Origin: Patescibacteria group bacterium | GTDB taxonomy: Bacteria; Patescibacteriota; Minisyncoccia; Minisyncoccales; UBA5738 | Length of the DNA: 64,000 nt | Direction of reading: 5' to 3' | Assembly (NCBI GenBank): GCA_034678605.1 | Contig: JAXDBQ010000039.1 | Coordinates: forward strand, 65,172 to 129,171 | Shown here: in pieces, positions 1-64,000 of the stretch | How positions within the stretch are numbered: position 1 is the first letter of the stretch | Layout: every line of letters starts with the position of its first letter | Notes under the pieces: model-generated | Told to the model about the DNA's origin: nothing | The model's database searches: none | What the model saw: only the letters and a program-made list of their open reading frames with translations | Position numbers and translations under genes: made by a program

Positions 1-1
1 G

Positions 2-484
2 AATAACGAAAAAAGCGGCGAGGAAGTTTTGCGCGCGGTCCACAAATTGAACCAAAAAATTTCCCACGATATCGAAGAATTGAAATTTAACACCGCCATT
101 GCGGCGTTTATGGAATTTTTGAACTTTGCCGAGGCCAACAAAGAAAAAACCGGCAAGGATGTGTTGGAAAGAATGGTTTTGCTTTTGGCGCCGTTTGCAC
201 CGCACCTCGGCGAAGAACTTTGGCAAAAACTTGGCAACAGCGAGAGCGTTTTTAAACAGCCTTGGCCGCAACCCGATCAAGATTTTCTCAAAGAAGACAT
301 GGTTGAGATCATTGTCCAAATCAACGGCAAAATGCGCGACAAAATCTCGGTATCGGTCAATGCCAACCAAGCCCAAATCGAACAACTTGCCAAAGCGTCA
401 AAAATAGTGCAACAATGGATAGACAATAAACCAATCAAGAAAACGATATACGTTGGGAACAAGTTAATCAACTTCGTCATCTAA
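2..484 (+). CDS. leuS: leucyl-tRNA synthetase, C-terminal fragment (gene begins upstream of window)
   Basis: The frame is open from the window edge. The translation (KFNTAIAAFMEFLN...LLAPFAPHLGEELW) fits the LeuRS anticodon-binding/C-terminal domain. Confidence 0.85.
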   Translation, partial: NNEKSGEEVLRAVHKLNQKISHDIEELKFNTAIAAFMEFLNFAEANKEKTGKDVLERMVLLLAPFAPHLGEELWQKLGNSESVFKQPWPQPDQDFLKEDMVEIIVQINGKMRDKISVSVNANQAQIEQLAKASKIVQQWIDNKPIKKTIYVGNKLINFVI

Positions 485-494
485 AAACCAGGAG

Positions 495-562
495 ATAAGA
501 TTTATGATTTATGATTTAAGATTTAATCCAAATCTTAAATCTTAATTCTTAAATCTTAAATC
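495..562. repeat. AT-rich imperfect palindrome built of GATTTA/TAAATC words (leuS-glmS spacer)
   Basis: The left arm gataagatttatgatttatgatttaagattta is roughly complementary to the right arm aaatcttaaatcttaattcttaaatcttaaatc. Confidence 0.8.
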
Positions 563-576
563 AGGCATTTTAAATT

Positions 577-2388
577 ATGTGCGGTATTATCGGTTATATC
601 GGCAAAAACGAAGCGTTTCCGGTGCTCATTTCGGGGCTCAAGCGGATGGAATACCGCGGCTATGACAGCTTCGGTTTTTGTATCCACGGCAACGACAAAA
701 ATTTTTCCACGTTCAAAAAAGTGGGCAAAATTTCGGGCGCCGACGACGACCTGGCGAAAGTGAACGCGGCGGGCAATGTGGGCCACGCGCACACGCGCTG
801 GGCCACGCATGGCGGGGTGACCGATGCCAATGCTCATCCGCATTTGGATTGCCAGGGCGCGATCTCGGTGGTGCACAACGGCATCATCGAAAACTATAAA
901 GAGCTCAAAAAGGAATTGGAGGCCGAAGGCCACAATTTCATTTCCCAGACCGACACCGAGGTGTTGGCGCATCTGGTCGAAAAATATTTCGACGGCAATT
1001 TGGAGCGGGCGGTGAAAAAGGCCGTGGCGCGGGTGCGGGGAACCTATGGCATCGTGGTGATCGCCAAAAGCGATCCCGATAAGATTGTCGCGGCGCGGTC
1101 GGGCAGTCCGCTGTTGATCGGCATCGGCGAGGGCGAGTTTTTGGTGGCGTCGGATCCGGCGGCGGTGGTGGCCAACACCAAAAAAGTGGTCTATCTCAAC
1201 GAAGGCGAAATCGCCACGCTCACGCCCGAAAGTTATTCGATTTATGCCGAGCGCCAGCCCCAAGTAATCGAGTGGGATCTCAAAGATGTGGAAAAGGGCG
1301 ATTATCCGCATTTCATGCTCAAGGAGATCATGGAACAGCCCGAAAGTTTGCGCAATTCGCTGCGCGGCCGGCTTTTGCCCGACGAAGGCAATGCCAAGCT
1401 GGGCGGCCTGATGCCGGTCGAAGACCGCTTGCGCGATATTGAAAAACTGCACATTGTGGCATGTGGTACGGCTCGTTATGCCGGGTTGATTGCGGAATTG
1501 ATGCTGGAAGAATATGCCGGCGTGCCCACCGATGTGGATGCGGCATCGGAGTTCCGTTATCGAAAAAATATTCTTGAGAGAAATTCCGCGGTATTGGCGA
1601 TTTCCCAATCGGGAGAAACGGCCGATACTTTGGCGGCCATCCGCGAAGCCAAATCAAAAGGCGTGCTGACCATCGGCATAACCAATGCAGTTGAGTCGAC
1701 ACAAGCCCGGGAAACCGATGCCGGGATTTATAATCATGCCGGGCCGGAAATTGGGGTGGCGTCTTCCAAAGCGTTCACTTCGCAATTGACCGTACTGGCA
1801 TTGTTGACGCTATATTTGGGACGCCAGCGCGATATGGCGCTGGTGATGGGGCAACGAATTGTTAACGAACTGGCTCAGATCCCTTCACTGGCGGAAAGAA
1901 CAATTGAAAATTGCGCCGTCTTAAAAGAAATCGCTCAAACTTACAAAAATTATTTCAGTTTCTTTTTTATGGGTCGCAAATATAATTTTCCGATCGCGAT
2001 GGAAGGCGCGCTCAAATTGAAAGAACTGGCTTATGTGCATGCCGAGGGAGTTGCCGCCGGAGAATTGAAGCACGGAATGATCGCGTTGATAGAAAAAGAT
2101 TATCCGGTGGTGGTTATTTGCCCGAGTGATTCGGTTTATGAAAAAAATATTTCCAACATTATGGAATTGAAAGCGCGCGGCGCGCGGATTTTAGCGGTGG
2201 CCACCGAAGGCAATGAAGAAATCAAAGATATTGCCGATGATGTGGTTTATATTCCCAAAACCTTGGAAATGCTCACGCCGATCCTTGCCGCGATCCCGAT
2301 GCAACTGTTTTCTTATTATGTGGCCGCGGCGCGCGGTTGCGATATCGACAAGCCCCGCAATCTGGCCAAATCCGTCACCGTGGAGTAA
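577..2388 (+). CDS. glmS: glutamine--fructose-6-phosphate aminotransferase
   Basis: 603 aa with an N-terminal MCGIIGY Ntn-amidotransferase start, two SIS domains and the typical C-terminal end ...AKSVTVE. Confidence 0.95.
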   Translation: MCGIIGYIGKNEAFPVLISGLKRMEYRGYDSFGFCIHGNDKNFSTFKKVGKISGADDDLAKVNAAGNVGHAHTRWATHGGVTDANAHPHLDCQGAISVVHNGIIENYKELKKELEAEGHNFISQTDTEVLAHLVEKYFDGNLERAVKKAVARVRGTYGIVVIAKSDPDKIVAARSGSPLLIGIGEGEFLVASDPAAVVANTKKVVYLNEGEIATLTPESYSIYAERQPQVIEWDLKDVEKGDYPHFMLKEIMEQPESLRNSLRGRLLPDEGNAKLGGLMPVEDRLRDIEKLHIVACGTARYAGLIAELMLEEYAGVPTDVDAASEFRYRKNILERNSAVLAISQSGETADTLAAIREAKSKGVLTIGITNAVESTQARETDAGIYNHAGPEIGVASSKAFTSQLTVLALLTLYLGRQRDMALVMGQRIVNELAQIPSLAERTIENCAVLKEIAQTYKNYFSFFFMGRKYNFPIAMEGALKLKELAYVHAEGVAAGELKHGMIALIEKDYPVVVICPSDSVYEKNISNIMELKARGARILAVATEGNEEIKDIADDVVYIPKTLEMLTPILAAIPMQLFSYYVAAARGCDIDKPRNLAKSVTVE

Positions 2389-2431
2389 AAGTTAATTTGC
2401 ATAAATTTGGCGTTGAAAGTATTATGAGATT

Positions 2432-2704
2432 ATGAAAAATCAATCGAGAAAGAAACAAATAATGGAGTATACTGTGCTCTTCGCTCCCGATGAAGAGACC
2501 GGTTATTTTGCGGCTGAAGTTCCGGCGTTGCCGGGCTGCGTTACTCAAGGAAAAAATTTAGCTGAAGCCAAAAAAAACGCGCGTGAAGCGATAGAATTGT
2601 ATTTGGAAACTTTGGCTGAGAGAAAAATCGCTTTTCCGGAGGATATTGACCCGAATTTTTTGAAGAGCAAAGTGAGCGTGGAAGTTAATTATTGCCCGGC
2701 ATAA
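2432..2704 (+). CDS. HicB-like antitoxin (UPF0150 fold), no adjacent HicA
   Basis: The motif YFAAEVPALPGCVTQGKNLAEAKKNAREAIELYLE is typical of HicB N-terminal domains. The true start may be the internal Met at MEYTV. Confidence 0.6.
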   Translation: MKNQSRKKQIMEYTVLFAPDEETGYFAAEVPALPGCVTQGKNLAEAKKNAREAIELYLETLAERKIAFPEDIDPNFLKSKVSVEVNYCPA

Positions 2705-2758
2705 ATTAAATTATGACGCAGCTTTCGATTCTAAATTATTAAGGGAGAAATAAAAGAT

Positions 2759-3499
2759 ATGCTCGATAGTTTGATTTTGAACAAAGAATCAATTGAGACG
2801 ATTTACAAAACAATATCCGAATTTCACGAAAAATATCTTAAAAAATACGGCGTTAAGATTCCCAAGCTTTGCGATAAAAACAGCAATTTTACAAAAGATG
2901 CGTTGGTTTTGGTTTATTTAGCTTATGGCTATCCAAAAACAAGAAAAGTTTCGAAAGAAGAGTTGACTAAATTTGTGCGGAGTTATTATCCAAACACAAA
3001 TGATGTTCAGCAAGCCCGCCATCTTGGAGCCCAAAGCGGCTGGTGGATTGTTGCTGGCGGGAGAGACAATATTGTGCTCGAAGTAAAAAGAGGTTTATAT
3101 CAATTGTATACTTTGGAACAACCTTATCCTTCTTTCAAAAAGGGCTATCGGATTACCGATACCGGCGATTGGCAAAAAATAAAAGAAAAATATAATTTTA
3201 GATGTGCCACGTGCGGCTCGCTTGAAGGAAAGCCGCATTTTCATTGGCCGGCGACAAAAACCATTTTGCAGAAATCGCATAAAGATCCGAATAAACCATT
3301 GGTTGCCGGAAATATAATTCCGCAATGTCAAAAATGCAATCGTGGTGATAGAAATAGGTGGGTTTATGATGAAAAGGGCAGAGTGATAAAAGTGGCAAAT
3401 CCGACCGTGGTTAATTTTTGCGACATTGAAGTGCAAAAGAAAATCTATCGAATTTTGCATAAAAAATTTCAAGGAAGAAATCCAAATTCTTCGTTATGA
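2759..3499 (+). CDS. putative HNH-type (beta-beta-alpha-Me) restriction endonuclease
   Basis: It carries CATCG...HFHW...SHKDPN...N..PQCQKCN (Cys pairs flanking His/Asn). Its stop overlaps the methyltransferase start (ATGA). Confidence 0.5.
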   Translation: MLDSLILNKESIETIYKTISEFHEKYLKKYGVKIPKLCDKNSNFTKDALVLVYLAYGYPKTRKVSKEELTKFVRSYYPNTNDVQQARHLGAQSGWWIVAGGRDNIVLEVKRGLYQLYTLEQPYPSFKKGYRITDTGDWQKIKEKYNFRCATCGSLEGKPHFHWPATKTILQKSHKDPNKPLVAGNIIPQCQKCNRGDRNRWVYDEKGRVIKVANPTVVNFCDIEVQKKIYRILHKKFQGRNPNSSL

Positions 3500-4482
3500 A
3501 AAACAAAAAATTTTTAAATAAAATTATAGAAGGAGATTCGTTGAAAGCGATGGTTGAAATCGAAGACGATTCGATTGATTTGGTTTTGACCGATCCGCCA
3601 TATTTTTTGGATAAATTGGATAATAATTGGAATTACGAGAAAGTTGGCAAGACTAATAATCAGCATACGGTTACGTCTTTGCCTGCAGGAATGAAATTTG
3701 ATCGGCAGCAAGGGAAAAATTTTTATGAATGGTATTTATTGGTTTCCAAAGAAATTTTTCGGGTTTTAAAACCGGGGGGATTTTTCTTTTCTTTTTCCAG
3801 TCCGCGATTGTATCATCGCATGGCCAGCGCGGTTGATGATGCCGGTTTTGAATTGAGAGATGTTTTTATTTGGCTTTATACTCAAAATCAAATGAAGGCG
3901 ATGGGGTTGAGCCATTTTATAGATAAAATGGGTGTTGATTTGCAAAAAAAAACAGAGATTAAAAATAAATTAAGCGGTTGGAAAACACCGCAAATAAAAT
4001 CTTGTTTTGAGCCGATTGCAATGGGGCAAAAGCCGACAAGCGGCACTTATCTGGAAAATATGCTTGAAAATGAAGTGGGGCTTTTGAATGCGAATTTAAG
4101 AATTGGCGATGAAATGTATCCGGCCAATGTGGTTTCAACCGAAAATATCAGCGAGCAAATAGATAAAGCATTTTTGGTTTCAAAGCCGGACAAAAAGGAA
4201 AAGGGTGAATTTAACGATCATAAAACAGTCAAGCCATTGGCGGTTTGCGAATATTTGATCAATTTAGCGGCATTTTCCAAGGATGCGGTGGTATTGGATC
4301 CATTTTTGGGAAGTGGAACAACCGCGGTTGCGGCCAAAAGAATGGGCAGAAGTTATATTGGCATGGAGTTGAATCGTAAATATGTTGAAATCGCCCAAAG
4401 AAGAATTTCCGAAGTTGGTGTTTGTGCTAATTCGATAAATATCAATAGCAAGCAAAGGCAGATGAATTTTCAACTTAGTTGA
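3496..4482 (+). CDS. DNA methyltransferase, beta-class amino-MTase (N6-A or N4-C)
   Basis: The N-terminal catalytic motif LTDPPY comes before the C-terminal SAM motif DPFLGSGTTAVAA. This order is the circular permutation of the beta class. Confidence 0.85.
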   Translation: MKNKKFLNKIIEGDSLKAMVEIEDDSIDLVLTDPPYFLDKLDNNWNYEKVGKTNNQHTVTSLPAGMKFDRQQGKNFYEWYLLVSKEIFRVLKPGGFFFSFSSPRLYHRMASAVDDAGFELRDVFIWLYTQNQMKAMGLSHFIDKMGVDLQKKTEIKNKLSGWKTPQIKSCFEPIAMGQKPTSGTYLENMLENEVGLLNANLRIGDEMYPANVVSTENISEQIDKAFLVSKPDKKEKGEFNDHKTVKPLAVCEYLINLAAFSKDAVVLDPFLGSGTTAVAAKRMGRSYIGMELNRKYVEIAQRRISEVGVCANSININSKQRQMNFQLS

Positions 4483-4538
4483 TTGAACTTTGTTGATTAT
4501 TAAGATATGAGCAAATACTAAAATATATTTTTATATTT

Positions 4539-6206
4539 ATGAACAAATTATTGGAAAATGAAAAAGGGAAGAAGGTGATGTTTTTGGGGAACGAAGCGAT
4601 CATCCGCGGGGCGCTGGAGGCCGGGGTGCAATTCGTTTCCACCTATCCGGGCACGCCCGCGTCGGAGATCGGCAACAATTTTTATGCTTTGCAAAAGGAG
4701 TTGAAAGACGACCCCAAATTCTTGTTCGAGTTTTCCACCAATGAAAAAACGGCCATGGAGGCGGCGATTGGTGCCAATTTTTCCGGGCTAAAAACCCTGG
4801 CGGCGATGAAAAATTTCGGCTTGAACGTGGCGTTGGAGCCGCTCTTGCCGCTGGCCTACACCGGCACCCGCGCGCCCATGGTGATATTTTTGGCCGACGA
4901 TCCGTCGTGCCACAGTTCGGCGCAAAGCGAGGAGAATACCCGGCCGTTTTCGGTTTTGGGCCATTTGCCGATGCTGGAGCCAAGCGACGCGCAGGAGTGC
5001 AAAGATTTCACGATCGAGGCGTTCAAGATTTCCGAGAAGTTCGGTTTGCCGGTGATCGTGCGCATTACCACGCGCACGGCGCATCAGCGAGCGCGGGTGG
5101 AATTGGGCGAATTGGATCCGAATCGGAAGATAAATTTGAAGGGCGAATTTATTAAAGACAAGCGAAAGTTTGTGACCATGATGCCGCGCCTGCACGAAAT
5201 GAAAAAAGAAATGTTGGAGAGGGAACAAAAATTGGCGGCCTATTTTGAAAAGTGCAAACTGAATCGTGTCGAAGGCCTTGTTAAAGGAAAAAAACAACCA
5301 TTGGGGATTATCACTTCGGCGGTTTCGTATTTGCATGTCCGCGAAGCCATGGAGCAACTGGGGGTTGATTTGCCGGTGCTGAAATTGGGAATGTTTCATC
5401 CATTGCCCGAAAAATTGATCAAGGATTTTATCAATCCGTTGAAGAAGGTGTTGGTGGTGGAAGAATTGGAGCCGTATTTGGAACACCGGCTGGCGATGCT
5501 GGCCAAAGATGTCAATTGCAAATTGCGGATCCACGGCGTTGATCTGCGCTCACAGATCGGCGAAATGAAGCCCGAGATCGCGGCCGATATGATCGCCAAG
5601 TTCACGGGCAAAACCTATAAAATGCCGGTCTTCAAGCCAAATTTCGAGTTGCCCAATCGGCCCCCGCAATTGTGTCCCGGATGCCCCTATTGGCTGGCGT
5701 TTGCCGCGGTGAAAAAAGCCGTGGACGAGCAAAGGGTCATTTTTGGCGGCGATATCGGCTGTTATATGATCGGCGCCTTGCCGCCGCACGAGATCTATGA
5801 CTATATGTTTTGCATGGGATCGGGGATTGGCATTGCGCACGGTATTAAGCGGGCCACAGACCAAAAAGTGATCGCGTTTGTCGGCGACGGCACGTTTTTC
5901 CATTCGGGCATCGAGGGTTTGCTCAACGCGATTTACAACAAATCCAATCCGCTGCTGATCATTTTGAACAACCAGATCACGGCCATGACCGGCCACCAGC
6001 CGCACCCGGACGCGGTGGGCGTGGAAAACCGGATCCCGATCGAAAAAATGGTGCTGGCTTGCGGGGTCAAAGAACAAAATCTAAAGATCGTCGACCAGGG
6101 CAATTCGGAAGAATTCATCGCGGCGGTGCGTGAATTCGTTGAAAAACCCGAAGTGTCGGTTATTATCGCCAGAAGGCCGTGCAAATTTGTGATTCCGAAG
6201 GAATAA
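4539..6206 (+). CDS. iorA: indolepyruvate:ferredoxin oxidoreductase alpha subunit
   Basis: 555 aa with GNEAIIRGALEAGV..STYPGTPASEI at the N-terminus and a TPP-binding GDGTFFHSG motif. I saw no C-terminal CxxCxxCxxxCP ferredoxin repeats. Confidence 0.8.
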   Translation: MNKLLENEKGKKVMFLGNEAIIRGALEAGVQFVSTYPGTPASEIGNNFYALQKELKDDPKFLFEFSTNEKTAMEAAIGANFSGLKTLAAMKNFGLNVALEPLLPLAYTGTRAPMVIFLADDPSCHSSAQSEENTRPFSVLGHLPMLEPSDAQECKDFTIEAFKISEKFGLPVIVRITTRTAHQRARVELGELDPNRKINLKGEFIKDKRKFVTMMPRLHEMKKEMLEREQKLAAYFEKCKLNRVEGLVKGKKQPLGIITSAVSYLHVREAMEQLGVDLPVLKLGMFHPLPEKLIKDFINPLKKVLVVEELEPYLEHRLAMLAKDVNCKLRIHGVDLRSQIGEMKPEIAADMIAKFTGKTYKMPVFKPNFELPNRPPQLCPGCPYWLAFAAVKKAVDEQRVIFGGDIGCYMIGALPPHEIYDYMFCMGSGIGIAHGIKRATDQKVIAFVGDGTFFHSGIEGLLNAIYNKSNPLLIILNNQITAMTGHQPHPDAVGVENRIPIEKMVLACGVKEQNLKIVDQGNSEEFIAAVREFVEKPEVSVIIARRPCKFVIPKE

Positions 6207-6290
6207 ACATTGAACATTGAACTTTAAACATTGACAAAAATGCGCAAGGGCGGAGAGACCCGTCTTTTGCGTTTTTGCATTGCTGTATTT

Positions 6291-6413
6291 TGCATTTGTA
6301 TTTGTAGGGGCGAAACTATGTTTTCGCCCTGATTGCCGAAATGCGGGCGATTACCCACCTTCGTTAAAACTTCGGCGAGACAAGTATAGAATCGCCCCTA
6401 CAATCCAAAATGC
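6291..6413. repeat. GC-rich GTAG-flanked REP cluster (2 hairpins, second with a 31-nt loop insertion)
   Basis: The sequence is tgcatttgtatttGTAGGGGCGAAActatgtTTTCGCCC ... GGGCGATTAC[31 nt]atAGAATCGCCCCTACaa. Confidence 0.85.
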
Positions 6414-6546
6414 GGCGTATTCTATAATTCCAACCCTTTACATTTTCCAAAAAAGTTGTATGAAAATCATATAGCTCGTTTATAATTCGGTGTGAGAGTG
6501 ATGAAAACGTGAGAGGTCGAATTCTAAACGGCTCAAGAGGGATTTA

Positions 6547-6783
6547 ATGAAGATGCAAAATAAAACAAAAAATAGAGGCGAAACGCCTTGTCCGCATTGC
6601 GAAAAAGGAATTTCAAAAAAAGAAGATCTTGTTTTAAAGCATTGTCCGCATTGCGGAAAAGCCATAGAACCTCAGTTCAGGGGTCAGGGGAGGGGTGCGA
6701 AAGTTAAAAAATATATCAAGCTATCAACAGTGAGTACGTCGATTGGCGGAGATCGGGAAACTTTTATCCCCTGTGCGCCTTAA
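6547..6783 (+). CDS. small zinc-ribbon protein, function unknown
   Basis: It has CPHC...x14...CPHC. An SD-like agaggga lies 6 nt upstream of the ATG, and the hairpin agacac...gtgtct plus a T-run follows the stop. Confidence 0.45.
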   Translation: MKMQNKTKNRGETPCPHCEKGISKKEDLVLKHCPHCGKAIEPQFRGQGRGAKVKKYIKLSTVSTSIGGDRETFIPCAP

Positions 6784-6947
6784 TTTTTTAGACACTTTAT
6801 TTTTTGGTGTCTTCTTTTATTTTTATTTGATAATTTCGGTAATCTTTAATAAGATAGAGTTATTAAACGCATGATTTGGGATGTGAGATTTAGTATTTAT
6901 TCATAAATCATAAATCTTAAATCATAAATCAAAGATTTGATAAGATT

Positions 6948-7574
6948 ATGGCAAAGATAATCAATAAAACAAAAATTAAAAAAACAGAAAAGAGCGAAGT
7001 ATTCAATTGCGTGATCGTGGGCACGGGCGGCCAAGGGCTGATCACTTTGCTGGAGGTTTTGGCCGAGGCTGGGGCGAAAAGCGGTTTGGATGTTAAAACA
7101 TCGGAACTGCACGGCTTGTCCCAGCGGGGCGGGTCGGTGGAGGTTCATATCCGCTTTGGCAAGAAGGTTTGGTCGCCCATGGTGGAAGCCAAAAAGGCGG
7201 ATTTGATTGTGGGTGTGGAAATGCAGGAATGTTTGAAAGCCGCGCGGTTTGCCGGGTTGCAGACGCAGTATCTGGTGAATAAAACCGAGATTATGATCCC
7301 GGGCAAACAATTGTTGTCTGAAGAAGAGATTGTCAAAAATCTGCAAAAGTTCACCAAAAAAATCGAAGTTGTCGATGCCGATGAAATTTGCAAGCGGGAG
7401 TTGGGAAACGCCGCGGTGTCAGGGGTTTATTTGCTGTGCTTGGCGGCGTTCAAAAAAATGATTCCGCTGGCGCCGGAGGTAATGCTGGAAGCCATCGAAA
7501 CCGCCGTTGCGCCCAAGCATTTGGAAGTGAACGTGAAAGCGTGGGAATTGGCCCGGAAAAACGCGCAATCATAA
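6948..7574 (+). CDS. iorB: indolepyruvate:ferredoxin oxidoreductase beta subunit
   Basis: 208 aa. The motif VIVGTGGQGLITLLEVLAEAG is typical of the 2-oxoacid:Fd oxidoreductase gamma/IorB fold. Confidence 0.8.
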   Translation: MAKIINKTKIKKTEKSEVFNCVIVGTGGQGLITLLEVLAEAGAKSGLDVKTSELHGLSQRGGSVEVHIRFGKKVWSPMVEAKKADLIVGVEMQECLKAARFAGLQTQYLVNKTEIMIPGKQLLSEEEIVKNLQKFTKKIEVVDADEICKRELGNAAVSGVYLLCLAAFKKMIPLAPEVMLEAIETAVAPKHLEVNVKAWELARKNAQS

Positions 7575-7587
7575 AAATCTTGTTTTT

Positions 7588-7708
7588 TGTAGGGGCGAAA
7601 CTATGTTTTCGCCCTTTTGGGTTTAAACGCGGGCAAATGATTATTTGCCCCTACAAATGCGAAATGCAATACGGGCGATTACATAGAATCGCCCCTACAA
7701 TGCGAAAT
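7588..7708. repeat. GC-rich GTAG REP composite (3 hairpins)
   Basis: It reads GTAGGGGCGAAActatgTTTTCGCCC, then GGGCAAATgatTATTTGCCCCTAC, then GGGCGATTacataGAATCGCCCCTAC. The same order and sequence recur at 45216-45330. Confidence 0.9.
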
Positions 7709-7783
7709 TAAAAAATCCGGCGGTTGCCGAATTTTTTTGTATTTTAATCTTAAATCTTATATCCTAAATCTTAAATCTTGGCA

Positions 7784-9046
7784 TCAGTCGCCGATCTTTT
7801 CAATGTCGGCGCCCAAACTGCGGAGTTTTTCGTCGAATTTTTCCGAGCCGCGCTCGATGTTGGCGATGTTTTCCACGACGGTCTGGCCTTGGGCAATCAG
7901 GCCGGCCAGGGTGAGCGTGGTGCCCGAGCGAATGTCGGAGGCGTCCACGACGGTGCCGAAAAGTTCGGTTTTGCCAAAGATCAGCGCCCGATGCGGATCG
8001 GTAATTTCGATATCGGCGGCCATTTTGCGCAATTCTTCGAAGTGGCGCAAGCGGTTTTCATAGAGCGGCTCGTGTACCAGCGATTTGCCGGCGGCTTGCG
8101 TGAGCAAGACCGAAATTTGCGGTTGCAAATCGGTGGGGAATCCCGGATAGAGCATCACTTGCACGCGCGCGGCTTTGAAATTTTTCGATGGGTTGACGGT
8201 GATCGAATTTTCGCCGATGGCAAAATCAACGCCGATCTCTTTCATTTTTTCCAAAAAGAAAGTGAGATGTTTTGGATTGGCGCGGGTGATCTTTCCTTGG
8301 CCGCCGGTGGCCGCCAGCGCGATCATAAATGTGCCGGTTTCCAGCGGATCCGGACAGACCTCATGGTTGGCGCCTTTGAGTTTGGCCAAGCCCTCGATTT
8401 CCAAAGTGTGCGGATGGATCCAGCTGATCTTGGCGCCCATATTTTCCAGTATCATGATCAAATCCTGAACTTGAGGTTCGGCGGCGGCAATTTCAATGAT
8501 CGATTTGCCTTCAATGGCGGCGGCCAGCATCATGGCGTTTTCGGTGGCGGTGACGGAAAATTCTTTCAAAATAACGCGCGCCGGTTTGAGATTTTTGGGC
8601 GCTTCGAAGCAATAGAATCCGTTTTCGCGCCAAACTTTGATGCCAAATTGCTCAAACGCGTCCAAATGGGTCGAAATCGGCCGCAGGCCGATTTTGTCGC
8701 CGCCCGGATGGGGCACGCGAAATGATCGAAACCGCGCCAAAAGCGGGGCGATGAGCAAGACCGAAACCCGCATTTTTTGAAAAATGTCGGCCGGGATTTT
8801 TTGCGGGTCAAGGTTTTTGGCGTTGATCTTGGCGGTGTGATCGTCGAGCCATTCGATCTCGCCGCCGATCTGGCTCATTATCTCAAGCTGGTTGAGCACA
8901 TCGGACACTTGCGGCAAGTTTGAAATAATCGACGGCTCTTCGGAAAGCAGGGTGGCGGCCAAAATCGCGCCGGCGCTGTTTTTGTAGCCGGAGATTTGCA
9001 CCTGGCCTTTGAGCGGATTGCCGCCCTTGATCAAAAATTTTTGCAT
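7784..9046 (-). CDS. murA: UDP-N-acetylglucosamine 1-carboxyvinyltransferase
   Basis: 420 aa starting MQKFLIKGGNPLKGQVQISGYKNSAGAIL, with an EPSP-synthase-like fold along its whole length. Confidence 0.95.
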   Translation of the reverse strand: MQKFLIKGGNPLKGQVQISGYKNSAGAILAATLLSEEPSIISNLPQVSDVLNQLEIMSQIGGEIEWLDDHTAKINAKNLDPQKIPADIFQKMRVSVLLIAPLLARFRSFRVPHPGGDKIGLRPISTHLDAFEQFGIKVWRENGFYCFEAPKNLKPARVILKEFSVTATENAMMLAAAIEGKSIIEIAAAEPQVQDLIMILENMGAKISWIHPHTLEIEGLAKLKGANHEVCPDPLETGTFMIALAATGGQGKITRANPKHLTFFLEKMKEIGVDFAIGENSITVNPSKNFKAARVQVMLYPGFPTDLQPQISVLLTQAAGKSLVHEPLYENRLRHFEELRKMAADIEITDPHRALIFGKTELFGTVVDASDIRSGTTLTLAGLIAQGQTVVENIANIERGSEKFDEKLRSLGADIEKIGD

Positions 9047-9125
9047 GGGAGATTGAAATTAAAGTATTTTTAGAATATCATACATTCTAAGGAATAAATC
9101 GGATTTTGTCTAATTGTTGTTTGCC

Positions 9126-10133
9126 ATGGACAGGATTAAGCAAAAAAAATTCGGGAAGGTTAAACCTCCCAGAAAGTTAAATATTGTTTGCATTGGTGGA
9201 GGAACGCAGATTCCGCCGTTGCTTTTGGATAGTTTGAGAAAAATGCCGGTGGAAGTTGTCGGTATAACTTCGATGGTTGATTGCGGCGGGTCGGGCGGTT
9301 ATTTCAGGAACAAGTTTGAAGTTTTGCCGCCCAGCGATATCCGGCGCCATATCTTGGGCTTGTCCAATGCGCCGCAATGGAAAAAAGAATTGTGGAAATT
9401 CCGTTTCGGCGAAGAAGAGTTCGAGGATGGCCATAAAGGGCAGGTTTTTGCCAATGCGTTTATGGCCGGATTGGAAAACGCGTTCAAGGATTATCGAAAA
9501 GTGATGCAGTTTGCTTGTGAGTTCATGGAGTTGGGCAAAAATCGCGCGTTGCCGGCCACGATCAAGCAAACGCACATTATTGCCGAATTGGAAAACGGCG
9601 AAATTGTCAAAGGCGAGGCGGAAATCGATGTACCGCGCAATCACGACGCGAAACTGAAAATAAAAAAAGTTTATCTTGAACCGAAAGTCGCGGCATTTTC
9701 GGAAGCAAAAAAAGCGATCTTGGAGGCGGATGCGATCATTGTCGGCCCGGGGGATCTATATTCCAGCATCATTCCGTGTTTTTTGCCCGAAGGCATGGCG
9801 GCGGCGCTGAAAAAATCAAAAGCAAAAAAAATTTTAATTTGCAATTCTTTGGCTAAGATGGGCGAAACGCAGGATTTTTCCGTGGCCGATTTTGCGGCCG
9901 AGATCGAAAGATATATGCAAACAAAATTGGATTTTGTTTTGTACCATAATCAGCCGCTTGATAAGAATTTGCTGGCGGCGTTTCAAAAAGAATATCCGCA
10001 GATTTCCGGCGCATTGAAGATCGATGGCGATTTGCCGCCGGATAAGTTTGTGGGGCGCGATATTTATCAAAAAGATAAAATCGCCTTTGATTCCAAAAAA
10101 GTCATCAAAAACATCTTTAAACTGGTCAAATAA
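9126..10133 (+). CDS. YvcK/CofD-family protein (UPF0052, gluconeogenesis factor / 2-phospho-L-lactate transferase-like)
   Basis: It contains CIGGGTQIPPLL...VDCGGSGG...IVGPGDLYSSIIP motifs. The first ATG is at 9126; the ORF-track start at 9114 is TTG. Confidence 0.75.
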   Translation: MDRIKQKKFGKVKPPRKLNIVCIGGGTQIPPLLLDSLRKMPVEVVGITSMVDCGGSGGYFRNKFEVLPPSDIRRHILGLSNAPQWKKELWKFRFGEEEFEDGHKGQVFANAFMAGLENAFKDYRKVMQFACEFMELGKNRALPATIKQTHIIAELENGEIVKGEAEIDVPRNHDAKLKIKKVYLEPKVAAFSEAKKAILEADAIIVGPGDLYSSIIPCFLPEGMAAALKKSKAKKILICNSLAKMGETQDFSVADFAAEIERYMQTKLDFVLYHNQPLDKNLLAAFQKEYPQISGALKIDGDLPPDKFVGRDIYQKDKIAFDSKKVIKNIFKLVK

Positions 10134-10164
10134 AGTGTAGCAAGGTGAAACCTTGCTACACTTT
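10132..10164. repeat. REP hairpin, GTGTAGCAAGG family (inverted orientation, loop TGAAA)
   Basis: The sequence aaaGTGTAGCAAGGtgaaaCCTTGCTACACttt overlaps the yvcK-like stop codon. Confidence 0.9.
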
Positions 10165-10178
10165 GTTGGTTAAAATTT

Positions 10179-11456
10179 ATGGAAAAACAAAAATTGCAGG
10201 CGGTGATCTTGGCCGCGGGCGAGTCGTCGCGGTTCTGGCCGCTGAATTCAAACCACAAAAGCTTGCTGCGGATAATGGGTAAGCCGCTGATTTGGTACAC
10301 GATTGATGGATTAAGAAAAGCCGGCGTGGAAGAAATAATTATTGTGCAAGGGGTAAATCGCGATATCGAGGAAGAATTGAAAAATTTAAAAGATTGCGCA
10401 CCGGTCAAATATGTTATTCAATCCGAACCCAATGGCATGGCCGACGCGGTAATGTGCGCGAAAAACAAGATAAACGGCCAATTTTTTGTTTTAAACGCCA
10501 ATCGCATTGATTGCCAAGAAATTGTCGTTAAAATGCTGGAAAAAAGCCGGCAAACCGGCGCCAAAACGATTTTATTTGGCCAAGAGGCCAAAACCCCCTG
10601 GCTTTATGGGATTGCCAAGGTCGATGGCGATCGAGTTTTGGAATTGATCGAAAAGCCGGCCGAAGGCGTTGAGCCGTCAAATATAAAAATTCCGGTGGTG
10701 CGTTTGCTGGATAACAAAATTTTTGGATATATTGAAAAAGTTTTAGGCGGTGCCAATAAAAATGAAGAATTCGAAATGGCAATTTCGTTATATGCCAAAG
10801 AAAATGATACGCGGATAATAATTTTGGATAATAAATACGACGGTATATCGCTGAAATACCCTTGGCATTTGTTTGACGCGCAAAAATATCTTTTTGATAA
10901 ATATTTGGCCAAAAAACAGATTGCTAAGTCGGCGTGGGTGGCCAAAAACGCGGTGATTGAGGGCAATGTTTTTGTGGGTGAAAACTGCAAAATTTACGAA
11001 GGCGCGGTGATCAAGGGCCCGTGTTTTATCGGCGACAATTCCATAGTCGGCAACAATTCCGTGGTGCGCGATTATTGCGACATCGAAGCCGATGGGATGG
11101 TGGGCGCGTTGAGCGAAGTGACGCGGTCAATTTTCCAGCGAGACGCGCATATCCATTCCGGTTACATGGGCGATTCGATCGTTGACAGGGGAGTGCGTTG
11201 CGGCGCGGGCGTGATCACGGCCAATGTGCGGCTGGATCGGGAAAAAATATCGGCGCGGGTAAAAAAAGAAAAAGACGGCGTTAAGGTTTTGGCCAAAGTT
11301 GATACCGGCCTGAAGGCCCTGGGCGCGATCGTGGGCCAAAACTCGCGTCTTGGCGCGCGCGCTACCGTTTTGCCCGCTCGCTTTATTGGCAAAAACTGCC
11401 AAATCGCCGCCGGCGCGACAATCTCGCGCAACCTTGACGACGGCTCAAAAATTTGA
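10179..11456 (+). CDS. GlmU-like bifunctional sugar-1-phosphate nucleotidyltransferase / left-handed beta-helix acyltransferase
   Basis: The N-terminus (AVILAAGESSRFWPL) is an NTP-transferase fold. The C-terminal third is made of hexapeptide repeats (VIEGNVFVGENCKIYEGAVIKGPCFIGDNSIVGNNSVV). Confidence 0.7.
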   Translation: MEKQKLQAVILAAGESSRFWPLNSNHKSLLRIMGKPLIWYTIDGLRKAGVEEIIIVQGVNRDIEEELKNLKDCAPVKYVIQSEPNGMADAVMCAKNKINGQFFVLNANRIDCQEIVVKMLEKSRQTGAKTILFGQEAKTPWLYGIAKVDGDRVLELIEKPAEGVEPSNIKIPVVRLLDNKIFGYIEKVLGGANKNEEFEMAISLYAKENDTRIIILDNKYDGISLKYPWHLFDAQKYLFDKYLAKKQIAKSAWVAKNAVIEGNVFVGENCKIYEGAVIKGPCFIGDNSIVGNNSVVRDYCDIEADGMVGALSEVTRSIFQRDAHIHSGYMGDSIVDRGVRCGAGVITANVRLDREKISARVKKEKDGVKVLAKVDTGLKALGAIVGQNSRLGARATVLPARFIGKNCQIAAGATISRNLDDGSKI

Positions 11457-11525
11457 TCCGGCAGTAGATTTTTGGCTCGCTTTGCGATTGCGGTTTTGGA
11501 AAACCGGCCAAAATTCACTGCCGGT

Positions 11526-12987
11526 GTCATTTAATAATGATAATGTCATAGTGCGGTGATAATAGAAATGTCATACCTGGCGGTATGATGGGGTTAAATA
11601 ACTAACCCCATCAACCATGGAAAAAGAAATCATCGGTATGACACAAAAAGATTTATCAAGGTATCAAGTGATCAAAAATTTGATCGCCAAATTGATCAAC
11701 GGCACGGACGCGGCCAAGCAATTATCCCTGTCGGTAAGGCAAGTGAAGCGTTTGAAGGCAAGCGCGATAATTGACGGCGCCAAAGGTATCATCCACAAAT
11801 CGAGAGGCAGGGAAAGCAATCGCAAGACCGATGCGGCATTGTATCGAAAAGCCAAGGAATTGATTCAATCCCTTTACCCGGATTTCGGCCCCAAATTCGC
11901 TCATGAAAAGCTGATCGAAGTTCATCGTTTGGATATCGGCCAAGCCGCCACGCGAAACTTGATGATCGCCGAAAAAATCTGGATTCCGGAAAAGCGGAAG
12001 CAAAACAAGCAATACCGCTGTCAGAGGGAACGCAAAGCAAGCTTCGGCGAAATGGTCCAATTCGACGGTTGTTACCATTTCTGGTTCGAAAACCGCGGCC
12101 AAGAGTATTGCCTCTTGTCCGGCATCGACGATGCCACCGGCCGGCCGGTCAAATTGAAATTCGCCAAAAGCGAAGGTATCCAAGATGTCTTTGGCTACTG
12201 GAAAGAATACATCCAAAAATACGGCAAACCCGTCGCCATCTACCTGGACAAATTCAGCACTTACAAGATCAACCACAAGAACGCCAAGGACAACCATGAA
12301 TTACTCACCCAGTTCCAGAGAGCCTGCAAGGAATTAGGGATCACCCTGATCACCGCACACAGCCCGCAAGCCAAGGGCCGGGCGGAAAACCCATTCGGCA
12401 CTTTCCAGGACCGACTGGTAAAAGAATTGCGGTTGCAAAACATTTCCACCATTGAAGAGGCCAACAAGTTTTTGGATGAATTCTGGGCCGCCGACTACGC
12501 CCGGCGATTCGCCGTCAAACCCAAGAACCAAACCGATCTGCATCGAAAATTGACCGCCAAAGAATTGGCCAATCTGGACGCGATTTTCTCAGTCCAATCG
12601 ATTCGGCAGGTTAAGAACGATTTTACCGTCCAATTTAAAAACCATTGGTATCAATTAAGCAAAAATCAGCCGGCGACTATCCGGCGCCAAGAAAAGGTGC
12701 TCATCGAGGAACGGCTCGACGGATCGTTGGCGATCCGGCTGCGCGGCAAGTATTTGAATTTCAAACTCTTGCCGGCCAAACCGGAAAAAATCAAAGAGTC
12801 GCCGTTCGCGCTGCCTGCCAAAGGCACGGCATATGTTCCGGCCCCGGACCATCCTTGGCGGCGCGAGCTCAACGGTCTTTTCACAAAAAAATCCGGCGCG
12901 CCGGAAATCAGAACACTAACTTATTAAAAGTCAAGTATGACATTTTTAAAAAAATCCATGGTATGACATTTCTATTATCATTTGACA
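11526..12987 (+). mobile_element. insertion sequence (rve/DDE transposase; ISNCY- or IS481-like)
   Basis: The 25-bp imperfect terminal IRs are gtcatttaataatgataatgtcata and tatgacatttctattatcatttgac. The flanking 16-bp direct repeat is aaaattcactgccggt (11510-11525 and 12988-13003). Confidence 0.8.
11617..12927 (+). CDS. DDE transposase with N-terminal HTH and integrase-core (rve) domain
   Basis: 436 aa. The N-terminus QLSLSVRQVKRLKA is an HTH, and the central part resembles the rve fold (FDGCYHFWF...IYLDKFSTYK...TAHSPQAKGRAEN). Confidence 0.85.
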   Translation: MEKEIIGMTQKDLSRYQVIKNLIAKLINGTDAAKQLSLSVRQVKRLKASAIIDGAKGIIHKSRGRESNRKTDAALYRKAKELIQSLYPDFGPKFAHEKLIEVHRLDIGQAATRNLMIAEKIWIPEKRKQNKQYRCQRERKASFGEMVQFDGCYHFWFENRGQEYCLLSGIDDATGRPVKLKFAKSEGIQDVFGYWKEYIQKYGKPVAIYLDKFSTYKINHKNAKDNHELLTQFQRACKELGITLITAHSPQAKGRAENPFGTFQDRLVKELRLQNISTIEEANKFLDEFWAADYARRFAVKPKNQTDLHRKLTAKELANLDAIFSVQSIRQVKNDFTVQFKNHWYQLSKNQPATIRRQEKVLIEERLDGSLAIRLRGKYLNFKLLPAKPEKIKESPFALPAKGTAYVPAPDHPWRRELNGLFTKKSGAPEIRTLTY

Positions 12988-13105
12988 AAAATTCACTGCC
13001 GGTTGACTTTTGGGGCAAGGTGTGATATATAAAAATTGTTAAACAGAATAAACCACGGAGATAATCCGTGTGTTGTGTTTTGTTTTAATATGCGAGGTAT
13101 TGGCG

Positions 13106-13411
13106 ATGGAAAGTGGAATAATTGAAGTTGACGAAGGCAAAAGGTTCGAAATATTTGTATTAATGCTTTTTAACAATTCATTGAATGATGGGAACCCCAT
13201 TTCTGCTTATGGCGGGGCTTTTCTTTATTTTGTGAATAGGCCATTTGGAATGAATAAAGCTGGATATGCCAAATTGATAGCGATTAAATTGTGCGAAATA
13301 TTAAAAAAATCCAAAGAACAAGCAGTAGGAATTGCCAAAGTGGTTGAAAATATCATGCCGGATGATTTAAATGGAATAAATTCGGTGTTGGTTATTGTTG
13401 AAAAGTATTAA
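13106..13411 (+). CDS. hypothetical protein
   Basis: This is an ORF with no recognisable motif. The start is taken at MESGIIEV. Confidence 0.3.
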   Translation: MESGIIEVDEGKRFEIFVLMLFNNSLNDGNPISAYGGAFLYFVNRPFGMNKAGYAKLIAIKLCEILKKSKEQAVGIAKVVENIMPDDLNGINSVLVIVEKY

Positions 13412-13480
13412 GATTTGATGGCCTTGCGCGATGCGCTCGGCTCTTTTTTTATATGGCGGGCGTGATATGGTAGAATGGAA

Positions 13481-13512
13481 ATGCGGGCGAAAACATAGTT
13501 TCGCCTCTGCGG
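13481..13512. repeat. GC-rich REP, single hairpin
   Basis: The sequence atGCGGGCGAAAacataGTTTCGCCtCtGCgg is the reverse orientation of the GGGGCGAAACTATGTTTTCGCCC unit. Confidence 0.8.
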
Positions 13513-13527
13513 ATTAAATTCGAATTT

Positions 13528-14481
13528 ATGGTCAAAGTTCAAAGTTCAAAGTTCAAAGTTGGCTCGTTCGTCATCGGGGTGGACGGTGGCGGGACAAAGA
13601 CCGCGGCGGCATTGGCGGATATGGAGGGGAAAATTATCGCGCGGGTGGTGGCGGGCGGGTCAAGCGTGCGCAATTTTGGGATAAAGCTGGCGGCAAAGAA
13701 CGTGGCCCAAGCAGTTTATGGCGTTTTGAAAGGGAAGCGGAATATAAGGATCGTTTCCACTTTTATCGGTTTGCCGGCAATGGAAGAGGAATATAAAGAT
13801 AAAAAAACCGAAATTGTCAAAGAATTAAAAAAACACAAAAAGATCGCGGCGATCTTCAAAGGTAAAGTCGAGATCGGCTCGGACCAGCTGGTGGCGTTCC
13901 GTTCCGGCGCGCACGGCAAAGACGGCATTTTGGCGATTTGTGGCACGGGCACGGCGATCCATGGTTGGAACGGGGCGCGCGAAGTTTTCGTGAATAATCA
14001 GGGATGGGTGGGGAAGGGATCGGCAATATGGATCGGTACCCGCGCGATGGAGGCGGTCGCGGAGTCAATGGACGGTCGCGGCCAAAAAACAAAATTGGAG
14101 GAAATGATTTTTAAAAAATATAATTCTAAAAATATCAGCCAATTGTTAAAATTTATTTTTGAAGATTTGAAATCGGACCTACCCAAATTGGCGGTGTCGT
14201 GCGACGAGGCGGCCAATCGGGAGGATAAGGTGGCGCAGGAAATTTTGAAACAGGCGGGCAAGGAGATCGCGCTTGCGGTGCGCGTGGCCGCCGCAAAATT
14301 GCAGTTTGTCGAACAGGTGCCGCTGGTGCTGGCGGGCGGGGTGTACAAGTCGCGCTGGATGGCCGATGCCGCGGTGGCTGAGATCGAAAGGTATTATCCG
14401 GGAAAGTTTGATATTGTTTTTGTGGGCGATCCGGTGGCCGGGGCAGTGAAACTTGCCTTGGAAAATGCAAAAAAGATTTAA
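13528..14481 (+). CDS. BadF/BadG/BcrA/BcrD-type ATPase (N-acetylglucosamine kinase-like)
   Basis: It has VIGVDGGGTKTAAALADMEG at the N-terminus and ILAICGTGTAIHG as the second phosphate motif. Confidence 0.75.
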   Translation: MVKVQSSKFKVGSFVIGVDGGGTKTAAALADMEGKIIARVVAGGSSVRNFGIKLAAKNVAQAVYGVLKGKRNIRIVSTFIGLPAMEEEYKDKKTEIVKELKKHKKIAAIFKGKVEIGSDQLVAFRSGAHGKDGILAICGTGTAIHGWNGAREVFVNNQGWVGKGSAIWIGTRAMEAVAESMDGRGQKTKLEEMIFKKYNSKNISQLLKFIFEDLKSDLPKLAVSCDEAANREDKVAQEILKQAGKEIALAVRVAAAKLQFVEQVPLVLAGGVYKSRWMADAAVAEIERYYPGKFDIVFVGDPVAGAVKLALENAKKI

Positions 14482-14552
14482 GATTTAGGATTTAAGATTT
14501 AAGAATTTAAATTCGAATTTATTCATAAATCATAAATCTTAAATCATAAATC
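14475..14552. repeat. AT-rich GATTTA/TAAATC palindrome
   Basis: The arm gatttaagatttaggatttaagatttaagaattt is paired with attcataaatcataaatcttaaatcataaatc. Confidence 0.85.
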
Positions 14553-14593
14553 AAGGCAGTGGAAAAAGGTTGGAAGATATTAGTTTATTGATC

Positions 14594-15709
14594 ATGGGAA
14601 AGGAAATATATTTTTTGGCAATTGAGACATCGTGCGATGACACTTCGATCGCTGTTTTGCGAGCCAAAGAGGACGGCAAGGGAAAACTGAAAAAGATCGA
14701 AGCGTTATCCAATATAGTTTCCTCGCAGACGCAATTGCACGCGGGGTATGGCGGGGTTTATCCGTTTTTGGCCAAGCGCGAGCATCAAAAAAATTTGCCG
14801 CTGGTTTTTGAGCAGGCGGTTAAAAAAACTGATTTGTCAAAGCTGGAATTCATCGCCGTTACCAAGGGTCCGGGATTGGATCCTTGTTTGTGGACCGGCA
14901 TTAATTTCGCGCAAAACTTGGCAAAAAAATGCGATTTGCCGCTGGTGGGCGCCAATCATCTGGAAGCGCATTTTTTGGCCAATTTACTCGCCTTGGGTAT
15001 CGGCGAGGATGAATTTGCTAAAAAGTATTTGCCGGCGGCGTGCCTGGTGGTTTCGGGCGGCCACACGCTGTTGTTTTTGGCCAAGGCGATTGGCGATTAC
15101 CAATTGCTGGGGCAGACATTGGATGACGCGGCCGGCGAGTGCTTTGACAAAGCGGCGCGCATTCTTGGCCTTGGCTATCCGGGCGGCCCGGAAATCTCCA
15201 AGTATGCCAAACAATATATTAGCAAAGATTACAGGGGTTGGACCCCTGTAAAATTGACAGGGGTTGAACCCCTGTTGGTTAAGCTGCCGCGGCCGATGAT
15301 CAACCAAAAAAATTATAATTTCAGTTTTTCGGGGCTAAAGACTGCGATTTTGTATTTGCATCAAAAGCAAGATGAAGAAATTAAAAAATCACCGGAATAC
15401 CGGGCGGCGATGAGCCATGAGATCCAGCAGGCGATCATTGATGTGTTGGTTAAGAAAACTTGCCGCGCTGCAAAAGAATTTGCGGCGCGGTCGATCATTA
15501 TCGGCGGGGGCGTGAGCGCCAACCTTGCCTTGCGCGAGGCAATGAAAGCCGCCGCCAAAAACCTTGGCGTTAGATTTCTCGCGCCGTCAGCCGACTTGTC
15601 GGTGGATAACGCGGCCATGGCCGGAGTGGCCGGTTATTTTGCTTGGAAGCGAAGCGAAATTGCCGCCAACCCTGACGATCTGGTTTCCGAACCGAATTTG
15701 GGAATTTGA
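14594..15709 (+). CDS. tsaD: tRNA N6-adenosine threonylcarbamoyltransferase
   Basis: It shows LAIETSCDDTS, GANHLEAH, GGHT and FSFSGLKTA motifs. The first ATG is at 14594. The gene contains an in-frame 45-nt palindromic insert. Confidence 0.9.
   Translation: MGKEIYFLAIETSCDDTSIAVLRAKEDGKGKLKKIEALSNIVSSQTQLHAGYGGVYPFLAKREHQKNLPLVFEQAVKKTDLSKLEFIAVTKGPGLDPCLWTGINFAQNLAKKCDLPLVGANHLEAHFLANLLALGIGEDEFAKKYLPAACLVVSGGHTLLFLAKAIGDYQLLGQTLDDAAGECFDKAARILGLGYPGGPEISKYAKQYISKDYRGWTPVKLTGVEPLLVKLPRPMINQKNYNFSFSGLKTAILYLHQKQDEEIKKSPEYRAAMSHEIQQAIIDVLVKKTCRAAKEFAARSIIIGGGVSANLALREAMKAAAKNLGVRFLAPSADLSVDNAAMAGVAGYFAWKRSEIAANPDDLVSEPNLGI
15231..15275. repeat. double-hairpin palindromic element, in frame within tsaD
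   Basis: The sequence ACAGGGGTTgGACCCCTGT-aaaattg-ACAGGGGTTgAACCCCTGT is 45 nt (15 codons) and encodes RGWTPVKLTGVEPLL. Confidence 0.9.
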
Positions 15710-15728
15710 ATTTTCGAATTGTGGATTT

Positions 15729-15810
15729 TGCAGGGGCGATTCGGCGTAATCGCCCGCATTGAATCCGCATGCGGGCGAAAACATAGTTTCGCCCCTGCGG
15801 ATGCAAATAC
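15729..15810. repeat. GC-rich REP cluster (2 hairpins)
   Basis: It reads gCAGGGGCGATTcggcgTAATCGCCCgc ... GCGGGCGAAAacataGTTTCGCCCCTGcggatgcaaatac. Confidence 0.85.
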
Positions 15811-15842
15811 TTAAAAAGCGCATTACGCGCTTTTTGAATTTG

Positions 15843-15881
15843 TGCCGAAGGTGGGAGTTGAACCCACACAAGGTTGCCCTT
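15843..15881 (-). other. partial tRNA-Leu: duplicate of variable arm, T-arm and 3' acceptor strand only
   Basis: The minus-strand sequence aagggcaaccttgtGTGGGttcaactCCCACcttcggca aligns with the 3' third of the tRNA at 16502-16585. Confidence 0.8.
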
Positions 15882-16485
15882 AATTTTTTTCGGGTTTTAC
15901 GATTTTCAAAAATTCGGAAACATTTTTTGACAATTTGATGTTGTAGATAATTTTTTGGTTTGACGAATTCCTTTTGGCGCGATATATTTTTGGTTCAAAT
16001 CTCAACGAAACCATCATCTCGAAAACATCGTTTGCCAATTCGAGGATGATGGTGGAAAACATTACTGTTTTATAATTTCTGTCGAAATATATCGAGCCGT
16101 CGGTTTCGATCAATCCTTTAAGGCAATTTATCGCGTATTCTTTATCTTGCTTGATCCAACGCGGCACACTGGCGTTTTGGCGGAATTTCGAACCCTTACC
16201 GGATTTCCAGCCAAGCAGTTTTTCCAAATGGTTCGAATAAACGCTTATGTCCAGGCAATTTTCTTTGCGGTCGACGATGCTCACTTTGTTTTGCGGCAAA
16301 AGCAATTCAAGGGATTTGGCGATCCGTTCGGTTAGAAGAGGATATTTTTTATCGCAAGTGATCCGCAATCTTGTCGCGCGGCCGTTGGGATTGGATAAGT
16401 TCCCGTCGCCCAGCGCCAATCCGATGACATAGGATCGCAAAAGTTTATTTTCGTTAATAATTGTATTCCGAAAATAACCTTTCAT
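15880..16485 (-). CDS. LAGLIDADG homing endonuclease (double-motif, monomeric type)
   Basis: 201 aa with two LAGLIDADG motifs, VIGLALGDGNL and LKGLIETDGSI. It starts 16 nt after the tRNA-Leu 3' end with no obvious SD. Confidence 0.85.
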   Translation of the reverse strand: MKGYFRNTIINENKLLRSYVIGLALGDGNLSNPNGRATRLRITCDKKYPLLTERIAKSLELLLPQNKVSIVDRKENCLDISVYSNHLEKLLGWKSGKGSKFRQNASVPRWIKQDKEYAINCLKGLIETDGSIYFDRNYKTVMFSTIILELANDVFEMMVSLRFEPKIYRAKRNSSNQKIIYNIKLSKNVSEFLKIVKPEKN

Positions 16486-16501
16486 TTGGCGGTTTTAGGT
16501 G

Positions 16502-16585
16502 TGCCGAGAGAGGGAGTTGAACCCTCAAGAGGTTGCCCTCACAGCATTTTGAGTGCTGCATGTTTGCCAGTTTCATCACCTCGGC
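16502..16585 (-). tRNA. tRNA-Leu(CAA), type II with long variable arm; CCA not encoded
   Basis: Manual cloverleaf: acceptor GCCGAGG/TCTCGGC, 3-bp D stem ATG/CAT, anticodon stem CAGCA/TGCTG with loop CTCAAAA, variable hairpin GAGG-gcaa-CCTC, and T arm GAGGG-ttcaact-CCCTC. Confidence 0.85.
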
Positions 16586-16638
16586 AAAAAGTTTGCTGAT
16601 TATTTGTCCACCATTTAATCAGCGGAACCGGATTAATT

Positions 16639-16998
16639 TTATCGATTGTACCCAAGCCAAATGTCGATTACTTGTTCCATGCGCATCATTCGGGAATAGT
16701 TTTTATCGGTTACGCCGCATTTATTTTGAGCTGCGGTCAGAATCTTTGGCCCGAGAGTTTTGCGTTCCTTACTTAAACTTGCAAGGGATAAAATCATGTC
16801 AAATTGGTCGATGGTTTTTGCTAATTCAATCAATCGATCGACAATTGGCGATTTTGCCTCATCGGGGCACTGTTCGCTTAATCCAAATTCCAACAATTTG
16901 TTAAAATTTTTCCTTTTTAAGATTTACTCAAGGATTCCTTCTTTGTCTCTTTCTGTTGCTTCCAGATATTCTTTTTCCAAATCTTGGAAGGATTTCAT
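16639..16998 (-). pseudogene. hypothetical ORF interrupted by one in-frame TAA
   Basis: GGAGGAG lies 4 nt upstream of the ATG at 16998. There are 24 codons, then TAA (16926-16924), and the same frame continues for 95 more codons to 16639. Confidence 0.3.
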
Positions 16999-17140
16999 AA
17001 TTCTCCTCCTTTTTGCTGATAATAAGGTAGCGCAAAAATGGGGAAAAAGCAAGGCGGAATTATAAATGCAAGTGTTCATCGAGGACTGATCTCTGCGAGT
17101 ACGCCGAGGACAGACCTCGACAAACCAAAAATGCGATTTA

Positions 17141-19288
17141 TTATTTTTCGTTTTTCGCTTTAAGCTTTACGCTTTCGTTGCACTCTTTGTTGGAGCATTT
17201 GATCAATCCGCGCTTGGTGGTGATCATCAAATTGCCGCACTTTTCGCATTTTTCGCCGGTGGGTTTGTCCCACAGGGCAAAGTCGCAATCCGGGTAGGCC
17301 GAGCAGCCATAGAAAATTTTGCGCTTTTTGGTTTTTTTCTCCACCACGTGGCCGGTGCCGCATTTTGGGCAGGGAATCTCGACATCGAACGCGGGTTTTT
17401 GCGGTTCCAGATTCTCGGTGTGCTTGCATTCCGGGAATTTGGGGCAGGCATAGAATTTGCCGAAACGCCCCATTTTGATCACAAGATTAGCGCCGCATTT
17501 GGGGCAGAGTTTGTCGGTGGCGATGGCCACTTTTTTGCTTTCCACGGCCTGGTATTTTTCGTCAAGATTTTTTTTGAACGGGTTATAGAATTCGCGCAAT
17601 ACCTTTGTCCATTCAACCTTGCCGTCGGCGATCTCGTCCAATTGGTCTTCCATCTTGGCGGTGAAGTTGATGTCCACAACCTGCGGGAAATGCGCTACCA
17701 AAAGATCGTTGACCATCAAGCCGATCTCGGTGGGGCGGAAGGCCTTGGCCTCGTCTTTTTCGATGTAGTTGCGGGTCTGGATGGTGGAAATGATGGGCGC
17801 GTAGGTGGACGGCCGGCCGATGCCGTGGGTTTCCAGCGCTTTGATCAATGTCGCTTCGTTATAGCGCGCCGGCGGCTTGGTGAAATGCTGGTTGGCATCC
17901 AATTTGATGAATTCCAGGTTTTCGCCGGCCCCCATTGCCGGCAGGTCGGTTTGCTCGAATTTCATGGGATAGACCTTCAAAAACCCGTCGAATTTCAAAG
18001 TTTGGCCTGTTGCCTTGAAGCCATAGATTTTTTGAGAAATCCCGCGGGCATTGATATCAATGCCGATCGAATCAAAAACCGCCGGGTTCATTTGGCTGGC
18101 GATAAACCGCTGCCAGATCAATTCATATAATTTTTGCTGGGGCCGAGTGAGGTCTTTGTCGGCTTGGGCCATTGCCGGAGTTTGATCGGGATAGGCCGGC
18201 CGGATGGCTTCGTGGGCTTCTTGCGCGCCCTTGGCTTTGGTTTTGTAGGTATTGAAATTGCCGGGGTGGTATTCGGCGCCATAGTTTTTGGTGATGAATT
18301 CCTTGGCCTGCGCCAATGATTGGATCGATAAATTGAGTGAATCGGTGCGGTGGTAGGTGATCAATCCCATTTCATATAATTGCTGGGCGGTCATCATCGC
18401 GGCTTTGGCCGTCATTTTGAACCGCTGCCAGGCGGCTTGTTGAAGGGTGGAAGTGGTGAACGGCGGCAGGGGATTTTTGCGAGTTTCTTTGGCAACGATC
18501 TCGGCCACGGAATAGCGCGCGTTTTCCAGATCGTTTTGGATGGCAATGGCCGCGGTTTCATCGGTGATTTCCAATTTGTCGAGCGTTTTATCGCCGACTT
18601 TGGTTAATTTGGCGGCAAATTCTTTTTTGGCCGCGTTTTTGGTGTTTTTCAGATTTGCCCAAATTTCCCAATATTCTTCAGCGTTGAAAGCTGCGATCTC
18701 GCGTTCCCGCTCGGCGATGAGGCGCACAGCCACCGATTGGACGCGCCCGGCCGACAAGCCCTTGGCGATCTTTTTCCACAAGAACGGCGAAATGTTGTAG
18801 CCCACCACGCGGTCCAAAACCCGGCGCGCCTGCTGGGCGTTGACCAGATCGAAATTGAGCGGCCGCGGATTTTTGAGCGCGTCGCTGATCGCGGTTTTGG
18901 TGATTTCGTGAAATTCAATGCGCTGGTATTTCTTGCCTGCCATAGCCCTGGCGGAGGCGGGGTTGCCTTCGACCTCTTTGGCCTCGGGCTTGTTCAATTT
19001 CAATGCTTCCACCAGATGCCAGGCAATGGCTTCGCCTTCGCGGTCCGGATCGGTGCTGAGCAAAATGCTGTCGGCCGCGGCCGCTTCTTTTTTGAGCTCT
19101 TTGACCGTGGTCCGGCCTTTGGGCGTCAAAATATATTTGGGCGCAAAGTCGTTTTCGATGTCCACGCCCAAAGTCGACTTGGGCAAGTCGCGCACGTGGC
19201 CGAAAGACGACAGGATTTTATAGCCCGAACCAAGGAATTTTTGCAAAGTTTTTGCCTTGGTGGGGGATTCGACGATTATGAGTTGCAT
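17141..19288 (-). CDS. topA: DNA topoisomerase I
   Basis: 715 aa with an N-terminal TOPRIM domain (MQLIIVESPTKAKT), the active-site region YHRTDS and three C-terminal CxxC...CxxC zinc ribbons. Confidence 0.95.
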   Translation of the reverse strand: MQLIIVESPTKAKTLQKFLGSGYKILSSFGHVRDLPKSTLGVDIENDFAPKYILTPKGRTTVKELKKEAAAADSILLSTDPDREGEAIAWHLVEALKLNKPEAKEVEGNPASARAMAGKKYQRIEFHEITKTAISDALKNPRPLNFDLVNAQQARRVLDRVVGYNISPFLWKKIAKGLSAGRVQSVAVRLIAEREREIAAFNAEEYWEIWANLKNTKNAAKKEFAAKLTKVGDKTLDKLEITDETAAIAIQNDLENARYSVAEIVAKETRKNPLPPFTTSTLQQAAWQRFKMTAKAAMMTAQQLYEMGLITYHRTDSLNLSIQSLAQAKEFITKNYGAEYHPGNFNTYKTKAKGAQEAHEAIRPAYPDQTPAMAQADKDLTRPQQKLYELIWQRFIASQMNPAVFDSIGIDINARGISQKIYGFKATGQTLKFDGFLKVYPMKFEQTDLPAMGAGENLEFIKLDANQHFTKPPARYNEATLIKALETHGIGRPSTYAPIISTIQTRNYIEKDEAKAFRPTEIGLMVNDLLVAHFPQVVDINFTAKMEDQLDEIADGKVEWTKVLREFYNPFKKNLDEKYQAVESKKVAIATDKLCPKCGANLVIKMGRFGKFYACPKFPECKHTENLEPQKPAFDVEIPCPKCGTGHVVEKKTKKRKIFYGCSAYPDCDFALWDKPTGEKCEKCGNLMITTKRGLIKCSNKECNESVKLKAKNEK

Positions 19289-19405
19289 AAAACAAATGTC
19301 ATAATTTCTAATTTCTAATTTCGAAATAAATGTCTGAATTTTAAAATTTAGAAATTAATAAATTTAAAAATTTATTTAGAAATTAGTAATTTGGAAATTT
19401 TGAAA
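19289..19405. repeat. AT-rich palindrome built of AATTTC/GAAATT words (dprA-topA spacer)
   Basis: The arm ataatttctaatttctaatttcgaaataaat is paired with atttatttagaaattagtaatttggaaattttgaaatt. Confidence 0.75.
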
Positions 19406-20266
19406 TTAATTCAAGCAGTATTCTCCGCCGCCCAGATTGCGGAGGAGATTGTTCATTTCCATTATCGAGATCAGCGCCATTATTTTTTGGGCGGGCAAGT
19501 TGCTTTCGCGGATGATCTGGTCCATAGTTTTGGCGCCGTCAATTAACGCATCGATGATTTTTTGCTCTTCGGGTGTGAGCGCGGCGGCGGTTTTGGCCGG
19601 TCCGGGCAAAATTTCCAGCGCGTCTAAGATATCTTGCGCGCCGGTCGCGGGTGATCCGCCATTTTTTAATAACCAATGGCAGCCGGCCGAATTAGCCGAA
19701 TAGATCGAGCCGGGCACGGCAAACACCGGTTTGCGCTGTTTGCGGCCCCAGTCGGCGGTGATCAGCGAGCCGGATTTTTCCTTGGCTTCGACCACCACCA
19801 CGGCGCGGGCAAGGCCGGCAATGATGCGGTTGCGCTGGGGGAACGAATAGTTGGTGGGCATGAATTCCGGCGGATACTCGCTGATCAAACACCCGCCATT
19901 ATCAACCACCTTGCGCGCCAAGTCAAGGTTTTGCCGCGGATAAAACGAATTTTGGCTTAGCCCGGCGGCGATCACGCCGATGGTGAGGCCGTGGTTTTCC
20001 AGCGCGGCTTGGTGAGCCAGCGTGTCAATGCCTGGCGCCATTCCCGAAACCACGCCCACGCCCGCGCGCGCTAATCCGGAAACAATGTCGTGGGTTGCTT
20101 GCTTGCCATAGACCGACGGAATCCGGCTGCCCACCACGGCGACGATCGGAGTTTCCAAGTCCAGGGTGCCGCGCAAATAGATTTGTTTGGGCCGGCTGGC
20201 AATCAACCGCAAACACGCGGGGAATTCCGCGCTGTCTTCAGGGATATGTTTTATAACGTCGTCCAT
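19406..20266 (-). CDS. dprA: DNA processing protein DprA/Smf
   Basis: 286 aa. The sequence VAVVGSRIPSVYGKQ...SGMAPGIDTLAHQAAL...VVVVEAKEKSGSLITA is the Rossmann-like DprA core. Confidence 0.85.
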   Translation of the reverse strand: MDDVIKHIPEDSAEFPACLRLIASRPKQIYLRGTLDLETPIVAVVGSRIPSVYGKQATHDIVSGLARAGVGVVSGMAPGIDTLAHQAALENHGLTIGVIAAGLSQNSFYPRQNLDLARKVVDNGGCLISEYPPEFMPTNYSFPQRNRIIAGLARAVVVVEAKEKSGSLITADWGRKQRKPVFAVPGSIYSANSAGCHWLLKNGGSPATGAQDILDALEILPGPAKTAAALTPEEQKIIDALIDGAKTMDQIIRESNLPAQKIMALISIMEMNNLLRNLGGGEYCLN

Positions 20267-20429
20267 TTTTCCTCCGCTGTTTTTTTACTATTTCACTATA
20301 CACTATTTTTTTGCTTGCAAAAAATTTTGCCAGGCAACCGCTCGACAGGGTTGTGCATCTCGCATCCATTCCTCCTTTTGTAAAGGAGGTGGCGCGTAAT
20401 CGCGCCGGAGGATTTTTTGATTCAAATTT

Positions 20430-20489
20430 CAAATCCCTCCTTTTCGCTACGCTCAAAGTGCTCCCTTTTCCAAAGGGAGAATAAATGCC
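20430..20489 (-). repeat. 60-nt dispersed repeat (inverted copy of 35148-35209)
   Basis: Its reverse complement ggcatttattctccctttggaaaagggagcactt...aaggagggatttg matches 35148-35209 except for the middle hairpin. Confidence 0.85.
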
Positions 20490-20708
20490 GTTGGTCTTGG
20501 CCGCATTTTTTGCTTTGCCGCCCTTGTCAAAAACCAAAAAATGGCATAAAAAGCAATCAGCAATCTTTACATTCAGCAAAAAAGGATGTGGTTACGATAG
20601 CAAGTCCAAAAGGGGTGCGGAGTTTAAGAAAAAGCAAAGTCGGCAGAAGCCGAGAAAAAATTAAGCAATTAAAAGAACAAAAAAAGAAAGAACAGGGGGG
20701 CATGAGGG

Positions 20709-21194
20709 ATGAGTGAAGAACTTAAAAGAGCAATCGTTGACGGGCTGATTAGAGATAACCCGATAACTATTAGTAAATCTGATATTGATGGAACGCCGGT
20801 GATGCGATGTTGCCTTTCGGAAATCTTGGAAGCAATCCGTTGTTTAAAAGGACGCGAAGCCGGGAAGCAATTTGATTTTTACGCTGAAGTAATCGCATGG
20901 AATCACGGTTGTGAATATATGCATTATGGCAGTCCGAGCTTTTTCATTATTGTTCGGCACCCCCGGGATTTGCGGCTGGGAATTAAAATTGATGAGAAAA
21001 AAATTTTTGGTCAATTGAACGGAGCGCAAAGGGATTTATATGAATGTTTTGCGGGATTGATTGCAAAGTATGTTATCCATCTTTTGATGGATATGCATAG
21101 TGACGGCATATTAGAACCAGCATTGCAATCGTTGGACGAAGAATTGATGGAATATGATGGATACATGGAGGGCGGACAATCGGCAGAATCATGA
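20709..21194 (+). CDS. hypothetical protein
   Basis: 161-aa ORF with GAGGG 4 nt upstream of the start and no recognisable domain. Confidence 0.4.
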   Translation: MSEELKRAIVDGLIRDNPITISKSDIDGTPVMRCCLSEILEAIRCLKGREAGKQFDFYAEVIAWNHGCEYMHYGSPSFFIIVRHPRDLRLGIKIDEKKIFGQLNGAQRDLYECFAGLIAKYVIHLLMDMHSDGILEPALQSLDEELMEYDGYMEGGQSAES

Positions 21195-21265
21195 TGGTTC
21201 GCCGTTTTTTTATAGGAATTCGTTAAAGATCAATGATTGATTTTTAAATTTAAATGCAGTTTTAT

Positions 21266-21312
21266 AGGGGTCGCACCCCTGCTCCGCTGCGCTACGCAGG
21301 GGAACGACCCCT
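21266..21312. terminator. GC-rich 17-bp hairpin between convergent genes
   Basis: AGGGGTCGCACCCCTGC-13 nt-GCAGGGGAACGACCCCT has one 2-nt internal mismatch and lies between the 20709 ORF (+) and pth (-). Confidence 0.6.
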
Positions 21313-21336
21313 CTTAAATGCCAAATTATAAATTGG

Positions 21337-21948
21337 TTATTGGTTGAAGGCAGTCATGGATTTGGCGAGGCCGGAGGCGAGGGCAAGGTCGAGGGCGGCG
21401 GCGGTTAAATCGATAACTTTGTCAAATTCGGTTTGTTCGGCGAGGGTGAATTTTTTTAATACTAATTTGTCGGCGGGGATTTTTTTTAGGTTGGCGGCAA
21501 GCGGCGCGATGCCGATACGGAAACGGATAAAATTTTTGGTTTTCAGGGTGTCGATGATCGATTGCACGCCTTTATGGCCGGCCGCGCCGCGGTTTTTGGC
21601 AATTTTGATCTTGCCTTGGGGAATATCAAGGTCGTCGTTGACCACCCAAAGGTTGGGATAGCTTTTGACCTTCTTGATTTTTAAGCGCGAAAATAATTTG
21701 ACCAGCGCTTTGCCGGAATTGTTCATAAACATTTGGGGTTTTGCCAAAACCACGGCAAGGCCAAAAATCTCTTTTTTTGCCGTCAAAACGCCGTCCGGTT
21801 CCATTTTGAAATTCGGAAATTCGTGTCGTTTGGCAAATTCATCGACAGCTAAAAAGCCCAAATTGTGCCGGGTAAAATGATATTCGGCTCCCGGGTTGCC
21901 CAAGCCGACAATTAAAATCAGGTTATTTTTTTTGGTTTTTTTGTCCAT
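21337..21948 (-). CDS. pth: peptidyl-tRNA hydrolase
   Basis: It contains LIVGLGNPGAEYHFTRHNLGF and GAAGHKGVQS motifs. The start is taken at MDKKTKK. Confidence 0.9.
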   Translation of the reverse strand: MDKKTKKNNLILIVGLGNPGAEYHFTRHNLGFLAVDEFAKRHEFPNFKMEPDGVLTAKKEIFGLAVVLAKPQMFMNNSGKALVKLFSRLKIKKVKSYPNLWVVNDDLDIPQGKIKIAKNRGAAGHKGVQSIIDTLKTKNFIRFRIGIAPLAANLKKIPADKLVLKKFTLAEQTEFDKVIDLTAAALDLALASGLAKSMTAFNQ

Positions 21949-21985
21949 ATTGCAATTATTATAGCACATTATCTTGGGGCGTTGA

Positions 21986-22061
21986 GATAAGATTTAAGAT
22001 TTATGATTTAAGATAAAATGCGGTTTTTTAATCATAAATCCTAAATCATAAATCTTAAATC
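21986..22061. repeat. AT-rich GATTTA/TAAATC palindrome
   Basis: The arm gataagatttaagatttatgatttaagat is paired with aatcataaatcctaaatcataaatcttaaatc. Confidence 0.85.
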
Positions 22062-22136
22062 GGCGTATCCTTGCGAAAGACCAAAATTTGTGGTAGAATC
22101 AAGCTGTTTTCATAATTAAAATACAACAAAATTATT

Positions 22137-22694
22137 ATGTCTTCGGCGATAAAAAACGCGGGCGAGTTTGTTTGGGAATTAGTCCAAGTGGTGCTTTTGG
22201 CGTTGGCGATCATGCTGCCGGTGCGGTGGTTTTTGTTCCAGCCGTTCGTGATTCAGGGCGCGTCGATGGAGCCGAATTTTTATGAGTCGGATTATTTGAT
22301 CGTGGACGAGCTGTCCTATCGGTTGCGAGAGCCGGAGCGGGGAGAAGTGATCGTTTTTAAATATCCCCTGGATCCATCCAAAAGGTTTATCAAGCGGGTG
22401 ATTGGTTTGCCGGGCGAAACTGTGGAATTGAAAGGCGGCCAGGTGTTGATCACGGATGCCGGCGGCCAGACTGTTGTTTTGAATGAGTCCTATATTCCGG
22501 CAAATTTGAAGGCGCCGGATATGCCGCCCGACAAATTGGACGAAAGCGAGTATTTTGTTCTGGGCGATAATCGGCCGCACTCTTCGGATTCGCAAGATTG
22601 GGGCGACCTGCCGCGTAAAAACATTATCGGTGTGGCGCGGTTGCGTTTGTGGCCGCTCACCGATATTGCCAATATCGAAAAACCAACCTACTGA
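22137..22694 (+). CDS. lepB: signal peptidase I
   Basis: It has an N-terminal TM segment, the Ser box GASMEPN, the Lys box KRVIGLPGE and GDNRPHSSDS. Confidence 0.9.
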   Translation: MSSAIKNAGEFVWELVQVVLLALAIMLPVRWFLFQPFVIQGASMEPNFYESDYLIVDELSYRLREPERGEVIVFKYPLDPSKRFIKRVIGLPGETVELKGGQVLITDAGGQTVVLNESYIPANLKAPDMPPDKLDESEYFVLGDNRPHSSDSQDWGDLPRKNIIGVARLRLWPLTDIANIEKPTY

Positions 22695-22775
22695 AGTTAA
22701 AAGTTTAAAGCGCAAAGTGCAAAGTAAAATGCGAATTCTACTTTACGCTTTTCGCTTTGCGCTTTAAGTTTAATT
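22695..22775. repeat. palindrome built of AAAGCG/CGCTTT words, homologous to 50667-50760
   Basis: The arm aaagtttaaagcgcaaagtgcaaagtaaaatgcg is paired with ctactttacgcttttcgctttgcgctttaagttt. Confidence 0.85.
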
Positions 22776-22777
22776 TT

Positions 22778-24055
22778 ATGAAGCCAAAATTCCAAACCGC
22801 CACCGGCATGCATGATATTTTGCCGGAAGACCAAATATATTATGAAAAGATTTATGAAACCGCCAAAAGCATCGCGGCGTGTTATGGTTTTTCGCGCTTG
22901 GAAACGCCGATTTTGGAAAACAGCGATTTATTCGTGAAAAGCACGGGCAGTTCCACCGATATTGTGCAAAAACAGATGTATTCTTTGAAAACCAAGGGCG
23001 GCGACGAATTGACATTGCGGCCCGAAGGCACGCCGTCGATTGTTCGCGCCTATTTGCAAAACGGCATGGCCAATTGGCCCCAGCCGGTGAAATTGTGGTA
23101 TTGGGGGCCGTTTTTCCGCCACGAAAAGCCGCAAGCCGGACGCTTCCGGCAATTTTGGCAACTGGGATTTGAGGCCATCGGCCAGGGAGGGCCGATCGTC
23201 GACGCGCAGATAATTCAGATATATTTTAACATTTTAAAGGAACTCGGGCTGGAAAATCTGGCCATCGAGATCAACAGTATCGGCGATCCGGTGTGCCGGC
23301 CGGGTTATCGCCGGGCGCTGGCAAGCTACCTGCGTAGCCGCGAAAACGCGTTGTGCGCCGATTGCAAGCGCCGGGTGAAAGAAAATCCGTTGCGGGTTTT
23401 GGATTGCAAGGAAGCCAAATGCCAGGCGGTGCGGGCGCAGGCGCCGCAGGCCGTGGACCATCTTTGCGACGAATGCAAATCCCATTTCAAAGAAACTTTG
23501 GATTATCTGGAAGAGATCGGCTTGCCTTACCGGCTTAACCCTTATTTGGTGCGCGGCTTGGATTATTACACGCGCACGGTGTTCGAGATTTACCAAGAAA
23601 GCGGGAACGACCGGACTCAAAGCGCGCTGGCCGGCGGCGGCCGCTATGACGGGTTGATCAAGATGCTGGGCGGCAAGGAAACCCCGGCCATGGGCGGCGC
23701 GCTGGGCGTTGACCGCGCGGCGCTGGCCATGAAAGCGGCCGGCATCAAATTCGAGAGCGAGAGAAAGGTGAAGGTGTTTTTGGCGCAATTGGGCGGATTG
23801 GGCAAGAAAAAATCCCTTAAATTGTTCGAAGAGTTGCGCCGGGCCGGCATTGAAACCGGCGAAGCGTTTGACCGCGATTCGCTCAAATCGCAATTAAAAG
23901 CCGCCGATAAATACGGCGCCAAGTTCACGTTGCTTTTGGGGCAGCGGGAAGCCATCGAAAACCAGGTGATCCTGCGCGACATGGAGTCGGGCAAGCAGGA
24001 AAATCTGAAATTGGACACGGCCGTGGCCGAAGTCAAAAAACGCCTGAGGAAATAG
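22778..24055 (+). CDS. hisS: histidyl-tRNA synthetase
   Basis: It shows GMHDILPED, LRPEGTPS, FRHEKPQAGRFRQF and GGGRYDGL class II motifs. The first ATG is at 22778. Confidence 0.93.
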   Translation: MKPKFQTATGMHDILPEDQIYYEKIYETAKSIAACYGFSRLETPILENSDLFVKSTGSSTDIVQKQMYSLKTKGGDELTLRPEGTPSIVRAYLQNGMANWPQPVKLWYWGPFFRHEKPQAGRFRQFWQLGFEAIGQGGPIVDAQIIQIYFNILKELGLENLAIEINSIGDPVCRPGYRRALASYLRSRENALCADCKRRVKENPLRVLDCKEAKCQAVRAQAPQAVDHLCDECKSHFKETLDYLEEIGLPYRLNPYLVRGLDYYTRTVFEIYQESGNDRTQSALAGGGRYDGLIKMLGGKETPAMGGALGVDRAALAMKAAGIKFESERKVKVFLAQLGGLGKKKSLKLFEELRRAGIETGEAFDRDSLKSQLKAADKYGAKFTLLLGQREAIENQVILRDMESGKQENLKLDTAVAEVKKRLRK

Positions 24056-24094
24056 TAAATAAAAAGTGGAATAAAATTCAAAACGCGCTTATTT

Positions 24095-24346
24095 ATGGCA
24101 AAGATCAATATTTTAGAAAAATATAAAGGCAAACAAATACCATTGATCCTTGAAAAAGGCGAGGATGGTTTTTATGTTATCGAATGTCCGCTTTTTTCCG
24201 GTTGCTACACGCAGGGGAAAACAGTTGGCGAGGCGATGGCCAATATCCGCGAAGTTTTGGAATTGGTTTTGGAAGAAAAAGAAAACCGGCAAATTTTGGA
24301 ATCGCGCAATTTTGATGAAATAAAATTGGAAACGATCACTTTGTAA
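24095..24346 (+). CDS. hicB: HicB-family antitoxin
   Basis: It contains GFYVIECPLFSGCYTQGKTVGEAMANIREVLELVLEE and lies directly upstream of the HicA-like ORF. Confidence 0.7.
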   Translation: MAKINILEKYKGKQIPLILEKGEDGFYVIECPLFSGCYTQGKTVGEAMANIREVLELVLEEKENRQILESRNFDEIKLETITL

Positions 24347-24351
24347 AAAAT

Positions 24352-24574
24352 ATGCGCTTGCCATTGGTTTCAAGCCAAGAATTGATCAAAGCGATGAGCA
24401 AAATCGGCTATTATTCGATAAGGCAAAGAGGAAGCCATATAAGATTGCAATGCGCGGAAAGGCCGTCGATCACCATTCCCAATTACAAGACGATCGACAA
24501 ATCGCTTTTAAAAGAAAATCATGCGCGATGCCGGATTGGATTTGGACGATTTGATCGGGCTGTTGGAAAAATAA
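24352..24574 (+). pseudogene. hicA: HicA-family toxin, apparently frameshifted near codon 54
   Basis: The N-terminus is SSQELIKAMSKIGYYSIRQRGSHIRL. After ...KSLLK the HicA-like end KIMRDAGLDLDDLIGLLEK* lies in the +1 frame, with the shift in the run ttaaaagaaaatc at about 24508-24519. Confidence 0.6.
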
Positions 24575-24595
24575 AAAGAAAGGGCAGGGGGCAAT

Positions 24596-24904
24596 TTGAA
24601 ATTTATGAATGAAAAATTCGCAAAAATATCTTTTGCGCTGGGAATTGTTAATATAATATTGCTACTTGTTGCGTTTTTGGCAATAAAAGGCGCGATGGCA
24701 ATTTATGTTTTTGGAACGGTATCGTTTCTAAATTTTTTAGGAATTATATTCGCGTTGAAGGGAATGCGTGCGCCGAGAAACAGGATCGCAAAAATAAGTT
24801 TGGTGGTTCATGCAGGATTGATCGTTGCTTTTTTACTTTTTCTGTTTTTCGGCGGGTTGATATTTTGGGCCATTTTGAGGGGGTTCAGCGAAAATGGATT
24901 TTAA
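24596..24904 (+). CDS. small integral membrane protein (3 predicted TM helices)
   Basis: Hydrophobic stretches are visible in the translation. No known motif was seen. Confidence 0.4.
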   Translation: MKFMNEKFAKISFALGIVNIILLLVAFLAIKGAMAIYVFGTVSFLNFLGIIFALKGMRAPRNRIAKISLVVHAGLIVAFLLFLFFGGLIFWAILRGFSENGF

Positions 24905-25077
24905 ATAAAAAAAGAGATAGGCAACCGAAGTTGTCTATCAAGATGGTGGGTTGTGTCTCTTTTAAAAGAGGCAACTAATTATTGGCGCACCACAGGAATA
25001 CACCCACAATTCCTAATGCTCCGCAAATTTGGGCATGCAGAAGCATTAGGCCGGGGATGAGGAATATTTCAGACATT

Positions 25078-25425
25078 TTACACCTCCAAGGTGGCGACAA
25101 TTCGCTCGCCGTCTCGGCAATTTGTTTCCCAGAGCTCCGCGCGGAAGTTGTTTTTATCGATTCCGGCGGGAATTGCAACGCTTTCTGAATTTGCGTCAAA
25201 ATTCCTGCCTTTCCAAACAACCGGCACGGTCTTGATGGTTTCTCCCCAGAGCCATCCGGGGCTGGAGAAGGTTAAATTATAAGTTGCTCCTCCCAGCATT
25301 TCGTAATATTCGGTGGCATTTATCGAATCCCCTTCTTTTTTGAGGGAAAATTCGGCGCTTACTACTATGCCTGATAGCAAGGCGATAAAGATCAGCCCTG
25401 CGCTAATCGCTTTTATAGGATTCAT
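25078..25425 (-). CDS. secreted/anchored hypothetical protein
   Basis: It has the N-terminal signal-like segment MNPIKAISAGLIFIALLSGIVVSA. A 33-aa hydrophobic mini-ORF (25076-24975) follows with a GGAGG site. Confidence 0.45.
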   Translation of the reverse strand: MNPIKAISAGLIFIALLSGIVVSAEFSLKKEGDSINATEYYEMLGGATYNLTFSSPGWLWGETIKTVPVVWKGRNFDANSESVAIPAGIDKNNFRAELWETNCRDGERIVATLEV

Positions 25426-25503
25426 TTATATCCTCGATTTAAATCATAGCATAAATTAATAAATTTGTCAAGGTTGACCATAAGCTAAAATTAGGGTAAA
25501 TAT

Positions 25504-25845
25504 ATGGAGTGTGTGTTTTGTGAAATTATCGGCAAAAAGATTCCGGCCACGATTTTGCTGGAAAACGATGCGGTTTTGGCGTTCGAGAACATCAAGCCGG
25601 TGCATCCGGTCCATGTTTTGATAATTCCCAAAAAACACATCGCCAACATCCAAGAGACGGATGCGGCCGACAAAGATGATCTGGCGCAGATGATGCTGGC
25701 GGTTTCGAAGATCGCCAAGATCAAGGGTGTGGATGAAACCGGCTATCGTTTGATCGTGAATTGCGGCAAGGATTCGGGGCAGAGCGTCGATCATTTGCAC
25801 ATTCATCTTGTGGGTGGCCAAGAACTGCCCTTTGCTACCGGATAG
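25504..25845 (+). CDS. HIT-family nucleotide hydrolase
   Basis: It carries the histidine triad HLHIHLVGG and the N-terminal CVFCEII motif. Confidence 0.9.
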   Translation: MECVFCEIIGKKIPATILLENDAVLAFENIKPVHPVHVLIIPKKHIANIQETDAADKDDLAQMMLAVSKIAKIKGVDETGYRLIVNCGKDSGQSVDHLHIHLVGGQELPFATG

Positions 25846-25904
25846 AATTTTGCATTTGTATTTTACTCATTAACTCAAAACTAATAAACTAATCAACTAT
25901 TCAT

Positions 25905-26120
25905 ATGGCTCTCGAAATCAGGAAAAAACAACGGGAAAACGCCCAAGCGATGCTGCGGCGGTTTCAAAAAGCGGTTCAGCAAAGCGGAATTTTGCTGGAA
26001 AAGCGGCGCCGGCAGTTCGTCAAGCGGACAAAATCGGCCAATATGCAAAAACGGTCCGCCTTGCGCAAGGCCGAGACCCGGAAAAAATACGAGCTGATCA
26101 AGAAAATGAAGAAAGCTTAA
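25905..26120 (+). CDS. rpsU: 30S ribosomal protein S21
   Basis: 71 aa, basic, with LRRFQKAVQQSGIL...KRRRQF..KRTKSAN..KR. Confidence 0.9.
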   Translation: MALEIRKKQRENAQAMLRRFQKAVQQSGILLEKRRRQFVKRTKSANMQKRSALRKAETRKKYELIKKMKKA

Positions 26121-26191
26121 TTTATGAATAATGATTTAAGATTTATGAATAAATTCAAAATTCTTAAATCTTAAATCTTAAATCATAAATC
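26121..26191. repeat. AT-rich GATTTA/TAAATC palindrome
   Basis: The arm tttatgaataatgatttaagatttatgaat is paired with attcttaaatcttaaatcttaaatcataaatc. Confidence 0.8.
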
Positions 26192-26197
26192 AGGATT

Positions 26198-26677
26198 TTG
26201 ATGTTGAAGGATAAGATAAATGAGGATTTTAAAATCGCGTTCAAGGAAAAACGCGACCGCGAGGTTTCGGTTTTGAAAATGCTCAAGGCCGCGTTTTTGA
26301 ACAAGGAAAAAGAAAAGGAATACCAAACCAACAAGGCGGGCAAGGACGCGGCGCTGGCCGCGCTCACCGAAGAGGAAATGACCGGCGTGGTTGCCTCCGA
26401 AGTGAAAAAACTGCGGGATTCGTTGGCAATGTTTGAGCAAGGCGGCCGGGCCGACTTGGCCGAAGGCGCCAAAAAAGAGATCGAAATTTTGCTTCGCTAC
26501 CTGCCTGAGCAATTGACCGAGGATGAATTGAAAAAATTGGTGGCCGAAGCCGTGGCGCAATCCGGGGCGCAGACCGCCAAGGACATGGGCAAAGTGATGG
26601 CGGCGTTGATGCCCAAAGTGAAAGGCAAAGCCGACAGCAGCTTGGTGAGCCGGCTGGTGAAAGAAACATTGGGTTAA
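26198..26677 (+). CDS. yqeY: GatB/YqeY domain protein
   Basis: It has MLKDKINEDFKIAFKEK...LKMLKAAF at the N-terminus and GKVMAALMPKVKGKAD at the C-terminus. Confidence 0.85.
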   Translation: MMLKDKINEDFKIAFKEKRDREVSVLKMLKAAFLNKEKEKEYQTNKAGKDAALAALTEEEMTGVVASEVKKLRDSLAMFEQGGRADLAEGAKKEIEILLRYLPEQLTEDELKKLVAEAVAQSGAQTAKDMGKVMAALMPKVKGKADSSLVSRLVKETLG

Positions 26678-26683
26678 TTATCG

Positions 26684-26725
26684 CACGGGGGCGAATGATT
26701 ATTCGCCCCTACAAATGCAAAAATA
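26684..26725. repeat. GC-rich REP, single hairpin
   Basis: The sequence is caCGGGGGCGAATgatTATTCGCCCCTACaaatgcaaaaatac. Confidence 0.85.
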
Positions 26726-26979
26726 CGGAATAAAAAGCGGGGAGGCCCGTTTTTTTGATTTGGGGGCGGAAAATGTTATGATGAGCGCATATGGATACAG
26801 ACGGGCTGCCGCCGGAAAGCGGTAAAAAATCGCTGTGCCGTTGCCGTTGCCGGATATTGGCCGCGTTGGCGGTGTTTTTGGCGGCGGTGGGCGGGGCGAT
26901 TTGGATGCTGGCGGCGGTTGCCGATTGATCAGGGTTGGATTGCGCGAAACAAAAAAATTGTTTGGATTGTAAAATTATT

Positions 26980-27582
26980 ATGGCATTATTGGCGAAAAAC
27001 AGGGCGGTTTCGATTTTGTTGGCGCTGGGAGCGTTTTTTTTGGCCGGGTTTTGGCTGCTGGAGCGGTTCGATCTTTCTTGGGCGCAAAATAGCGCGGTTG
27101 ACGATTGGAAAGAATTTGCCGAAGACCGGCACGGATTTTCAATTTTGTATCCCCAAAATTGGGCTTTTGATATCAGTTATGATAATTATTCGTCGGGTTT
27201 GCTGGCGGCCAAAATCGAGAACAAAAAATGTGAAATTAATTCAAGCCAATGCGCGGCCGGTTGCGTTGATATTCGCATGCTGTCCGGCAAAAAGAATTTG
27301 GAAAGCGGCGCGTCGGCGCTGTTGGTGCAACTCTATGAAAACTTTATGATGGTGCGCGATTTTCCTTCGGCGCCGTTGGTCCAGATTGTCGATATCGGCG
27401 GCAAAAAAGTTTTCAAGGTGGCCGATGAGCAGGCAACATTGGCGCTTAACGGAAATTGCCCCGGGCCGCTTTATGTTTTTGAAACCCAAAACCATTTTGT
27501 TTATGTTTTTGTCGGCAATGGCGCCGATGCCGGCGCTTTGATCGAGGTCGATAAGATCATCGGGTCGATCAATGTCGATTGA
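26980..27582 (+). CDS. secreted hypothetical protein
   Basis: It has the signal/anchor ALLAKNRAVSILLALGAFFLAGFWLL, and the rest has no known motif. Confidence 0.45.
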   Translation: MALLAKNRAVSILLALGAFFLAGFWLLERFDLSWAQNSAVDDWKEFAEDRHGFSILYPQNWAFDISYDNYSSGLLAAKIENKKCEINSSQCAAGCVDIRMLSGKKNLESGASALLVQLYENFMMVRDFPSAPLVQIVDIGGKKVFKVADEQATLALNGNCPGPLYVFETQNHFVYVFVGNGADAGALIEVDKIIGSINVD

Positions 27583-27753
27583 CCGCGTCGCCTATTTTTT
27601 TAGCGGACATTTGTTAAAATAAATTGAAGAAGTCGTGAATTGAATAAGATGAGAGCGTTGAATAATTGATTTCGCGGACTATTTTAAACTTGACGAATCC
27701 GTGGAAATGGCAAAATTCGGCAATTATTCAACGCTCTAAAGATTGTTATTTTC

Positions 27754-27978
27754 ATGGAAAACAAACAAAACGGATTTTTGTTTTTCGCATCATTGGTGAT
27801 CTTGCTGTCGCTGGCCGCGGTTTGGGCCGGCATTTGGGCTTATAACGAGCGCCAAAAACTGCCGCAAGGGGAAGAGTCATTGCCAAACGCGGAAAAATCC
27901 GCCGCGCCGGCGCCGCTTGCCGGCAGCCAAGAAACCGCCACTTCGGCATTGCCGGCCGAACCGCTGCCGCCGCAATAA
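27754..27978 (+). CDS. small membrane-anchored protein with Pro/Ala-rich tail
   Basis: It has an N-terminal TM segment FLFFASLVILLSLAAVWAGIWAY, and a terminator follows immediately. Confidence 0.35.
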   Translation: MENKQNGFLFFASLVILLSLAAVWAGIWAYNERQKLPQGEESLPNAEKSAAPAPLAGSQETATSALPAEPLPPQ

Positions 27979-28001
27979 AATTCCGCGCGGCGGCTTTTTT
28001 T
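27966..28001 (+). terminator. intrinsic terminator
   Basis: GCCGCCGC-13 nt-GCGGCGGC is followed by T7. A second 12-bp perfect hairpin AGGGTTAGCAAT-cgca-ATTGCTAACCCT lies at about 28017-28044. Confidence 0.65.
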
Positions 28002-28142
28002 ACTAACCCATTATAGAGGGTTAGCAATCGCAATTGCTAACCCTTTGCGACGGGTTAAAAATGTGTCGATAGCAAGTACATATTTTAATGAAAAATTTAA
28101 TAGCAGCATATAATTTATCATGAGTGGATCGAATACTTTTTA

Positions 28143-28979
28143 ATGCGTAAAATTATGAAACAAAATCAAAATGGGTTTGCGGCAATGATCGCGGTGCTGG
28201 TCGTTGCGGCGGCATTGGTAGCCGGCGCCGGAGTTTATTTTTACCAAACGCAAGTTGATCAGTCAAAGCCGGCGCCCGCGGTTCAAAAAATCAAAAACCC
28301 GCCGGTTGTGGGTAAAAAAGAGGTTGAAACAAAGAAAGAATCGGGAGTTATTATTGTTAAAGATAAGGGGCAATCTGATAGCAATATTGAATACGAAATG
28401 ATAAAGAATGAAAGAGGATTTGAATTTCCGGAAATCACCGATTTTAAAGATGAAAATGTTAAAAATAAGATAAATCGGCGGATTAAAGAAGCAACTTCCG
28501 ATTTTTGCGAATGTTTATCGGAAGATTGCCAAGTTAAAATCGAAGTAGTGCACGACTTGAATTATATTTTTAGTATAAATGTTTCCGCGATTTGGTATTG
28601 TAAGGGTTATTTGCATGATGCGAGGGTTTTTGAAGGTTTGGTTTTTGATATGAAAACCGGCAATCAAATTAAACTCGAAGATATTTTTGATATGCGCGAC
28701 GATAGGGGTATCTTAAAATTGAACAATGAGGTTATCGCTTTATTGGCAAAATACGCGCAAGATATAAATTGGGAAAATAATGATATGTGTAAAGACGAAT
28801 ATAAGGAAGAATTTTTGAGGCAATATTTTTATTCGTATTATATTTCCGGCAATAACATTATTTTTATTCCCAATATGGCATCGGCAAGTTGGGGTTGCAC
28901 AAATGACATTGTTGTTCCGATCAAAGAAATTCTTCCCATGGCGCGGGCGGGCGGTATTTTGTCGGGATTGGTTAATTAA
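28143..28979 (+). CDS. membrane-anchored protein, possibly DUF4163/DUF3298-like (RsiV/PdaC-type fold)
   Basis: It has an N-terminal TM segment. The patterns FPEITDFKDENVKNKINRRI and VFDMKTGNQIKLEDIF recall those domains, but the match is weak and from memory. Confidence 0.4.
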   Translation: MRKIMKQNQNGFAAMIAVLVVAAALVAGAGVYFYQTQVDQSKPAPAVQKIKNPPVVGKKEVETKKESGVIIVKDKGQSDSNIEYEMIKNERGFEFPEITDFKDENVKNKINRRIKEATSDFCECLSEDCQVKIEVVHDLNYIFSINVSAIWYCKGYLHDARVFEGLVFDMKTGNQIKLEDIFDMRDDRGILKLNNEVIALLAKYAQDINWENNDMCKDEYKEEFLRQYFYSYYISGNNIIFIPNMASASWGCTNDIVVPIKEILPMARAGGILSGLVN

Positions 28980-29068
28980 TGTTGTTTGGTTTTTTGGAGC
29001 TGGAAATATTCCGGTTTTTGGTTTTGGGGTGATGGTGGTAGAATGGAGATGTAAGGGGTATAAAAGAT

Positions 29069-29704
29069 ATGGGCAGGAGGAAAAAGAAAAAAGGGGATTT
29101 TAATTTTATTTTGGGGCTGGCGGCGCTGGTTGTTTTTGGTTGGATTGGAATTGATCTTTATTTTAATTATCAAAAGCGGTCCCAAAAAGAGAGCGTGCCG
29201 CCCGCGATAGTTGCCGAGCCGGAGCAAAAACAGGAATCGGTTCAAGTGGCGGAAGCGCCGGCGGTTGAATTGGAAAGCGGTTTTAAATTGGAAACTTGGC
29301 GCGACGATCGTTATGGATTTGAATTTCAATATCCGATAACGGCGGCGGTCGATGCGCGCTGTCCGAAATTGGAGAAAACTGAAAATGGGTTTGCCGTCGG
29401 TGCGTTTTCGTTGATCGCCGCCGGCAAGCAGGGGACGCTGGCCGATTATATTGATCGCCAGTTGGAAGGCATGGAAGTTGAAACGCGGGAAAATTTGACG
29501 GTGGCCGGCCAAGCCGCGGTGAAAGTCAATTATCAGACGCCGGGAATGGGGTGGTATGGCAGTTCGGTTTTCTTGGAGGGCAAAACCAAATTTTTTGAAT
29601 TTGGCTTGCTGGCCAACGAAGCCGGTGATAAGTGCGGCGGGATTGATGACTATGAAGATCGGGTATATCAATCAATGATTTCCACCTTAAAATTTGCCGA
29701 TTGA
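29069..29704 (+). CDS. membrane-anchored hypothetical protein
   Basis: It has an N-terminal TM segment FNFILGLAALVVFGWIGIDLYF and no known motif. Confidence 0.45.
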   Translation: MGRRKKKKGDFNFILGLAALVVFGWIGIDLYFNYQKRSQKESVPPAIVAEPEQKQESVQVAEAPAVELESGFKLETWRDDRYGFEFQYPITAAVDARCPKLEKTENGFAVGAFSLIAAGKQGTLADYIDRQLEGMEVETRENLTVAGQAAVKVNYQTPGMGWYGSSVFLEGKTKFFEFGLLANEAGDKCGGIDDYEDRVYQSMISTLKFAD

Positions 29705-29767
29705 GACGGCGCGGCCAAGGGGCGATTGCGTTTGCCTTTTTTGTTTGTTAAAATGAGTTATTGGGCG

Positions 29768-30259
29768 ATGGAAATAAATATCGAGATCAACAATTTGACC
29801 AAAACGCCGGTTCCGGCTGGATTGATCAAAAAAGCGGCGCGGATCGCGATCGAAAGCGAATTAAAGGACAAATCGCCCAAATCGCCGATTGAGGTTTCGG
29901 TGGCGTGCGTGGGGCCGCGAAAAATTCGCCGTTTGAACAAAGAGCATCGCCAAATTGATCATACCACCGATGTCCTATCGTTTAGTCAAGGCGATGGCTT
30001 GGAGAGAAAAGATGGTTTGCCGATGGTTTTGGGCGAATTGATAATTTGTCCGGCAGTGGTTAAAAAAGATGCCCAAGAAGTCGGGATAAGTTTTTCCCGC
30101 CAGATGGGCTGGGTGGCGGTTCATGGCATATTGCATTTGCTGGGTTATGACCATGAAAGAGATGAGGCCGCGGCGCGCCGGATGCGCCAAAAAGAAGAAT
30201 TCTACCTTTCAAAATTAAAAATTGAGAATGAAAAAGGAAAAACGAAAATTAAAAATTGA
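29768..30259 (+). CDS. ybeY: rRNA maturation endoribonuclease YbeY
   Basis: It carries the zinc motif HGILHLLGYDHE. The start is taken at MEINIEINN. Confidence 0.88.
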   Translation: MEINIEINNLTKTPVPAGLIKKAARIAIESELKDKSPKSPIEVSVACVGPRKIRRLNKEHRQIDHTTDVLSFSQGDGLERKDGLPMVLGELIICPAVVKKDAQEVGISFSRQMGWVAVHGILHLLGYDHERDEAAARRMRQKEEFYLSKLKIENEKGKTKIKN

Positions 30260-30337
30260 AAATTGAGATCTGTGTTTTTCGTTTTTGCTTTTTAATTGTC
30301 GTTTTTAAGTTTTCATTTTTCCTTTTTAATTTGAAAC

Positions 30338-31561
30338 ATGGCTAAATTTCCAATATTGGTAACCGGCTTGGATGTCGGCACCGGTTCGGTTAAAATGGTG
30401 GTGGCGCAAAAGAAGTCCGCGGACGGCGGGTTGGAAACTCTTTACGCGGGTTGCCGGCCGGCGCGGGGAGTGCGCCGGGGCGTGGTGGTGGACATTGAAG
30501 CGGCGGCAAGATCGGTTCAGGAAATCGTCAAAGACGCGGAATTGGCGGTGGGCCGCGAGTTGGAAAGCGCGCATATCGGAGTTAATGGCAGCCATATATT
30601 TTGCACTCAATCGCGCGGATTGGTGTCGGTGTCGCGCGCCGACGGCAATATTTCGGCCGAAGACGTTGATCGGGTTTTGCAGGCGGCGCGCACGATTTCG
30701 CTGTCGTCAAATAAAGAAATCGTCGACGTTTATCCGCGGGAATTCGCGGTTGACGGCGAATCGGGAGTTAAGGACGCGGTGGGAATGAAAGGGGTGCGCT
30801 TGGAGGCCGAAACATTGATCGTGGCCGGATTCTCGCCTTATTTGCGCAATTCCGATCAGGCGGTTTTGCGCGGCGGTTTGGAGGTGGGCAACCGCGCGCC
30901 GGCGGTGATCGCGGCCGCGACGGCGGTGTTGTCGGATCAGCAAAAAGAATTGGGATCGGCGGTGTTGGACATTGGCGCGGGAACCACCGGATTGGCGGTT
31001 TACGAAGAGGGTGATTTGTCGCATTTGGCGATATTCCCGGTGGGGTCGTCGCATATCACCAATGATATTGCCATTGGCGCCAAGATTGACGTGGCCACGG
31101 CCGAGCGGCTCAAGATCGAAAAAGGAATTTGCGTTTTCAAGGGCGCGGACAAAAAGATAAAATTGGGTGATGGCGGCCAACCGGGAGCAAGCGCGGTTTT
31201 TTCGCAAAGATTGATCGCTCGAATAATCCAAGAGAGAGTGGCCGAAATTTTTGATTTGGCCAACAAGGAATTGAAAAAGATCGGCCGCGAAAAACGTTTG
31301 CCGGCAGGGGTAGTTTTAACTGGCGGCGGGGTGAAATTGGGGCATATCGACGAGATTGCCAAAAAAACCTTTCAATTGACCGTGGGCATCGGCGCGCCGC
31401 GGGATTTTGAAAACATTGATCAAGATCCGGTATTGGCCACGGCTTGCGGCTTGGCGATGTTGGCGTGGAAGGAACAGGAAGAGGAAAGCGCGGCGTCGCC
31501 CCGTTTTTCCGGGAGCGGCTGGAACAGGGTGAAGCGGTTTTTCAAGATATTTGTTCCATAA
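30338..31561 (+). CDS. ftsA: cell division protein FtsA
   Basis: 407 aa with an actin-like fold (VTGLDVGTGSVKMVVA, VLDIGAGTTGLAVY, VVLTGGGVKL) and a C-terminal amphipathic end WNRVKRFFKIFV. Confidence 0.9.
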   Translation: MAKFPILVTGLDVGTGSVKMVVAQKKSADGGLETLYAGCRPARGVRRGVVVDIEAAARSVQEIVKDAELAVGRELESAHIGVNGSHIFCTQSRGLVSVSRADGNISAEDVDRVLQAARTISLSSNKEIVDVYPREFAVDGESGVKDAVGMKGVRLEAETLIVAGFSPYLRNSDQAVLRGGLEVGNRAPAVIAAATAVLSDQQKELGSAVLDIGAGTTGLAVYEEGDLSHLAIFPVGSSHITNDIAIGAKIDVATAERLKIEKGICVFKGADKKIKLGDGGQPGASAVFSQRLIARIIQERVAEIFDLANKELKKIGREKRLPAGVVLTGGGVKLGHIDEIAKKTFQLTVGIGAPRDFENIDQDPVLATACGLAMLAWKEQEEESAASPRFSGSGWNRVKRFFKIFVP

Positions 31562-31634
31562 TTTGTTGGCAATTTCGCGGAAATGATTATTTTGCGAGGA
31601 GGAAATTAAGTCAAAAGTCAAAATTCAAAAGTCT

Positions 31635-31664
31635 GCGCCACAGGCGCATCCGTCCTTTGGCGGA
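31635..31664 (+). promoter_or_regulatory. two-hairpin module GCGCC-nnn-GGCGC-A-TCCGyC-cttt-GGCGGA (copy upstream of ftsZ)
   Basis: The same module recurs at 43817-43846 and 54583-54612. An inverted, covarying copy lies at 31704-31736. Confidence 0.6.
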
Positions 31665-31771
31665 AAAATTTCAAGCCAAAAGTTAAAAAGTTTTTAGTTG
31701 CGGTTTTCCCGCCGGAGGCGGGTGCGCCTTAGGCGCGGACATTTTGGTTTTGAGATTTGAGATGATTTTTC

Positions 31772-32701
31772 ATGTTTAATCCAATCAATATAAAAGTGAT
31801 CGGGGTGGGGGGATCGGGAAGTAATGCCATCGACCGAATGGCCAAGGATCGGATTCGCGGGGTTGAGCTAATCGCTTTGAATTCCGATTATCAAGATCTC
31901 AAAAAAATTAATGCCGATGTTAAAATCCAGATCGGGCGGAAATTGACCCAGGGATTGGGCACGGGAATGAATCCGGAATTGGGGCGCAAGGCGGCCGAAG
32001 AACAGCGCGAAGAGATAAAAAAAGCGGTAGCGGGCGCGGGCATGGTTTTTGTGGCGTGCGGCATGGGCGGCGGCACGGGTTCGGGCGCGGCGCCGGTGAT
32101 CGCCGAAATTGCCAAAAGTTCGGGCGCGCTCACGGTGGCGGTGGCGACCCGGCCGTTTTCGTTTGAAGGCGCTTATCGGCAAAAAATTGCCCAGGAAAGT
32201 TTGGACGCCATTAAAAACAAAGTCGACTCGTTGATCTCGATCTCCAACGATAAGTTGCTGGCGACATTGAATCCCAATGTCACTTTGGCCAACGCGTTTT
32301 GGATTTGCGACGAGATTTTGCGCCAGGCGGTGCAAAGCATTTCGGACTTGGTGTTATTGCCGGGAATTATCAATGTGGATTTTGCCGATGTGCGCTCGAT
32401 TTTGAAAGATTCGGGAAGAGCGATTTTTGGCATCGGCCGGGCCAAAGGCGACAAGCGGGCCGAAGCGGCGGCGCGCGCGGCCGTCGAATCGCCGTTGTTT
32501 GATGTGCCGGCGCGAGGCGCCAAAGGCGTGTTGTTCAATGTTTCCGGCGGACCGGATATTAGCTTGTCCGAAGTTGAAGAAGCGGCCAAGATCATCACCT
32601 CCGAGATCAATTCCCAGGCCAAAGTGATTTTTGGCGCGGTGCACGATCCCAGTTTGCCCAAGGGCGAGATCAAGATCACGGTGGTGGCCACCGGTTTCTG
32701 A
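31772..32701 (+). CDS. ftsZ: cell division GTPase FtsZ (core only, no C-terminal tail)
   Basis: 309 aa with the tubulin signature GGGTGSGAAPVIAEIAK. It ends ...KITVVATGF* right at the end of the globular core. Confidence 0.93.
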   Translation: MFNPINIKVIGVGGSGSNAIDRMAKDRIRGVELIALNSDYQDLKKINADVKIQIGRKLTQGLGTGMNPELGRKAAEEQREEIKKAVAGAGMVFVACGMGGGTGSGAAPVIAEIAKSSGALTVAVATRPFSFEGAYRQKIAQESLDAIKNKVDSLISISNDKLLATLNPNVTLANAFWICDEILRQAVQSISDLVLLPGIINVDFADVRSILKDSGRAIFGIGRAKGDKRAEAAARAAVESPLFDVPARGAKGVLFNVSGGPDISLSEVEEAAKIITSEINSQAKVIFGAVHDPSLPKGEIKITVVATGF

Positions 32702-32840
32702 AAAAAATCCTAAATCCTAAATCCTAAAATCTAAACAAATCAAAAATCCAAAATTAAAAATTCAAAATAAATGCGTAAATTTTTTTCATTTTGGATTTTT
32801 AGTTTTGAATTTGTTTAGGATTTAGAATTTATAATTTGTG
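32702..32840. repeat. AT-rich palindrome built of AAATCC/GGATTT words
   Basis: The arm atcctaaatcctaaatcctaaaatctaaacaaatcaaaaatccaaaat is paired with attttggatttttagttttgaatttgtttaggatttagaatt. Confidence 0.8.
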
Positions 32841-32842
32841 AT

Positions 32843-32899
32843 TTGACGGATTTTGAGGGTGGGGTAGAATGGATATTGTCTTTCAAATTTAAACAATAT
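32843..32899 (+). promoter_or_regulatory. candidate nrdD promoter plus downstream inverted repeat
   Basis: TTGACG (32843-48), a 16-nt spacer and TAGAAT (32865-70) are followed by ATATTGT-13 nt-ACAATAT (32873-32899). Confidence 0.45.
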
Positions 32900-32949
32900 T
32901 TTCCGGTTTGCGCCCCGCGCGGATCGGATTTTAAATCATTAAAGGTATT

Positions 32950-35064
32950 ATGGAAAATAGAATTACCAAAGTTCAAAAAAGGGACGGGCGGATCGTCGAT
33001 TTTGATTTTAATCGAATCATCAGCGCGATTTTCAAGGCGGTTACCGCCACGGGCCATGGCGACGAAGTCAAAGCCAAAAAGATTGCCGATGAAGTTTTAA
33101 AAATTTTCAACCGGCGGTTTAAAAACGACGGCATCCCCAACGTGGAACAGATTCAAGATATTATTGAAGAGGTCTTGATTATGGACGGATTGGTGGACAC
33201 GGCCAAATCATACATTCTTTACCGCGAACAGCGACGGCGCATTCGCGACGCGGCCGTGGCCAGCGACGAGGCGGTGGAAAAAGTGGATCAATATTTGGAA
33301 AAATTGGATTGGGAAGTGCAGGAAAACGCCAACATGGCTTTTTCGCTGCAAGGATTGAACCATTACGGCGTGTCCTATATCGTGAAAAGGTATTGGCTCA
33401 ACAAGATCTATCCCAAAGAGATTCGCGACGCCAACGAATCCGGCGATTTCCATTTGCACAACCTTGACTCGCTGGCGCCTTATTGTTCGGGCTGGGATCT
33501 ATATGACTTTTTGAAGCGGGGATTCGGCGGCGTGCCGGGAAAATTAGAGTCCGAACCGCCCAAGCATTTCCGCACGGTTTTGGGCCAGGCGGTGAATTTC
33601 ATCTACACCTTGGCCGGGGAAGTGGCCGGGGCGGTGAGTTTTTCCAATTTCGACACTTTGGTGGCGCCGTTCATCCGCTATGACGGGTTGAGTTATTCCC
33701 AAGTGAAGCAGGCGATGCAGGAATTTTTGTTTAACATGGCCACGCCCACGCGCGTGGGTTTCCAGTGCCCGTTCTCCAACGTGACTTTAGATCTGACGCC
33801 GGCGCCGTCGTTTGCCAAACAGCCGGTGATCATCGGCGGCCAGCCGCAAAACGAGGTCTATGGCGATTTTCAGGAAGAGATGAATATGTTTAACCGCGCG
33901 TTTTACGAAGTGATGTTGGAAGGCGATAAGAATCAGCGGGTGTTCACGTTTCCGATCCCCACGGTGAGTATCACCAAGAATTTCGATTGGGACAATCCCA
34001 ATTTGGAGCCGATGTGGGAGGCCACCGCCAAATACGGCATCAACTATTTCACCAATTATGTCAATTCGGACATGAATCCCGAGGACGTGCGGTCGATGTG
34101 CTGTCGTTTGCGGCTTGATCTCACCGAATTGCACAACCGCGGCGGCGGGTTGTTCGGCGCCGGCGCGCTCACCGGATCGATTGGCGTGGTGACGATCAAT
34201 ATGCCGCGCATCGGCTATTTGTCCAAAACCAAAAAAGAATTTTTCGCGCGGCTTGAGCATTTGATGGATTTGGCCAAGGAGAGTTTGGAATTGAAGCGCA
34301 AGGTGATCGAAAACTATATCGAAAAGGGCTTGTATCCCTATTCGCGCCATTATCTTTCCAATATCAAAAAAGCCCGGGGCGCGTATTACGGCAATCATTT
34401 TTCCACGATCGGGTTGAGCGGGATGAACGAGATGCTGGTGAACTTTTTGGGCGAAAACATCGCGTCCAAAAAAGGCCGGGCGTTCGCGCTGGAAGTGATG
34501 GATTTTATGCGCGACCGGATGTTGGAATACCAGCGCGAAACCGGCAATATCTATAATTTGGAAGCCACGCCCGCCGAATCCACTTCCTACCGCTTGTGCT
34601 TGAAAGACAAGGCCAAATATCCCGACATTGCCGCGGCCGGCACCAAAAAAAGCCCGTATTACACCAATTCCAGCCAACTGCCGGTGAATTTTACCGACGA
34701 TGTGTTCGAGGCGCTCAAACTGCAGGACGACATCCAGTGCCGCTATAACGGCGGCACGGTGCAGCACTTGTTTTTGGGCGAGCGGTTGAGCGACACCGCC
34801 AGCGTGAAGGCCTTGGTGAAAAAAGTGTTCGAAAAATTCAAATTGCCCTATATCACTCTCACGCCCACATTCTCGATCTGCCCCACGCACGGTTACATCG
34901 AAGGCGAACACTTCAAATGCCCCAAGTGCACCATTGAACAGCCCTGCGAAGTGTACACCCGCGTGGTGGGTTATCTGCGGCCCGTGGGCCAATTCAATGT
35001 GGGCAAACAGCAAGAATACAAAGACCGCAAAGAATACCGCGTCAAAAAAGAATCCCTGGCGTAA
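32950..35064 (+). CDS. nrdD: anaerobic ribonucleoside-triphosphate reductase
   Basis: 704 aa with an N-terminal ATP-cone (ITKVQKRDGRIVDFD), a C-terminal Zn site CPTHG..CPKC and the glycyl-radical region RVVGYLRP. Confidence 0.93.
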   Translation: MENRITKVQKRDGRIVDFDFNRIISAIFKAVTATGHGDEVKAKKIADEVLKIFNRRFKNDGIPNVEQIQDIIEEVLIMDGLVDTAKSYILYREQRRRIRDAAVASDEAVEKVDQYLEKLDWEVQENANMAFSLQGLNHYGVSYIVKRYWLNKIYPKEIRDANESGDFHLHNLDSLAPYCSGWDLYDFLKRGFGGVPGKLESEPPKHFRTVLGQAVNFIYTLAGEVAGAVSFSNFDTLVAPFIRYDGLSYSQVKQAMQEFLFNMATPTRVGFQCPFSNVTLDLTPAPSFAKQPVIIGGQPQNEVYGDFQEEMNMFNRAFYEVMLEGDKNQRVFTFPIPTVSITKNFDWDNPNLEPMWEATAKYGINYFTNYVNSDMNPEDVRSMCCRLRLDLTELHNRGGGLFGAGALTGSIGVVTINMPRIGYLSKTKKEFFARLEHLMDLAKESLELKRKVIENYIEKGLYPYSRHYLSNIKKARGAYYGNHFSTIGLSGMNEMLVNFLGENIASKKGRAFALEVMDFMRDRMLEYQRETGNIYNLEATPAESTSYRLCLKDKAKYPDIAAAGTKKSPYYTNSSQLPVNFTDDVFEALKLQDDIQCRYNGGTVQHLFLGERLSDTASVKALVKKVFEKFKLPYITLTPTFSICPTHGYIEGEHFKCPKCTIEQPCEVYTRVVGYLRPVGQFNVGKQQEYKDRKEYRVKKESLA

Positions 35065-35120
35065 AGCAAACATTGAACATTAATCTTTGAACATTGACGA
35101 TTAACCATTGACCATAAACG

Positions 35121-35147
35121 AAAAACTCCGGCTTTGCCGGAGTTTTT
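35121..35147 (+). terminator. intrinsic (bidirectional-type) terminator after nrdD
   Basis: The sequence is aaaaaCTCCGG-ctttg-CCGGAGttttt. Confidence 0.7.
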
Positions 35148-35209
35148 GGCATTTATTCTCCCTTTTGAAAAGGGAGCACTTGCTCAAATTTTGAGCAAGG
35201 AGGGATTTG
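35148..35209 (+). repeat. 60-nt dispersed repeat (partner of 20430-20489)
   Basis: The sequence is ggcatttattCTCCCttttgaaaaGGGAGcaCTTGCTCAAattTTGAGCAAGgagggatttg. Confidence 0.85.
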
Positions 35210-35295
35210 TTTCGGGTTGTTGCTATGCCACTCTTGACAAAATCCAAAAAAGGTGTATAATAATTGTATTGAAAATTTCATAGGGATTGGTTGAG

Positions 35296-36015
35296 ATGAG
35301 TGGAGTTACTATCAAGACGCTTGCCCCGAGCAAGCAGGTTGAGCCAGTTGCGAACAATGATCACAATAATTCTTTGCCACTTATTATTAAAAAAAGCGAA
35401 GCGGCAGAGATGTACTATCTCGTGATTAATAAACCTCTTGATTGGCAACCGCCGATCGCTGAGGGTGAAGCTAAAACCTGGATGATCGATCGGCAAGAAT
35501 ACCGGCAGATCATGAAGGAGCGCGGGCTGAGGAGCGAAAATGATGATTCCAGATGGATGCCCGTATTTGGAGAAGGCGAGCTTGTCTTACCTTGGGTTTA
35601 TAGGGTAGATATGTCTCGGTTTGTTGATAGTCTTATCGACAACGAGTACTATATTGTTTCTTGCGAAACCGATCTCGTCAAGAAGACGAAAACGGTCCGA
35701 GGGAAACAGCAAGATGTAACAGAGAGGAAGGTCTGGATCGGCTTTGTGGCAAAGCGTTCCTATGAAGAACCCAAGGCAGAAGAGTTCAAGAATCTTAAGA
35801 AGCGGATCCTTGATTGGCTTGAGAAAGATATGTTTGCTCATGGAAAAAGAGTGAATGTTTCTATCTATGCCAATTTGATGGAGAGACTTAAGGATGGTGT
35901 TCGAGAAACGGCGATGCAAATGGCAATGACCTTCGACCGCGAGATCGATGTGGATCCGCGAGAAAAGAGTCCTCGTCTCATAGTCAGGGAAAATGGTCTC
36001 TTGTTGAGGCAATAA
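35296..36015 (+). CDS. hypothetical protein (orphan, island gene 1)
   Basis: ORF of about 240 aa with no motif I recognise. Its codon choice looks different from neighbours (more AAG, GAG, CTT and AGG by eye). Confidence 0.45.
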   Translation: MSGVTIKTLAPSKQVEPVANNDHNNSLPLIIKKSEAAEMYYLVINKPLDWQPPIAEGEAKTWMIDRQEYRQIMKERGLRSENDDSRWMPVFGEGELVLPWVYRVDMSRFVDSLIDNEYYIVSCETDLVKKTKTVRGKQQDVTERKVWIGFVAKRSYEEPKAEEFKNLKKRILDWLEKDMFAHGKRVNVSIYANLMERLKDGVRETAMQMAMTFDREIDVDPREKSPRLIVRENGLLLRQ

Positions 36016-36125
36016 CGATTTCCTGATGCCAATTCAAACGATTAAGGCTGGATTCTGCGAAAGCGGATATCCGGCCATATTTTTTAATAATTTAAAATTT
36101 AAAATTTTTGCTATAATCAAAAAAT

Positions 36126-37262
36126 ATGGATGCAATTCAAAAAAGGCAGGTTTATAGGGTTTTGCTGAACGCGAAGGTTTTTGCGTTATTGCCGGAGAAT
36201 CTCAAAAACTATTTGCGGGTTATGGTTGACCAAGAGGATGTGGCGCTTCGGGGCGGCGCGGTGAAATTAGTTGTTTTGACATCGTTGATGCTGCAAGGGA
36301 AGCTGAATGATCGGAAGCGGTGGGAGGCGGAGCGCAAAGTTAATGATTTTGATGTATCTTTTGTTTATAAGCAGCTGCCGGTTGAATTGAAAAATGAAGT
36401 GGCGGAAAAATTCAATCGCATAAAAACCAAGCTGGATGCGGTGGGCGTTCCGTTGGCGGCCAAAGATGTTGATATCATCGAAGAGCCAACGCAGGAAAGA
36501 GCGGCGGCCCGGATTGTCGGTTTTATTGATATGACCATCAACGAAGTGACGATGATGCCGCAAAACCGGCAATGGTATTTTTATTACACGCCGCAATGTT
36601 ATCGCGCGCTGTCCGAGGGTTTGGGGATTTCCAATCCGCAGCCGGGCCATTTTTGGTTCAATGCCGGCCGGATAATTCCGTCGTCGTTCCAAATGATAAG
36701 GTTGGTAAAGTTTCTTGCCGCGGGAAAGGTAGACAAGATTTATTTGCCCAAGTGGTGGGTGGCGCTTTACATGGAGAATTATCAAAAGAAGGTGGCGGCC
36801 GGGGAGATGCCGGACAGAGCGCCGCTGGGGTTTTATTCGCTGGTGCTGATGAAAAATTATTTTGGCGACAAGCCGTTGCTGCAAAAGCGGGCGATGGTGG
36901 CGCTTTATGACCTGGGGTTCACCGATATGCTGGACCCTGAATTGTATATCCGCCAGCAGGAACAGATTTTCAAGGATTCGGGAACCAAATTCGAGCAAAC
37001 CGATTTTACCATCGAAGAAGTGGTTGATCGTTATTTGGAGGGCAAACGCAAAAAAGAGGAAAGCCAAAACATTCGGCGGCAGGCGCGGGCAAATTGCGTC
37101 CATGAATTTGAAATGATAAATTGCGATTTGTGTGGCAAAAATCGTTGCGTGATCGAGAATTGCGCCAATTGCGGCAAGAACAAAACCGGCGGAATTTTGC
37201 CCTGCACTTTTCGCATGCAAACCGGTCAAACCGATCCGGCCGGGTTTTACGAAATCAAATAA
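36126..37262 (+). CDS. hypothetical protein with C-terminal Cys-rich zinc-ribbon-like cluster (island gene 2)
   Basis: 378 aa. The C-terminus is CVHEFEMINCDLCGKNRCVIENCANCGKNKTGGILPC, and the rest is unrecognised. Confidence 0.5.
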   Translation: MDAIQKRQVYRVLLNAKVFALLPENLKNYLRVMVDQEDVALRGGAVKLVVLTSLMLQGKLNDRKRWEAERKVNDFDVSFVYKQLPVELKNEVAEKFNRIKTKLDAVGVPLAAKDVDIIEEPTQERAAARIVGFIDMTINEVTMMPQNRQWYFYYTPQCYRALSEGLGISNPQPGHFWFNAGRIIPSSFQMIRLVKFLAAGKVDKIYLPKWWVALYMENYQKKVAAGEMPDRAPLGFYSLVLMKNYFGDKPLLQKRAMVALYDLGFTDMLDPELYIRQQEQIFKDSGTKFEQTDFTIEEVVDRYLEGKRKKEESQNIRRQARANCVHEFEMINCDLCGKNRCVIENCANCGKNKTGGILPCTFRMQTGQTDPAGFYEIK

Positions 37263-37415
37263 TTTGAAATCGAGGTGAGAAAAATTCTAACTTGGAGTTG
37301 ACAAACCGGGTTCGAGTCGAAATTTGATAAAAAGTTTGTCATTTCGCGCGTTAAAGGTGAGAAAAATTCTAATCTTTGGATGACAAAATGGCAATATTTA
37401 CCAGAATGTTTAAAT

Positions 37416-37480
37416 TTGACCGGAGGTTTAGTTTTGTTATAATCTAACCAGAGGTTAGCTTTAAGCTAACTTTCAGTTAG
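37416..37480 (+). promoter_or_regulatory. candidate abiEi promoter with alternating CTAAC/GTTAG half-sites
   Basis: TTGACC (37416-21), a 16-nt spacer and TATAAT (37438-43) are followed by CTAAC(37444) GTTAG(37454) CTAAC(37466) GTTAG(37476). This includes the palindrome GTTAGCT-tta-AGCTAAC. Confidence 0.5.
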
Positions 37481-37484
37481 AATT

Positions 37485-38081
37485 ATGAATAAATTGGCGC
37501 AAAAGGGCGATTTTTTGGATATTTTATTGCGGTCGAAAAAAACCGTGTTTTCCGTGCGGGATGTGGTATTGTTGTGGGGCGATTCGAATATCGGCGCGGT
37601 GAAAGTGCGCTTGCATTCCTATGTCAACGCCAAAAAATTGATCCGTTTGCGGAAAGGAATTTACGCGAAAGACGCCGGCTATAATAAATACGAACTTGCA
37701 AATCGTATTTTGCGGCCGTCCTATGTGAGTTTTGAAACGGTGCTGGCGGCGGCGGGCATCACTTTCCAGTATTACGAACGGATTTTTTCGGCTTCCTATG
37801 TCAAAAGAGAAGTTTTTTGCGATGGCGCGGTCTATGAATTTTTTGCGATCAAAAACAGCGTTTTAACCAATCCCGCGGGCATTGATCAGAGCAACGAATG
37901 TTCGATTTCGACGCCGGAGCGGGCGTTTTTGGACACGGTATACCGGAGCAAGGATTATCATTTTGATAATTTGAATCCGTTGAATTGGGAAAAAGTTTTT
38001 GAAATTTTGCCGATTTACGAAAATAAAAAAATGAACGAAAAGGTCAACCAATATTATAAATGGTCCAAGTCCGAAGAATAA
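37485..38081 (+). CDS. abiEi: AbiEi-like antitoxin / transcriptional regulator (type IV TA)
   Basis: 198 aa with an N-terminal wHTH-like segment ending LIRLRKGIYA. It lies immediately upstream of the AbiEii gene (stop, 1 nt, then ATG). Confidence 0.65.
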   Translation: MNKLAQKGDFLDILLRSKKTVFSVRDVVLLWGDSNIGAVKVRLHSYVNAKKLIRLRKGIYAKDAGYNKYELANRILRPSYVSFETVLAAAGITFQYYERIFSASYVKREVFCDGAVYEFFAIKNSVLTNPAGIDQSNECSISTPERAFLDTVYRSKDYHFDNLNPLNWEKVFEILPIYENKKMNEKVNQYYKWSKSEE

Positions 38082-38082
38082 T

Positions 38083-38784
38083 ATGCTCAATATCGCGGCT
38101 CACAAAGATATTTTGCTTCGAATTTTGCGGGATATTTATTCCGATGAAACGATCGGGCCGTTTTTGGGATTCAAGGGCGGAACTGCGGCTTATTTGTTCT
38201 ACGGTTTGGATCGCTTTTCGGTTGATTTGGACTTCGATCTGCTCGACAGCGGCAAAAAAGAATTTGTTTTTAACCGCATCCAAGAAATAATTAAAAAATA
38301 CGGCGATATTAAAGACGCGAGAATCAAAAGATTTAATTTGTTTTTTTTGCTTTCATGCCATAATCGGCAAAAAGGCGCGCAAAACGTCAAGATTGAAATA
38401 AACCATCGCGGTTTTATTTCTCGCTATGAAGTATTGTCGTTTATGGGAATTCCGATGCGAGTTATGGATAAGGAAGACATGTTTGCTTGCAAGTTGACGG
38501 CAATGTATGATCGTCTCGGAAGAACCAACCGGGATATTTACGATGTTTGGTTTTTTGGAAAAAGTATGTGGCCGATTAATAAAAAAATCGCGGAAAAGAA
38601 TTCAAAAATGGCTTATGGCGAATTATTGAATAAAATCCTTGAAAAACTTAAAAAATTCAACGGCAAAAAAATTTTGGATGGATTAGGGGAATTATTAAAC
38701 GAAAAACAAAAGGATTGGGTGCGCAAAAATTTGTTGAAAGAAGTCATTTTTCAAATTAAATTAATGGCGCAAGAACAATCATGA
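38083..38784 (+). CDS. abiEii: AbiEii/AbiGii-family nucleotidyltransferase toxin (DUF1814)
   Basis: It carries the motif FKGGTAAYLFYGLDRFSVDLDFD, and later RDIYD. Its stop overlaps the nrdG ATG (ATGA). Confidence 0.8.
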   Translation: MLNIAAHKDILLRILRDIYSDETIGPFLGFKGGTAAYLFYGLDRFSVDLDFDLLDSGKKEFVFNRIQEIIKKYGDIKDARIKRFNLFFLLSCHNRQKGAQNVKIEINHRGFISRYEVLSFMGIPMRVMDKEDMFACKLTAMYDRLGRTNRDIYDVWFFGKSMWPINKKIAEKNSKMAYGELLNKILEKLKKFNGKKILDGLGELLNEKQKDWVRKNLLKEVIFQIKLMAQEQS

Positions 38785-39494
38785 AAATTTCGGCGATACA
38801 AAAAACCACGTTGATCGATTATCCGGGGCGGGTGGCGGCCACGGTTTTTACCGTTGGCTGCAATTTTCGGTGTCCGTGGTGTTATTCCAAGGAATTGGTC
38901 TTGCCGGAATTGATCGCCAAACAGCCGGAAATTTCCGAAAATGAGGTTTTTGAATTTTTGCAAACCAAACAAGGATTGCTGGAAGGGGTGGTTGTCTGCG
39001 GGGGAGAGCCGACATTGCATTCGGATTTGCCGGAGTTTGCCAAAAAGATCAAGGACTTGGGATTTTTGGTTAAATTGGATACCAACGGTTCAAACCCGAA
39101 GATGTTAAAAGATCTGATCGATAAAAAACTGATCGATTATGTTGCCATGGACATCAAGCTTCCCAAAGAAAGATATTCCAAGCTTTTTGCCAATAATAAT
39201 ATAACCGCGGGGGATATTGAAGAGAGTATCAGGATTTTGAAAAATAGCGAAATTGATTTTGAATTCCGCACCACGGTCGCGCCCGGGGTTCACACGCCCG
39301 ACGACTTGGGCCAAATGGCCCGCTGGATCGGCCAAGAGATTCCCGGCCGCTTGCCCAAATATTTTTTGCAAAATTTCCGCTCCGGCCGCAACATTGATCC
39401 GGTTTTTGAAGCCAAAAAGCCGTTCGGCCCGGAATTTTTCGAACAAGCCCTGGGCAAGATCAAACCCTTTGTCCCAAATTGCCGCGTGCGATGA
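38781..39494 (+). CDS. nrdG: anaerobic ribonucleotide reductase activating protein (radical SAM)
   Basis: It has the CNFRCPWC (CX3CX2C) cluster, GVVVCGGEPTL and a size of 237 aa. Confidence 0.88.
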   Translation: MKISAIQKTTLIDYPGRVAATVFTVGCNFRCPWCYSKELVLPELIAKQPEISENEVFEFLQTKQGLLEGVVVCGGEPTLHSDLPEFAKKIKDLGFLVKLDTNGSNPKMLKDLIDKKLIDYVAMDIKLPKERYSKLFANNNITAGDIEESIRILKNSEIDFEFRTTVAPGVHTPDDLGQMARWIGQEIPGRLPKYFLQNFRSGRNIDPVFEAKKPFGPEFFEQALGKIKPFVPNCRVR

Positions 39495-39505
39495 ATTTAG
39501 TATGG

Positions 39506-39538
39506 TAAGTGTAGCAAGGTTTCACCTTGCTACACTTA
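39506..39538. repeat. REP hairpin, GTGTAGCAAGG family
   Basis: The sequence is taaGTGTAGCAAGGtttcaCCTTGCTACACtta. Confidence 0.9.
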
Positions 39539-39548
39539 CGCGATCAAA

Positions 39549-39842
39549 ATGATGGTTCCAAAATACGATCTGGAGAAAATAAAAGCCGGGGTGGAGGAAA
39601 AAAAATGGCAACGGGCGGCGGATTTGTACAGCCGTGGCATGGTGGCCGAATTTGAGGAAACACCCAACGGCTTTACGGCGCTGGTTTCGGGAACTCATCC
39701 ATACGACGTCGCGGTATCGGAAACTGATTTTCGTCAAGGCGATTGCAGCTGTTTTATGGGTAGCAACGGCACAGTTTGCAAGCACATGCTGGCGCTGGCG
39801 ATCCACGCGGTCTTGCGCGGCGCACCCATTGTCAAAAGTTAA
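39549..39842 (+). CDS. SWIM zinc-finger protein
   Basis: The sequence CSCFMGSNGTVCKHMLALAIH is a CxC...CxH SWIM signature. Confidence 0.7.
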   Translation: MMVPKYDLEKIKAGVEEKKWQRAADLYSRGMVAEFEETPNGFTALVSGTHPYDVAVSETDFRQGDCSCFMGSNGTVCKHMLALAIHAVLRGAPIVKS

Positions 39843-39872
39843 TAGTTAAAGGTTAATAGTTAAAAGTTATCC

Positions 39873-41366
39873 ATGGTTTATCCGCAGATATTTTTGTGGG
39901 GGTGTTGCGCGGCGCTGGTTGGGGTGGGGGCGGCGTCGCTGGTTGGGATTTCAAATTTTTTGTTTTGGTTGTTGGCGGCGGGAGCCATTTTTTTGTTTTT
40001 GGGCGGTTTGATCGGCCGCAAGCATAAAATTGCCGTGGCTGGAATTTTTTGCTTTTGTTTTGTTTTGGGATTTTGGCGGTTTAAGGTTGCGTGGCAAAAA
40101 ATCCAAGATAATGATTTGAAAAAATTAAACGGCCAAACCGTGGAAATCAGCGGCCGGATCGCCAATGATCCGGTTTTGAGCGAGGCCAGCCAGCAAATTA
40201 TTTTGCGGCCCGACGGACTCAAGGGAAAGATCTTGGTACTGGCGAGCCGCTGGCCGGAATACAAATATGGCGATGTGATAAAATTCACGGCCAACTTGGA
40301 AGCGCCGCAACCGTTTTCCGGATTCGATTACAAAAACTATTTGGCCAAGGACGGGATTTATTCAATGGCTCGCTATCCGGAAATTGAGTTGATCGGCCGG
40401 GGCGAGGGCAATTTGATCTATTCGGGATTGCTGCGGATCAAGCACAAACTAAAAGCGGGGATTGGCCAGGCAATGCCGGCGCCGCACAATTCATTGTTGA
40501 TCGCGATCTTGTTGGGTGACCAAAGCGGGTTGTGCGATTGTTCGGCCAAGGAATTGGCGGCCGATCCGGAGTGCGCCAAATTGAAGGAAAAAATGAACAT
40601 TGCCGGATTGCGCCATTTGGCCGCGGTTTCGGGCGCGCACGTGGCGATTATGGCCAATATTATCGCGCCGTTTTTAATCGCGTTGGGATGGTGGCGGCAA
40701 AAAGCGTTGTGGGCAACGCTGGCGTTCGTTTGGCTGTTCGTGGCGATGATCGGCTTGCCGGCCTCGGCCGTGCGGGCGGCAATTATGGGCGGGTTGATGA
40801 TTGTGGCCAAAATTATTGGCCGGCCGGGCGAAAGTTTGCGCTTGATGGTGATCGCCGCTTTTTTTATGGCCTGGCAAAATCCACTGGTTTTGCGATTTGA
40901 TGTCGGGTTCCAATTGTCGTTTTTGGCGGTGGCGGGCATGATATTTTTTGCCCGGCCGATCGAATTCAAATTAAAAGCATTGCCGGAATTTTTGCGCCAA
41001 TCAATTGCGGTGACATTGGCGGCGTTTGTTTTCACCTTGCCGCTGTTGGCCTATAATTTTGGCAATGTGTCGGCCTATGGCTTGCCGGCCAATGTGCTGG
41101 CCGGGCCGATCGTGCCGTTTATCACGATCTACGGCTTTGTGTTGGCGATTGCCGCGGCGATTGGCCCGATTTTGGGTTGGCTGTTGTTCTTGCCGATGTG
41201 GTTGGCGTTATCCTATTTGTTGGTGATCGCCAACATATTTTCGCAATTACCCGGCGCCAAATTAAGTTTTGAAATCGGACATTTCTGGCTGGCGTTATCC
41301 TATTTTATTTTGGGTATTATCGCTTGGCGCGCCAAAGAAAAACAAAAACTGGAAAATTTGATTTGA
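39873..41366 (+). CDS. comEC: ComEC/Rec2 competence membrane channel (no beta-lactamase domain)
   Basis: 497 aa and polytopic, with a DUF4131-like N-terminus and the core GLRHLAAVSGAHVAI. Confidence 0.85.
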   Translation: MVYPQIFLWGCCAALVGVGAASLVGISNFLFWLLAAGAIFLFLGGLIGRKHKIAVAGIFCFCFVLGFWRFKVAWQKIQDNDLKKLNGQTVEISGRIANDPVLSEASQQIILRPDGLKGKILVLASRWPEYKYGDVIKFTANLEAPQPFSGFDYKNYLAKDGIYSMARYPEIELIGRGEGNLIYSGLLRIKHKLKAGIGQAMPAPHNSLLIAILLGDQSGLCDCSAKELAADPECAKLKEKMNIAGLRHLAAVSGAHVAIMANIIAPFLIALGWWRQKALWATLAFVWLFVAMIGLPASAVRAAIMGGLMIVAKIIGRPGESLRLMVIAAFFMAWQNPLVLRFDVGFQLSFLAVAGMIFFARPIEFKLKALPEFLRQSIAVTLAAFVFTLPLLAYNFGNVSAYGLPANVLAGPIVPFITIYGFVLAIAAAIGPILGWLLFLPMWLALSYLLVIANIFSQLPGAKLSFEIGHFWLALSYFILGIIAWRAKEKQKLENLI

Positions 41367-41390
41367 CAGGCGGGAGCGGGGGGGCAAAAT
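41363..41390 (+). promoter_or_regulatory. cassette A promoter: TTGACA-16 nt (ending G7)-CAAAAT
   Basis: The block tgatTTGACAggcgggagcGGGGGGGcaaaat has its -35 overlapping the comEC stop. The block is conserved at 43774 and 54535. Confidence 0.65.
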
Positions 41391-41491
41391 AGTCAAAAAG
41401 TAAAAATGAAAAAGTAAAAATTGGAATTAAAATCCAATTTTGAAAAATAACCTTCAAAGATCAAAAATAATAATAAGATTTTTGAAAAAAT

Positions 41492-41878
41492 ATGGTTAGA
41501 GAAAATTTATATACTGAAGCAATTGAAATCCAAGAAGAGGGTGAGCCGAAAGTTGAAGTTTTTAAAAATATAGGCGATGGGGCGGATGTAGAAATCAGTT
41601 CTTTTATCGAAGAAGGCAAAAAAAATAAGGTGACAAGCGTTTTAGCATTGTCGTCAATTTTGGGGATTGTATCGTCGGAAGTGATATCAATGGCAAAAAA
41701 TATTATTGTTGCCGAGGTTTTACAAATTGCACCGCGAACTCCGGATTATACCGCTGCTTTAATCGATTTGGATAATGTTTCCGCGGGGATGCTTATTGCT
41801 TCCTTAATTTTGGGTGGGGCTGCTTTGCGAAGTTACGCGAAATCGTTGGAAAAAAATTCAGCTATAACCGAAAAATAA
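41492..41878 (+). CDS. cassette A variable protein (acidic N-terminus, two hydrophobic segments)
   Basis: 128 aa with no known motif. It occupies the same position as 43893-44801 and 54713-55180 in the paralogous cassettes. Confidence 0.55.
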   Translation: MVRENLYTEAIEIQEEGEPKVEVFKNIGDGADVEISSFIEEGKKNKVTSVLALSSILGIVSSEVISMAKNIIVAEVLQIAPRTPDYTAALIDLDNVSAGMLIASLILGGAALRSYAKSLEKNSAITEK

Positions 41879-41932
41879 ATTTAAAATGATGAATAACAGA
41901 AATTTATTAAAATAAATTAATTAAAATATCTT

Positions 41933-42304
41933 ATGGATAACAAAAATCAACAAATGCAGGAAGCGTTGAAAAAGGTTTATACAATTCTTAAATTCAGTGA
42001 GAAAGAGGTTAAGGACGCGTTAAATGACTTGGCGGGGATTCAGCAGGTGGCGGTGGCCACCGAGTTGGTGAAGGTTTTGACCGAAGATGAGGTGAAAACG
42101 CTCAATGATTTGGCGCAAAAGAGCGACGCGGAGAAAAAGGCGGCCATGGAGCAGATCGCCAAGGCGCACGCGGGTGACGAAAATTTCAAAAAGGCGGCGG
42201 CCGAGGCGGCCAAAAGGGTGGTTGACGAGCATGCGGCTTATCTGAAAACCCGGGGCGACGAGGCGCAAAAGGCCGAGATTGCCAAGATCCTTTCGGAAAT
42301 TTAA
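41933..42304 (+). CDS. cassette A conserved ~123-aa helical protein
   Basis: It is near-identical to 55374-55742 and homologous to 44825-45196. All three share the end DEHxxYLKTxGDEAQKAEIAKIL. Confidence 0.75.
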   Translation: MDNKNQQMQEALKKVYTILKFSEKEVKDALNDLAGIQQVAVATELVKVLTEDEVKTLNDLAQKSDAEKKAAMEQIAKAHAGDENFKKAAAEAAKRVVDEHAAYLKTRGDEAQKAEIAKILSEI

Positions 42305-42426
42305 TTATACGCTCCGTTAAACATTTAATCATGAGGGCAGGCGCAAGGGCTTGCCCTTTTGATATGTGGATATTATTGTTCCATGATTATTGCGTTGTAG
42401 GACAATATTTGCTATTATTGTTCTAT

Positions 42427-43719
42427 ATGGAACCAAATATAAAACAATTATTGCGCCAGATCGTGGGAGATTGGCAAAATGGCGTGTTGCCGCGAATTTG
42501 CGATCGGGAAACCGATCTGGCGGATTATTTTGATCCGAAGTTGAAAAAAATAATCGCGGTGACCGGTTTTAGGCGCGTGGGCAAAACCTTTTCTTTGTTT
42601 AACTTTGCCAAAAAATATGGCAAGGAAAATTGCGTTTATTTCAATTGTGAGGACGAAAGATTACCCAAAGAGACCTATGTTTTGACGCAATTGGCGGAGG
42701 TTTTGCCGGAGTTGTATGGAGATAAGCCGCTGGTTTTGCTGGTTGATGAAATTCAGGAAATTCCCGATTGGAGCCGCTGGGCGCGCCGGATAAATGAATC
42801 CGGTGATTATCGTTTGGTTTTGAGCGGATCTTCGTCAAAATTGTCTTCGGCCGAGATTCCCACGGAATTGCGCGGCCGGACGCTCAATGTGCGAATGTTT
42901 CCGTTGAATTGGCGGGAATATTTAAAATTCAAAAACGAGGATTTTTTCAAATTGGCGCCCGAAAAAAGATTTTTTATGTTGCGCGATTTTTTGTTTTTTG
43001 GCGGTTTGCCTGAAATTGTTTTGGCGCAAGAAGGATTGCGGCCGATGCTTTTGGACGATTATTATCAAACATTCGTCCAGCGCGACATTATCGGCCGGGA
43101 AAAAATAAGAAACAAAAACGCCTTGCGCGATCTTTTGAAGCTGGCGCTAAACAGCCGGTTTTTCACCTATTCCAAATTCGCCGGCAATTTAAAAAGCATG
43201 GGGCACAAGATCGGCAAGGCCACGGTGATTGATTATTTGCGCGCGGCGCAAAACGCGTATTTTGTTTCGATTTTGGAAACCGGATCGCCAAGCGTCAAAA
43301 AAAGATCGCAATCCGGCAAAAAAATCTATCCGGTGGACACATTTTTTTCCCATCGCTATGGCGCGGCGTTTTCGCAAAATCTGGGCCATTTGATGGAGCA
43401 AGCGGTTTATTTGGAATTATTGAGAAAAAAATCTAAAGACGGACTTTTGGAGATATTTTTTTGGAAAGATTACCGGGGACGCGAAGTTGATTTTATGCTG
43501 GCCAAAAACGGCCGCATGGAAAAACTTTGCCAAACCACTTTTGCCGAAAACTTGGCCGATTTGGCGCCGCGGGAAACCGAATCGCTGTTTTTGGCCGGGC
43601 AAAAATTTCCCGGCGCCGATCTGGCGGTCATCACTTGGGATTTGGAAACTCAACTGCAAAAAAACGGCCAAACGATAAAATTCATTCCGTTATGGAAATT
43701 TTTACATGATCAACAATAA
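42427..43719 (+). CDS. AAA-type ATPase with DUF4143-like C-terminal domain
   Basis: It has Walker A VTGFRRVGKT and Walker B LLVDEIQ. The start is taken at MEPNIKQ. The architecture is as in the AAA_14/DUF4143 family. Confidence 0.8.
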   Translation: MEPNIKQLLRQIVGDWQNGVLPRICDRETDLADYFDPKLKKIIAVTGFRRVGKTFSLFNFAKKYGKENCVYFNCEDERLPKETYVLTQLAEVLPELYGDKPLVLLVDEIQEIPDWSRWARRINESGDYRLVLSGSSSKLSSAEIPTELRGRTLNVRMFPLNWREYLKFKNEDFFKLAPEKRFFMLRDFLFFGGLPEIVLAQEGLRPMLLDDYYQTFVQRDIIGREKIRNKNALRDLLKLALNSRFFTYSKFAGNLKSMGHKIGKATVIDYLRAAQNAYFVSILETGSPSVKKRSQSGKKIYPVDTFFSHRYGAAFSQNLGHLMEQAVYLELLRKKSKDGLLEIFFWKDYRGREVDFMLAKNGRMEKLCQTTFAENLADLAPRETESLFLAGQKFPGADLAVITWDLETQLQKNGQTIKFIPLWKFLHDQQ

Positions 43720-43734
43720 AAAAAATCGCGAAAT

Positions 43735-43766
43735 GGCGCAAGGATTTACCTTGCGCCGTTTTTTTG
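43735..43766 (+). terminator. intrinsic terminator
   Basis: GGCGCAAGG-attta-CCTTGCGCC is followed by gTTTTTTT. Confidence 0.85.
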
Positions 43767-43773
43767 TATTGAT

Positions 43774-43802
43774 TTGACAGGCGGAAGCGGGGGGGGTATT
43801 AT
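43774..43802 (+). promoter_or_regulatory. cassette B promoter: TTGACA-17 nt (ending G8)-TATTAT
   Basis: The sequence is tgatTTGACAggcggaagcGGGGGGGGTATTAT. Confidence 0.7.
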
Positions 43803-43816
43803 TAAGGCAAAAGTCT

Positions 43817-43846
43817 GCGCCGGAGGCGCATCCGCCCTTTGGCGGA
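43817..43846 (+). promoter_or_regulatory. two-hairpin module in cassette B leader
   Basis: The sequence is GCGCC-gga-GGCGC-a-TCCGCC-cttt-GGCGGA followed by aaaaa. Confidence 0.6.
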
Positions 43847-43892
43847 AAAAGGCAAAAGGCAAAAGTGAAAGTCAAAATTAAAAAGTAAAAAT

Positions 43893-44801
43893 ATGTCATT
43901 TGAAAATCTAGATAAAACAGAATCTTTATCAGAAAGATTTCAAGGAGTTGTGGATAATTTGGGTGGTTTGTTGAAAGCGCAAGAGGATAAGTTGCGTCAA
44001 GCGATTGGCGATTTGTCTTGCGACAGAAGAACTTGTTGCGTGGCGCTGACAGCATTAATGTTGGCAAAAACCGCGTTTACCCCGGATTTGCTGGAAGCGG
44101 GGATAACGGCGGGTGATTTGATCGGATCGCTGGGTTTTGGCGGCGTGGATTTGAATGCTGGCCTTGACAATTTCGATGTTGATGGCGTTTTGGCGCAAGC
44201 GGAAGTCGTTGAAAATCCGATCGCGAGTAAAAACAATATGTCCGGCTATCATTCAATGAAAGTTGCCGCGGAAGCTCCGTTGCCGCCGCATCCCGCCGAT
44301 CAAAAGGGAATACCGATTGCCAATCTTGCCGAACAAGGGGCGAATCCACATCCTGCGCAAGCGGACGCGGAAAAGATTTTTGGCGGCAGTGGTAGCGGGG
44401 ATAACGGTCATGGCCGGATAAATGAAACTTTGGATGTGAAAAATACGCTTCCGGTCGCGGAAAAACTTCCTTCAATAGATGATTCGGGGTCGGAAACGAT
44501 TATTCCGGCAAGCGCGGACCAGTTGGATCGCGATGTGCAAAATCCCGACGGATCGAATGACGGTGGAGATTCTAAAAATATTGATGGCGATCTCGGTAGT
44601 CGCGAGAACATTGGCACTCATCATATCGAAAGCGGTCATGACAAAACCAGAGTTGATTTGAGCGGGGCGCATGAAGGCGGGCAAGAAGCGGTTGAACTTG
44701 GTTCTCGCACGGGCGCGGATAGCGTTGGCGGGAAAATACAAGATACCAGCGGAAAAGCCGGCAGGGATCTTGCCAAAAATATATTTAATAAGAAATCTTG
44801 A
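43893..44801 (+). CDS. cassette B variable protein (long D/G/S-rich, low-complexity)
   Basis: 302 aa with weakly hydrophobic segments near residues 45-95, then an acidic tail that looks disordered. No known motif was seen. Confidence 0.55.
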   Translation: MSFENLDKTESLSERFQGVVDNLGGLLKAQEDKLRQAIGDLSCDRRTCCVALTALMLAKTAFTPDLLEAGITAGDLIGSLGFGGVDLNAGLDNFDVDGVLAQAEVVENPIASKNNMSGYHSMKVAAEAPLPPHPADQKGIPIANLAEQGANPHPAQADAEKIFGGSGSGDNGHGRINETLDVKNTLPVAEKLPSIDDSGSETIIPASADQLDRDVQNPDGSNDGGDSKNIDGDLGSRENIGTHHIESGHDKTRVDLSGAHEGGQEAVELGSRTGADSVGGKIQDTSGKAGRDLAKNIFNKKS

Positions 44802-44824
44802 TTTATTAATCGATATTAAAAAAT

Positions 44825-45196
44825 ATGATCCAAGATATTCAAAAAATTAATGATTGCGTGGCCAGGATTTATGAAATCCTTGAGTTTGCGCCGGAACAAA
44901 TCGAGGAGTTAAAGGGTGATTTGGCCAAGGCGCAACAAGCGGCCGCGGCCGCGGAAATGTTGAAAAATCTAACTCAAGATGAACTAAAATCGATCGATGA
45001 GGCGGCGCAAAAATCCGATGGAGAGAAAAAAGCCGCGATAGAGCAGATTGTTAAGTCGCGTGCGGCCGATAAAAATTTAAAACAAGCCGCGGCGATAGCG
45101 GCCAAGAAGGTTTTGGATGAACATATTGATTATTTGAAAACCCAAGGTGATGAGGCGCAAAAAGCCGAGATTGCCAAGATTTTGGCCGAGATGTAG
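44825..45196 (+). CDS. cassette B conserved ~123-aa helical protein
   Basis: It is homologous to 41933-42304 and 55374-55742, with the same invariant C-terminal block. Confidence 0.75.
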   Translation: MIQDIQKINDCVARIYEILEFAPEQIEELKGDLAKAQQAAAAAEMLKNLTQDELKSIDEAAQKSDGEKKAAIEQIVKSRAADKNLKQAAAIAAKKVLDEHIDYLKTQGDEAQKAEIAKILAEM

Positions 45197-45200
45197 AATT

Positions 45201-45350
45201 TGTGTTTTGTATTCCGTAGGGGCGAAACTATGTTTTCGCCCTTTTGCGTTAAATACGGGCAAATGATTATTTGCCCCTACGATGCGAATGCGGATAAATC
45301 GGGCGATTACATAGAATCGCCCCTACAAATACAAATACAAATGCAAATGC
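45201..45350. repeat. GC-rich GTAG REP composite (3 hairpins), copy of 7588-7708
   Basis: The order cGTAGGGGCGAAActatgTTTTCGCCC, GGGCAAATgatTATTTGCCCCTAC, GGGCGATTacataGAATCGCCCCTACaaatacaaatacaaatgc matches the earlier copy. Confidence 0.9.
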
Positions 45351-45356
45351 GAGATT

Positions 45357-45401
45357 ATGGGGGTTCAACCTTTGTAAATTTGACAGGGGTTAAACCCCTG
45401 T
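45357..45401. repeat. intergenic copy of the tsaD double-hairpin element (first hairpin degenerate)
   Basis: The sequence is atGGGGGTTcAACCtttGT-aaatttg-ACAGGGGTTaAACCCCTGT. Confidence 0.8.
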
Positions 45402-45439
45402 TTTTTGGTGGAAAATTATTTTTTTGGTATGATGGACAA

Positions 45440-46834
45440 ATGGAGGAAAAAAATAAAAAAATAAAAAAAGTCGCCAAGGCGAAGGGCAAAATAAAAAAAA
45501 TGGCGAAGGGCGATAGATCGGAAAGAAAAATTTCGCAAAAAGCGTGGGTGGCGGCGGTGAATATGGGCTACGGCCATCAGCGCACGGCGCATCCGTTGCG
45601 CGGTTTGGCGTATAAGGGGCGGGTAATCAACGCCAATGATTATCCGGGTATTCCCAAAAAAGACAAAGATATTTGGGAGAACAGCCGCAAGTTCTACGAA
45701 GCGATTTCCAAATTCAAGCGCGTTCCGTTGGTGGGCGGCGCGGCGTTTTCGCTTTATGACAACTTGTTCCAAAAGATCATTGAATTTTATCCGCGCCAGG
45801 ATTTGTCGCGGGCGCCGTTTTTGACCAACAACACTTATAAATTGATCAAAAAGGGATGGGGCCGGGATTTCGTGGAAAAATTAAAAACCAAAAATTTGCC
45901 GCTGGTGGCCACATTTTTCATTCCGGCGTTCATGGCCGAGGAATTCGATTATCCGGGCGAAATCTATTTGGTGGTGTGCGATGCCGATATCAGCCGGCAA
46001 TGGGCGCCGTTGAATCCGTTGGCGACGCGCATCAAATATTGCGCGCCCACCAAAAGAGCGGCCGAGCGGTTAAAGCTTTACGGCATTCCCAAAAAACAGA
46101 TTTTTTTGACCGGTTTCCCTTTGCCGGAAAGCAATATTTTTTCCAAAAAAGACGCGGGCGATGATTTTGAAATTGCCAAATTTGATTTGGGCCGGCGTTT
46201 GGCCAATCTTGATCCGGCGGGCGCTTACACGGAAAAATATTGCGGCTTGGTGAAAGAACAGTTGTGCCGTTTGCCCCAAAAAACCAAGCGGCCGCTCACA
46301 ATTATGTTTTCCGCCGGCGGCGCGGGCGCGCAAGGCGAGATCGGCGCGGCCATCGCCCGGCAATTGAAAGACAGAATTTTTGCCGGCCGCTTGAAATTGG
46401 TTCTTTCGGCGGGGACCAATGCCAAAGTGCGAAGTTTTTATCAAAAAATCGGCCGGGAATTGAATTTGGCCGAAGCGCCGGGATTTGAAATTTTATTTGA
46501 AAAAGATATTAAAAGTTATTTTGACCGGTTCAATAAAACTTTGCGGCAAACCGATATTTTGTGGACCAAACCCAGTGAGTTGTCGTTTTACGCGGCGCTG
46601 GGGTTGCCGTTGATCGTGGCGCCGACCATCGGCTCGCAGGAGGATTTTAACAAAAGCTGGCTTTTGAAATCGGGGTTTGGCATTGAGCAGGGATACTTGC
46701 GGTGCATCGGCCAGTGGCTGGATGACCTGCTGGACAACGGCTATTTGGCCGAAGCGGCCATGGAAGGTCTCATTGAGGGCGAAAAAATGGGCGTGGCCAA
46801 CATCAAAAAACTTGTTTTTCGCGCCGGTGTTTAA
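45440..46834 (+). CDS. putative GT28/MGDG-synthase-like glycosyltransferase
   Basis: 464 aa from MEEKNKK. The C-terminal pattern DILWTKPSELSFYAALGLPLIVAPTIGSQEDFN resembles the MurG/UgtP-type GT-B donor site. The assignment is tentative. Confidence 0.5.
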   Translation: MEEKNKKIKKVAKAKGKIKKMAKGDRSERKISQKAWVAAVNMGYGHQRTAHPLRGLAYKGRVINANDYPGIPKKDKDIWENSRKFYEAISKFKRVPLVGGAAFSLYDNLFQKIIEFYPRQDLSRAPFLTNNTYKLIKKGWGRDFVEKLKTKNLPLVATFFIPAFMAEEFDYPGEIYLVVCDADISRQWAPLNPLATRIKYCAPTKRAAERLKLYGIPKKQIFLTGFPLPESNIFSKKDAGDDFEIAKFDLGRRLANLDPAGAYTEKYCGLVKEQLCRLPQKTKRPLTIMFSAGGAGAQGEIGAAIARQLKDRIFAGRLKLVLSAGTNAKVRSFYQKIGRELNLAEAPGFEILFEKDIKSYFDRFNKTLRQTDILWTKPSELSFYAALGLPLIVAPTIGSQEDFNKSWLLKSGFGIEQGYLRCIGQWLDDLLDNGYLAEAAMEGLIEGEKMGVANIKKLVFRAGV

Positions 46835-46860
46835 AATTTAAAAAGTACCTATTTTTTTGA

Positions 46861-46932
46861 TGATTTTGATTTAAGATTTAAGAATTAAGATTTAAGATTT
46901 GAGATTTATCATAAATCATAAATCTTAAATCA
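46861..46932. repeat. AT-rich GATTTA/TAAATC palindrome
   Basis: The arm tgattttgatttaagatttaagaattaagatttaagatttgagattt is paired with atcataaatcataaatcttaaatca. Confidence 0.8.
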
Positions 46933-46951
46933 TTATTCTTGTATTTTGACG

Positions 46952-47860
46952 ATGGTGTGGCTTTTGGTGGCCGTGGCCGGGTATGTGATGCTTGCCGGAG
47001 CGGCCCTGATCGATAAATTTTTACTGGCGGGGAAGCTTGACGATCCCAAATTATACGCGTTCTACATCGGCGCGCTGAGCTCGGCGGCGTTTTTGCTGTT
47101 GCCGTTCGGTTTTTGGAGCTATCCTGCCGCGGGAATTTTTTTGATCGGCATGGCCGCGGGCGCGGCGCAGATCTACGGGTCGTTTTTTTATCTTTCGGCG
47201 CTCAAGCGCTTTGAAGCCGCGCGGGTGGTGCCCATCGTGGGGGGTCTGAATCCGGTTTTCGGATTTTTTTTGACCGCCGCGGTTTCAGGCGGCAGCGCGA
47301 TCTTGGGACAAAAGGAGCTGGCCGGATTTTTTTTGCTGATCGCCGGCGGCTGGCTGATGATGGTGTCGGGATTTTCGTTCAAAGCCAAAGAATGGGGGTT
47401 TGCGATTATTGCCGCGCTTTTTTACGCGCTGTCGGTGGTGCTGGCCAAATTGGTTTATTTGCAGTTGCCGTTTGCCAACGGATTTTTGCTCACCGCTTTT
47501 GGTTCGGCGGCTGCGGCCATGACGTTTTTACTATCGAAGCCGGTGCGGCAAGCGGTTTTTGGCAAAAAGAAGGCGAGCGTCAAAAACCGCCCCAATTTTT
47601 TGTTTTTTTGCGGCCAGGCCATGGGCGGGGCGGCGTTTTTACTGCAAAGCGGCGCGGTTTATCTGGCGCCGCAGGCCAATGTGCCGGCGGTCAACGCCCT
47701 GGCCGGAGTGCAATATGTTTTCATTTTTGCAATTTCTTTGGTTTTGGCGCGGCGTTTCCCCAAGCAGTTTGCGGAAAAGACCACGCCCGCGCAATTCGCG
47801 CAAAAAATCTTTGCCATCATCTTGATCATGATCGGCCTGGCGATATTCGCCCTGAATTAA
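46952..47860 (+). CDS. EamA/DMT-family transporter
   Basis: About 300 aa with 10 hydrophobic helices in two similar halves. Confidence 0.7.
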   Translation: MVWLLVAVAGYVMLAGAALIDKFLLAGKLDDPKLYAFYIGALSSAAFLLLPFGFWSYPAAGIFLIGMAAGAAQIYGSFFYLSALKRFEAARVVPIVGGLNPVFGFFLTAAVSGGSAILGQKELAGFFLLIAGGWLMMVSGFSFKAKEWGFAIIAALFYALSVVLAKLVYLQLPFANGFLLTAFGSAAAAMTFLLSKPVRQAVFGKKKASVKNRPNFLFFCGQAMGGAAFLLQSGAVYLAPQANVPAVNALAGVQYVFIFAISLVLARRFPKQFAEKTTPAQFAQKIFAIILIMIGLAIFALN

Positions 47861-47887
47861 AATTGCATACACCAGGTGTATGCAATT
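47861..47887. terminator. perfect 27-nt palindrome between convergent genes
   Basis: The sequence is AATTGCATACACC-a-GGTGTATGCAATT. Confidence 0.55.
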
Positions 47888-47915
47888 TGAATTAAATAAA
47901 AAAAGAGGCGCGGGA

Positions 47916-48101
47916 TTATTTCCGGCCATTTATTTTTTGATAAAATCTCTCAACGATTATCGTGGCAGCGGTCAAGATCATAAATAAGAAAAGAATTGGA
48001 TTCAGAAATTTGCCATTAAGACCAATATTAGATATATCGTTAAGAGCCGTTATGGATATCAACGCGGCCGTGATAACCGCGAACAGAAAAGATAGTCCCA
48101 T
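47916..48101 (-). CDS. small membrane protein (2 TM)
   Basis: 61-aa hydrophobic ORF convergent with the DMT gene. Confidence 0.3.
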   Translation of the reverse strand: MGLSFLFAVITAALISITALNDISNIGLNGKFLNPILFLFMILTAATIIVERFYQKINGRK

Positions 48102-48200
48102 TAAATAGAGCCTCCATGATCAGATTGGTCTAAAATTTTTGAAATGTCAAATTTTTTGGGGAGGAGAAATTTGGTATAATGAATAAAACACAATAAATTA

Positions 48201-49187
48201 ATGCGAAAGAAAATCGTGATGTTGATGGTAGTAATCTTATTGGCGCTGGCAGTGTGTTTTTTCTATATTTATAAAGCACCAATGGCAAAAAATATCGTTT
48301 GGGGCGCGGCGTTTTCCCAAAAGCACGCGGTTGATATGGGGCTGGATTGGAAAGAAACTTATTCGGCGTTGCTCGACGACTTAAAAGTGAAAAACATTAA
48401 ATTGGCGGCGCATTGGGACATCGTCGAGCCGCGAAACGGAGTTTATGATTTTTTCGATCTTGATTGGCAAATGGATGAGGCGGCCAAGCGAGGCGTCAAA
48501 GTGATGTTGGCCATCGGCATGAAAACGCCGCGCTGGCCCGAATGCCATGTGCCAATTTGGGCCGAGGGTTTGGGCAAAAACCAACAACAGAAAGCGATCG
48601 TGGCTATGCTAAAAGCGGTGGTGGGCCGCTATCAAAACCATCCGGCGCTGGCATCATGGCAAGTGGAAAACGAACCGTTGTTCGCGTTTGGAAATTGCCC
48701 GTGGAAAGATGAAAATTTTTTGAAAAAAGAGGCGGCGTTGACGCGGGCTCTTGACGCGACGCAAAAACCCGTTGTAATATCTGATAGCGGGGAAGGGTCG
48801 TGGTGGTGGCGCGCCGCGGCGATCGGCGATGTCGTGGCGATAACCATGTATCGCCGGGTGTATTTTCGCGAAATCAAAACCTATATTACCTATCCGATCT
48901 CGCCGGCGTTTTACGCGGCTAAAGCCAAGATCGTGGATTTGATTTTTAAAAAGCCGGTGATTTGCGGCGAATTGCAAGCCGAGCCCTGGGCGGCCAATCA
49001 GTTTTATGACGGCGGTAAAAACGACGCCAAAACCATGGATGTTGAGCAATTTCGAGACAACATCGCGTTCGCTAAAAGCACCGGCTTGGACGCATTTTAT
49101 TTGTGGGGCGGCGAATGGTGGTATTGGATGAAACAAAAACACGATCGGCCGGAATTTTGGGAAGAAGCCAAAACCCTCTTCGAATAA
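48201..49187 (+). CDS. membrane-anchored TIM-barrel glycoside hydrolase-like protein (GH5/GH42-like)
   Basis: It has an N-terminal TM segment, then HWDIVEPRNGVYDF..LDWQMDEAAKRGVKVMLAIG and WQVENEP (the acid/base NEP motif). Confidence 0.55.
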   Translation: MRKKIVMLMVVILLALAVCFFYIYKAPMAKNIVWGAAFSQKHAVDMGLDWKETYSALLDDLKVKNIKLAAHWDIVEPRNGVYDFFDLDWQMDEAAKRGVKVMLAIGMKTPRWPECHVPIWAEGLGKNQQQKAIVAMLKAVVGRYQNHPALASWQVENEPLFAFGNCPWKDENFLKKEAALTRALDATQKPVVISDSGEGSWWWRAAAIGDVVAITMYRRVYFREIKTYITYPISPAFYAAKAKIVDLIFKKPVICGELQAEPWAANQFYDGGKNDAKTMDVEQFRDNIAFAKSTGLDAFYLWGGEWWYWMKQKHDRPEFWEEAKTLFE

Positions 49188-49373
49188 AAATCCGAAGCAC
49201 GAAGTACGAAATCCGAAACAAATTCAAATGTTCTCCGCCAAAGGACGGATCCGCCTCCGGCGGAAAATTTAAATTTTCAAAACAAAATTTCGCATTTTAT
49301 TTTGATTGTTTTGAAATTTGAAAATTCGATATTGTTTCGAATTTCGATATTCGATATTCGAATTTGCATATTT

Positions 49374-50666
49374 ATGTATAATCTTAATTTGGGCGAAAAT
49401 AAGTCGAAAGACCAAAAAAATTTGAAAAAAAGCTTGCTTTTTGTTTTGGCGTTGGCGGTGAGTTTTGGGCTGGGGGCGGCATTGTTCAATCAAGATTTTT
49501 TTGCCAAGCAATTTAACGCGGCGCTGGCTCCTAAAACGCCGGCGATTCAAAATGGTGATAACCCCGTCAAAATCGAATATGTGGCGCAAACTTCGCAAGA
49601 GGAGGCCGTGATTAAAGCGGTGAATGATTATTCGCCGGCGGTGGCTTCGATTATTATCACCAAAAATATGCCGGTATACGAACGATATTATTCGACGCCG
49701 TCGGAAATGTTCGATCCGTTTGGTTTTTGGGAAAATTTTCAGGCGCCGCAAGTGCGCCAGCGGGGAACCGAGAAAAAAGAAGTGGGCGCCGGATCGGGAT
49801 TTATCGTGTCCGAAGATGGCATGATGGTCACCAACAAGCATGTGGTGCGCGACGCGAACGCCGAATACACCGTGATCACCGCCGATGGCGAAAAGTATCC
49901 GGCCAAGGTGCTGGCGCTGGATCCGGCGCAGGATTTGGCGGTGGTTAAAATTTCCGGCGGCGAGGAAAAAAAATTTCCATTCGTGAAACTTGGCGATTCG
50001 TCGAATTTACAAATTGGGCAAACCGTGATTGCCATTGGCAACGCGCTGGGAGAGTTTGACAACACGGTGTCGGTGGGAGTGATCTCGGGGTTGAAGCGAT
50101 CGATTACCGCTTCCGGCGGGGGCGCGCGCGAGACCTTGGAAAATTTGATTCAGACCGACGCGGCGATCAACGAGGGGAATTCGGGCGGACCATTATTGAA
50201 TTTGAAGGGCGAAGTTATCGGCGTGAACACCGCCATTGCCAGCGGCGCGCAAAACGTGGGGTTTGTTTTGCCCATCAACGCGGCCAAGCGGGCTTTGGAG
50301 CAAGTTAAAAATTCGGGGAAAATCAGTTATCCCTATTTGGGAATCTATTACACTATTGTTGACGATGACGTTAAAAAAGAAAACGATTTGCCGGTTGGTT
50401 ATGGCGCGTGGATCACGTCGCCGGGAACAAATCAAAATGGCCGGCCGATCGCGCCGGTGATCGCCGGCTCGCCGGCCAAAACCGCGGGATTGAAGGATCA
50501 AGACATCGTTTTGGAAATAAACGGCGAAAAGATCGACATGAAAAACACTTTATCGCAGGCCATTGCCAAATATAATGTGGGCGATAAGATAAAGTTAAAG
50601 GTTTGGCGCGATGGAAAGGAGATCGAGGCGGAAGTTATCCTCGGCGACCGGAGCGAGAGCGAATAA
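49374..50666 (+). CDS. htrA: HtrA/DegP-family serine protease with PDZ domain
   Basis: The catalytic residues are His in VTNKHVV, Asp in DLAVVKI and Ser in GNSGGPLL. The C-terminal PDZ domain includes GSPAKTAGLKDQDIVLEING. Confidence 0.88.
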   Translation: MYNLNLGENKSKDQKNLKKSLLFVLALAVSFGLGAALFNQDFFAKQFNAALAPKTPAIQNGDNPVKIEYVAQTSQEEAVIKAVNDYSPAVASIIITKNMPVYERYYSTPSEMFDPFGFWENFQAPQVRQRGTEKKEVGAGSGFIVSEDGMMVTNKHVVRDANAEYTVITADGEKYPAKVLALDPAQDLAVVKISGGEEKKFPFVKLGDSSNLQIGQTVIAIGNALGEFDNTVSVGVISGLKRSITASGGGARETLENLIQTDAAINEGNSGGPLLNLKGEVIGVNTAIASGAQNVGFVLPINAAKRALEQVKNSGKISYPYLGIYYTIVDDDVKKENDLPVGYGAWITSPGTNQNGRPIAPVIAGSPAKTAGLKDQDIVLEINGEKIDMKNTLSQAIAKYNVGDKIKLKVWRDGKEIEAEVILGDRSESE

Positions 50667-50760
50667 ATACAAATTTAAAGCGCAAAGCGAAAAGCGTAAA
50701 GTAGAACGCGGATTCGAATTTTTACTTTACGTTTTACGTTTTTAGTTTTACGCTTATTTT
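50667..50760. repeat. palindrome built of AAAGCG/CGTAAA words, homologous to 22695-22775
   Basis: The arm aaatttaaagcgcaaagcgaaaagcgtaaagtagaacgcg is paired with tttttactttacgttttacgtttttagttttacgc. Confidence 0.8.
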
Positions 50761-53475
50761 ATGATTAACCCAACTCCCAATTTTACCCACAAGGCTCAGG
50801 AGGCGATCGTTTTCGCCCAGGATTTGGCGCGCGAAAAAGGCCAACAACAGATCGACGCGCTTCATTTGCTGGCGGCGTTGCTGGCGCAGGAAAAAAGCTT
50901 GATTTTAAATTTGCTGGAGCGGATGAGCGTTGATGTCGAAGCGTTGCAACGGGTCGCGTCTTCGTCTTTGGCTAAATTGCCGGTGATTTCGGCGCCGCAG
51001 GCGTTTGGCCAATTTTATTTGACTCAGGATATGGCCAAAGTTTTGGAGCGGGCGCGCGAAGAGGCGTCGAAATTCGGCGATGAGTTTATTTCGGTGGAGC
51101 ATCTTTTTTTGGGACTCTTGGCGGTGCCCACCAAGGCCAAAGAAATTTTAGATCGGGTGGATTTCGTGGGTTCCGAGGGCGGATTTGCCATGCCCGAGCC
51201 CGGGCGGCTGGATTATGAGGCGGTGCTCAAGGAATTGGTGAAAGTCCGCGGCGGCCAGCGCGTTACCGATCCGGAACCGGAATCAAAGTATCAAGTGATC
51301 GAAAAATACACTCGCAATCTCACTTTAATGGCCAAACAGGGAAAACTTGATCCGGTGATCGGCCGCGAAAACGAAATTCGGCGGTTGATGCAAGTGTTGA
51401 GCCGCCGCACCAAAAACAATCCGGTGCTGATCGGCGAAGCGGGCGTGGGCAAAACCGCCATCGTGGAAGGATTGGTCCAGCGGATCGCGTCCGGCAACGC
51501 GCCGGAAAGTTTGCGCGACAAGGAGATTATTTCGCTGGATTTGGGTGCGTTGATCGCGGGAACAAAATATCGCGGCGAGTTTGAAGATCGCATCAAGGCG
51601 CTGTTGCGCGAAGTGGAGCGCGCCGCCGGTCGCTATGTGTTTTTTATCGATGAATTGCACACGCTCGTGGGCGCGGGCGCGGCCGATGGCACGATCGACG
51701 CGTCAAATTTGCTCAAGCCGGCGCTGGCTCGAGGCGAATTAAAGGCCATCGGCGCCACCACTTTGAAAGAATATCAAAAATATATCGAAAAAGATCCGGC
51801 GTTGGAGCGGCGTTTTCAGCCGGTTTTCGTGGCCGAACCGTCGGTGGAAGACGCCAAATTGATCTTGTTGGGCCTGAAAGAAAAATACGAACTGCATCAT
51901 GGGGTAAAAATCGATGAAAAGGGTTTGGCCGCGTGCGTGGAATTGGCGTCGCGCTATATTTCGGATCGGTTTTTGCCCGACAAAGCGGTGGATTTAATGG
52001 ACGAAGCGATGAGTTCATTGCGGTTGGACATCGAGTCCGAACCCACCGAAGTGGAAAAATTGCGCAAGGATTTGCAAAAGCTGCGCGTGGAATACGAAGC
52101 CATTAAAAAAGACCGCACTCCGGAAAACTTGCGCCGTTTAAAAGTGATTGATCGCGAATTGGCCGATCTGGAAGAAAGGTCAAACGCCTTGGAGGCGCGT
52201 TGGCAATCGGAAAAAGAAACCATCAATAAGATCAAGGATCTCAAAAAGCAGTTGGAAAATTGCCGGTTTGAAGTTGATCAAGAAGAGGCGCGCGCCAATT
52301 TGCAGCGGGTGGCCGAATTGAAGTACGGCAAGATTCCTCAATTGACCAAAGAGTTGAAAGCCGCGGAAAAAAAATTGGCGCGTTTTCAAAAATCACGGCC
52401 GATCCTTAAGGAAAGGGTGACCGAAGAAGACGTGGCCAAAGTGGTGTCGCGGTGGACCGGCATTCCGGCGACGCGTTTGATTGAGGAAGAGGCGCGCAAA
52501 TTGCAAAATTTGGAAGACATTTTAAAGCGCCGCGTGGTGGGGCAGGAGGCCGCGATCGCGGCCATTTCCAATGCCATCCGCCGCGCCCGCGCCGGCATCG
52601 CCGAAGAGAACCGGCCGCTGGGTTCGTTTATGTTTTTGGGACCCACGGGCGTGGGCAAGACCGAAACCGCCAAGGCCTTGGCCGCGTTTCTTTTCAACGA
52701 CGAGAACGCGCTGGTGCGGTTGGATATGTCCGAGTATATGGAAAAACACACCGTGGCGAGGATATTGGGTTCGCCTCCGGGCTATGTGGGCTACGAAGAA
52801 GGCGGCCAGTTGACCGAAAAGATCCGCCGTCGGCCCTATTCGGTGATATTGCTTGATGAGATCGAAAAAGCGCATCCGGAGGTATTTAATATTTTGTTGC
52901 AAATCTTGGAAGACGGCCGGCTCACCGACGCCAAGGGCCGCGTGGCATCATTTAAAAATTCGATTTTGATCATGACGTCCAATATTGGATCGGATATCAT
53001 CGCCAAGGAAGCGGCGTTGGGATTTTCGGTGCGTTCGGCCGAGGATGCGACCAAGGAGAAGACCCATGACAAAGTGATGGCGGTGTTGAAGGAATCATTT
53101 CGGCCGGAATTTTTGAATCGCGTGGATGAGATCGTGATTTTCAATTATTTGGGTAAAGACGAGATTAAAAAGATCGTGGATTTGGAATTGCAAAAAGTGG
53201 ACAAGCGTTTGCGGGCCAAAAATATCCGCGTCACGGTTTCGGAGGGCGCCAAGGAGTTGCTTTCACAGCGAGGGTTTGACGCGAATTTGGGCGCCCGGCC
53301 GTTGCGGCGGGTGATCCAAAAATTGGTTTTAGACGCCTTGGCGTTAAAAATTGTTTCCGGCCAAGTGATTGAGGGCGACAATGTGCTGGTGGATGTCGAA
53401 AACAACGAAATCACGGTCAAACCGCCGTTAAAAACCGTTAAACCGCGGGCGAAAACCGCGAAAGTGGAAGTTTGA
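50761..53475 (+). CDS. clpB: ATP-dependent chaperone ClpB
   Basis: 904 aa with a Clp_N domain, two Walker A motifs ([16 protein letters not shown]) and a long coiled-coil middle domain between NBD1 and NBD2. Confidence 0.93.
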
Positions 53476-53598
53476 TTGATCGCGAAAATCAGCTCTCGGC
53501 AAGTTTTTTCGCAACGCGCGATTTTGTTGCTACAAAATCGCTCATGCTTGGCCGCCGCGTTCGCAATCATTGCGAAAAAACTTGCCTTCGATTGATTT
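53476..53598. repeat. long imperfect palindrome (clpB downstream spacer)
   Basis: The arm aaaatcagctctcggcaagttttttcgcaa is paired with ttgcgaaaaaacttgccttcgattgatttt, with about 45 nt between them. Confidence 0.75.
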
Positions 53599-53619
53599 TT
53601 GCGAATAAAATTTTTGGTT

Positions 53620-54330
53620 ATGCATACTAAACGATTGGCGACATTGATCGCGGCCGTGCTGACAACGGTCGCCGGCGGCGCGCTGGGCGGGTTGTTGGCG
53701 TTTTCCTATTGCGTCGGTTCATTGTCGTCCGACTGGCAAAACATTGGCAGTTTGTCGGTTTTGCCGTCGGTGGAACGGCATGAGATCGTCATTCAAGAAA
53801 ACAAGGCGCTCAAGGACGCGATCGCCAAGGTATCCGGCGCGGCGATCGGCGTGAAGGTTGTCTCCGGAAAAAGCGCGGCCTATGGGTCGGGGGTGGTTTT
53901 GACTTCGGACGGGCTGGCGGCCGTGCCTCATGATTTATTCCCGCCCGGAGCCAATACCGAAATTTTTACCAATGGCCAAAAAGTTGAATTTGAGGTGGTT
54001 AAGCGCGACAAAACCGCCAATTTGGCGATCTTGAAATTGAAAGCCGCCAATTTGGCCACAGCCGGATTTTATAATTTGGAAAATTTGAAGCTGGGCGAGC
54101 GCATTTTTTTGGCCGGGGTCTTGGCCGACGGCCGCAATTTTGCCAGCGAAGGCATGGTGCGCGATTTTACCGCCGAAAGCATTGCCACCAATATTTTTGA
54201 AAAAGCCGAAGCCGCCGGCGCGCCGGCGTTCGACATCGAAGGCAACATTCTGGGCATTGCCCAGGTGGCCAAATCCGGCCAAGTCTCGATCATCCCGATC
54301 TCCAAGATCAAAGAAGTGAGCGGCTTATAA
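53620..54330 (+). CDS. trypsin-like (S1C) fold protein, probably catalytically inactive
   Basis: It aligns by eye to the htrA core. His is kept (VPHDLF), but Asp becomes Asn (NLAILKL) and GNSGGP becomes AAGAPA. Confidence 0.5.
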   Translation: MHTKRLATLIAAVLTTVAGGALGGLLAFSYCVGSLSSDWQNIGSLSVLPSVERHEIVIQENKALKDAIAKVSGAAIGVKVVSGKSAAYGSGVVLTSDGLAAVPHDLFPPGANTEIFTNGQKVEFEVVKRDKTANLAILKLKAANLATAGFYNLENLKLGERIFLAGVLADGRNFASEGMVRDFTAESIATNIFEKAEAAGAPAFDIEGNILGIAQVAKSGQVSIIPISKIKEVSGL

Positions 54331-54398
54331 TTATCTGAACATTTAATCATTTAATCATACGCTTCGCTGATCATATAATCATCGAAACACTGGAACAG

Positions 54399-54522
54399 CA
54401 TTTCGTAGGGGCGGGCTTTATGCCCGCCCTTTGTGTTGCAACAAAAAGAATGCGGGCGGGCACAAGGCCCGCCCCTACGGAACGAATGCGAATGCAGGCG
54501 AAAACACAGTTTCACTCCTATG
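54399..54522. repeat. GC-rich GTAG REP cluster directly upstream of cassette C promoter
   Basis: It reads cGTAGGGGCGGGCtttatGCCCGCCC ... GCGGGCGGGCacaagGCCCGCCCCTACgg ... aggcgaaaacacagtttcac (degenerate). Confidence 0.85.
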
Positions 54523-54534
54523 GCGAACGTTGAT

Positions 54535-54564
54535 TTGACAGGCGGGAGCGGGGGGGGGTATTAT
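54535..54564 (+). promoter_or_regulatory. cassette C promoter: TTGACA-18 nt (ending G9)-TATTAT
   Basis: The sequence is tgatTTGACAggcgggagcGGGGGGGGGTATTAT. Confidence 0.65.
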
Positions 54565-54582
54565 AAAATAAATTAAAAATTT

Positions 54583-54612
54583 GCGCCCGAGGCGCATCCG
54601 TCCTTTGGCGGA
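54583..54612 (+). promoter_or_regulatory. two-hairpin module in cassette C leader
   Basis: The sequence is GCGCC-cga-GGCGC-a-TCCGTC-cttt-GGCGGA followed by aaaaa. Confidence 0.6.
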
Positions 54613-54712
54613 AAAATTCAAAAGTCAAAATTGAAAGGCAAAAGTAAAAAGTTGGAATTCAATTTTGGTAATAATCGTCAAAGATTAAAACCAATATAAT
54701 CTTTGAAAAAAT

Positions 54713-55180
54713 ATGGAAGGAGAGCCACAATACGAAACTTCTTCAGAATATCTGGAGAAAGTAGCAGATGCTGGCGATGAAGACGCGCATATGGGAGAAG
54801 GAGCGCCAGAGAGTTTGGATTTAGAGAAAATAGATTCGGAAATTTCTGATGTAATAACAAAAGAAGCGGCAGCGAAACTGGAGGCGGGAGAATCTCCTGA
54901 TTCTGTTGAAGTTTATTTGCAAAGGGCAAGTATGCTCAAAAGTCGATTATTCGATTATATTCGAATGACTTGGGAGAAGCATCCGGGTGGTGTGGCCTTT
55001 TCTGTCGGTTGGATAAGTATTCTGTCTCTTTTTCTATGGACGCAACTTGTTGATTATGTACCGGCAGAAACTACTTTGGGCAAAATTATGTTTGCGGTTT
55101 GGGGTGCTGGGTCTTTAGCGGCGTGGCCATTAAATGCGGCGAGGGACAAGGCAAATTCGGAGGGAACCTCGAGAAAATAG
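54713..55180 (+). CDS. cassette C variable protein (acidic N-terminal half, two C-terminal TM helices)
   Basis: 155 aa. The hydrophobic segments are VAFSVGWISILSLFLWTQLV and IMFAVWGAGSLAAWPL. No known motif was seen. Confidence 0.55.
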   Translation: MEGEPQYETSSEYLEKVADAGDEDAHMGEGAPESLDLEKIDSEISDVITKEAAAKLEAGESPDSVEVYLQRASMLKSRLFDYIRMTWEKHPGGVAFSVGWISILSLFLWTQLVDYVPAETTLGKIMFAVWGAGSLAAWPLNAARDKANSEGTSRK

Positions 55181-55373
55181 TTCGAAATTATGTATAAATC
55201 TTACTAGCTATATCCATAGCATATCGGCTTATTAAATCGTTTAATTGAAAATTGTGAAAAAATCTTATCGCAATTGAATGTTTTCATCAGATTCCGTTTT
55301 GCGGGCGGATTTTGGTTGAGTTTGAAAATTTGTTTAAAAGTGAATTTTGTAATTTCAAGAAAATAAAAAAATT

Positions 55374-55742
55374 ATGGAAAATCAACAAATGCAGGAAAAA
55401 TTAAAACAGGTTTACGCGGTACTCAAATTCAGCGAGAAGGAAGCCAAGGATGCGTTAAATGATTTGGCCGGGATTCAGCAGGTGGCGGTGGCCACGGAGT
55501 TGGTTAAAGTGTTGACCGAAGACGAGGTGAAAACTTTAAATGAGCTGGCGCAAAAGTCGGATGAGGAGAAAAAGGCCTTGATGGAGCAAATTGCCAAGGC
55601 GCATGCTGCGGATGAGGGATTTAAAGCGGCGGCCCAGGCCGCGGCCAAAAAGGTGATCGACGAGCACGTAGCTTATCTCAAAACCCGGGGCGACGAGGCG
55701 CAAAAAGCCGAAATCGCCAAAATTCTGGCCGAGATCGGGTAA
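55374..55742 (+). CDS. cassette C conserved ~122-aa helical protein
   Basis: It is near-identical to 41933-42304 (for example LNDLAGIQQVAVATELVKVLTEDEVKTLN is shared). Confidence 0.75.
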   Translation: MENQQMQEKLKQVYAVLKFSEKEAKDALNDLAGIQQVAVATELVKVLTEDEVKTLNELAQKSDEEKKALMEQIAKAHAADEGFKAAAQAAAKKVIDEHVAYLKTRGDEAQKAEIAKILAEIG

Positions 55743-55744
55743 GG

Positions 55745-55906
55745 TATTTGTATTTTTGCATTCGTAGGGGCGGGCCTTGTGCCCGCCCTTTTGCTGAAAT
55801 CGGGTATGGTGTTTGCATTTTGTATTTGTAGGGGCGATTCTATGTAATCGCCCTTTTGGGTTTGAATGCGGGCGAAAGCATAGTTTCGCCCCTACAATGC
55901 AAACGC
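55745..55906. repeat. GC-rich GTAG REP cluster (3 hairpins) directly downstream of cassette C
   Basis: It reads cGTAGGGGCGGGCcttgtGCCCGCCC ... GTAGGGGCGATTctatgTAATCGCCC ... GCGGGCGAAAgcataGTTTCGCCCCTACaatgc. Confidence 0.9.
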
Positions 55907-56007
55907 GGGTGGCTTAACGGACGTGAAGTTTCGATTCTCGTAGAAATAAGGCCATAAAATTGGCACCAAAATCGAAAGAAAAAATAATCAGGCAATAGGA
56001 TATTGAA

Positions 56008-56035
56008 AGTGCACAAGGTGACACCTTGTGGCACT
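56008..56035 (+). terminator. hairpin plus T-run, sequence-related to the GTGTAGCAAGG REP
   Basis: aAGTGCACAAGGtgacaCCTTGTGgCACTttttttg has one bulge. Confidence 0.5.
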
Positions 56036-56073
56036 TTTTTGTTAAAATCGGCAGGATTGGGTATAATAGAATA

Positions 56074-56781
56074 ATGGAAATTCATTGGGAGGGAAAATAT
56101 GTTGCCGTGGGGTTGCTGGCGGTTTTGTTGTCGGCCGGGTTGTTGGTTTTGGGGTCAAAAAGCGGGATGCTTGGAAAGGGAATGGCCAATTTAAGCCAAG
56201 CGGGGAACGGCTGGGTGGAAATAAAGCCGCGGGTGGACAGCGCCACCAGTTCGGTTGCTCAAACCGAAACCAAAAATGAGATAAAACCGGCCAAAGTTGT
56301 CGTTGAATGGTGCGAACTCAAGGGCGGCAAACCAACCGTCGAAAAGCAAATAATTTTCAACGAGATCGCCTGGATGGGCGGCCAAAACAGCTATAGCGAC
56401 GAGTGGATCGAATTGAAAAATGTTGGCGGCAACGAGGTTGATTTAAACGGCTGGCAGTTGCAAAACAAAAACAAAAAGATCAAAATTTCGTTTGGCGAAG
56501 GCGAAATTTTGGCAGCCGGCGGATTTTATTTGTTGGAGCGCACCGATGACGAAACCGCGCCCGGGGCCGCGGCCGACAAGATCTACAAAGGAAGTTTGGG
56601 CAACGCCAACGAGGCGCTTTATCTTTTTGATTCGGATTGCGTTTTGCGGGACGCAGCGGCCGCGACAAGCAAATGGCCGGCGGGCGACAATGCCGCCAAA
56701 AAGACCATGATCCGCTTGCTCAATTTGAATTGGAAAACTTCGTCTGTCGCCGGCGGCACCCCCGGCGCGGAAAACAAATAA
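56074..56781 (+). CDS. membrane-anchored lamin-tail-domain (LTD) protein
   Basis: It has an N-terminal TM segment. The sequence FNEIAWMGGQNSYSDEWIELKNVGGNEVDLNGWQL...GFYLLER is the LTD signature. Confidence 0.75.
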   Translation: MEIHWEGKYVAVGLLAVLLSAGLLVLGSKSGMLGKGMANLSQAGNGWVEIKPRVDSATSSVAQTETKNEIKPAKVVVEWCELKGGKPTVEKQIIFNEIAWMGGQNSYSDEWIELKNVGGNEVDLNGWQLQNKNKKIKISFGEGEILAAGGFYLLERTDDETAPGAAADKIYKGSLGNANEALYLFDSDCVLRDAAAATSKWPAGDNAAKKTMIRLLNLNWKTSSVAGGTPGAENK

Positions 56782-56854
56782 AATTTTGGACAATTTGGGC
56801 GAAAAAGCGTATAAGTAAAATTAAAAGGTATAGGGTTTTGGGAGGTCAATTTTT

Positions 56855-57613
56855 ATGGACAAAAAAATTTTTATCGAACTGGCCCAAGAAATTTACAAAC
56901 TCACGGTTCTTTTTCCCAAAAAAGAGCCATTGCGCTATGAATTGCGCCGGGCGGTTGATGAGGTTATTGCCGAATTTATAAAGGAAAACAACGGCTATTT
57001 TGACGATATCGGCCGCGGGTTTGAATTGATGGAAAGTTATCTTGAAGTGGCCGGCAGCCAGGATTGGGTCGCGCCGGCAAAAATCGCCCAAATCAAAGAA
57101 AAGATTGCGCGAATCGCGCGGGACTGGGAAAAATTCGCGATCGGCAATCGATGGGACGAGAGCAAGATCGAGAAGATCATCCAAGAAACTCAAGAGCAAA
57201 CAATTGATGATGATTTTGGCATAATCGAGCCCGAAATGCGGGAGCCGGATTTTATTTTGATGCCTCAAGAATCAAAATCCGGATTGATCGAATCGTTGCC
57301 GCGCGATTTGATGGAAATCGAAGTGCCCGAGCCGTTGGCGGCGGTTGCTTCCGCGGCGGCGGATGAACCGGAAGCGGAAAGCGAAACGAGCCAAACCGAA
57401 TTAACATCGGCGCAAATCGCCCGCCAAAACCGGATCATGGAATTCTTGAAAGAGCGGGGCGGCGCCCAGGTGTGGGAGATCCAAAAAATTTTTCCCAATT
57501 TGAGCAAGCGCACCATTCGGCGGGATTTTCGATCGTTGCTTGAGCAGGGATTGATCGAAGCCACCGGCGAACACAACACCACCGCTTATAAATTAAAAAT
57601 CAATCTTGCGTAG
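56855..57613 (+). CDS. helical N-terminal domain plus C-terminal winged-HTH (DeoR-like) protein
   Basis: The C-terminus RIMEFLKERGGAQVWEIQKIFPNLSKRTIRRDFRSLLEQGLI is a DeoR-type HTH pattern. The N-terminus is possibly a four-helix-bundle family member. Confidence 0.5.
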   Translation: MDKKIFIELAQEIYKLTVLFPKKEPLRYELRRAVDEVIAEFIKENNGYFDDIGRGFELMESYLEVAGSQDWVAPAKIAQIKEKIARIARDWEKFAIGNRWDESKIEKIIQETQEQTIDDDFGIIEPEMREPDFILMPQESKSGLIESLPRDLMEIEVPEPLAAVASAAADEPEAESETSQTELTSAQIARQNRIMEFLKERGGAQVWEIQKIFPNLSKRTIRRDFRSLLEQGLIEATGEHNTTAYKLKINLA

Positions 57614-57837
57614 TTTGTCAAGGCCATTTGTCTTGATTTTTTCGGGAAATTGTAGTATAATAAATAGGATATGATTGGGTTAGCCGAAAAGCGATTTTCA
57701 ACAAATTTTTTGAGGAGCACGTAAATTTTTCTGCTGAAAAATTTCCTGGTGTTCCGCGCCGGTCGCGCGGAACAGCGCTCCATCAAAAAAATTGTTTCAA
57801 TCGCTTTTAGGGTTGTTTTTTAGAGCAAAAAAAGGAA

Positions 57838-58341
57838 ATGGAGAAGGCGCGGGAACAATTTGGCCGGATCTATGACGATCATGTGGAAAAGATCTATCGG
57901 TTTGTGTTTTTGCGGGTCAATTCCAAAGAGATCGCGCAAGACATAACTTCGGAAACATTTGCCAAGGTGTGGGCCAGTTTCCAAAAACAGCCGGAGGCGA
58001 TCGCCAATCCGCGGGCGTTTTTGTACAAAACCGCCAAAAATTTGGTGGTGGACCATTATCGCGCCAAAGCCAAAAATCAAACTGCACTGCCGGAAAATTG
58101 GGAGGATCGTTTGGCCGATCCCAAGATCGATTTGGAAGGGAAGGCGGTTTTGGCTTCGGACATGGATAATGTGCGCCGCGCCATGGCCCATCTCAACGAG
58201 GATTATCAAAACGCGATCATTTGGCGTTATTTGGACGATTTGCCGATAAAAGAGGTGTCCCATCTGCTTGACCGCTCCGAAGACGCCACCCGGGTATTGC
58301 TCCATCGCGCCATGAAAGAACTGCGCACGAAGTTGTCTTAA
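57838..58341 (+). CDS. ECF-type RNA polymerase sigma-70 family factor
   Basis: 167 aa with region 2 (YRFVFLRVNSKEIAQDITSETF, DHYR) and region 4 (LPIKEVSHLLDRSEDATRVLLHRAMKEL). Confidence 0.88.
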   Translation: MEKAREQFGRIYDDHVEKIYRFVFLRVNSKEIAQDITSETFAKVWASFQKQPEAIANPRAFLYKTAKNLVVDHYRAKAKNQTALPENWEDRLADPKIDLEGKAVLASDMDNVRRAMAHLNEDYQNAIIWRYLDDLPIKEVSHLLDRSEDATRVLLHRAMKELRTKLS

Positions 58342-58396
58342 GAGGGGTGTAACATTTTTGCCGGTTTTGCGTCATCAGCAGTGTAAAGCCAAAATC

Positions 58397-59161
58397 ATGA
58401 ATTCGGAAAAAGAACTCATCAACCAAATAAGAACTTTGAGCAATATCAAACCCGATGAAAATTGGGTGGTTTCGTGCAAAGCGCGGTTGTTGGGACAAGA
58501 GGCGATGGGACAGCGTTCGTCATTCATGGTTTGGTTGAAAAATTTCGCGTTCCAATATCGCGCCGCGTTGGCGGCGTTGGTGTTGGTTTTGGGCGCCGGC
58601 GGCGGGTTGGCGGCCGCGGCGCAAAACGCGTTGCCGGGCGAACCGCTCTACGCGGTGAAAAAAGCAGCCGAAAAAGGCATGGCGTTGGTGGCCGGGCAAA
58701 AAGACGATCCTATGGCGAATTTGCAATTGGCGGCCAAGCGATTGGAGGAAATGAATTTGCTTTCGCAAAAAAACTTGGTCAAAAACTTGCCGGCGGCTTT
58801 TTATGAATACAAAACCGCCAAGGCCGCGGCCAAAAAAGAAGTGGCCGCGTTGGTCAAGGACAATCCCGCGAAAGCCGGCCAGATCATTAAAGAAGCGGGG
58901 ATCGCGATGAAGGAAATCGACATCAAGGAAAAGCAGGTCTATGGCGTGCTGGGGCTGGACGCCGAGGCCACCACCACCGATGACGGCGGGGAAGCGGTTT
59001 TTGACAAAGCCATCGTTGAATCGTTGATGGATTATTTCAAAGACGCCGCCGCGCTTTCCGAGCAGGGATCTTTTGATCTGGCGGAAGTGAAAAAAATTTA
59101 CGAGGCCGGCGAGTATGGCCGGGCGGTTGATTACTATCTGAACAGTTCGTTGAATCGTTAG
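58397..59161 (+). CDS. anti-sigma-like membrane protein (DUF5667-like helical ectodomain)
   Basis: It lies immediately after the ECF sigma gene, with a single TM segment (AALAALVLVLGAGGGLAAAA) and then a helical domain. The family call is tentative. Confidence 0.5.
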   Translation: MNSEKELINQIRTLSNIKPDENWVVSCKARLLGQEAMGQRSSFMVWLKNFAFQYRAALAALVLVLGAGGGLAAAAQNALPGEPLYAVKKAAEKGMALVAGQKDDPMANLQLAAKRLEEMNLLSQKNLVKNLPAAFYEYKTAKAAAKKEVAALVKDNPAKAGQIIKEAGIAMKEIDIKEKQVYGVLGLDAEATTTDDGGEAVFDKAIVESLMDYFKDAAALSEQGSFDLAEVKKIYEAGEYGRAVDYYLNSSLNR

Positions 59162-59382
59162 CGGCAGGATCAAAAAGCCGCGGGAGGGGCTTGCTAATTT
59201 TATAAAAGAAGTTGGCAAACCTCTCCCGCGACCCGCGTAAAAAAAACTGCGCGGGACAAGGGAATAAGAAGTCGCGGATGATCACAGCTTCAAAGCTTTG
59301 GCTGGGATCGTTTAAAGGGTCGGCGCGACCGAAGTTTAAAAAGGTCTATAATATTGACCTCAGTAAAAAAGATAAATAAACA

Positions 59383-61389
59383 ATGACTAGCAAGAAATTA
59401 ATCGCCGGCATGATTGCTTTGGCGATGGCGGTGGCGATTGTCCCGGGCGCGACCCAGGCCGCGACTGCCGAAGAATTGGCGGCGCAAATTGCCGCGTTGC
59501 AATCTCAATTGGCCGGTTTGATGGGCCAGCTGGGAGGCGACACGACCGCGACTGCGGGCACTGTCTCGGCCACCGCTCCGGCGGCGTGCGCGGGCATCTC
59601 GTTCACGAGAAATTTGACCTTGGGCTCGCAAGGCACCGATGTCAAATGTTTGCAAACTATGCTGAATCAAGATCCGACAACCGCGGTGGCGGTGACGGGC
59701 GTGGGTTCGGCGGGTAACGAAACGATGTATTTTGGCGGCTTGACCAAGGCCGCGGTGGTGGCTTTTCAAAACAAGTACGCCGCTGAAATTTTGGCTCCGG
59801 TCGGTTTGACCGCGGGCACCGGTTTTGTGGGCGCTTCCACTCGCGCGAAATTGAACGCGATGTTGGCGGGCGGCACCACCACCGGCACCACCGGCGACAC
59901 CGGCACCACCGGCACCACCGGCGACACCACCACCACTGGCGGTTTGACCATGACCGGCGCCGAAGGCGCGATTACGGTTTCCATCAACCCCAGCCCGGCC
60001 AATGGCGTCAAGTTGTATGAAGGCGACGGAAAGGTATCGGTTTTGGGTATCAAAGTGAAGGCCACCGGCTCGGATGTGGATGTTCAACGGGCAACCTTGA
60101 GATTCGCGGATCAACCGTATTCATACTTCACCAATGTGTATTTGTATGACGGCGACACCGAAGTTGCTTCGGCCGCGTTGAACTCAACCACGGTTTCCAA
60201 AGTGTCTTCGACCAACTATCAGATTACTTTGAGCGGTTTTGCCAGCAAAGTGATCGTGGCCAAGAATGCGGAAAAAGTGTTGACGGTGAAGCTTGATGTT
60301 TTACCGGGCATTTCCAGCGGTTTGTTGACTGCGGGAGTTAAGAACACCAGCATCGGTATGCCTTCGGAAACCGCGGTGCGGGCGGTGGATCAGGCCGGCT
60401 TAAATCAATACGGCGGTGTTGCCTATGATACCGCGGCCACTTATCGGGCGTTTTCGGTGAACCAATCGCAATCGGCCAATGCCACTTTGACATTGAGCTT
60501 GAATGCCAATTCGCCCAAAAAGCGCAATATCATTGCCGACTCAAGCCAGGAACTCAATGGCGTGACTTTGATGGCGTTTGATTTGAAGGCGACCAAAGAT
60601 AATTTGATCGTCGATGAGATCTTGGATGTTGATTTCGGGTCTTCCGGATTGCCCACAACCGCTTATGTGGTTGATGACGGTGGCACGGTTATCGGCACGA
60701 TCACTCCCAGCGCCACTGCGACAAGCAATGATTTCACCGAATTGAATTACACTATTGCCAAGGACACGACCAAGACCTTGTCGATCAAGATCGATGAATC
60801 GGTAGCGGCGCCCGATTCCACCACTCATGTGAGCACCAATGACGGCGATACCTACACGGTGGTGATTGGCAGCGGCAAAATTGGTTTTACCAAAACCAAT
60901 GGAAGCACCGGTACCAGCACGGGCACGGCCACCAGCAACGCGGCTTATGTCTATGGCGAAGGTGCCGAATTGTCTTTGACCAGCATCACCACGACCAACA
61001 CTCAAGCTCCGTTTAGCACGGCCAGCTCCACATTGTCGGCGACATTCAACATCAATGTGGCGGCTAAGAGCGGCGATGTGTATATCGCCAATTCGGGCGC
61101 GTTCACGGTGCACAAGAGCATTGGCGGCGCTACCTCGACAGTTTCGGATGTGACCTATGTCCAGCCGAGCAACACAGTGGCTTCCGGCTCTAACTTCAAA
61201 ATTAGCGACGGCAACAATGCCACTTTCGCGGTTAACGCGACCTTTGCCAACGCGGGTGTTGCCGGAACCTATGATCTCCGGATCGCGGAGATTAAATGGG
61301 GTCATGTAACCGACACTCCGACGGCGGTGACTTCAAGCTTCATGAACGGCGAAGCGGCTTGGATCAGCCCGGCGGTCTACCTGCGCTAA
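59383..61389 (+). CDS. large secreted surface protein with PG_binding_1 domain and Thr/Gly linker
   Basis: It has a signal peptide ending PGATQA-AT, a coiled segment, a PG-binding motif (GSQGTDVKCLQTMLN...GGLTKAAVVAFQ), a TTGTTGDTGTTGTTGDTTTTGG linker and a beta-rich remainder. Confidence 0.7.
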   Translation: MTSKKLIAGMIALAMAVAIVPGATQAATAEELAAQIAALQSQLAGLMGQLGGDTTATAGTVSATAPAACAGISFTRNLTLGSQGTDVKCLQTMLNQDPTTAVAVTGVGSAGNETMYFGGLTKAAVVAFQNKYAAEILAPVGLTAGTGFVGASTRAKLNAMLAGGTTTGTTGDTGTTGTTGDTTTTGGLTMTGAEGAITVSINPSPANGVKLYEGDGKVSVLGIKVKATGSDVDVQRATLRFADQPYSYFTNVYLYDGDTEVASAALNSTTVSKVSSTNYQITLSGFASKVIVAKNAEKVLTVKLDVLPGISSGLLTAGVKNTSIGMPSETAVRAVDQAGLNQYGGVAYDTAATYRAFSVNQSQSANATLTLSLNANSPKKRNIIADSSQELNGVTLMAFDLKATKDNLIVDEILDVDFGSSGLPTTAYVVDDGGTVIGTITPSATATSNDFTELNYTIAKDTTKTLSIKIDESVAAPDSTTHVSTNDGDTYTVVIGSGKIGFTKTNGSTGTSTGTATSNAAYVYGEGAELSLTSITTTNTQAPFSTASSTLSATFNINVAAKSGDVYIANSGAFTVHKSIGGATSTVSDVTYVQPSNTVASGSNFKISDGNNATFAVNATFANAGVAGTYDLRIAEIKWGHVTDTPTAVTSSFMNGEAAWISPAVYLR

Positions 61390-61513
61390 TCGCGCGCTCC
61401 CAATCGTTTTCTCGCGAGAATTATTTTTCGCCAAGAATTGTTTTTTTCAAGAATTGTTCTTGTTAAAAATTATTATTCTTGCCGATTATTTTTCCGCGAA
61501 AAGCGAAACGGAC

Positions 61514-61546
61514 GAAAACCGCTCCCAACTTTTGGGAGCGGTTTTC
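61514..61546 (+). terminator. strong intrinsic terminator
   Basis: GAAAACCGCTCCCA-acttt-TGGGAGCGGTTTTC is a perfect 14-bp stem. Confidence 0.8.
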
Positions 61547-61566
61547 CGTTTCCTTTTCCAAAACCA

Positions 61567-61609
61567 ATATTCAAGTGTAGCAAGGTTTCACCTTGCTACA
61601 CTTGAATAT
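61567..61609. repeat. REP hairpin, GTGTAGCAAGG family, extended 19-bp perfect stem (left flank of RAYT)
   Basis: The sequence is ATATTCAAGTGTAGCAAGGtttcaCCTTGCTACACTTGAATAT. Confidence 0.95.
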
Positions 61610-61656
61610 GTTTGATAAAATTTATATATGGATAAATAATCAAAAATATAAAAATT

Positions 61657-62319
61657 ATGCCCAATTTAAAACGGGAATTTTTAAATGGCGGAATTTATCA
61701 TGCTTTTAATCGCGGCGTGGAAAAGCGCAATATTTTTATGAATGAATCCGATTATTATCGGTTTATTTTTTCTCTTTACGAATGCAACGATGCGGTTTCA
61801 GTGAGGGTGACGCAACGAATCATAAATCGACGTGCGCGAAACTTATCGCGAAGTGTAGCAAGGTTTCACCTTGCTACACTTGATCGCGTGGTTGATGATT
61901 CAAAATTGAAATCTTATAAGAGGGAATTATTGGTTGATATCCTGGGGTTTGTTTTAATGCCAAACCATTATCATTTGATTTTGCGTCAGTTGGCGGAGGG
62001 CGGGATATCATTGTTTATGAAAAAAATGAGCAACAGTTATACCGGTTATTTTAACGATCATTATAAAAGAAAGGGCGTGGGCGCTTTGTTCCAAGGAGCG
62101 TTTAAAGCGGTGCCGGTGGCTGGCGAGGGGCAATTGATGCATTTGGTCGAATATGTTTTTTCCAATCCGGTTGAAATTATCGATCCGGATTGGAAAAATC
62201 GGGGGACGGAAAATCCAAAAGAGGCGCTCAATTTTTTGAAAACCTATAAATGGTCAAGTTATTTGGACAGCGTTGGGATCGATAATTTTCCGTCAGTTAC
62301 TGCGCGTGAATTTTTGTAG
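61657..62319 (+). CDS. REP-associated tyrosine transposase (RAYT; IS200/IS605-like Y1 HUH transposase)
   Basis: It has the HUH motif MPNHYHLIL and the Tyr motif EYVFSNP, and is flanked by REP hairpins. It contains a REP copy in frame, and its TAG stop is followed by 37 more in-frame codons. Confidence 0.8.
   Translation: MPNLKREFLNGGIYHAFNRGVEKRNIFMNESDYYRFIFSLYECNDAVSVRVTQRIINRRARNLSRSVARFHLATLDRVVDDSKLKSYKRELLVDILGFVLMPNHYHLILRQLAEGGISLFMKKMSNSYTGYFNDHYKRKGVGALFQGAFKAVPVAGEGQLMHLVEYVFSNPVEIIDPDWKNRGTENPKEALNFLKTYKWSSYLDSVGIDNFPSVTAREFL
61851..61880. repeat. REP hairpin, GTGTAGCAAGG family, inside the RAYT coding sequence
   Basis: The sequence aaGTGTAGCAAGGtttcaCCTTGCTACACtt is translated as SVARFHLATL. 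Confidence 0.95.
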
Positions 62320-62434
62320 AAAATTTTTGGCGACAACAAAGGCATTGAATCAGGCAAGCAAAAAATTAAAAAATCCGTTCAAGAATGGGTCGAAAACAAA
62401 AGATTTTTAAATCCCAAATTAACATTGGAGTAAA

Positions 62435-62467
62435 CAAGTGTAGCAAGGTTTCACCTTGCTACACTTG
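62435..62467. repeat. REP hairpin, GTGTAGCAAGG family (right flank of RAYT)
   Basis: The sequence is caaGTGTAGCAAGGtttcaCCTTGCTACACttg. Confidence 0.95.
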
Positions 62468-62572
62468 GTTTGTGCGGCGGCGAATTTTGTGTTGTAAAAA
62501 AGAATTAAGATGGGTTATAATCAAATAATTTGGACAATTAAGACAATTGATTTTAATAACGCAACATAAAAT

Positions 62573-62914
62573 ATGAAAAAATCGCAAAAAATTTGGCTGG
62601 CAATTTCCCTGTCAATGTTCTTGCTTCCGGAATTGTTATGGAGTTCAATTGGAAATTTTTATTATGAATTTTTTCAAAGCGGCGATGTTCATCCATTTAG
62701 AAATAATTTTCTAACAAATAGCGAAAATTTTGGCACATTGAAATTTATATTTTTTGTTCAATTTGTTGGCGCGATTTTGTTTTTGTTGCTTGTTCTTTTC
62801 AAAAAAATAAATAAATTAATGAAGGTATTTTTATTATTTTTTTCATTACTACTGATTTTGATTATTGGTTTTGTGGTTTTGTTCGCTTTTTATAATAACC
62901 CGCGTATCGGTTAA
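62573..62914 (+). CDS. small integral membrane protein
   Basis: 113 aa with 3 hydrophobic helices, AT-rich coding sequence and no known motif. Confidence 0.4.
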   Translation: MKKSQKIWLAISLSMFLLPELLWSSIGNFYYEFFQSGDVHPFRNNFLTNSENFGTLKFIFFVQFVGAILFLLLVLFKKINKLMKVFLLFFSLLLILIIGFVVLFAFYNNPRIG

Positions 62915-62919
62915 AAAAT

Positions 62920-64000
62920 ATGCGAAAAATAAATTGGCGATTTTTATTATCTTTGGCGACGGCAATTGGCTTGGCGGCGGGATCTTTTGCCTTTGAAAAC
63001 CAAGGATTAAAAATCGAAAACGCCGATGAATTGGCCGACTACGATTTGCAAATTCCGCTCGATGACATGCTTGATGCCGGCGAGGCCAGTGAGAAATTTT
63101 CCAACGATATGGCGATTTGCCATGCCGACGAAGTGAATACCATTGAATTGGAAGCGCCTTTGGCTGATATGTTTGACGCTTCCGAAGCGATCGAGAACTT
63201 TTCCAACGATATGGCAATTTGCCATGCTGACGAGGTGATCACGATTGATCTGGAGCCGGTGGAAATTCCCGAGGCCACGGCCGGAGTTTTATCCAAAACG
63301 CCGGTTTTGTTTGTGCCGGGGTTATTGAGTACGGAAATAAATGAAAAAAGTGATTTATTGTGGTTAGATTTAGAAAAATTGTTTTGGTCGAAAACAGATG
63401 ATTTTCTTGATGGGCTTGTGTTTGATTCTGATTTAGTGTCCAGAAATAATCAATTATCGTTGGCAAGTGTCATTACCAAAAAGGTGGTGCCTTTTTGGCA
63501 AGATTATGATTATACCGAGGGGTTGATCAAGGAGTTTGAGATGGCCGGGTATCGCGCGGAGGGGGCGGGCGGGGAACAAACATTTTTTACTTTTCTTTAT
63601 GACTGGCGCTATGGGGCCAGCGGGGCCTATCCGGTGCCGGAAAACACCGGCCAGCGGCCCATTACCAATGTTGATTTGTTGGCGAACAAAATCGCCGAGC
63701 TGGCGCAAATTTCGCCCACGGGCAAGGTGGATGTGATTGCCCACAGCTTGGGCGGGTTGATCGCCAAAAAATACGCGCTGGAAACCGGCCAGCCATTGAT
63801 CGGCAAATTGGTGTTTTTGGGGGTGCCCAATTTGGGCACGCCGCTGGCCGGCCGGGCGCTGTTGCTGGGCACCGATTTTGGGGTGTTTGGCCTCAACCCG
63901 TTGGAATTAAAAAAGATTTCTCAAAATATGCCGGCGGCCTATGATCTTTTGCCCAGCCGGGAATATTTTGAATCAAAGAGCGGCTGGATCAACATCTACA
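62920..64000 (+). CDS. secreted alpha/beta-hydrolase, lipase/LCAT/PGAP1-like (partial, continues past window end)
   Basis: This ORF is absent from the supplied track because it has no stop in the window. It was hand-translated without stops. It has a signal peptide, a 2x34-aa repeat, PVLFVPG, and the nucleophile elbow IAHSLGG. Confidence 0.7.
   Translation, partial: MRKINWRFLLSLATAIGLAAGSFAFENQGLKIENADELADYDLQIPLDDMLDAGEASEKFSNDMAICHADEVNTIELEAPLADMFDASEAIENFSNDMAICHADEVITIDLEPVEIPEATAGVLSKTPVLFVPGLLSTEINEKSDLLWLDLEKLFWSKTDDFLDGLVFDSDLVSRNNQLSLASVITKKVVPFWQDYDYTEGLIKEFEMAGYRAEGAGGEQTFFTFLYDWRYGASGAYPVPENTGQRPITNVDLLANKIAELAQISPTGKVDVIAHSLGGLIAKKYALETGQPLIGKLVFLGVPNLGTPLAGRALLLGTDFGVFGLNPLELKKISQNMPAAYDLLPSREYFESKSGWINIY

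Follow-up and report, generated by a model that had tools for sequence, protein, structure and literature searches.

The window analyzed in this work, i.e., the whole stretch of 64,000 nucleotides, contains an ORF (positions 14570-15709, forward strand) whose product was recognized as TsaD based on a match to TIGR03723 (331 bits vs. the cut-off of 296). TsaD is a tRNA-modifying enzyme, and the closest protein matches of the window TsaD were other TsaDs, including Patescibacterial ones, with 50-94% identity. The mechanically delimited ORF opens with a TTG codon at 14570; judging from the alignment of homologs, the true start is likely the ATG codon at 14594 (MGKEIYF), and the tsaD coding sequence was assigned to 14594-15709 of the forward strand on the basis of the TIGR03723 match, the homolog alignment and an AlphaFold2 (AF2) model. 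Inside this gene, at 15231-15275, there is a doublet of short palindromes. The other features of the window considered below are a pair of inverted heptamer arrays, a radical-SAM activase gene, a cluster of hairpins and a gene encoding a RAYT (REP-associated Y1/HUH transposase).

The doublet reads ACAGGGGTTGGACCCCTGT-AAAATTG-ACAGGGGTTGAACCCCTGT, i.e., it consists of two perfect 19-nt hairpins separated by a 7-nt linker, all given here in the forward orientation. The first hairpin (15231-15249) encodes (Y)RGWTPV, and its stem reaches 10 bp across 15229-15251; the linker (15250-15256) varies among relatives, and the second hairpin (15257-15275) encodes TGVEPL. Both the sequence and the ORF translation agree with the earlier note, which had placed the two hairpins in frame within tsaD: the 45 nt are read as YRGWTPVKLTGVEPL (15 codons, no stop). 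Each of the two REPs has a perfect stem of 8-10 bp and a 3-nt loop. Folded as single-stranded DNA, the doublet (49 nt) reached -18 kcal/mol (z = -5.7), and the allele of the relative L005 reached -22.5 kcal/mol (z = -9.0). In L005, L112 and L057, the second hairpin exactly matches the reverse complement of the first one, with a 7-nt spacer between them, and therefore the unit can also be folded as one 18-bp hairpin, in a REPIN-like manner; in the window, the second hairpin departs from the inverse of the first by two loop bases. The frame stays open in the first hairpin, which carries TCA, TCG, TGG or CCA at the place where the opposite orientation of the loop would yield TGA. The 5' tag of the REP in the tsaD doublet is ACAG, the canonical GTAG or CGTC tetranucleotide being absent, and the tags of related tsaD-loop hairpins are GTAG (L134), ATAG (L191 and L141) and ACAG. 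An intrinsic terminator within tsaD was ruled out, as the sense strand has no T-run and no sense-strand terminator was called at 15231-15275. Mimicry of a tRNA anticodon arm, leading to autoregulation, was ruled out as well, because with GUUGAAC/GUUCAAC taken as the 7-nt loop, position 36 is A, not U. The Rfam search gave no family match over the element.

The alignment with the solved TsaDs of T. maritima and A. aeolicus revealed a gap of 14-16 residues precisely at the site of the 45-nt element, between GGPxI...A and (L/F)PRPM, which corroborates the proposed position of the element between the GGPEISKYA and LPRPM blocks. The AF2 model of the protein, built with an input of 66 sequences, had a mean pLDDT of 92.9 and a canonical fold outside the insert (TMt of 0.90-0.93 vs. 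solved YgjD/TsaD structures). Values of pLDDT below 50 were found only at model residues 212-223 (DYRGWTPVKLTG), which lie inside the insert and were predicted as coil. The insert site is equivalent to G188/D189 of T. maritima TsaD, in the alpha6-alpha7 connection. Modeling, which had been recommended as a check for a surface loop, thus singled out the insert as the sole low-confidence segment of the predicted structure, and according to the model the insert would be a floppy, fold-compatible loop, presumably at the TsaD surface.

For the comparison of the loop in related genomes, 120 homologs were aligned, and the GGPEI.K.A-LPRPM segment proved highly variable among homologs that are 70-94% identical elsewhere. 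The relative L001 (GCA_964551425.1) matches a large part of the window at ~100% identity, and L112 (Patescibacteria UBA6102) and L057/L118 (DAOSDI01) show ~75% nucleotide identity to it; the last two are labeled as Pacearchaeota, yet they are syntenic with the window. The loop DNA was read for seven close relatives. In L005, L112 and L057, the loop is built of ACAGGGGTTCAACCCCTGT-N7-ACAGGGGTTGAACCCCTG, L001 carries a decayed copy of the doublet, L006 has three hairpins, and L003 and L130 share an unrelated pair made up of AAAAGGGTCGGACCCTTTT together with its inverted copy. The loop of L002 contains another hairpin pair followed by GAACCCCTGTTG, a remnant of the window-type element, and it is, as read from its sequence, a nested or successive insertion.

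L007, at 76% identity the closest relative without the insert, has a short loop without such a hairpin rather than an equivalent loop of 15 residues. The alignment of orthologs recovered the same doublet, other hairpins, or a short hairpin-free loop. The earlier note counted ~15 extra residues, but the loop of the window TsaD is longer than that of L007 by only 10 residues. As the net gain is ~10 and not 15, a part of the native loop was replaced, and the boundaries of the insertion are blurred. The search for a clean empty site in tsaD itself gave none, and, since L007, the closest hairpin-free relative, has a different 10-residue loop, the boundaries are unreadable from it. In a tree constructed with the loop masked, the loop states were intermixed and the basal members had short loops, which indicates that what the loop contains is exchanged far more rapidly than the protein itself evolves.

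The comparison of the window with L001 revealed 100% identity over 9256-14455 and over ~15290-15655, and only 83-93% identity over 14456-15280. The left edge of this divergent block corresponds to inverted heptamer arrays, (AAGATTT)n ... (AAATCWT)n, located just 5' of tsaD (14468-14563), and its right edge to the REP doublet, which therefore coincides with a recombination junction.

Scanning of the window with the hairpin pattern (up to 3 mismatches) gave 7 strand-matches vs. 0.06 expected by chance, and in 0 of 100 shuffles was the number of 7 reached, i.e., the pattern is commoner in the window than expected by chance. The tsaD-type REP was found at only two loci within the 64 kb. The second locus (45357-45401, forward strand, intergenic) had been described as the same unit with the same linker. 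Of this locus, only the second hairpin, ACAGGGGTTAAACCCCTGT (45383-45401), is intact; the first one, ATGGGGGTTCAACCTTTGT (45357-45375), is decayed, with 4 mismatches and no stable fold (z = -1.5), which makes the doublet a degenerate one, and the linker is AAATTTG, one base off the AAAATTG of tsaD. The intact hairpin is followed by a T run, and this intergenic copy (45382-45402) resembles a terminator; it is also the last member of a multi-family hairpin cluster (45213-45401).

Beyond the window, the pattern ACAGGGGTNNNACCCCTGT was searched for in one genome per species (596 Gb), which yielded at least 119 loci. Among the matches listed, many were lone copies in unrelated phyla, and these can be due to chance, as by our own estimate 140-280 matches are expected in 596 Gb. 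The listed matches also included several Patescibacterial genomes with multiple copies of the hairpin, mostly in AT-rich intergenic DNA, and identical 19-mers were present among them, in several classes, both between genes and within genes other than tsaD, as well as in the surroundings of RAYT genes. Moreover, within the same matches, the doublet was found in frame in Patescibacterial genes encoding a MiaB-like methylthiotransferase, a Zwf-Gnd fusion, a UvrD-like helicase and the thymidylate kinase Tmk. The 10-kb flanks of L002, L003 and L005 contained no copies of their own tsaD-loop hairpins, and the membership of these hairpins in REP families is therefore that of candidates.

Filled and empty sites were found in the gene of an NrdG-like radical-SAM activase (38781-39494, forward strand), which is present in the window as an empty allele with the site at 39200/39201. 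At the equivalent position, L118 and L121 (Saccharibacteria) have exactly 45 extra nucleotides, i.e., the same doublet, which appears as a single clean gap in the nucleotide alignment and is read in frame as DRGWTPADLTGVGPLS in L118 and DRGSTPVNLTGVEPLS in L121. By this alignment, the doublet is shown to be a discrete 45-nt indel in the radical-SAM gene, which is evidence of its mobility. At the filled/empty junction no target-site duplication was discernible, so the junction lacks this mark of MITEs. The absence of a target-site duplication is the expectation for Y1-type elements.

The RAYT gene of the window (61657-62319, forward strand; Pfam Y1_Tnp, 28.9 bits) is surrounded by a different REP family (61575-61601 and 62438-62464), which bears GTAG and has an internal copy at 61853-61879; the REP reported earlier inside the RAYT ORF was thus recovered (at 61851-61881). 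A RAYT gene with a cognate hairpin on its flanks is the hallmark arrangement of a REP-RAYT system. The window RAYT was compared by tblastn with loci chosen only by the hairpin DNA pattern, and, among the matches listed, RAYT homologs adjoined the hairpin. In L032 (Nealsonbacteria), L025 (Sungbacteria) and L041 (Minisyncoccia), ACAGGGGT-NNN-ACCCCTGT is located on both sides of RAYT genes, as checked by reading of the sequences and by Pfam Y1_Tnp. The RAYT of L032 has 50% identity with that of the window and an ACAGGGG REP around it. At the level of sequence, these data show that the family of the tsaD REP is dispersed across Patescibacterial genomes and flanks RAYT genes. As the sole RAYT of the window has another REP family, the cognate RAYT of the tsaD-type REP may be absent here.

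We consider it likely that the tsaD element is a REPIN-like REP doublet of a RAYT-associated Patescibacterial family, residing in frame in a disordered loop as a tolerated passenger. The earlier proposal of a small palindromic mobile element inserted into a coding region without breaking the frame thus gains support from the lineage-specific loop, the RAYT-flanking hairpin, the 45-nt indel in another gene and the flexibility of the site. If REP/RAYT and IS200/IS605 systems are taken as a guide, the copy would have been placed in tsaD by a RAYT that acts on single-stranded DNA. The copy would then have survived because its length is divisible by three, because the frame used has no stop, and because it landed in the alpha6-alpha7 connection, which would tolerate extra residues. 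The insert would presumably be translated as ~15 mostly disordered residues, (nearly) neutral for the function of TsaD. A hairpin residing in the loop may attract further repeats, or yield to them, and serve as a recombination junction, which would account for the quick turnover of the loop among relatives.

The loop was further analyzed in a sample of 88 Patescibacterial tsaD genes, mostly ~50% identical to that of the window. In this sample the loop was a hot spot: in 23 genes (26%) it contained a perfect hairpin with 8 bp or more, and in 26 (30%) an array with strong 7-nt periodicity, vs. ~3% each in windows of the same length elsewhere in tsaD. The loop had 5.6 hairpins per kb, whereas the remainder of tsaD had 0.87, other ORFs had 0.40 and the DNA outside ORFs had 1.97. 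Perfect GC-rich hairpins were found in 28/88 tsaD genes vs. 31/302 other long ORFs (P = 5e-6), and stems of at least 10 bp in 16/88 vs. 6/302 (P = 3e-7). The arrays are composed of five tandem heptamers in frame, e.g., (AAATTAC)5, translated as KLQITNYKLQIT, and the heptamer unit varies by lineage. They occupy the same slot in tsaD, flush with the same boundary as the hairpins, and in-frame heptamer arrays were also observed in several essential proteins.

These phylum-wide data bear on another explanation, according to which the tsaD gene or its mRNA has a conserved nucleic-acid structure with a function at this position, namely the hairpin (e.g., a site of translational pausing or of processing immediately 5' of the LPRPM codons, or a DNA site bound by a protein), and the resemblance of the hairpin to REPs is secondary. 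We regard this as unlikely, although several observations speak for it. Between lineages with a 35-49% difference at flanking third codon positions, i.e., at neighboring synonymous sites, the REP stems differ at 1-4 of 32 positions, and the hairpin loops and linker of the same lineages at 3-8 of 13; more decay than this would be expected of a passenger that is purely neutral. A single 19-nt hairpin was seen in 10-11 distant lineages with its end always exactly 4 nt ahead of the LPRPM Leu codon, and the frame is constant. A frame-anchored alignment of the hairpins from distant lineages revealed compensatory double changes in 8/8 stem pairs, with 92% of the cells paired, a value reached in 0/500 shuffles and lowered to 27-47% when the 3' partners were slid by 1-3 columns; the rows of this alignment were picked for having a hairpin, and thus the fixed position is its informative part. 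The fixed offset and the compensatory changes hint that the site is targeted or that the hairpin is under selection.

On the other hand, although in 27% of the 88 loci no other stretch of the gene is as structured as the loop, which is compatible with a functional structure, ~70% of the loops have no stable structure and the heptamer arrays, which are unstructured, make up 30%, which argues against a universally required hairpin. Loops with arrays and loops with hairpins are interspersed on the tree, the loop of the close relative L007 is hairpin-free, and neither an Rfam match nor a sense-strand terminator was found for the tsaD element. Furthermore, the same hairpin is dispersed, surrounds RAYT genes and is inserted in other genes. 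The preservation of the stems and the fixed offset could possibly result from targeted insertion, from homogenization by the REP population of the genome, or from a filter at the protein level, as the 3' end of the hairpin (TCT GTx) gives Ser-Val/Ile at a beta-strand position. Only tentatively, and with more doubt than confidence, can it be suggested that the TsaD alpha6-alpha7 loop is a phylum-wide, position-specific landing slot for Patescibacterial repeat DNA. If this is true, either the mobilization of repeats targets a conserved tsaD sequence or structure, or the hairpin is under selection at the DNA/RNA level, with RAYT-linked maintenance, a recombination junction and a translational pause as candidates.

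It is very improbable that the additional residues represent an adaptive protein feature of the lineage (e.g., a contact with tRNA or with TsaB/TsaE) for which the palindrome served as raw material. In the T. maritima TsaB2D-tRNA complex, the FSFSGLK motif and helix alpha7 touch the D-stem of tRNA (PMC13276492), and the insert site is located ~18 residues N-terminal of this motif; the same paper names no residue of the alpha6-alpha7 loop. In addition, one subclade shows good conservation of the peptide YRGSTPVKLTGVEPL. However, pLDDT is below 50 in the insert, for which no secondary structure was predicted, close relatives have unrelated peptides or none, the peptides are a mere translation of the resident repeat, and their conservation tracks the DNA stem and not the codon positions. 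An origin of the palindromes in place, by template switching or quasi-palindrome correction at replication and with no mobile insertion, can be drawn from the natural GC-rich palindromes flanking the loop (CCGGGCGGCCCGG, PGGP, and GCCGCGGC, LPRPM), the 9-bp inverted repeat in the loop of L007 and the failure to find a clean tsaD empty site, but it is scarcely credible given that identical 19-mers occur in several classes between genes, within other genes and near RAYTs, and given the clean 45-nt indel in the radical-SAM gene.

Returning to the REP doublet as a tolerated passenger, its closest known counterparts are REP/REPIN-RAYT systems (PMC3733652; PMC3116915, Bertels and Rainey 2011), which are based, like the tsaD doublet, on a short palindrome in two inverted copies with a gap of a few bases. 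The similarities extend to the possibility of folding the doublet as one long hairpin, to RAYT genes flanked by the cognate hairpin, to what is probably an intergenic location of most copies, often near the 3' ends of genes and in a terminator-like form, and to the occasional in-frame dimers that give housekeeping proteins 15-30 more residues. Di Nocera et al. 2013 (PMC3733652) describe REPs with GTAG or CGTC tags within coding regions of Opitutus, Thauera, Thioalkalivibrio and Rickettsia, and in-frame REP dimers coding for 20-30 residues in other phyla. What differs here is the tag (ACAG, not GTAG/CGTC), the very short REP (19 nt, of which the loop takes 3 nt), the host (Patescibacteria), the constant position at which the RAYT ORFs contain a copy of the REP that belongs to them, and the fact that one loop of one protein was hit repeatedly across the phylum.

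The analogy with the Rickettsia palindromic elements, drawn in the earlier note, is valid insofar as both are in frame and stop-free, and REP/REPIN-RAYT is more precisely the closest family. As summarized in PMC10969869 and PMC3733652 (after Ogata et al. 2000), the Rickettsia elements are likewise palindromic selfish DNA residing in frame in essential genes, presumed to be translated and placed where the fold permits. The classic RPE-1 has ~100-150 bp and a conserved peptide of 30-50 residues, vs. 45 nt for the tsaD unit, and is described with no linked transposase and from another phylum, so that size and host set it apart. The BIME clusters of Enterobacteria, with nested REPs, are similar in that several hairpin families are stacked at one locus, as in the cluster at 45213-45401 and in the nested or multiple hairpins of the L002 and L006 tsaD loops, but here one such cluster sits within a coding sequence with the frame preserved. 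The literature search, which covered the searchable library, returned nothing on REPs or in-frame palindromes in Patescibacteria. The kind of event is already known, and the phylum, the recurrent use of a single loop and the unusually well-preserved stems are new.

These results indicate that REP/REPIN-RAYT systems are present in Patescibacteria, i.e., in ultra-small, reduced genomes, and that they reach into essential genes without breaking them. It follows that some lineage-specific protein inserts would be translated selfish DNA and not adaptations, and that annotation and alignments of protein families should allow for translated repeat inserts. A REP in an essential gene is also a natural experiment, in which the stems, compared with neighboring synonymous sites, may gauge the selection or homogenization acting on the REP structure, and such a comparison bears on whether and how REPs are maintained, which is a matter of REPIN biology.

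Single 19-nt hairpins were found in the tsaD loop (the variable segment between the GGPEI and LPRPM blocks) at loci from other genomes, namely L186, L191, L155, L152, L157, L149, L156, L141, L158/L198, and L196. Their stem sequences differ, with compensatory changes at 8/8 stem pairs, but the distance from the hairpin end to the following Leu codon of LPRPM is always 4 nt, and the reading frame, x-R-G-x-x-S-V/I, is the same in all.

In-frame arrays of about five tandem heptamers (35–36 nt), e.g., (AAATTAC)5, (AAACTAC)5, (AACCTAA)5, and (AAGTTCA)4-5, are also present in loops of essential Patescibacterial proteins. In TsaD they occupy three different loops (L174/L194, L176, L145, L150, L202, L190, and L147), in the GyrA C-terminal domain the same loop in two lineages, and other carriers include ValRS, a P-type ATPase, and a RecG-like helicase. 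Within any one array the repeats are uniform, but the unit changes from lineage to lineage. In-frame arrays were located at L137 13460-13496 and 16699-16735, L147 4003-4036, L160 661-694, and L153 6291-6327, 12903-12938, and 17213-17241, as well as in the window (13528-13562), where the first codons (MVKVQSSKFKV) of a BadF/BcrA-type ATPase ORF are formed by (AAGTTCA)x4.

The comparison of the window with L001 (GCA_964551425.1) revealed two divergent blocks against a background of ~100% identity, i.e., the 5' two-thirds of tsaD (14456-15280) and the LAGLIDADG gene region (15656-16590). The tsaD block is bordered by heptamer arrays upstream and by the REP doublet (two 19-nt hairpins with a 7-nt linker); recombination junctions coincide with repeats. 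Within the second block, a free-standing LAGLIDADG endonuclease gene (15880-16485, minus strand) has tRNA-Leu(CAA) (16501-16585, minus strand) on one side and a partial copy of this tRNA (15838-15880) on the other; the copy comprises its last ~42 nt, with compensatory changes in the T-stem. This arrangement is the signature of a tRNA 3'-end integrated element. Homologous LAGLIDADG genes are located after tsaD in L001 and L004.

The radical-SAM activase genes of L121 (3688-4515, a Saccharibacterium) and L118 (7573-7998, from the Paceibacteria-like DAOSDI01) encode long stretches of identical peptide sequence, and the REP doublet occupies one common site in both. This points either to a recent horizontal transfer in which the insert travelled with the gene or to a binning/labelling problem. 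Although its label reads 'Pacearchaeota archaeon', DAOSDI01 encodes a bacterial-type TsaD and shows synteny with the window.

At gene ends in the window there are intergenic inverted heptamer arrays, (AAGATTT)n ... (AAATCWT)n (492-576, 6860-6942, 14468-14563, 21985-22065, 26120-26202, 32705-32843, and 46855-46952), which can form long AT-rich hairpins and perhaps serve as the genome's terminators. At least three more hairpin families (GTAGGGGCGAAACTATGTTTTCGCCC, GGGCAAATGATTATTTGCCC, and GGGCGGGC-N5-GCCCGCCC) cluster in its intergenic DNA in a BIME-like manner (6304-6348, 7586-7713, 13473-13525, 15727-15813, 45213-45341, 54409-54519, and 55768-55910); they were also found in the relatives L002, L003, and L006.

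Four of five Patescibacterial genes for RAYT (REP-associated Y1/HUH transposase) contain their own cognate REP in frame and at one shared position (about residues 64–75, N-terminal of the HUH motif), and each of them also has flanking copies of the same REP. For the window RAYT (61657-62319), REPs are placed at 61575-61601, 61853-61879, and 62438-62464; the other RAYT genes are L032 3252-4040, L025 6565-7325, and L110 5023-5851. In L032 and L025, the loop of the internal REP is inverted in relation to the flanking copies. Which REP family is found inside the ORF varies together with the family on its flanks (GTAGCAAGG..., ACAGGGG..., GTAGCGGGAAC...). The internal REP thus seems to be built into these REP-RAYT units, possibly with a role in autoregulation.

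Follow-up and report, generated by a model that had tools for sequence, protein, structure and literature searches.

A probable gene-hybrid homing-endonuclease cassette on a tRNA-Leu(CAA) gene of Patescibacteria

In fungal mitochondria, free-standing ORFs encoding LAGLIDADG or GIY-YIG endonucleases (mORFs) are found in the 3′ part of host genes (PMC3630166). They create gene hybrids in which a foreign replacement 3′ part lies upstream and is expressed, while the native 3′ part lies downstream and is unused; known cases are atp6 of Allomyces macrogynus and atp6, atp9, cox2 and nad3 of Glomus sp. (PMC3630166). The native fragment is closer to the genes of close relatives than to the copy in use (PMC3630166). 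In phage T4, SegB is a free-standing GIY-YIG endonuclease located in a tRNA gene cluster and capable of intronless homing. It cleaves the allele lacking the homing endonuclease gene (HEG) at a 27-bp site that includes the conserved T-psi-C stem-loop motif of a tRNA gene, and the HEG is inherited together with neighbouring tRNA markers by co-conversion (PMC2330249). HEGs from the phylum studied here also target highly conserved RNA genes, but those reside inside the RNA gene, within introns or insertions that are excised from the RNA (PMC11270868; PMC13011429). The tRNA-intron study describes HNH-family HEGs in Patescibacteria tRNA-Asn and LAGLIDADG enzymes only in cyanobacterial tRNA-Arg (PMC13011429), and LAGLIDADG genes linked to tRNA-Leu(CAA) are mentioned in neither of these papers (PMC11270868; PMC13011429). 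In the literature we found no report of a replacement-copy strategy for a bacterial tRNA gene.

In the window, by which we mean the whole 64-kb stretch of DNA analysed, a tRNA-Leu(CAA) gene, a short spacer, a LAGLIDADG ORF, a second copy of the tRNA 3′ part and a hairpin follow one another on the minus strand (Table 1). ARAGORN, Rfam and Pfam confirm this arrangement, which had first been proposed from reading the sequence. The single tRNA that ARAGORN detects in the 64 kb is this tRNA-Leu(CAA), at 16501-16585. The spacer between tRNA and HEG contains no AGGAGG-like motif, in agreement with the earlier remark that the ORF lacks a Shine–Dalgarno sequence. The second copy, composed of the variable arm, the T arm and the 3′ acceptor strand, is real but measures 40 rather than the 39 nt first given once the T of the TAA stop is included, the first triplet of the fragment doubling as the stop codon of the HEG. 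The terminator hairpin now closes the tRNA-HEG unit. Neighbouring genes encode TopA, a small ORF, TsaD and a BadF/G-type ATPase; as had been noted, no integrase of the tyrosine or serine recombinase type adjoins the insert, whose gene content is the HEG alone. A promoter scan of the minus strand upstream of the tRNA revealed no convincing sigma-70 promoter. The motif TACAAT, about 60 nt upstream of the tRNA and present in relatives too, may serve as a lead.

Table 1. Features of the tRNA-HEG locus in the 64-kb window
Feature	Position	Strand	Basis or remark
H-type tRNA-Leu(CAA), in use, travels with the endonuclease gene	16502..16585	-	ARAGORN; Rfam tRNA 51.6 bits
16-nt spacer CACCTAAAACCGCCAA	16486..16501	-	Without Shine–Dalgarno motif
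Free-standing monomeric double-motif LAGLIDADG HEG, 201 aa	15880..16485	-	Pfam PF14528, AF2 model, dN/dS
Displaced native (N-type) tRNA-Leu(CAA) 3′ 40 nt	15843..15882	-	40/40 to L127, L199
Intrinsic-terminator-like hairpin AAAAAGCGC-GTAAT-GCGCTTTTT, native to the tRNA gene	15813..15835	-	Orthologous in L127, L159

The fragment is identical to the 3′ part in use at 33 of 40 positions. A degenerate 38-mer spanning both copies matched exactly these two sites, with 0 matches expected from 100 shuffles. Despite the seven differences all 16 base pairs are preserved, an outcome reached by only 0.7% of random seven-substitution sets (P ~0.007). In the fragment a G-C pair of the variable stem is replaced by A-T and an A-T pair of the T stem by T-A, two changes in the acceptor strand retain pairing via G-U and the remaining difference affects an unpaired position, which bears out the earlier claim that the duplicate carries paired, compensatory differences. 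ARAGORN finds no tRNA in the 40-nt fragment by itself and accepts a chimera of the 5′ part and the fragment as a valid tRNA-Leu(CAA). The fragment folds as variable-arm and T-arm hairpins directly before the terminator. When the whole tRNA travelling with the HEG (H-type) is compared with the native gene (N-type) of the HEG-less locus L191, nine positions differ and 24/24 pairs are kept (P ~0.003). Four of these differences lie in the 5′ half (positions 6, 10, 22 and 26), where the pairs 6-78 and 10-26 are compensated. The cassette had been thought to bring its own replacement for the 3′ third; it does displace the original, but the 5′-half differences show that the entire tRNA was replaced. 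The H-type tRNA of the window is 100% identical to that of the HEG-containing loci L084-L088 and has one D-loop difference from those of L199 and L001; the allele in use is common to HEG-containing loci of several lineages.

The origin of the fragment becomes clear from relatives without the HEG. L127, L159 and L191 each contain a single, continuous tRNA-Leu(CAA) gene that has the GTGGG/CCCAC arm and the CTTCGGC acceptor strand, the very gene whose existence in related genomes followed from the original prediction. In L127, which shares 77% (TopA) and 76% (TsaD) amino acid identity with the window, the last 40 nt of the intact tRNA equal the fragment (40/40). In both L127 and L159 the intact tRNA is directly followed by CAAATT/CCAATT and a hairpin terminator orthologous to that of the window, and an orthologous terminator likewise follows in L191. 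Because HEG-less relatives have intact tRNAs that end in these 40 nt and are followed by this terminator, the fragment represents the native 3′ end after its displacement. It is also identical (40/40) to the fragment of the HEG-containing locus L199, and its T arm and acceptor strand recur unchanged in L084-L088, L111, L159 and L191. No tandem second tRNA is present at the empty sites (L127, L159, L191); the objection that the fragment might stem from a separate tandem tRNA gene therefore fails, and the mobile-cassette model survives it. Exact look-ups with the TsaD and HEG proteins retrieved no HEG-less allele of the window's own species, only three identical HEG-containing contigs. As a metagenome pattern, GWGGGTTCAACTCCCWCYYTCGGCA proved too unspecific: most of its 120 matches are tRNA-Leu genes (CAG, CAA, TAA, TAG) of lineages unrelated to the window, and the informative ones were only L111, L127, L159, L165, L191, L198 and L199.

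Recent spread of the cassette can be followed in one species-level lineage, in which the HEG-less N-type allele (L191) coexists with the occupied loci L084-L088. The site is polymorphic for the presence of the element, and where the element is absent the target is intact. L191 and the occupied L085 are 99% identical downstream (127 nt) and ~90% identical upstream, and differ by a 660-nt insertion, 606 nt of which are the HEG ORF, and by the nine tRNA substitutions, those of the 5′ half included. Across L084-L088, five contigs from five samples, the cassette is identical at 755/755 nt while the flanks are only 82-98% (upstream) and 87-100% (downstream) identical; the element is more similar between these genomes than its surroundings. 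The block of perfect identity extends 51 nt past the stop codon and, on the upstream side, 254-623 nt beyond the ATG. We give only these limits and no simple co-conversion boundary because the upstream region of L087 is a multi-segment mosaic. The P0008 and P0053 groups were examined for a second sweep of the cassette, and their populations are near-clonal. Mobility is documented in this one species-level lineage only.

The HEG product matches Pfam LAGLIDADG_3 (PF14528) with its C-terminal half only (E 9.6e-9), and contains two LAGLIDADG motifs, GLALGDG (D27) and GLIETDG (D129), of which G26-D27-G28 and E127-T128-D129-G130 are invariant in 30 homologues. The AlphaFold (AF2) model (pLDDT 90.8) presents the order H-E-E-H-E-E-H twice, as in a pseudo-dimer. 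With Foldseek it matches I-DmoI over its full length (E 9e-10, TM 0.67-0.75), the other best matches being PI-SceI and I-Tsp061I. The dN/dS of ~0.105 against homologues indicates that the family is under purifying selection. Judged from sequence and model, the protein would be an intact monomeric double-motif LAGLIDADG homing endonuclease, and site-specific cleavage of a long target, about 14-40 bp in this class, is predicted.

We consider it likely that the locus represents a gene-hybrid cassette of the mORF type that has a bacterial tRNA gene as its target. What moves is a functional H-type tRNA-Leu(CAA) together with the free-standing LAGLIDADG gene that directly follows its 3′ end. In the resident N-type tRNA-Leu(CAA), everything from the 5′ end up to about position 44 was overwritten, and the last 40 nt, together with the terminator, were left downstream of the HEG as a dead fragment. 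An identical cassette is present in diverged strain backgrounds beside a coexisting HEG-less N-type allele. The enzyme is predicted to cut the N-type tRNA gene at a site of ~22 bp, roughly TGCTGT(A/G)AGGGCAACCT(T/C)GTGTGGG, that runs from the 3′ strand of the anticodon stem through the variable arm into the first part of the T stem. The site was placed there because neither copy in a HEG-containing genome may be cuttable: the fragment departs from the intact N-type gene only left of position 44, and the H-type tRNA is identical to the N-type of L191 over positions 27-57, the first differences being at 58 and 61. The site itself and the H-type's immunity to cutting are both putative, deduced as they are purely by exclusion. 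Repair of the double-strand break would then copy the HEG along with its H-type tRNA and part of the upstream flank. On the right, the crossover would fall in or just past the fragment, in which case each new invasion would refresh the fragment from a functional native gene. Compensated substitutions would allow the H-type to escape cleavage while remaining functional as a tRNA. Transcription reading through from the tRNA promoter is the probable source of HEG expression; co-transcription followed by tRNA 3′ processing might release a short-leader or leaderless HEG mRNA.

The resemblance to the fungal mORFs is close. As there, the ORF is free-standing, with no intron and with 606 of the 660 inserted nt devoted to it, and the native fragment is nearer to a relative's gene (40/40 to L127) than to the copy in use (33/40). 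The original prediction knew of no free-standing LAGLIDADG gene that uses a replacement copy in this way, which is precisely what the fungal mORFs do to atp6, atp9, cox2 and nad3 (PMC3630166). The element works like a mORF, yet it stands outside the described set. Its target is a bacterial chromosomal tRNA gene and not a mitochondrial protein gene with an ORF that is often in phase; function is kept by compensated base pairs instead of synonymous or conservative codons; and the element-linked allele is an entire gene where mORFs bring only a 3′ end. An in-frame fusion with a tRNA host is impossible, and the HEG appears to depend on tRNA transcription and processing. In addition, and again unlike mORFs, the family keeps to a single tRNA species throughout a phylum. 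With SegB the locus shares a free-standing HEG that adjoins a tRNA gene, but the enzyme is a LAGLIDADG protein of a cellular genome, with predicted cleavage, and a displaced 3′ fragment remains where SegB leaves no duplicated target. In contrast to the intron- or insertion-borne HEGs of conserved RNA genes, the locus contains no intron and retains an intact gene by means of a spare copy.

The family comprises 1219 homologues, those named being from Patescibacteria. It is tied to tRNA-Leu(CAA) across this phylum: the tRNA lies within 60 nt before the HEG in 66 of 74 loci with usable upstream DNA, and the position is constant across many classes. In many relatives the ATG of the HEG abuts or overlaps the tRNA 3′ end, with gaps of 0-3 nt or overlaps in L003, L006-L010, L020, L032, L050 and L072; a few homologues without an adjacent tRNA occur in L005, L016, L025, L029 and L041. 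Many of these genes go under the label 'WhiA', which some sources use for homologues, or 'hypothetical'. HEG-linked tRNAs carry no universal 'immune' signature across the family. The T stems GAGGG, GTGGG and GGGAG all occur, H-type-like stems are also found in HEG-less tRNAs of other lineages (L192), and N-like GTGGG stems in HEG-linked tRNAs of distant clades (L008, L010). With dS values of 1.2-2.0 for the HEG and 0.94-1.32 for TopA, HEG divergence is at least as great as host divergence, and at the deep scale the element looks vertically inherited. Decayed fragments are kept by about 10% of members; remnants of the tRNA fragment at E < 0.05 follow the HEG in 6 of 70 loci and were never seen in control segments of the same 70 loci. 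In most members the fragment is decayed, truncated or absent and the upstream tRNA is always intact; the copy in L001, a locus similarly distant from the window, is decayed and carries a deletion of 6 nt. The reading of the fragment as an insertion footprint stands, but as a transient one and not as a constant part of the element.

The state of the fragment in the window nevertheless deserves attention. Its T arm and acceptor strand match those of L084 at 28/28 positions while the two HEGs are separated by a dS of 1.2 (third-position identity 0.61), and neutral decay since the split of the HEG lineages cannot explain such conservation. There is a small chance that selection maintains the fragment as part of the element. 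It would then form a tRNA-like T-arm/acceptor module terminating the HEG transcript on its 3′ side and serve RNA processing or stability, or else act as a right-hand arm of homology that the cassette cannot do without. That the T arm and acceptor in the HEG 3′ UTR are functional and under direct selection, as a processing or stability element or as an alternative 3′ half (a second isodecoder), seems to us improbable. The 28/28 identity holds for L084-L088, L111 and L199 while variable-arm bases and flanks diverge, and both the hairpins before the terminator and the validity of the chimeric tRNA would suit such a role. However, the widespread loss of the fragment beside tRNAs that are always intact, and the deletion in L001, do not. 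Moreover, the partner 5′ strand GCCGA(A/G)G (GCCGRRG) was not found between the tRNA and the fragment, and no intron-like RNA was detected with Rfam. Periodic re-homing into coexisting N-type alleles such as L191 would explain the conservation without any function.

A homing cassette in present circulation also accounts better for the locus than a domesticated, vertically inherited HEG, acting as a WhiA-like regulator or tRNA-associated factor, with the fragment as the relic of one ancient event and no current mobility. This we regard as quite improbable, even though the strong purifying selection (dN/dS 0.105), a HEG dS similar to that of TopA, the constant position across many classes and the name 'WhiA' in some sources would be in line with it. 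The presence/absence polymorphism and a 755-nt cassette that is 100% identical in 82-98% backgrounds speak against it, as do the invariance of both catalytic acidic residues and a fragment too well conserved for an ancient relic. The 201-aa protein also lacks a WhiA-type helix-turn-helix domain and matches I-DmoI end to end.

Duplications of tRNA 3′ ends are the classic footprint of integrase-mediated islands, which restore the tRNA 3′ part and leave a partial direct tRNA repeat at their far end. The insert in the window does both, but it is only 660 nt long, its repeats are non-identical functional alleles, and its transfer occurred by homologous repair, as seen from the identical block and co-converted flank, and not by site-specific recombination. 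A tandem tRNA-Leu remnant or an att-type repeat unrelated to the HEG, for which partial tRNA-Leu copies in several unrelated metagenome matches (L101, L107, L110, L144, L145) might plead, is rejected as extremely unlikely: each empty site has a single tRNA without a tandem copy, the insertion carries the HEG with no adjoining integrase, fragments recur specifically after this HEG, and the repeats differ at 7/40 positions whereas att repeats are normally identical. That the 660 nt separating the fragment from the tRNA 5′ part are a spliced intron, group I or other, has hardly any probability, despite the valid tRNA that joining the two parts would give: with Rfam at E up to 10, the region 15500-17000 yields the tRNA and chance-level matches but no intron family or other structured RNA, 16 nt and the duplicated tRNA part are all that exists beyond the ORF and leave no room for a ribozyme core (P3-P9), a complete tRNA lies upstream, and the junction is at the start of the variable arm, at about position 44, while known tRNA group I introns are located in the anticodon loop (PMC13011429).

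As a mORF-type homing cassette, the element would show that the strategy of bringing one's own replacement copy extends beyond the protein genes of fungal mitochondria to a bacterial tRNA gene that is essential and the function of which must be preserved by compensatory base-pair changes. A family of more than 1,200 HEGs, the named ones from Patescibacteria, that is tied to tRNA-Leu(CAA) offers a concrete predicted target for a new group of compact I-DmoI-like meganucleases. For annotation it carries a warning, since many of its genes are labelled 'WhiA' or 'hypothetical' and adjacent tRNA fragments are footprints. If the fragment did act as the right-hand homology arm, the cassette could enter any genome using tRNA sequence alone, and if the fragment were under selection the tRNA-HEG pair would be a self-contained gene drive replacing an essential tRNA allele across Patescibacteria. 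The locus provides direct sequence evidence for gene flow by homologous recombination between strains of uncultured ultra-small bacteria, and the persistence of native and HEG-linked tRNA allele classes across lineages is relevant to how homing cycles through invasion, fixation, decay and re-invasion.

The original prediction, a complete tRNA-Leu(CAA) gene followed by a free-standing LAGLIDADG homing endonuclease gene (HEG) and a second tRNA 3′ part (here the fragment) with compensatory changes, was fully confirmed by ARAGORN, Rfam, Pfam and a simulation of base pairing. The stop codon of the HEG, TAA (15882-15880), forms the opening triplet of the fragment, which is identical to the 3′ part of the in-use tRNA at 33 of 40 positions. 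A degenerate 38-mer spanning both copies matches these two sites alone, with 0 matches expected by chance. All seven differences between the copies keep the cloverleaf (two compensated pairs, two G-U-buffered acceptor changes and one unpaired position), while only 0.7% of trials with seven random substitutions retained all 16 pairs. A chimera of the 5′ part with the fragment is accepted by ARAGORN as tRNA-Leu(CAA).

Features of the tRNA-HEG-fragment locus and its surroundings in the window
Feature	Coordinates	Strand	Basis or remark
tRNA-Leu(CAA), complete	16585-16501 (ARAGORN), 16585-16502 (Rfam)	minus	Rfam tRNA model, 51.6 bits
Spacer, 16 nt	between tRNA and ORF	minus	without Shine-Dalgarno-like motif
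LAGLIDADG ORF, 201 codons	16485-15880	minus	Pfam LAGLIDADG_3
Fragment, 40 nt (variable arm, T arm, 3′ acceptor strand)	15882-15843	minus	second tRNA copy
Hairpin AAAAAGCGC-GTAAT-GCGCTTTTT	15835-15813	minus	3′ of fragment
GC-rich long imperfect hairpin GCAGGGGCGA...TCGCCCCTGC	15730-15798	minus	inner GCCCGCATGC/GCATGCGGGC-like stem; between terminator hairpin and tsaD 3′ end (15709)
85-aa ORF	16639-16896	minus	between topA and tRNA; no Pfam match

Some further features of the region were recorded. ARAGORN called one tRNA gene over the entire 64-kb window. The GC-rich hairpin lies in a 191-nt region with a folding z of -6.4, and a similar element, CGTAGGGGCGA...TCGCCCCTACG, occupies the corresponding place in the HEG-carrying locus L199; the hairpin may act as a bidirectional terminator serving the convergent tsaD, or may be a repeat element. 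The 85-aa ORF has an identical copy in contig L081 and was not detected by tblastn against L084, L127 and L001. At its 3′ end, ~60 nt 5′ of the tRNA, a TACAAT hexamer resembles the -10 element upstream of the tRNA in relatives.

The native copy was sought by scanning metagenome contigs for the T-arm/acceptor sequence; the majority of matches were tRNA-Leu genes of unrelated lineages, with few relatives of the window. The gene order of locus L127 is that of the window, with TopA (77% amino acid identity), one tRNA-Leu(CAA), TsaD (76%) and a BadF/G-type gene (61%), and the locus has no endonuclease gene. The final 40 nt of its tRNA, TAAGGGCAACCTTGTGTGGGTTCAACTCCCACCTTCGGCA, are identical to the window fragment and are followed by CCAATT and a hairpin orthologous to the CAAATT-plus-hairpin of the window. 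Locus L159 (TsaD 59%) is arranged in the same way. Since the 3′ ends and terminator of these loci match the fragment, fragment and terminator represent the resident gene's own 3′ end, and on this comparison the added parts are the upstream tRNA and the ORF. The uninterrupted tRNA-Leu with a fragment-type 3′ end that the original prediction had named for comparison in related genomes is thus present in both, in support of an inserted cassette. Derivation of the fragment from a tandem tRNA is excluded, as each of these empty sites holds one tRNA and no second copy.

The insert does bring a replacement tRNA part as predicted, but this is not confined to the 3′ third. In five relatives of homologue group P0002 (L084-L088) the arrangement is that of the window, the endonuclease is 84% identical and the in-use tRNA 100% identical; their fragment has the same T arm and acceptor and differs in the variable-arm bases (TGAAAACAACCTC). 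The same species-level lineage also includes a HEG-less allele, L191. Over 127 nt downstream of its tRNA it is 99% identical to the stretch that follows the fragment in L085, with ~90% identity upstream, and the occupied L085 allele is 660 nt longer. The native (N-type) tRNA of L191 differs from the HEG-linked (H-type) tRNA at nine positions, four in the 5′ half (6, 10, 22, 26) and five in the 3′ half (58, 61, 75, 77, 78). From N to H, pair 6-78 changes from A-U to G-C, 10-26 from G-C to A-U, 61-75 from U-A to A-U and 7-77 from G-C to G-U. Both alleles retain 24 of 24 pairs, which nine random substitutions manage in 0.3% of trials, and both are therefore functional tRNAs. Judged from the differences in its 5′ half, the HEG-linked tRNA does not join a native 5′ part to a foreign 3′ third; the entire gene has been replaced. 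The tRNA accompanying the HEG is H-type at the window locus and in L084-L088, L199 and L001; N-type tRNAs occur in the HEG-less L127, L159 and L191. L199 (HEG 81%) combines an H-type tRNA with a fragment identical to the 3′ 40 nt of L127.

A C/T polymorphism at D-loop position 17 (L127, L199 and L001 versus L191, L085 and the window), between the class-specific positions 10 and 22, tracks host lineage and not tRNA class, which suggests that conversion was patchy or that the change arose in parallel. The HEG-less metagenome contig L192 carries a tRNA-Leu(CAA) of another lineage (~20-104) whose 3′ part, TGAGGGCAACCTCATGAGGGTTCAACTCCCTCTCTCGGCA, is 39/40 identical to the H-type; the HEG-linked allele may have come from a source related to this tRNA.

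Comparison of the five P0002 contigs, which come from five samples, bears on the spread of the cassette. Every pair is identical at 755 of 755 nt across the segment that starts with the tRNA and ends with the fragment. The upstream flanks are 82-98% identical (100% over 309 nt in pairs among L084, L085 and L088) and the downstream flanks 87-100%, with gene content differing downstream as well. The block of perfect identity reaches 254-623 nt 5′ of the ATG and ends as near as 51 nt past the stop codon, that is 12 nt beyond the fragment. To judge by the alignments, such a block together with a coexisting empty allele is the signature of recent spread by homologous repair; co-conversion would extend through the tRNA into the upstream flank, with the right-hand crossover in or just past the fragment. 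Recombination around the tRNA-HEG locus is frequent. Some 1 kb 5′ of the tRNA, the topA 3′ region (L084-L088 versus L191) is a multi-segment mosaic among strains, with at least two switches between L191-like and L084-like haplotypes in L087, and group P0008 has a hypervariable stretch within topA.

The T arm and acceptor of the fragment are identical at 28 of 28 positions between the window and L084. With an identity of only 0.61 at HEG third codon positions, this does not reflect neutral decay since the two HEG lineages diverged. It is explained most economically by the cassette homing again and again into N-type alleles, which each population would retain as L191 exemplifies, with the fragment presumably being refreshed from a functional gene at each event. 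The L001 fragment has decayed, with a 6-nt deletion, which fits long-standing fixation of the HEG. Direct selection could also have kept the fragment.

Although the Pfam match is confined to the C-terminal half of the ORF, an alignment of 30 homologues reveals both motifs, GLALGDG and GLIETDG, in which the acidic residues D27 and D129, respectively, are invariant. In the AlphaFold model (pLDDT 90.8) the order alpha-beta-beta-alpha-beta-beta-alpha is repeated twice, and Foldseek returned I-DmoI first (E 9e-10, TM 0.67-0.75, full length) and PI-SceI next. Among the window, L084 and L001 the HEG has a dN/dS of ~0.105 and a dS of 1.2-2.0, compared with 0.94-1.32 for host TopA; by these rates, which cover a deeper scale than the P0002 comparison and give a different picture, the gene is old and under purifying selection, and has diverged roughly in step with its hosts.

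Homologues of the protein number 1,219 at E up to 1e-3 and, where a source gives an organism name, all are Patescibacteria or its candidate phyla. A scan of one genome per species yielded 80 loci from many candidate classes, 70 of them with tRNA-Leu(CAA) upstream on the same strand; among the 74 loci whose upstream DNA was usable, 66 have it ≤60 nt from the HEG, and the ATG frequently abuts or overlaps the tRNA end. A tRNA 3′-part profile detected remnants directly 3′ of the HEG in 6 of 70 loci (E < 0.05), about ten at weaker scores, and none at E < 0.05 in control segments from the same loci. The remnants range from the last 9-20 nt to a piece beginning in the anticodon loop (L072).

Several loci deviate from this arrangement. 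In L005 and L041 (2680-3000 each) the HEG directly follows a promoter-like sequence common to both loci, TTGAAAAT-N-TGGTAAAATAAA, instead of a tRNA, the tRNA-Leu(CAA) of L005 lying 2.9 kb upstream; their TGGTAAAATAAAGCAC motif also precedes the tRNA in L021. ARAGORN found no tRNA upstream of the HEG in the GC-rich contigs L016, L025 and L029, which are binned as "proteobacterium" or Terriglobales and encode homologues of ~54-56% identity; L016 retains a tRNA-end-like motif, CCTCGGCACCA, just 5′ of the HEG. Either these contigs are misbinned or the family extends to hosts beyond Patescibacteria. In L068 (2714-3000) and L073 (2661-3000) the full tRNA is separated from the HEG by extra tRNA-Leu 3′ pieces (T-arm 3′ strand and acceptor) and ~200 nt of non-coding sequence, and in L068 the tRNA 3′ end is also present in inverted copy; these features suggest repeated or nested invasions of one site. 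In L048 (3635-4064; also L040, 3937-4099), a 92-nt tRNA-like gene, tRNA-Ser(ACT) according to ARAGORN, occurs in four head-to-tail copies beside tRNA-Thr(TGT), on the strand opposite the HEG and closely downstream of it; both the anticodon ACT and the tandem arrangement are unusual.

The structure and polarity of the locus, its native and imported parts, the identical block in diverged backgrounds, the intact enzyme and the family-wide linkage are the established elements on which a mechanism can be built. The enzyme, with its predicted activity, would cut N-type tRNA-Leu(CAA) genes, and repair off the HEG-carrying chromosome would copy the H-type tRNA together with the HEG. The H-type substitutions would render the carried copy uncuttable, the partner bases being changed to preserve the tRNA fold. 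Because both copies in a HEG-carrying genome must be immune, the recognition site is constrained. What sets the fragment apart from an intact N-type gene lies solely left of position 44, and the H-type equals the L191 N-type exactly over positions 27-57, with first differences at 58 and 61 (and further ones at 46 and 57 relative to the window's own N-type). From these limits the predicted site should lie at roughly positions 40-61, comprising the anticodon-stem 3′ strand, the variable arm and the first T-stem bases, which fits a LAGLIDADG site of 20-22 bp. Expression of the HEG is likely to occur by read-through from the tRNA promoter with release by tRNA 3′ processing, since a ribosome-binding site is lacking and the ATGs of relatives abut the tRNA.

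The original interpretation was thus correct in outline, but a replacement-part strategy is not new to free-standing LAGLIDADG genes as had been supposed. The closest analogue is the "gene hybrid" formed by mobile endonuclease ORFs (mORFs) of fungal mitochondria, in Allomyces atp6 and Glomus atp6, atp9, cox2 and nad3, where the expressed C-terminal gene part is foreign and carried by a free-standing LAGLIDADG or GIY-YIG ORF, and the native C-terminus, matching close relatives, is left downstream (PMC3630166). In phage T4 the GIY-YIG HEG SegB resides within a tRNA gene cluster and has a 27-bp site that includes the T-psi-C motif, and it brings about the co-inheritance of neighbouring tRNA genes (PMC2330249). 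Recent surveys of introns and rRNA insertions in Patescibacteria deal with intron-borne HEGs and do not describe the present arrangement (PMC13011429, PMC11270868). No account of a tRNA-Leu(CAA)-linked LAGLIDADG gene turned up in a full-text literature search of incomplete coverage, which gives absence of evidence only. The tRNA-HEG cassette, which is widespread in Patescibacteria, would extend the logic of mORFs and intronless homing to a bacterial tRNA gene that is essential, and its cargo is a complete tRNA allele with compensated pairs.

Follow-up and report, generated by a model that had tools for sequence, protein, structure and literature searches.

An uninterrupted run of seven to nine G residues was found in the promoter spacer of each of three paralogous gene cassettes in the window, by which the whole 64 kb stretch of analysed DNA (47% G+C) is meant. 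Judging from its recurrence in related loci, this run is a real, conserved and length-labile promoter-spacer homopolymer. It represents a credible but unproven slippage-based dial of gene expression.

The preliminary description of this DNA had placed tracts of 7, 8 and 9 G within spacers of 16, 17 and 18 nt, behind TTGACA and GGCGGrAGC. All of its coordinates and lengths were reproduced (Table 1), the three motifs lying at 41363, 43774 and 54535, and a census of runs agreed with the accompanying claim that the 64 kb contain no further G or C run of 7 or more; C runs of 6 or more are completely missing from the window, and G6 runs occur four times (3774, 20695, 31807 and 47239). The three runs lie on the sense strand, at corresponding places within a repeated promoter core of 28 nt, TTGATTTGACAGGCGGrAGCG(n). 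This core is 93-100% identical among cassettes A, B and C, yet it carries three different tract lengths. The conserved second gene of the cassettes displays 62-79% identity at the DNA level, compared with the 93-100% of the promoter core. The number of runs was found to be unexceptional, since runs of at least 7 are expected 5.6 times in the window under an iid model and 2.2 ± 1.4 times under a third-order Markov model, and three were observed. An argument from an improbable count of G runs was rejected on the basis of this expectation of 2-6. The case rests instead on the placement of the runs and on their conservation.

The tracts are embedded in sequences that closely resemble sigma-70-type promoters, with predicted near-consensus hexamers, 16, 17 and 18 bp apart in A, B and C, upstream of a putative transcription unit. 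The promoter match score was 11/12 for B and C and 10/12 for A. In the 19 kb that were scanned (39-58 kb), B and C were the top sigma-70-type matches, B ranking first. All three promoters are intergenic, that of A overlapping the stop codon of comEC, whose TGA (41364-41366) falls within the -35 hexamer TTGACA. The initial claim that the tract sits inside the spacer of a convincing sigma-70-type promoter is supported by the scores of B and C, by the strong intrinsic terminator, with its stem at 43730-43762 and a T run, just upstream of B and by the conservation of the hexamers in orthologs, and we infer that TTGACA and TATTAT form an active promoter. The -10 box of cassette A (CAAAAT) is degraded when compared with its ortholog in the sister strain L016 (TATTAT, spacer 17), so A is probably the weakest of the three promoters for reasons other than the length of its tract. 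The promoters do not carry an extended -10 element: in GGG-TATTAT the G at -14 is present and the T at -15 is absent. Cassette B had been proposed as the optimal copy on account of its 17-nt spacing. This is uncertain, as six of seven tract-less relatives have an 18-nt spacer, the one found in C.

Each promoter heads a two-gene unit, in which a variable membrane-type gene 1 is followed by a conserved gene 2 encoding 122-123 aa. The products of gene 1 (128, 302 and 155 aa) are mutually unrelated; they have an acidic N-terminus and a basic tail, and contain one or two hydrophobic segments. The gene 2 proteins, of which exactly three copies are present in the window, are 54-85% identical to one another. 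When the six cassette proteins were searched against Pfam, NCBIfam, PADLOC and PHROGs, nothing was detected above noise. The AlphaFold model of the 123-aa gene 2 protein consists of six helices (pLDDT 89), and no significant PDB match was obtained for this protein by sequence profile or by Foldseek of the model. Homologs of gene 2 form about 80 clusters, derived solely from Paceibacteria-type CPR metagenome bins.

Table 1. Cassette features in the window (positions in the window) and promoters of the corresponding cassettes in related loci (-35, non-G spacer part, tract and -10 as far as given; spacer lengths in nt)
Feature	Position	Strand	Description
Cassette A promoter	41363..41390	+	-35 TTGACA 41363-41368; 16-nt spacer; -10 CAAAAT 41385-41390; non-G spacer part GGCGGGAGC, between -35 TTGACA and G7
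Poly-G tract A	41378..41384	+	G7
Leader A	41391..41491	+	A-rich AAAAGTnAAA repeats; hairpin 41421-41442; conserved 9-bp stem 41454-41485 just before AAAAAATATG
Cassette A gene 1	41492..41878	+	variable 128-aa protein; hydrophobic segments; no family match
Cassette A gene 2	41933..42304	+	conserved 123-aa helical protein; Paceibacteria-only family
Intrinsic terminator of upstream AAA_14/DUF4143 gene	43730..43769	+	14-bp stem and T run; ends 5 nt before the B -35
Cassette B promoter	43774..43802	+	-35 TTGACA 43774-43779; 17-nt spacer; -10 TATTAT 43797-43802; non-G spacer part GGCGGAAGC, between -35 TTGACA and G8
Poly-G tract B	43789..43796	+	G8
Leader B	43803..43892	+	GC hairpins 43817-43829 and 43832-43845, then A-rich repeats up to ATG
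Cassette B gene 1	43893..44801	+	302 aa; hydrophobic stretch near residue 50; long acidic/Gly-rich tail; no family match
Cassette B gene 2	44825..45196	+	123-aa helical protein; 54% identity to A and C copies
Terminator-like hairpin after B gene 2	45216..45250	+	GTAGGGGCGA..TCGCCCTTTT; common to cassette C
Cassette C promoter	54535..54564	+	-35 TTGACA 54535-54540; 18-nt spacer; -10 TATTAT 54559-54564; non-G spacer part GGCGGGAGC, identical to A, then G9
Poly-G tract C	54550..54558	+	G9
Leader C	54565..54712	+	GC hairpins 54583-54595 and 54598-54611; A-rich repeats; hairpin 54652-54667; conserved stem 54678-54706 before AAAAAATATG
Cassette C gene 1	54713..55180	+	variable 155 aa; acidic N-terminus; TM-like segment; no family match
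Cassette C gene 2	55374..55742	+	122-aa helical protein; 85% identity to A copy
Terminator-like hairpin after C gene 2	55828..55862	+	
Sister strain L016 (GCA_964551425.1, syntenic), A			TTGACA-ggcgggttgc-G7-TATTAT; spacer 17
L016, B			ggcggaagc-G9; spacer 18
L016, C			ggcgggctgc-G8; spacer 18 (10-nt non-G part + G8)
L017			TTGACG-cccggccagc-G7-TATCAT; spacer 17
L018			cggggcgtt-G9; spacer 18
L019			cgggggatt-G10-TAATAT; spacer 19
L021			ggcagcgct-G9; spacer 18
L022			ggcaacatc-G10; spacer 19
L026			cccgcccagc-G8; spacer 18
L044			cgaggcatt-G7 (spacer 16) and cgaggcgtt-G8 (spacer 17)
L048			cgaggcgtt-G9; spacer 18
L053			cgaggggtt-G9; spacer 18
L028, L031, L036			tract-less; spacer cttggaagcggcatattg
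L059			tract-less; mixed sequence
L025			tract-less; AT-rich spacer
L034			tract-less; GGGGGCGG (G-rich, interrupted or short 3' spacer end)
L035			tract-less; GGGG (G-rich, interrupted or short 3' spacer end)

The cassette leaders are A-rich and 90-148 nt long. At the gathering threshold, Rfam detected only a tRNA in the whole window, and a permissive Rfam scan of cassette C returned only chance hairpin matches (miRNA models) to the upstream palindrome. Since neither promoter nor leader was matched, they do not correspond to a known RNA family. The source of the spurious miRNA-model matches is a composite 82-nt palindrome upstream of cassette C.

Several repeated elements were observed in and around the leaders. 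A conserved 9-bp hairpin, TCAAARATY...RATYTTTGA, is located 3-6 nt before the AAAAAATATG of gene 1, at 41454-41485 and 54678-54706 of the window and also in L016, L017, L018, L019, L021 and L022. Covariation across 9 sequences was observed for two of its base pairs. A Shine-Dalgarno sequence is not visible, and the hairpin may serve to control translation of the cassette. Repeats of ~10 nt, rich in A (AAAAGTnAAA / CAAAAGG), are found in the leaders at 41391-41430, 43845-43890 and 54612-54655, as well as in orthologs of several species. Paired GC hairpins, GCGCCnGAGGCGC and CCGyCCTTTGGCGG, are common to the leaders of B (43817-43845) and C (54583-54611) and to L044-L048; they are absent from A-type leaders, which suggests that the leader itself is modular. 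In addition, REP-like GC hairpins, GTAGGGGCG...CGCCC(C), some of them with T runs, lie around the cassettes at 45216-45250, 45300-45328, 55828-55862, 55869-55897 and 54401-54482.

Related loci were retrieved by means of the conserved gene 2 and not of the tract, which provides an unbiased test of whether orthologs lack the tract. Its absence from orthologous loci, which had been named as an outcome that would speak against phase variation, was not observed: 16 cassette promoters in relatives keep an uninterrupted G7-G11 abutting the -10 box. Among 17 orthologous or paralogous promoters, the -35 hexamer TTGAC[A/G] is kept, and so is the -10 hexamer TA[T/A][T/C]AT with the exception of CAAAAT in cassette A of the window. 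Over more than 20 cassette promoters across species, TTGAC[A/G/T] and TA[T/A][T/C]AT are kept, and the 5' half of the spacer and the leaders diverge. Without exception, the tract is pure and adjoins the -10 box, in the sister strain as well as in the more distant species (L017 to L053 in Table 1), whereas the 8-10 nt before it vary freely (ggcgggagc, cccggccagc, cggggcgtt, ggcaacatc and others). Not one interruption was found in the ~140 G positions of 16 promoters, while the adjacent spacer bases diverge. Uninterrupted runs of about 7 or more between -35 and -10 are thus present both here (G7/G8/G9) and in the orthologs (G7-G11). The spacers of the tract-bearing promoters measure 16 (n = 2), 17 (n = 4), 18 (n = 8) or 19 nt (n = 2). 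Seven more distant relatives have tract-less promoters, with a spacer of 18 nt in six of them and of 17 nt in L025.

The tracts are confined to these loci. In 273 kb of related Paceibacteria DNA, 40 G or C runs of at least 7 were counted, and all 40 are inside these cassettes: 35 at the promoter position, 2 at the same site but truncated at contig starts, and 3 inside cassette ORFs. Both in the 64-kb window and in the 273 kb of related DNA, the tracts therefore mark specific loci against a background without them. A search for TTGAC-N9-11-G7-TATTAT gave 0 matches in 2.9 million viral contigs, hence no sign of phage-borne cassettes. Extra G tracts within cassette ORFs were observed as a G7 within gene 1 of L021 (2727-2733) and as a G8 in the last gene 2 codons of L019 and L033 (4360-4367); these are possible variable sites of the frameshift type.

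When tract lengths were compared in related strains, they were found to be polymorphic between otherwise identical sequences (L044/L048, L019/L033 and L040/L010). Compared over 842 nt, L044 and L048, which come from different studies, differ only by G8 vs G9. Over 8.3 kb, L019 and L033 show a single point difference, a T>G that lengthens the tract at its 5' edge from G10 to G11 and leaves the spacer at 19; a 17-nt indel, CAAACGCGGTGCGCGGG, downstream of gene 2 (L019 4471 vs L033 4472-4488) is the only other difference. Between L040 and L010, the latter being the strain of the window, the sole indel in 3.6 kb is the B tract, with G9 vs G8. The polymorphism consists of these three events only, the other loci being invariant.

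Within a strain, the lengths proved to be stable. For tract A, G7 was recovered in at least 8 additional independent assemblies, which stem from no fewer than 4 studies, and tract C is G9 in 4 further Logan assemblies (runs). Tract B is G8 in 2 further contigs (L002/L010 and L011), one of them present in 4 samples; the sister haplotype in L016 and L040 has G9. The L053 locus of a related species is G9 in four assemblies despite 2-10 SNPs. The identical consensus length across all assemblies of one strain means that no switching is visible at the consensus level. The phase-variation reading of the preliminary description was thus only partly sustained: the promoter setting, the tracts of the orthologs and the length polymorphism speak for it, and the fixed consensus length within a strain speaks against it.

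Three further observations bear on free switching. L040 (ERZ926494) is a recombinant with respect to L010, with 4 SNPs in 3.27 kb up to the B promoter followed by 10 SNPs in 320 nt, and its breakpoint is located at or adjoining the B poly-G tract. The G8/G9 difference at B coincides with this boundary of the recombinant haplotype, which points to a single event and not to recurrent switching. Tract length also offsets the non-G part of the spacer (10+7, 10+8, 9+9, 8+11), a trade-off that argues for stabilising selection on total spacing rather than for free toggling. Finally, tracts of G7-G9 are at the short end of those that vary experimentally, which counts against switching here. On evolutionary time, as far as these comparisons go, no other feature of the promoter changes as readily as the tract.

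The proposed mechanism is the following. A sigma-70-type promoter (TTGACA ... TATTAT) would transcribe each cassette, the 3' half of its spacer being the uninterrupted poly-G that abuts the -10 box. By slipped-strand mispairing in replication, a G would be gained or lost, and the -35/-10 distance would shift within 16-19 bp. The changed spacing would retune the binding of RNA polymerase, giving a graded volume control and not a strict on/off switch. In this way the three paralogous cassettes could be set independently, heritably yet reversibly, to different expression levels. The chances that poly-G slippage alters the -35/-10 spacing and so dials the transcription of each cassette independently are judged to be about even. 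From general sigma-70 behaviour and by analogy with porA and tp0126 (PMC3639595, PMC7864442), a change in spacing would be expected to alter transcription. Switching is presumed to be frequent and selected enough to count as phase variation, and its selective rationale is a conjecture. Features of contingency loci are present in these cassettes, namely several paralogs per genome, a gene 1 that is swapped between close strains, TM-like segments and the ORF G tracts of relatives.

Alternatively, the G run could be a conserved cis-element with a direct sequence-specific role, the differences in length being tolerated drift within 16-19 bp. It might serve as the site of a lineage-specific regulator, as a rigid G·C spacer that sets geometry or supercoiling sensitivity, or as the provider of a G at -14 for an extended -10-like contact. 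This explanation is a serious possibility, although on balance we doubt it. Direct selection on G would equally account for a tract that is pure and holds its place against the -10 box across species, and the stability of consensus lengths within strains is in line with it, as are the compensating changes of tract and non-tract parts (9+9 vs 10+8 at C; 9+10 vs 8+11 in L019/L033). Distant relatives display spacer ends that are G-rich but interrupted or short (L034, GGGGGCGG; L035, GGGG), which also fits and suggests that G-richness is older than the homopolymer. However, a fixed length would be expected for a sequence-specific site, and tracts from 7 to 11 with a spacing from 16 to 19 were observed. 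The same hexamers occur with AT-rich or mixed spacers in L025, L028, L031, L036 and L059, so the tract is dispensable for the promoter. Moreover, no candidate regulator was found, and the TG of the extended -10 consensus is replaced by GG.

The history of the cassettes was approached through a neighbour-joining tree of the gene 2 proteins, in which an A/C type, mostly tract-bearing, is separated from a B type. Within the B type, the tract is found only in the lineage of the window. The B promoter core is identical to those of A and C at 27 of 28 positions and the B protein is only 54% identical, which indicates that a tract-bearing promoter module has evidently been copied between paralogous cassettes. 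At cassettes A and C, gene 1 is replaced in the syntenic sister strain L016. At cassette A the sequences are unrelated (41492-41878 of the window vs 6553-7017 of L016; 128 vs 154 aa), and the same holds for cassette C (54713-55180 vs 19799-20353; 155 vs 184 aa), whereas gene 2 is 83-85% identical between these strains and the promoter is also conserved. The swap looks like a gene-cassette replacement between conserved flanks. With gene 1 replaced while gene 2 is kept, the cassettes are mosaics of exchangeable modules.

Regarding their surroundings, the neighbourhoods of the cassettes differ among species (L044-L048, L053-L054, L057-L058, L060-L065), and toxin-antitoxin genes (PemK, HicAB, ParE/YafQ), AAA_14/DUF4143 ATPases and DUF6938 genes are frequent neighbours. 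The Pth / S26-peptidase region of the window (about 21.3-22.7 kb) contains no cassette, and L044-L047 have one or two there.

The exchange of promoter modules leads to a further explanation, by which the tract would be a selectively neutral by-product, a slippage-expanded G-rich end that was spread by this exchange with little phenotypic consequence. It can draw on the 27/28 identity of the B core in spite of the 54% identity of the proteins, and on the B-type cassettes of other species, which are without the tract. Besides, sigma-70 holoenzymes can use any 16-18 bp spacer. This explanation is nevertheless considered unlikely: neutral homopolymers are expected to decay by substitution, the ~140 G positions of the 16 promoters are free of interruptions while the neighbouring spacer bases diverge, and G/C runs of 7 or more are otherwise avoided by the genome.

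A G-quadruplex had been offered earlier as an alternative. That such a structure (or an i-motif on the opposite strand) regulates transcription is very improbable. Although the GGCGGGAGCG7-9 of the window can be written as four GG runs, i.e. a two-tetrad motif, this motif is missing in 3 of 17 promoters (L017, L026 and cassette 1 of L044) in which the tract is still kept. The canonical four-run G3 motif is present in just 1 of the 17, and the tract would be upstream of the transcription start, and so not in the RNA, if the promoter reading is right. A promoter G-quadruplex element was rejected, as the motif is not conserved.

Homopolymers are error-prone; contigs L046 (1-7) and L049 (1-7) begin exactly inside the tract, and L038 (1561-1580) ends in an implausible G20, 9 nt after TTGACT. 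Such assembly breaks or poly-G read artefacts make the lengths at contig ends unreliable, and the terminal G20 of L038 was discounted, being probably an artefact of poly-G reads that extends a real tract. For the three sites of the window, it is scarcely credible that the length differences are sequencing or assembly errors, and this was rejected because each length was exactly reproduced in independent assemblies from different pipelines (Logan, ENA/MEGAHIT, NCBI WGS).

Returning to slippage as the preferred reading of the tract, its significance lies in the host. The CPR/Patescibacteria constitute a large and almost uncultivated share of bacterial diversity and are thought to live attached to other cells. 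To our knowledge, almost nothing is known about their gene regulation and surface variation. Switches of this type are well known, and what is new is the lineage of the host together with the family of genes. If the tracts switch, the contingency loci of pathogens would operate also in environmental ultra-small bacteria, an uncharacterised two-gene cassette would be flagged as being under fluctuating selection, and existing metagenomic reads would directly yield a simple marker. If they do not, the comparison still defines cleanly a CPR promoter as well as a spacer element, the G tract, that is specific to the lineage.

A broader interpretation can be put forward tentatively, and we consider it more doubtful than assured. 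The cassettes could constitute a contingency-locus family ('phasome') of CPR/Patescibacteria, made of modular units (a promoter with poly-G, a structured leader rich in A, a membrane-protein gene that can be swapped and a conserved helical partner) whose promoters are exchanged between paralogs and whose tracts switch independently. The outcome would be a combinatorial expression of envelope proteins in ultra-small episymbionts, for host attachment or phage evasion. If this were true, it would mark the first description of phase variation by simple sequence repeats in the Candidate Phyla Radiation. No usable information on mismatch repair in CPR bacteria came out of a literature search. For Patescibacteria or CPR, literature searches turned up no paper on phase variation mediated by repeats, the nearest being that on the coding repeat of a Gracilibacterium (PMC6851277).

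In that case, a hypervariable gene of Gracilibacteria (CPR) contains a 9-mer coding repeat that alters the protein sequence (PMC6851277). It resembles the cassettes as a slippage-prone repeat locus in CPR under diversifying pressure (PMC6851277), and it differs from them in being a coding repeat within one gene and not a promoter homopolymer that would control transcription. A close parallel in promoter architecture is Neisseria meningitidis porA, where the poly-G tract in the -35/-10 spacer sets the spacing and expression is graded (PMC3639595; PMC7864442 discussion). There, too, a G homopolymer forms part of a sigma-70 spacer and its length determines the distance between the hexamers. In contrast, the porA tract comprises 9-11 G, its switching and selection (antibody escape) have been demonstrated, and its product is a known outer-membrane protein, whereas the cassettes described here carry 7-9 G (7-11 in relatives), are candidates for switching, belong to an uncultivated CPR host and encode proteins that match no family.

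In Treponema pallidum, the tp0126 tract is situated in the -35/-10 interval, and a spacing of 17 nt gives the best transcription (PMC7864442). This bacterium is also difficult to grow in culture, its genome is reduced, and with tp0126 and tprE/G/J/F/I/L it has several paralogs, each with its own variable promoter poly-G (7-11). The tracts of the tpr genes, unlike those of the cassettes, closely precede the transcription start (by 4 nt in tprL) and are not clearly in a -35/-10 spacer. Heterogeneity of length within isolates and reporter effects were measured in T. pallidum, the cassettes being characterised here by comparison of sequences, and the gene families are unrelated. The vlp system of Mycoplasma hyorhinis consists of paralogous surface-protein genes with near-identical promoters, in which the spacer poly-A mutates independently, leading to combinatorial expression. 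Its products are lipoproteins with signal peptides, and its switching has been shown experimentally. The tract of vlp is poly-A instead of poly-G, and its logic of independently mutating spacer homopolymers matches that of three cassettes with G7, G8 and G9. The promoters of the cassettes are therefore proposed as candidates for a new phase-variable promoter of the porA, tp0126 and vlp type, possibly the first in CPR bacteria.
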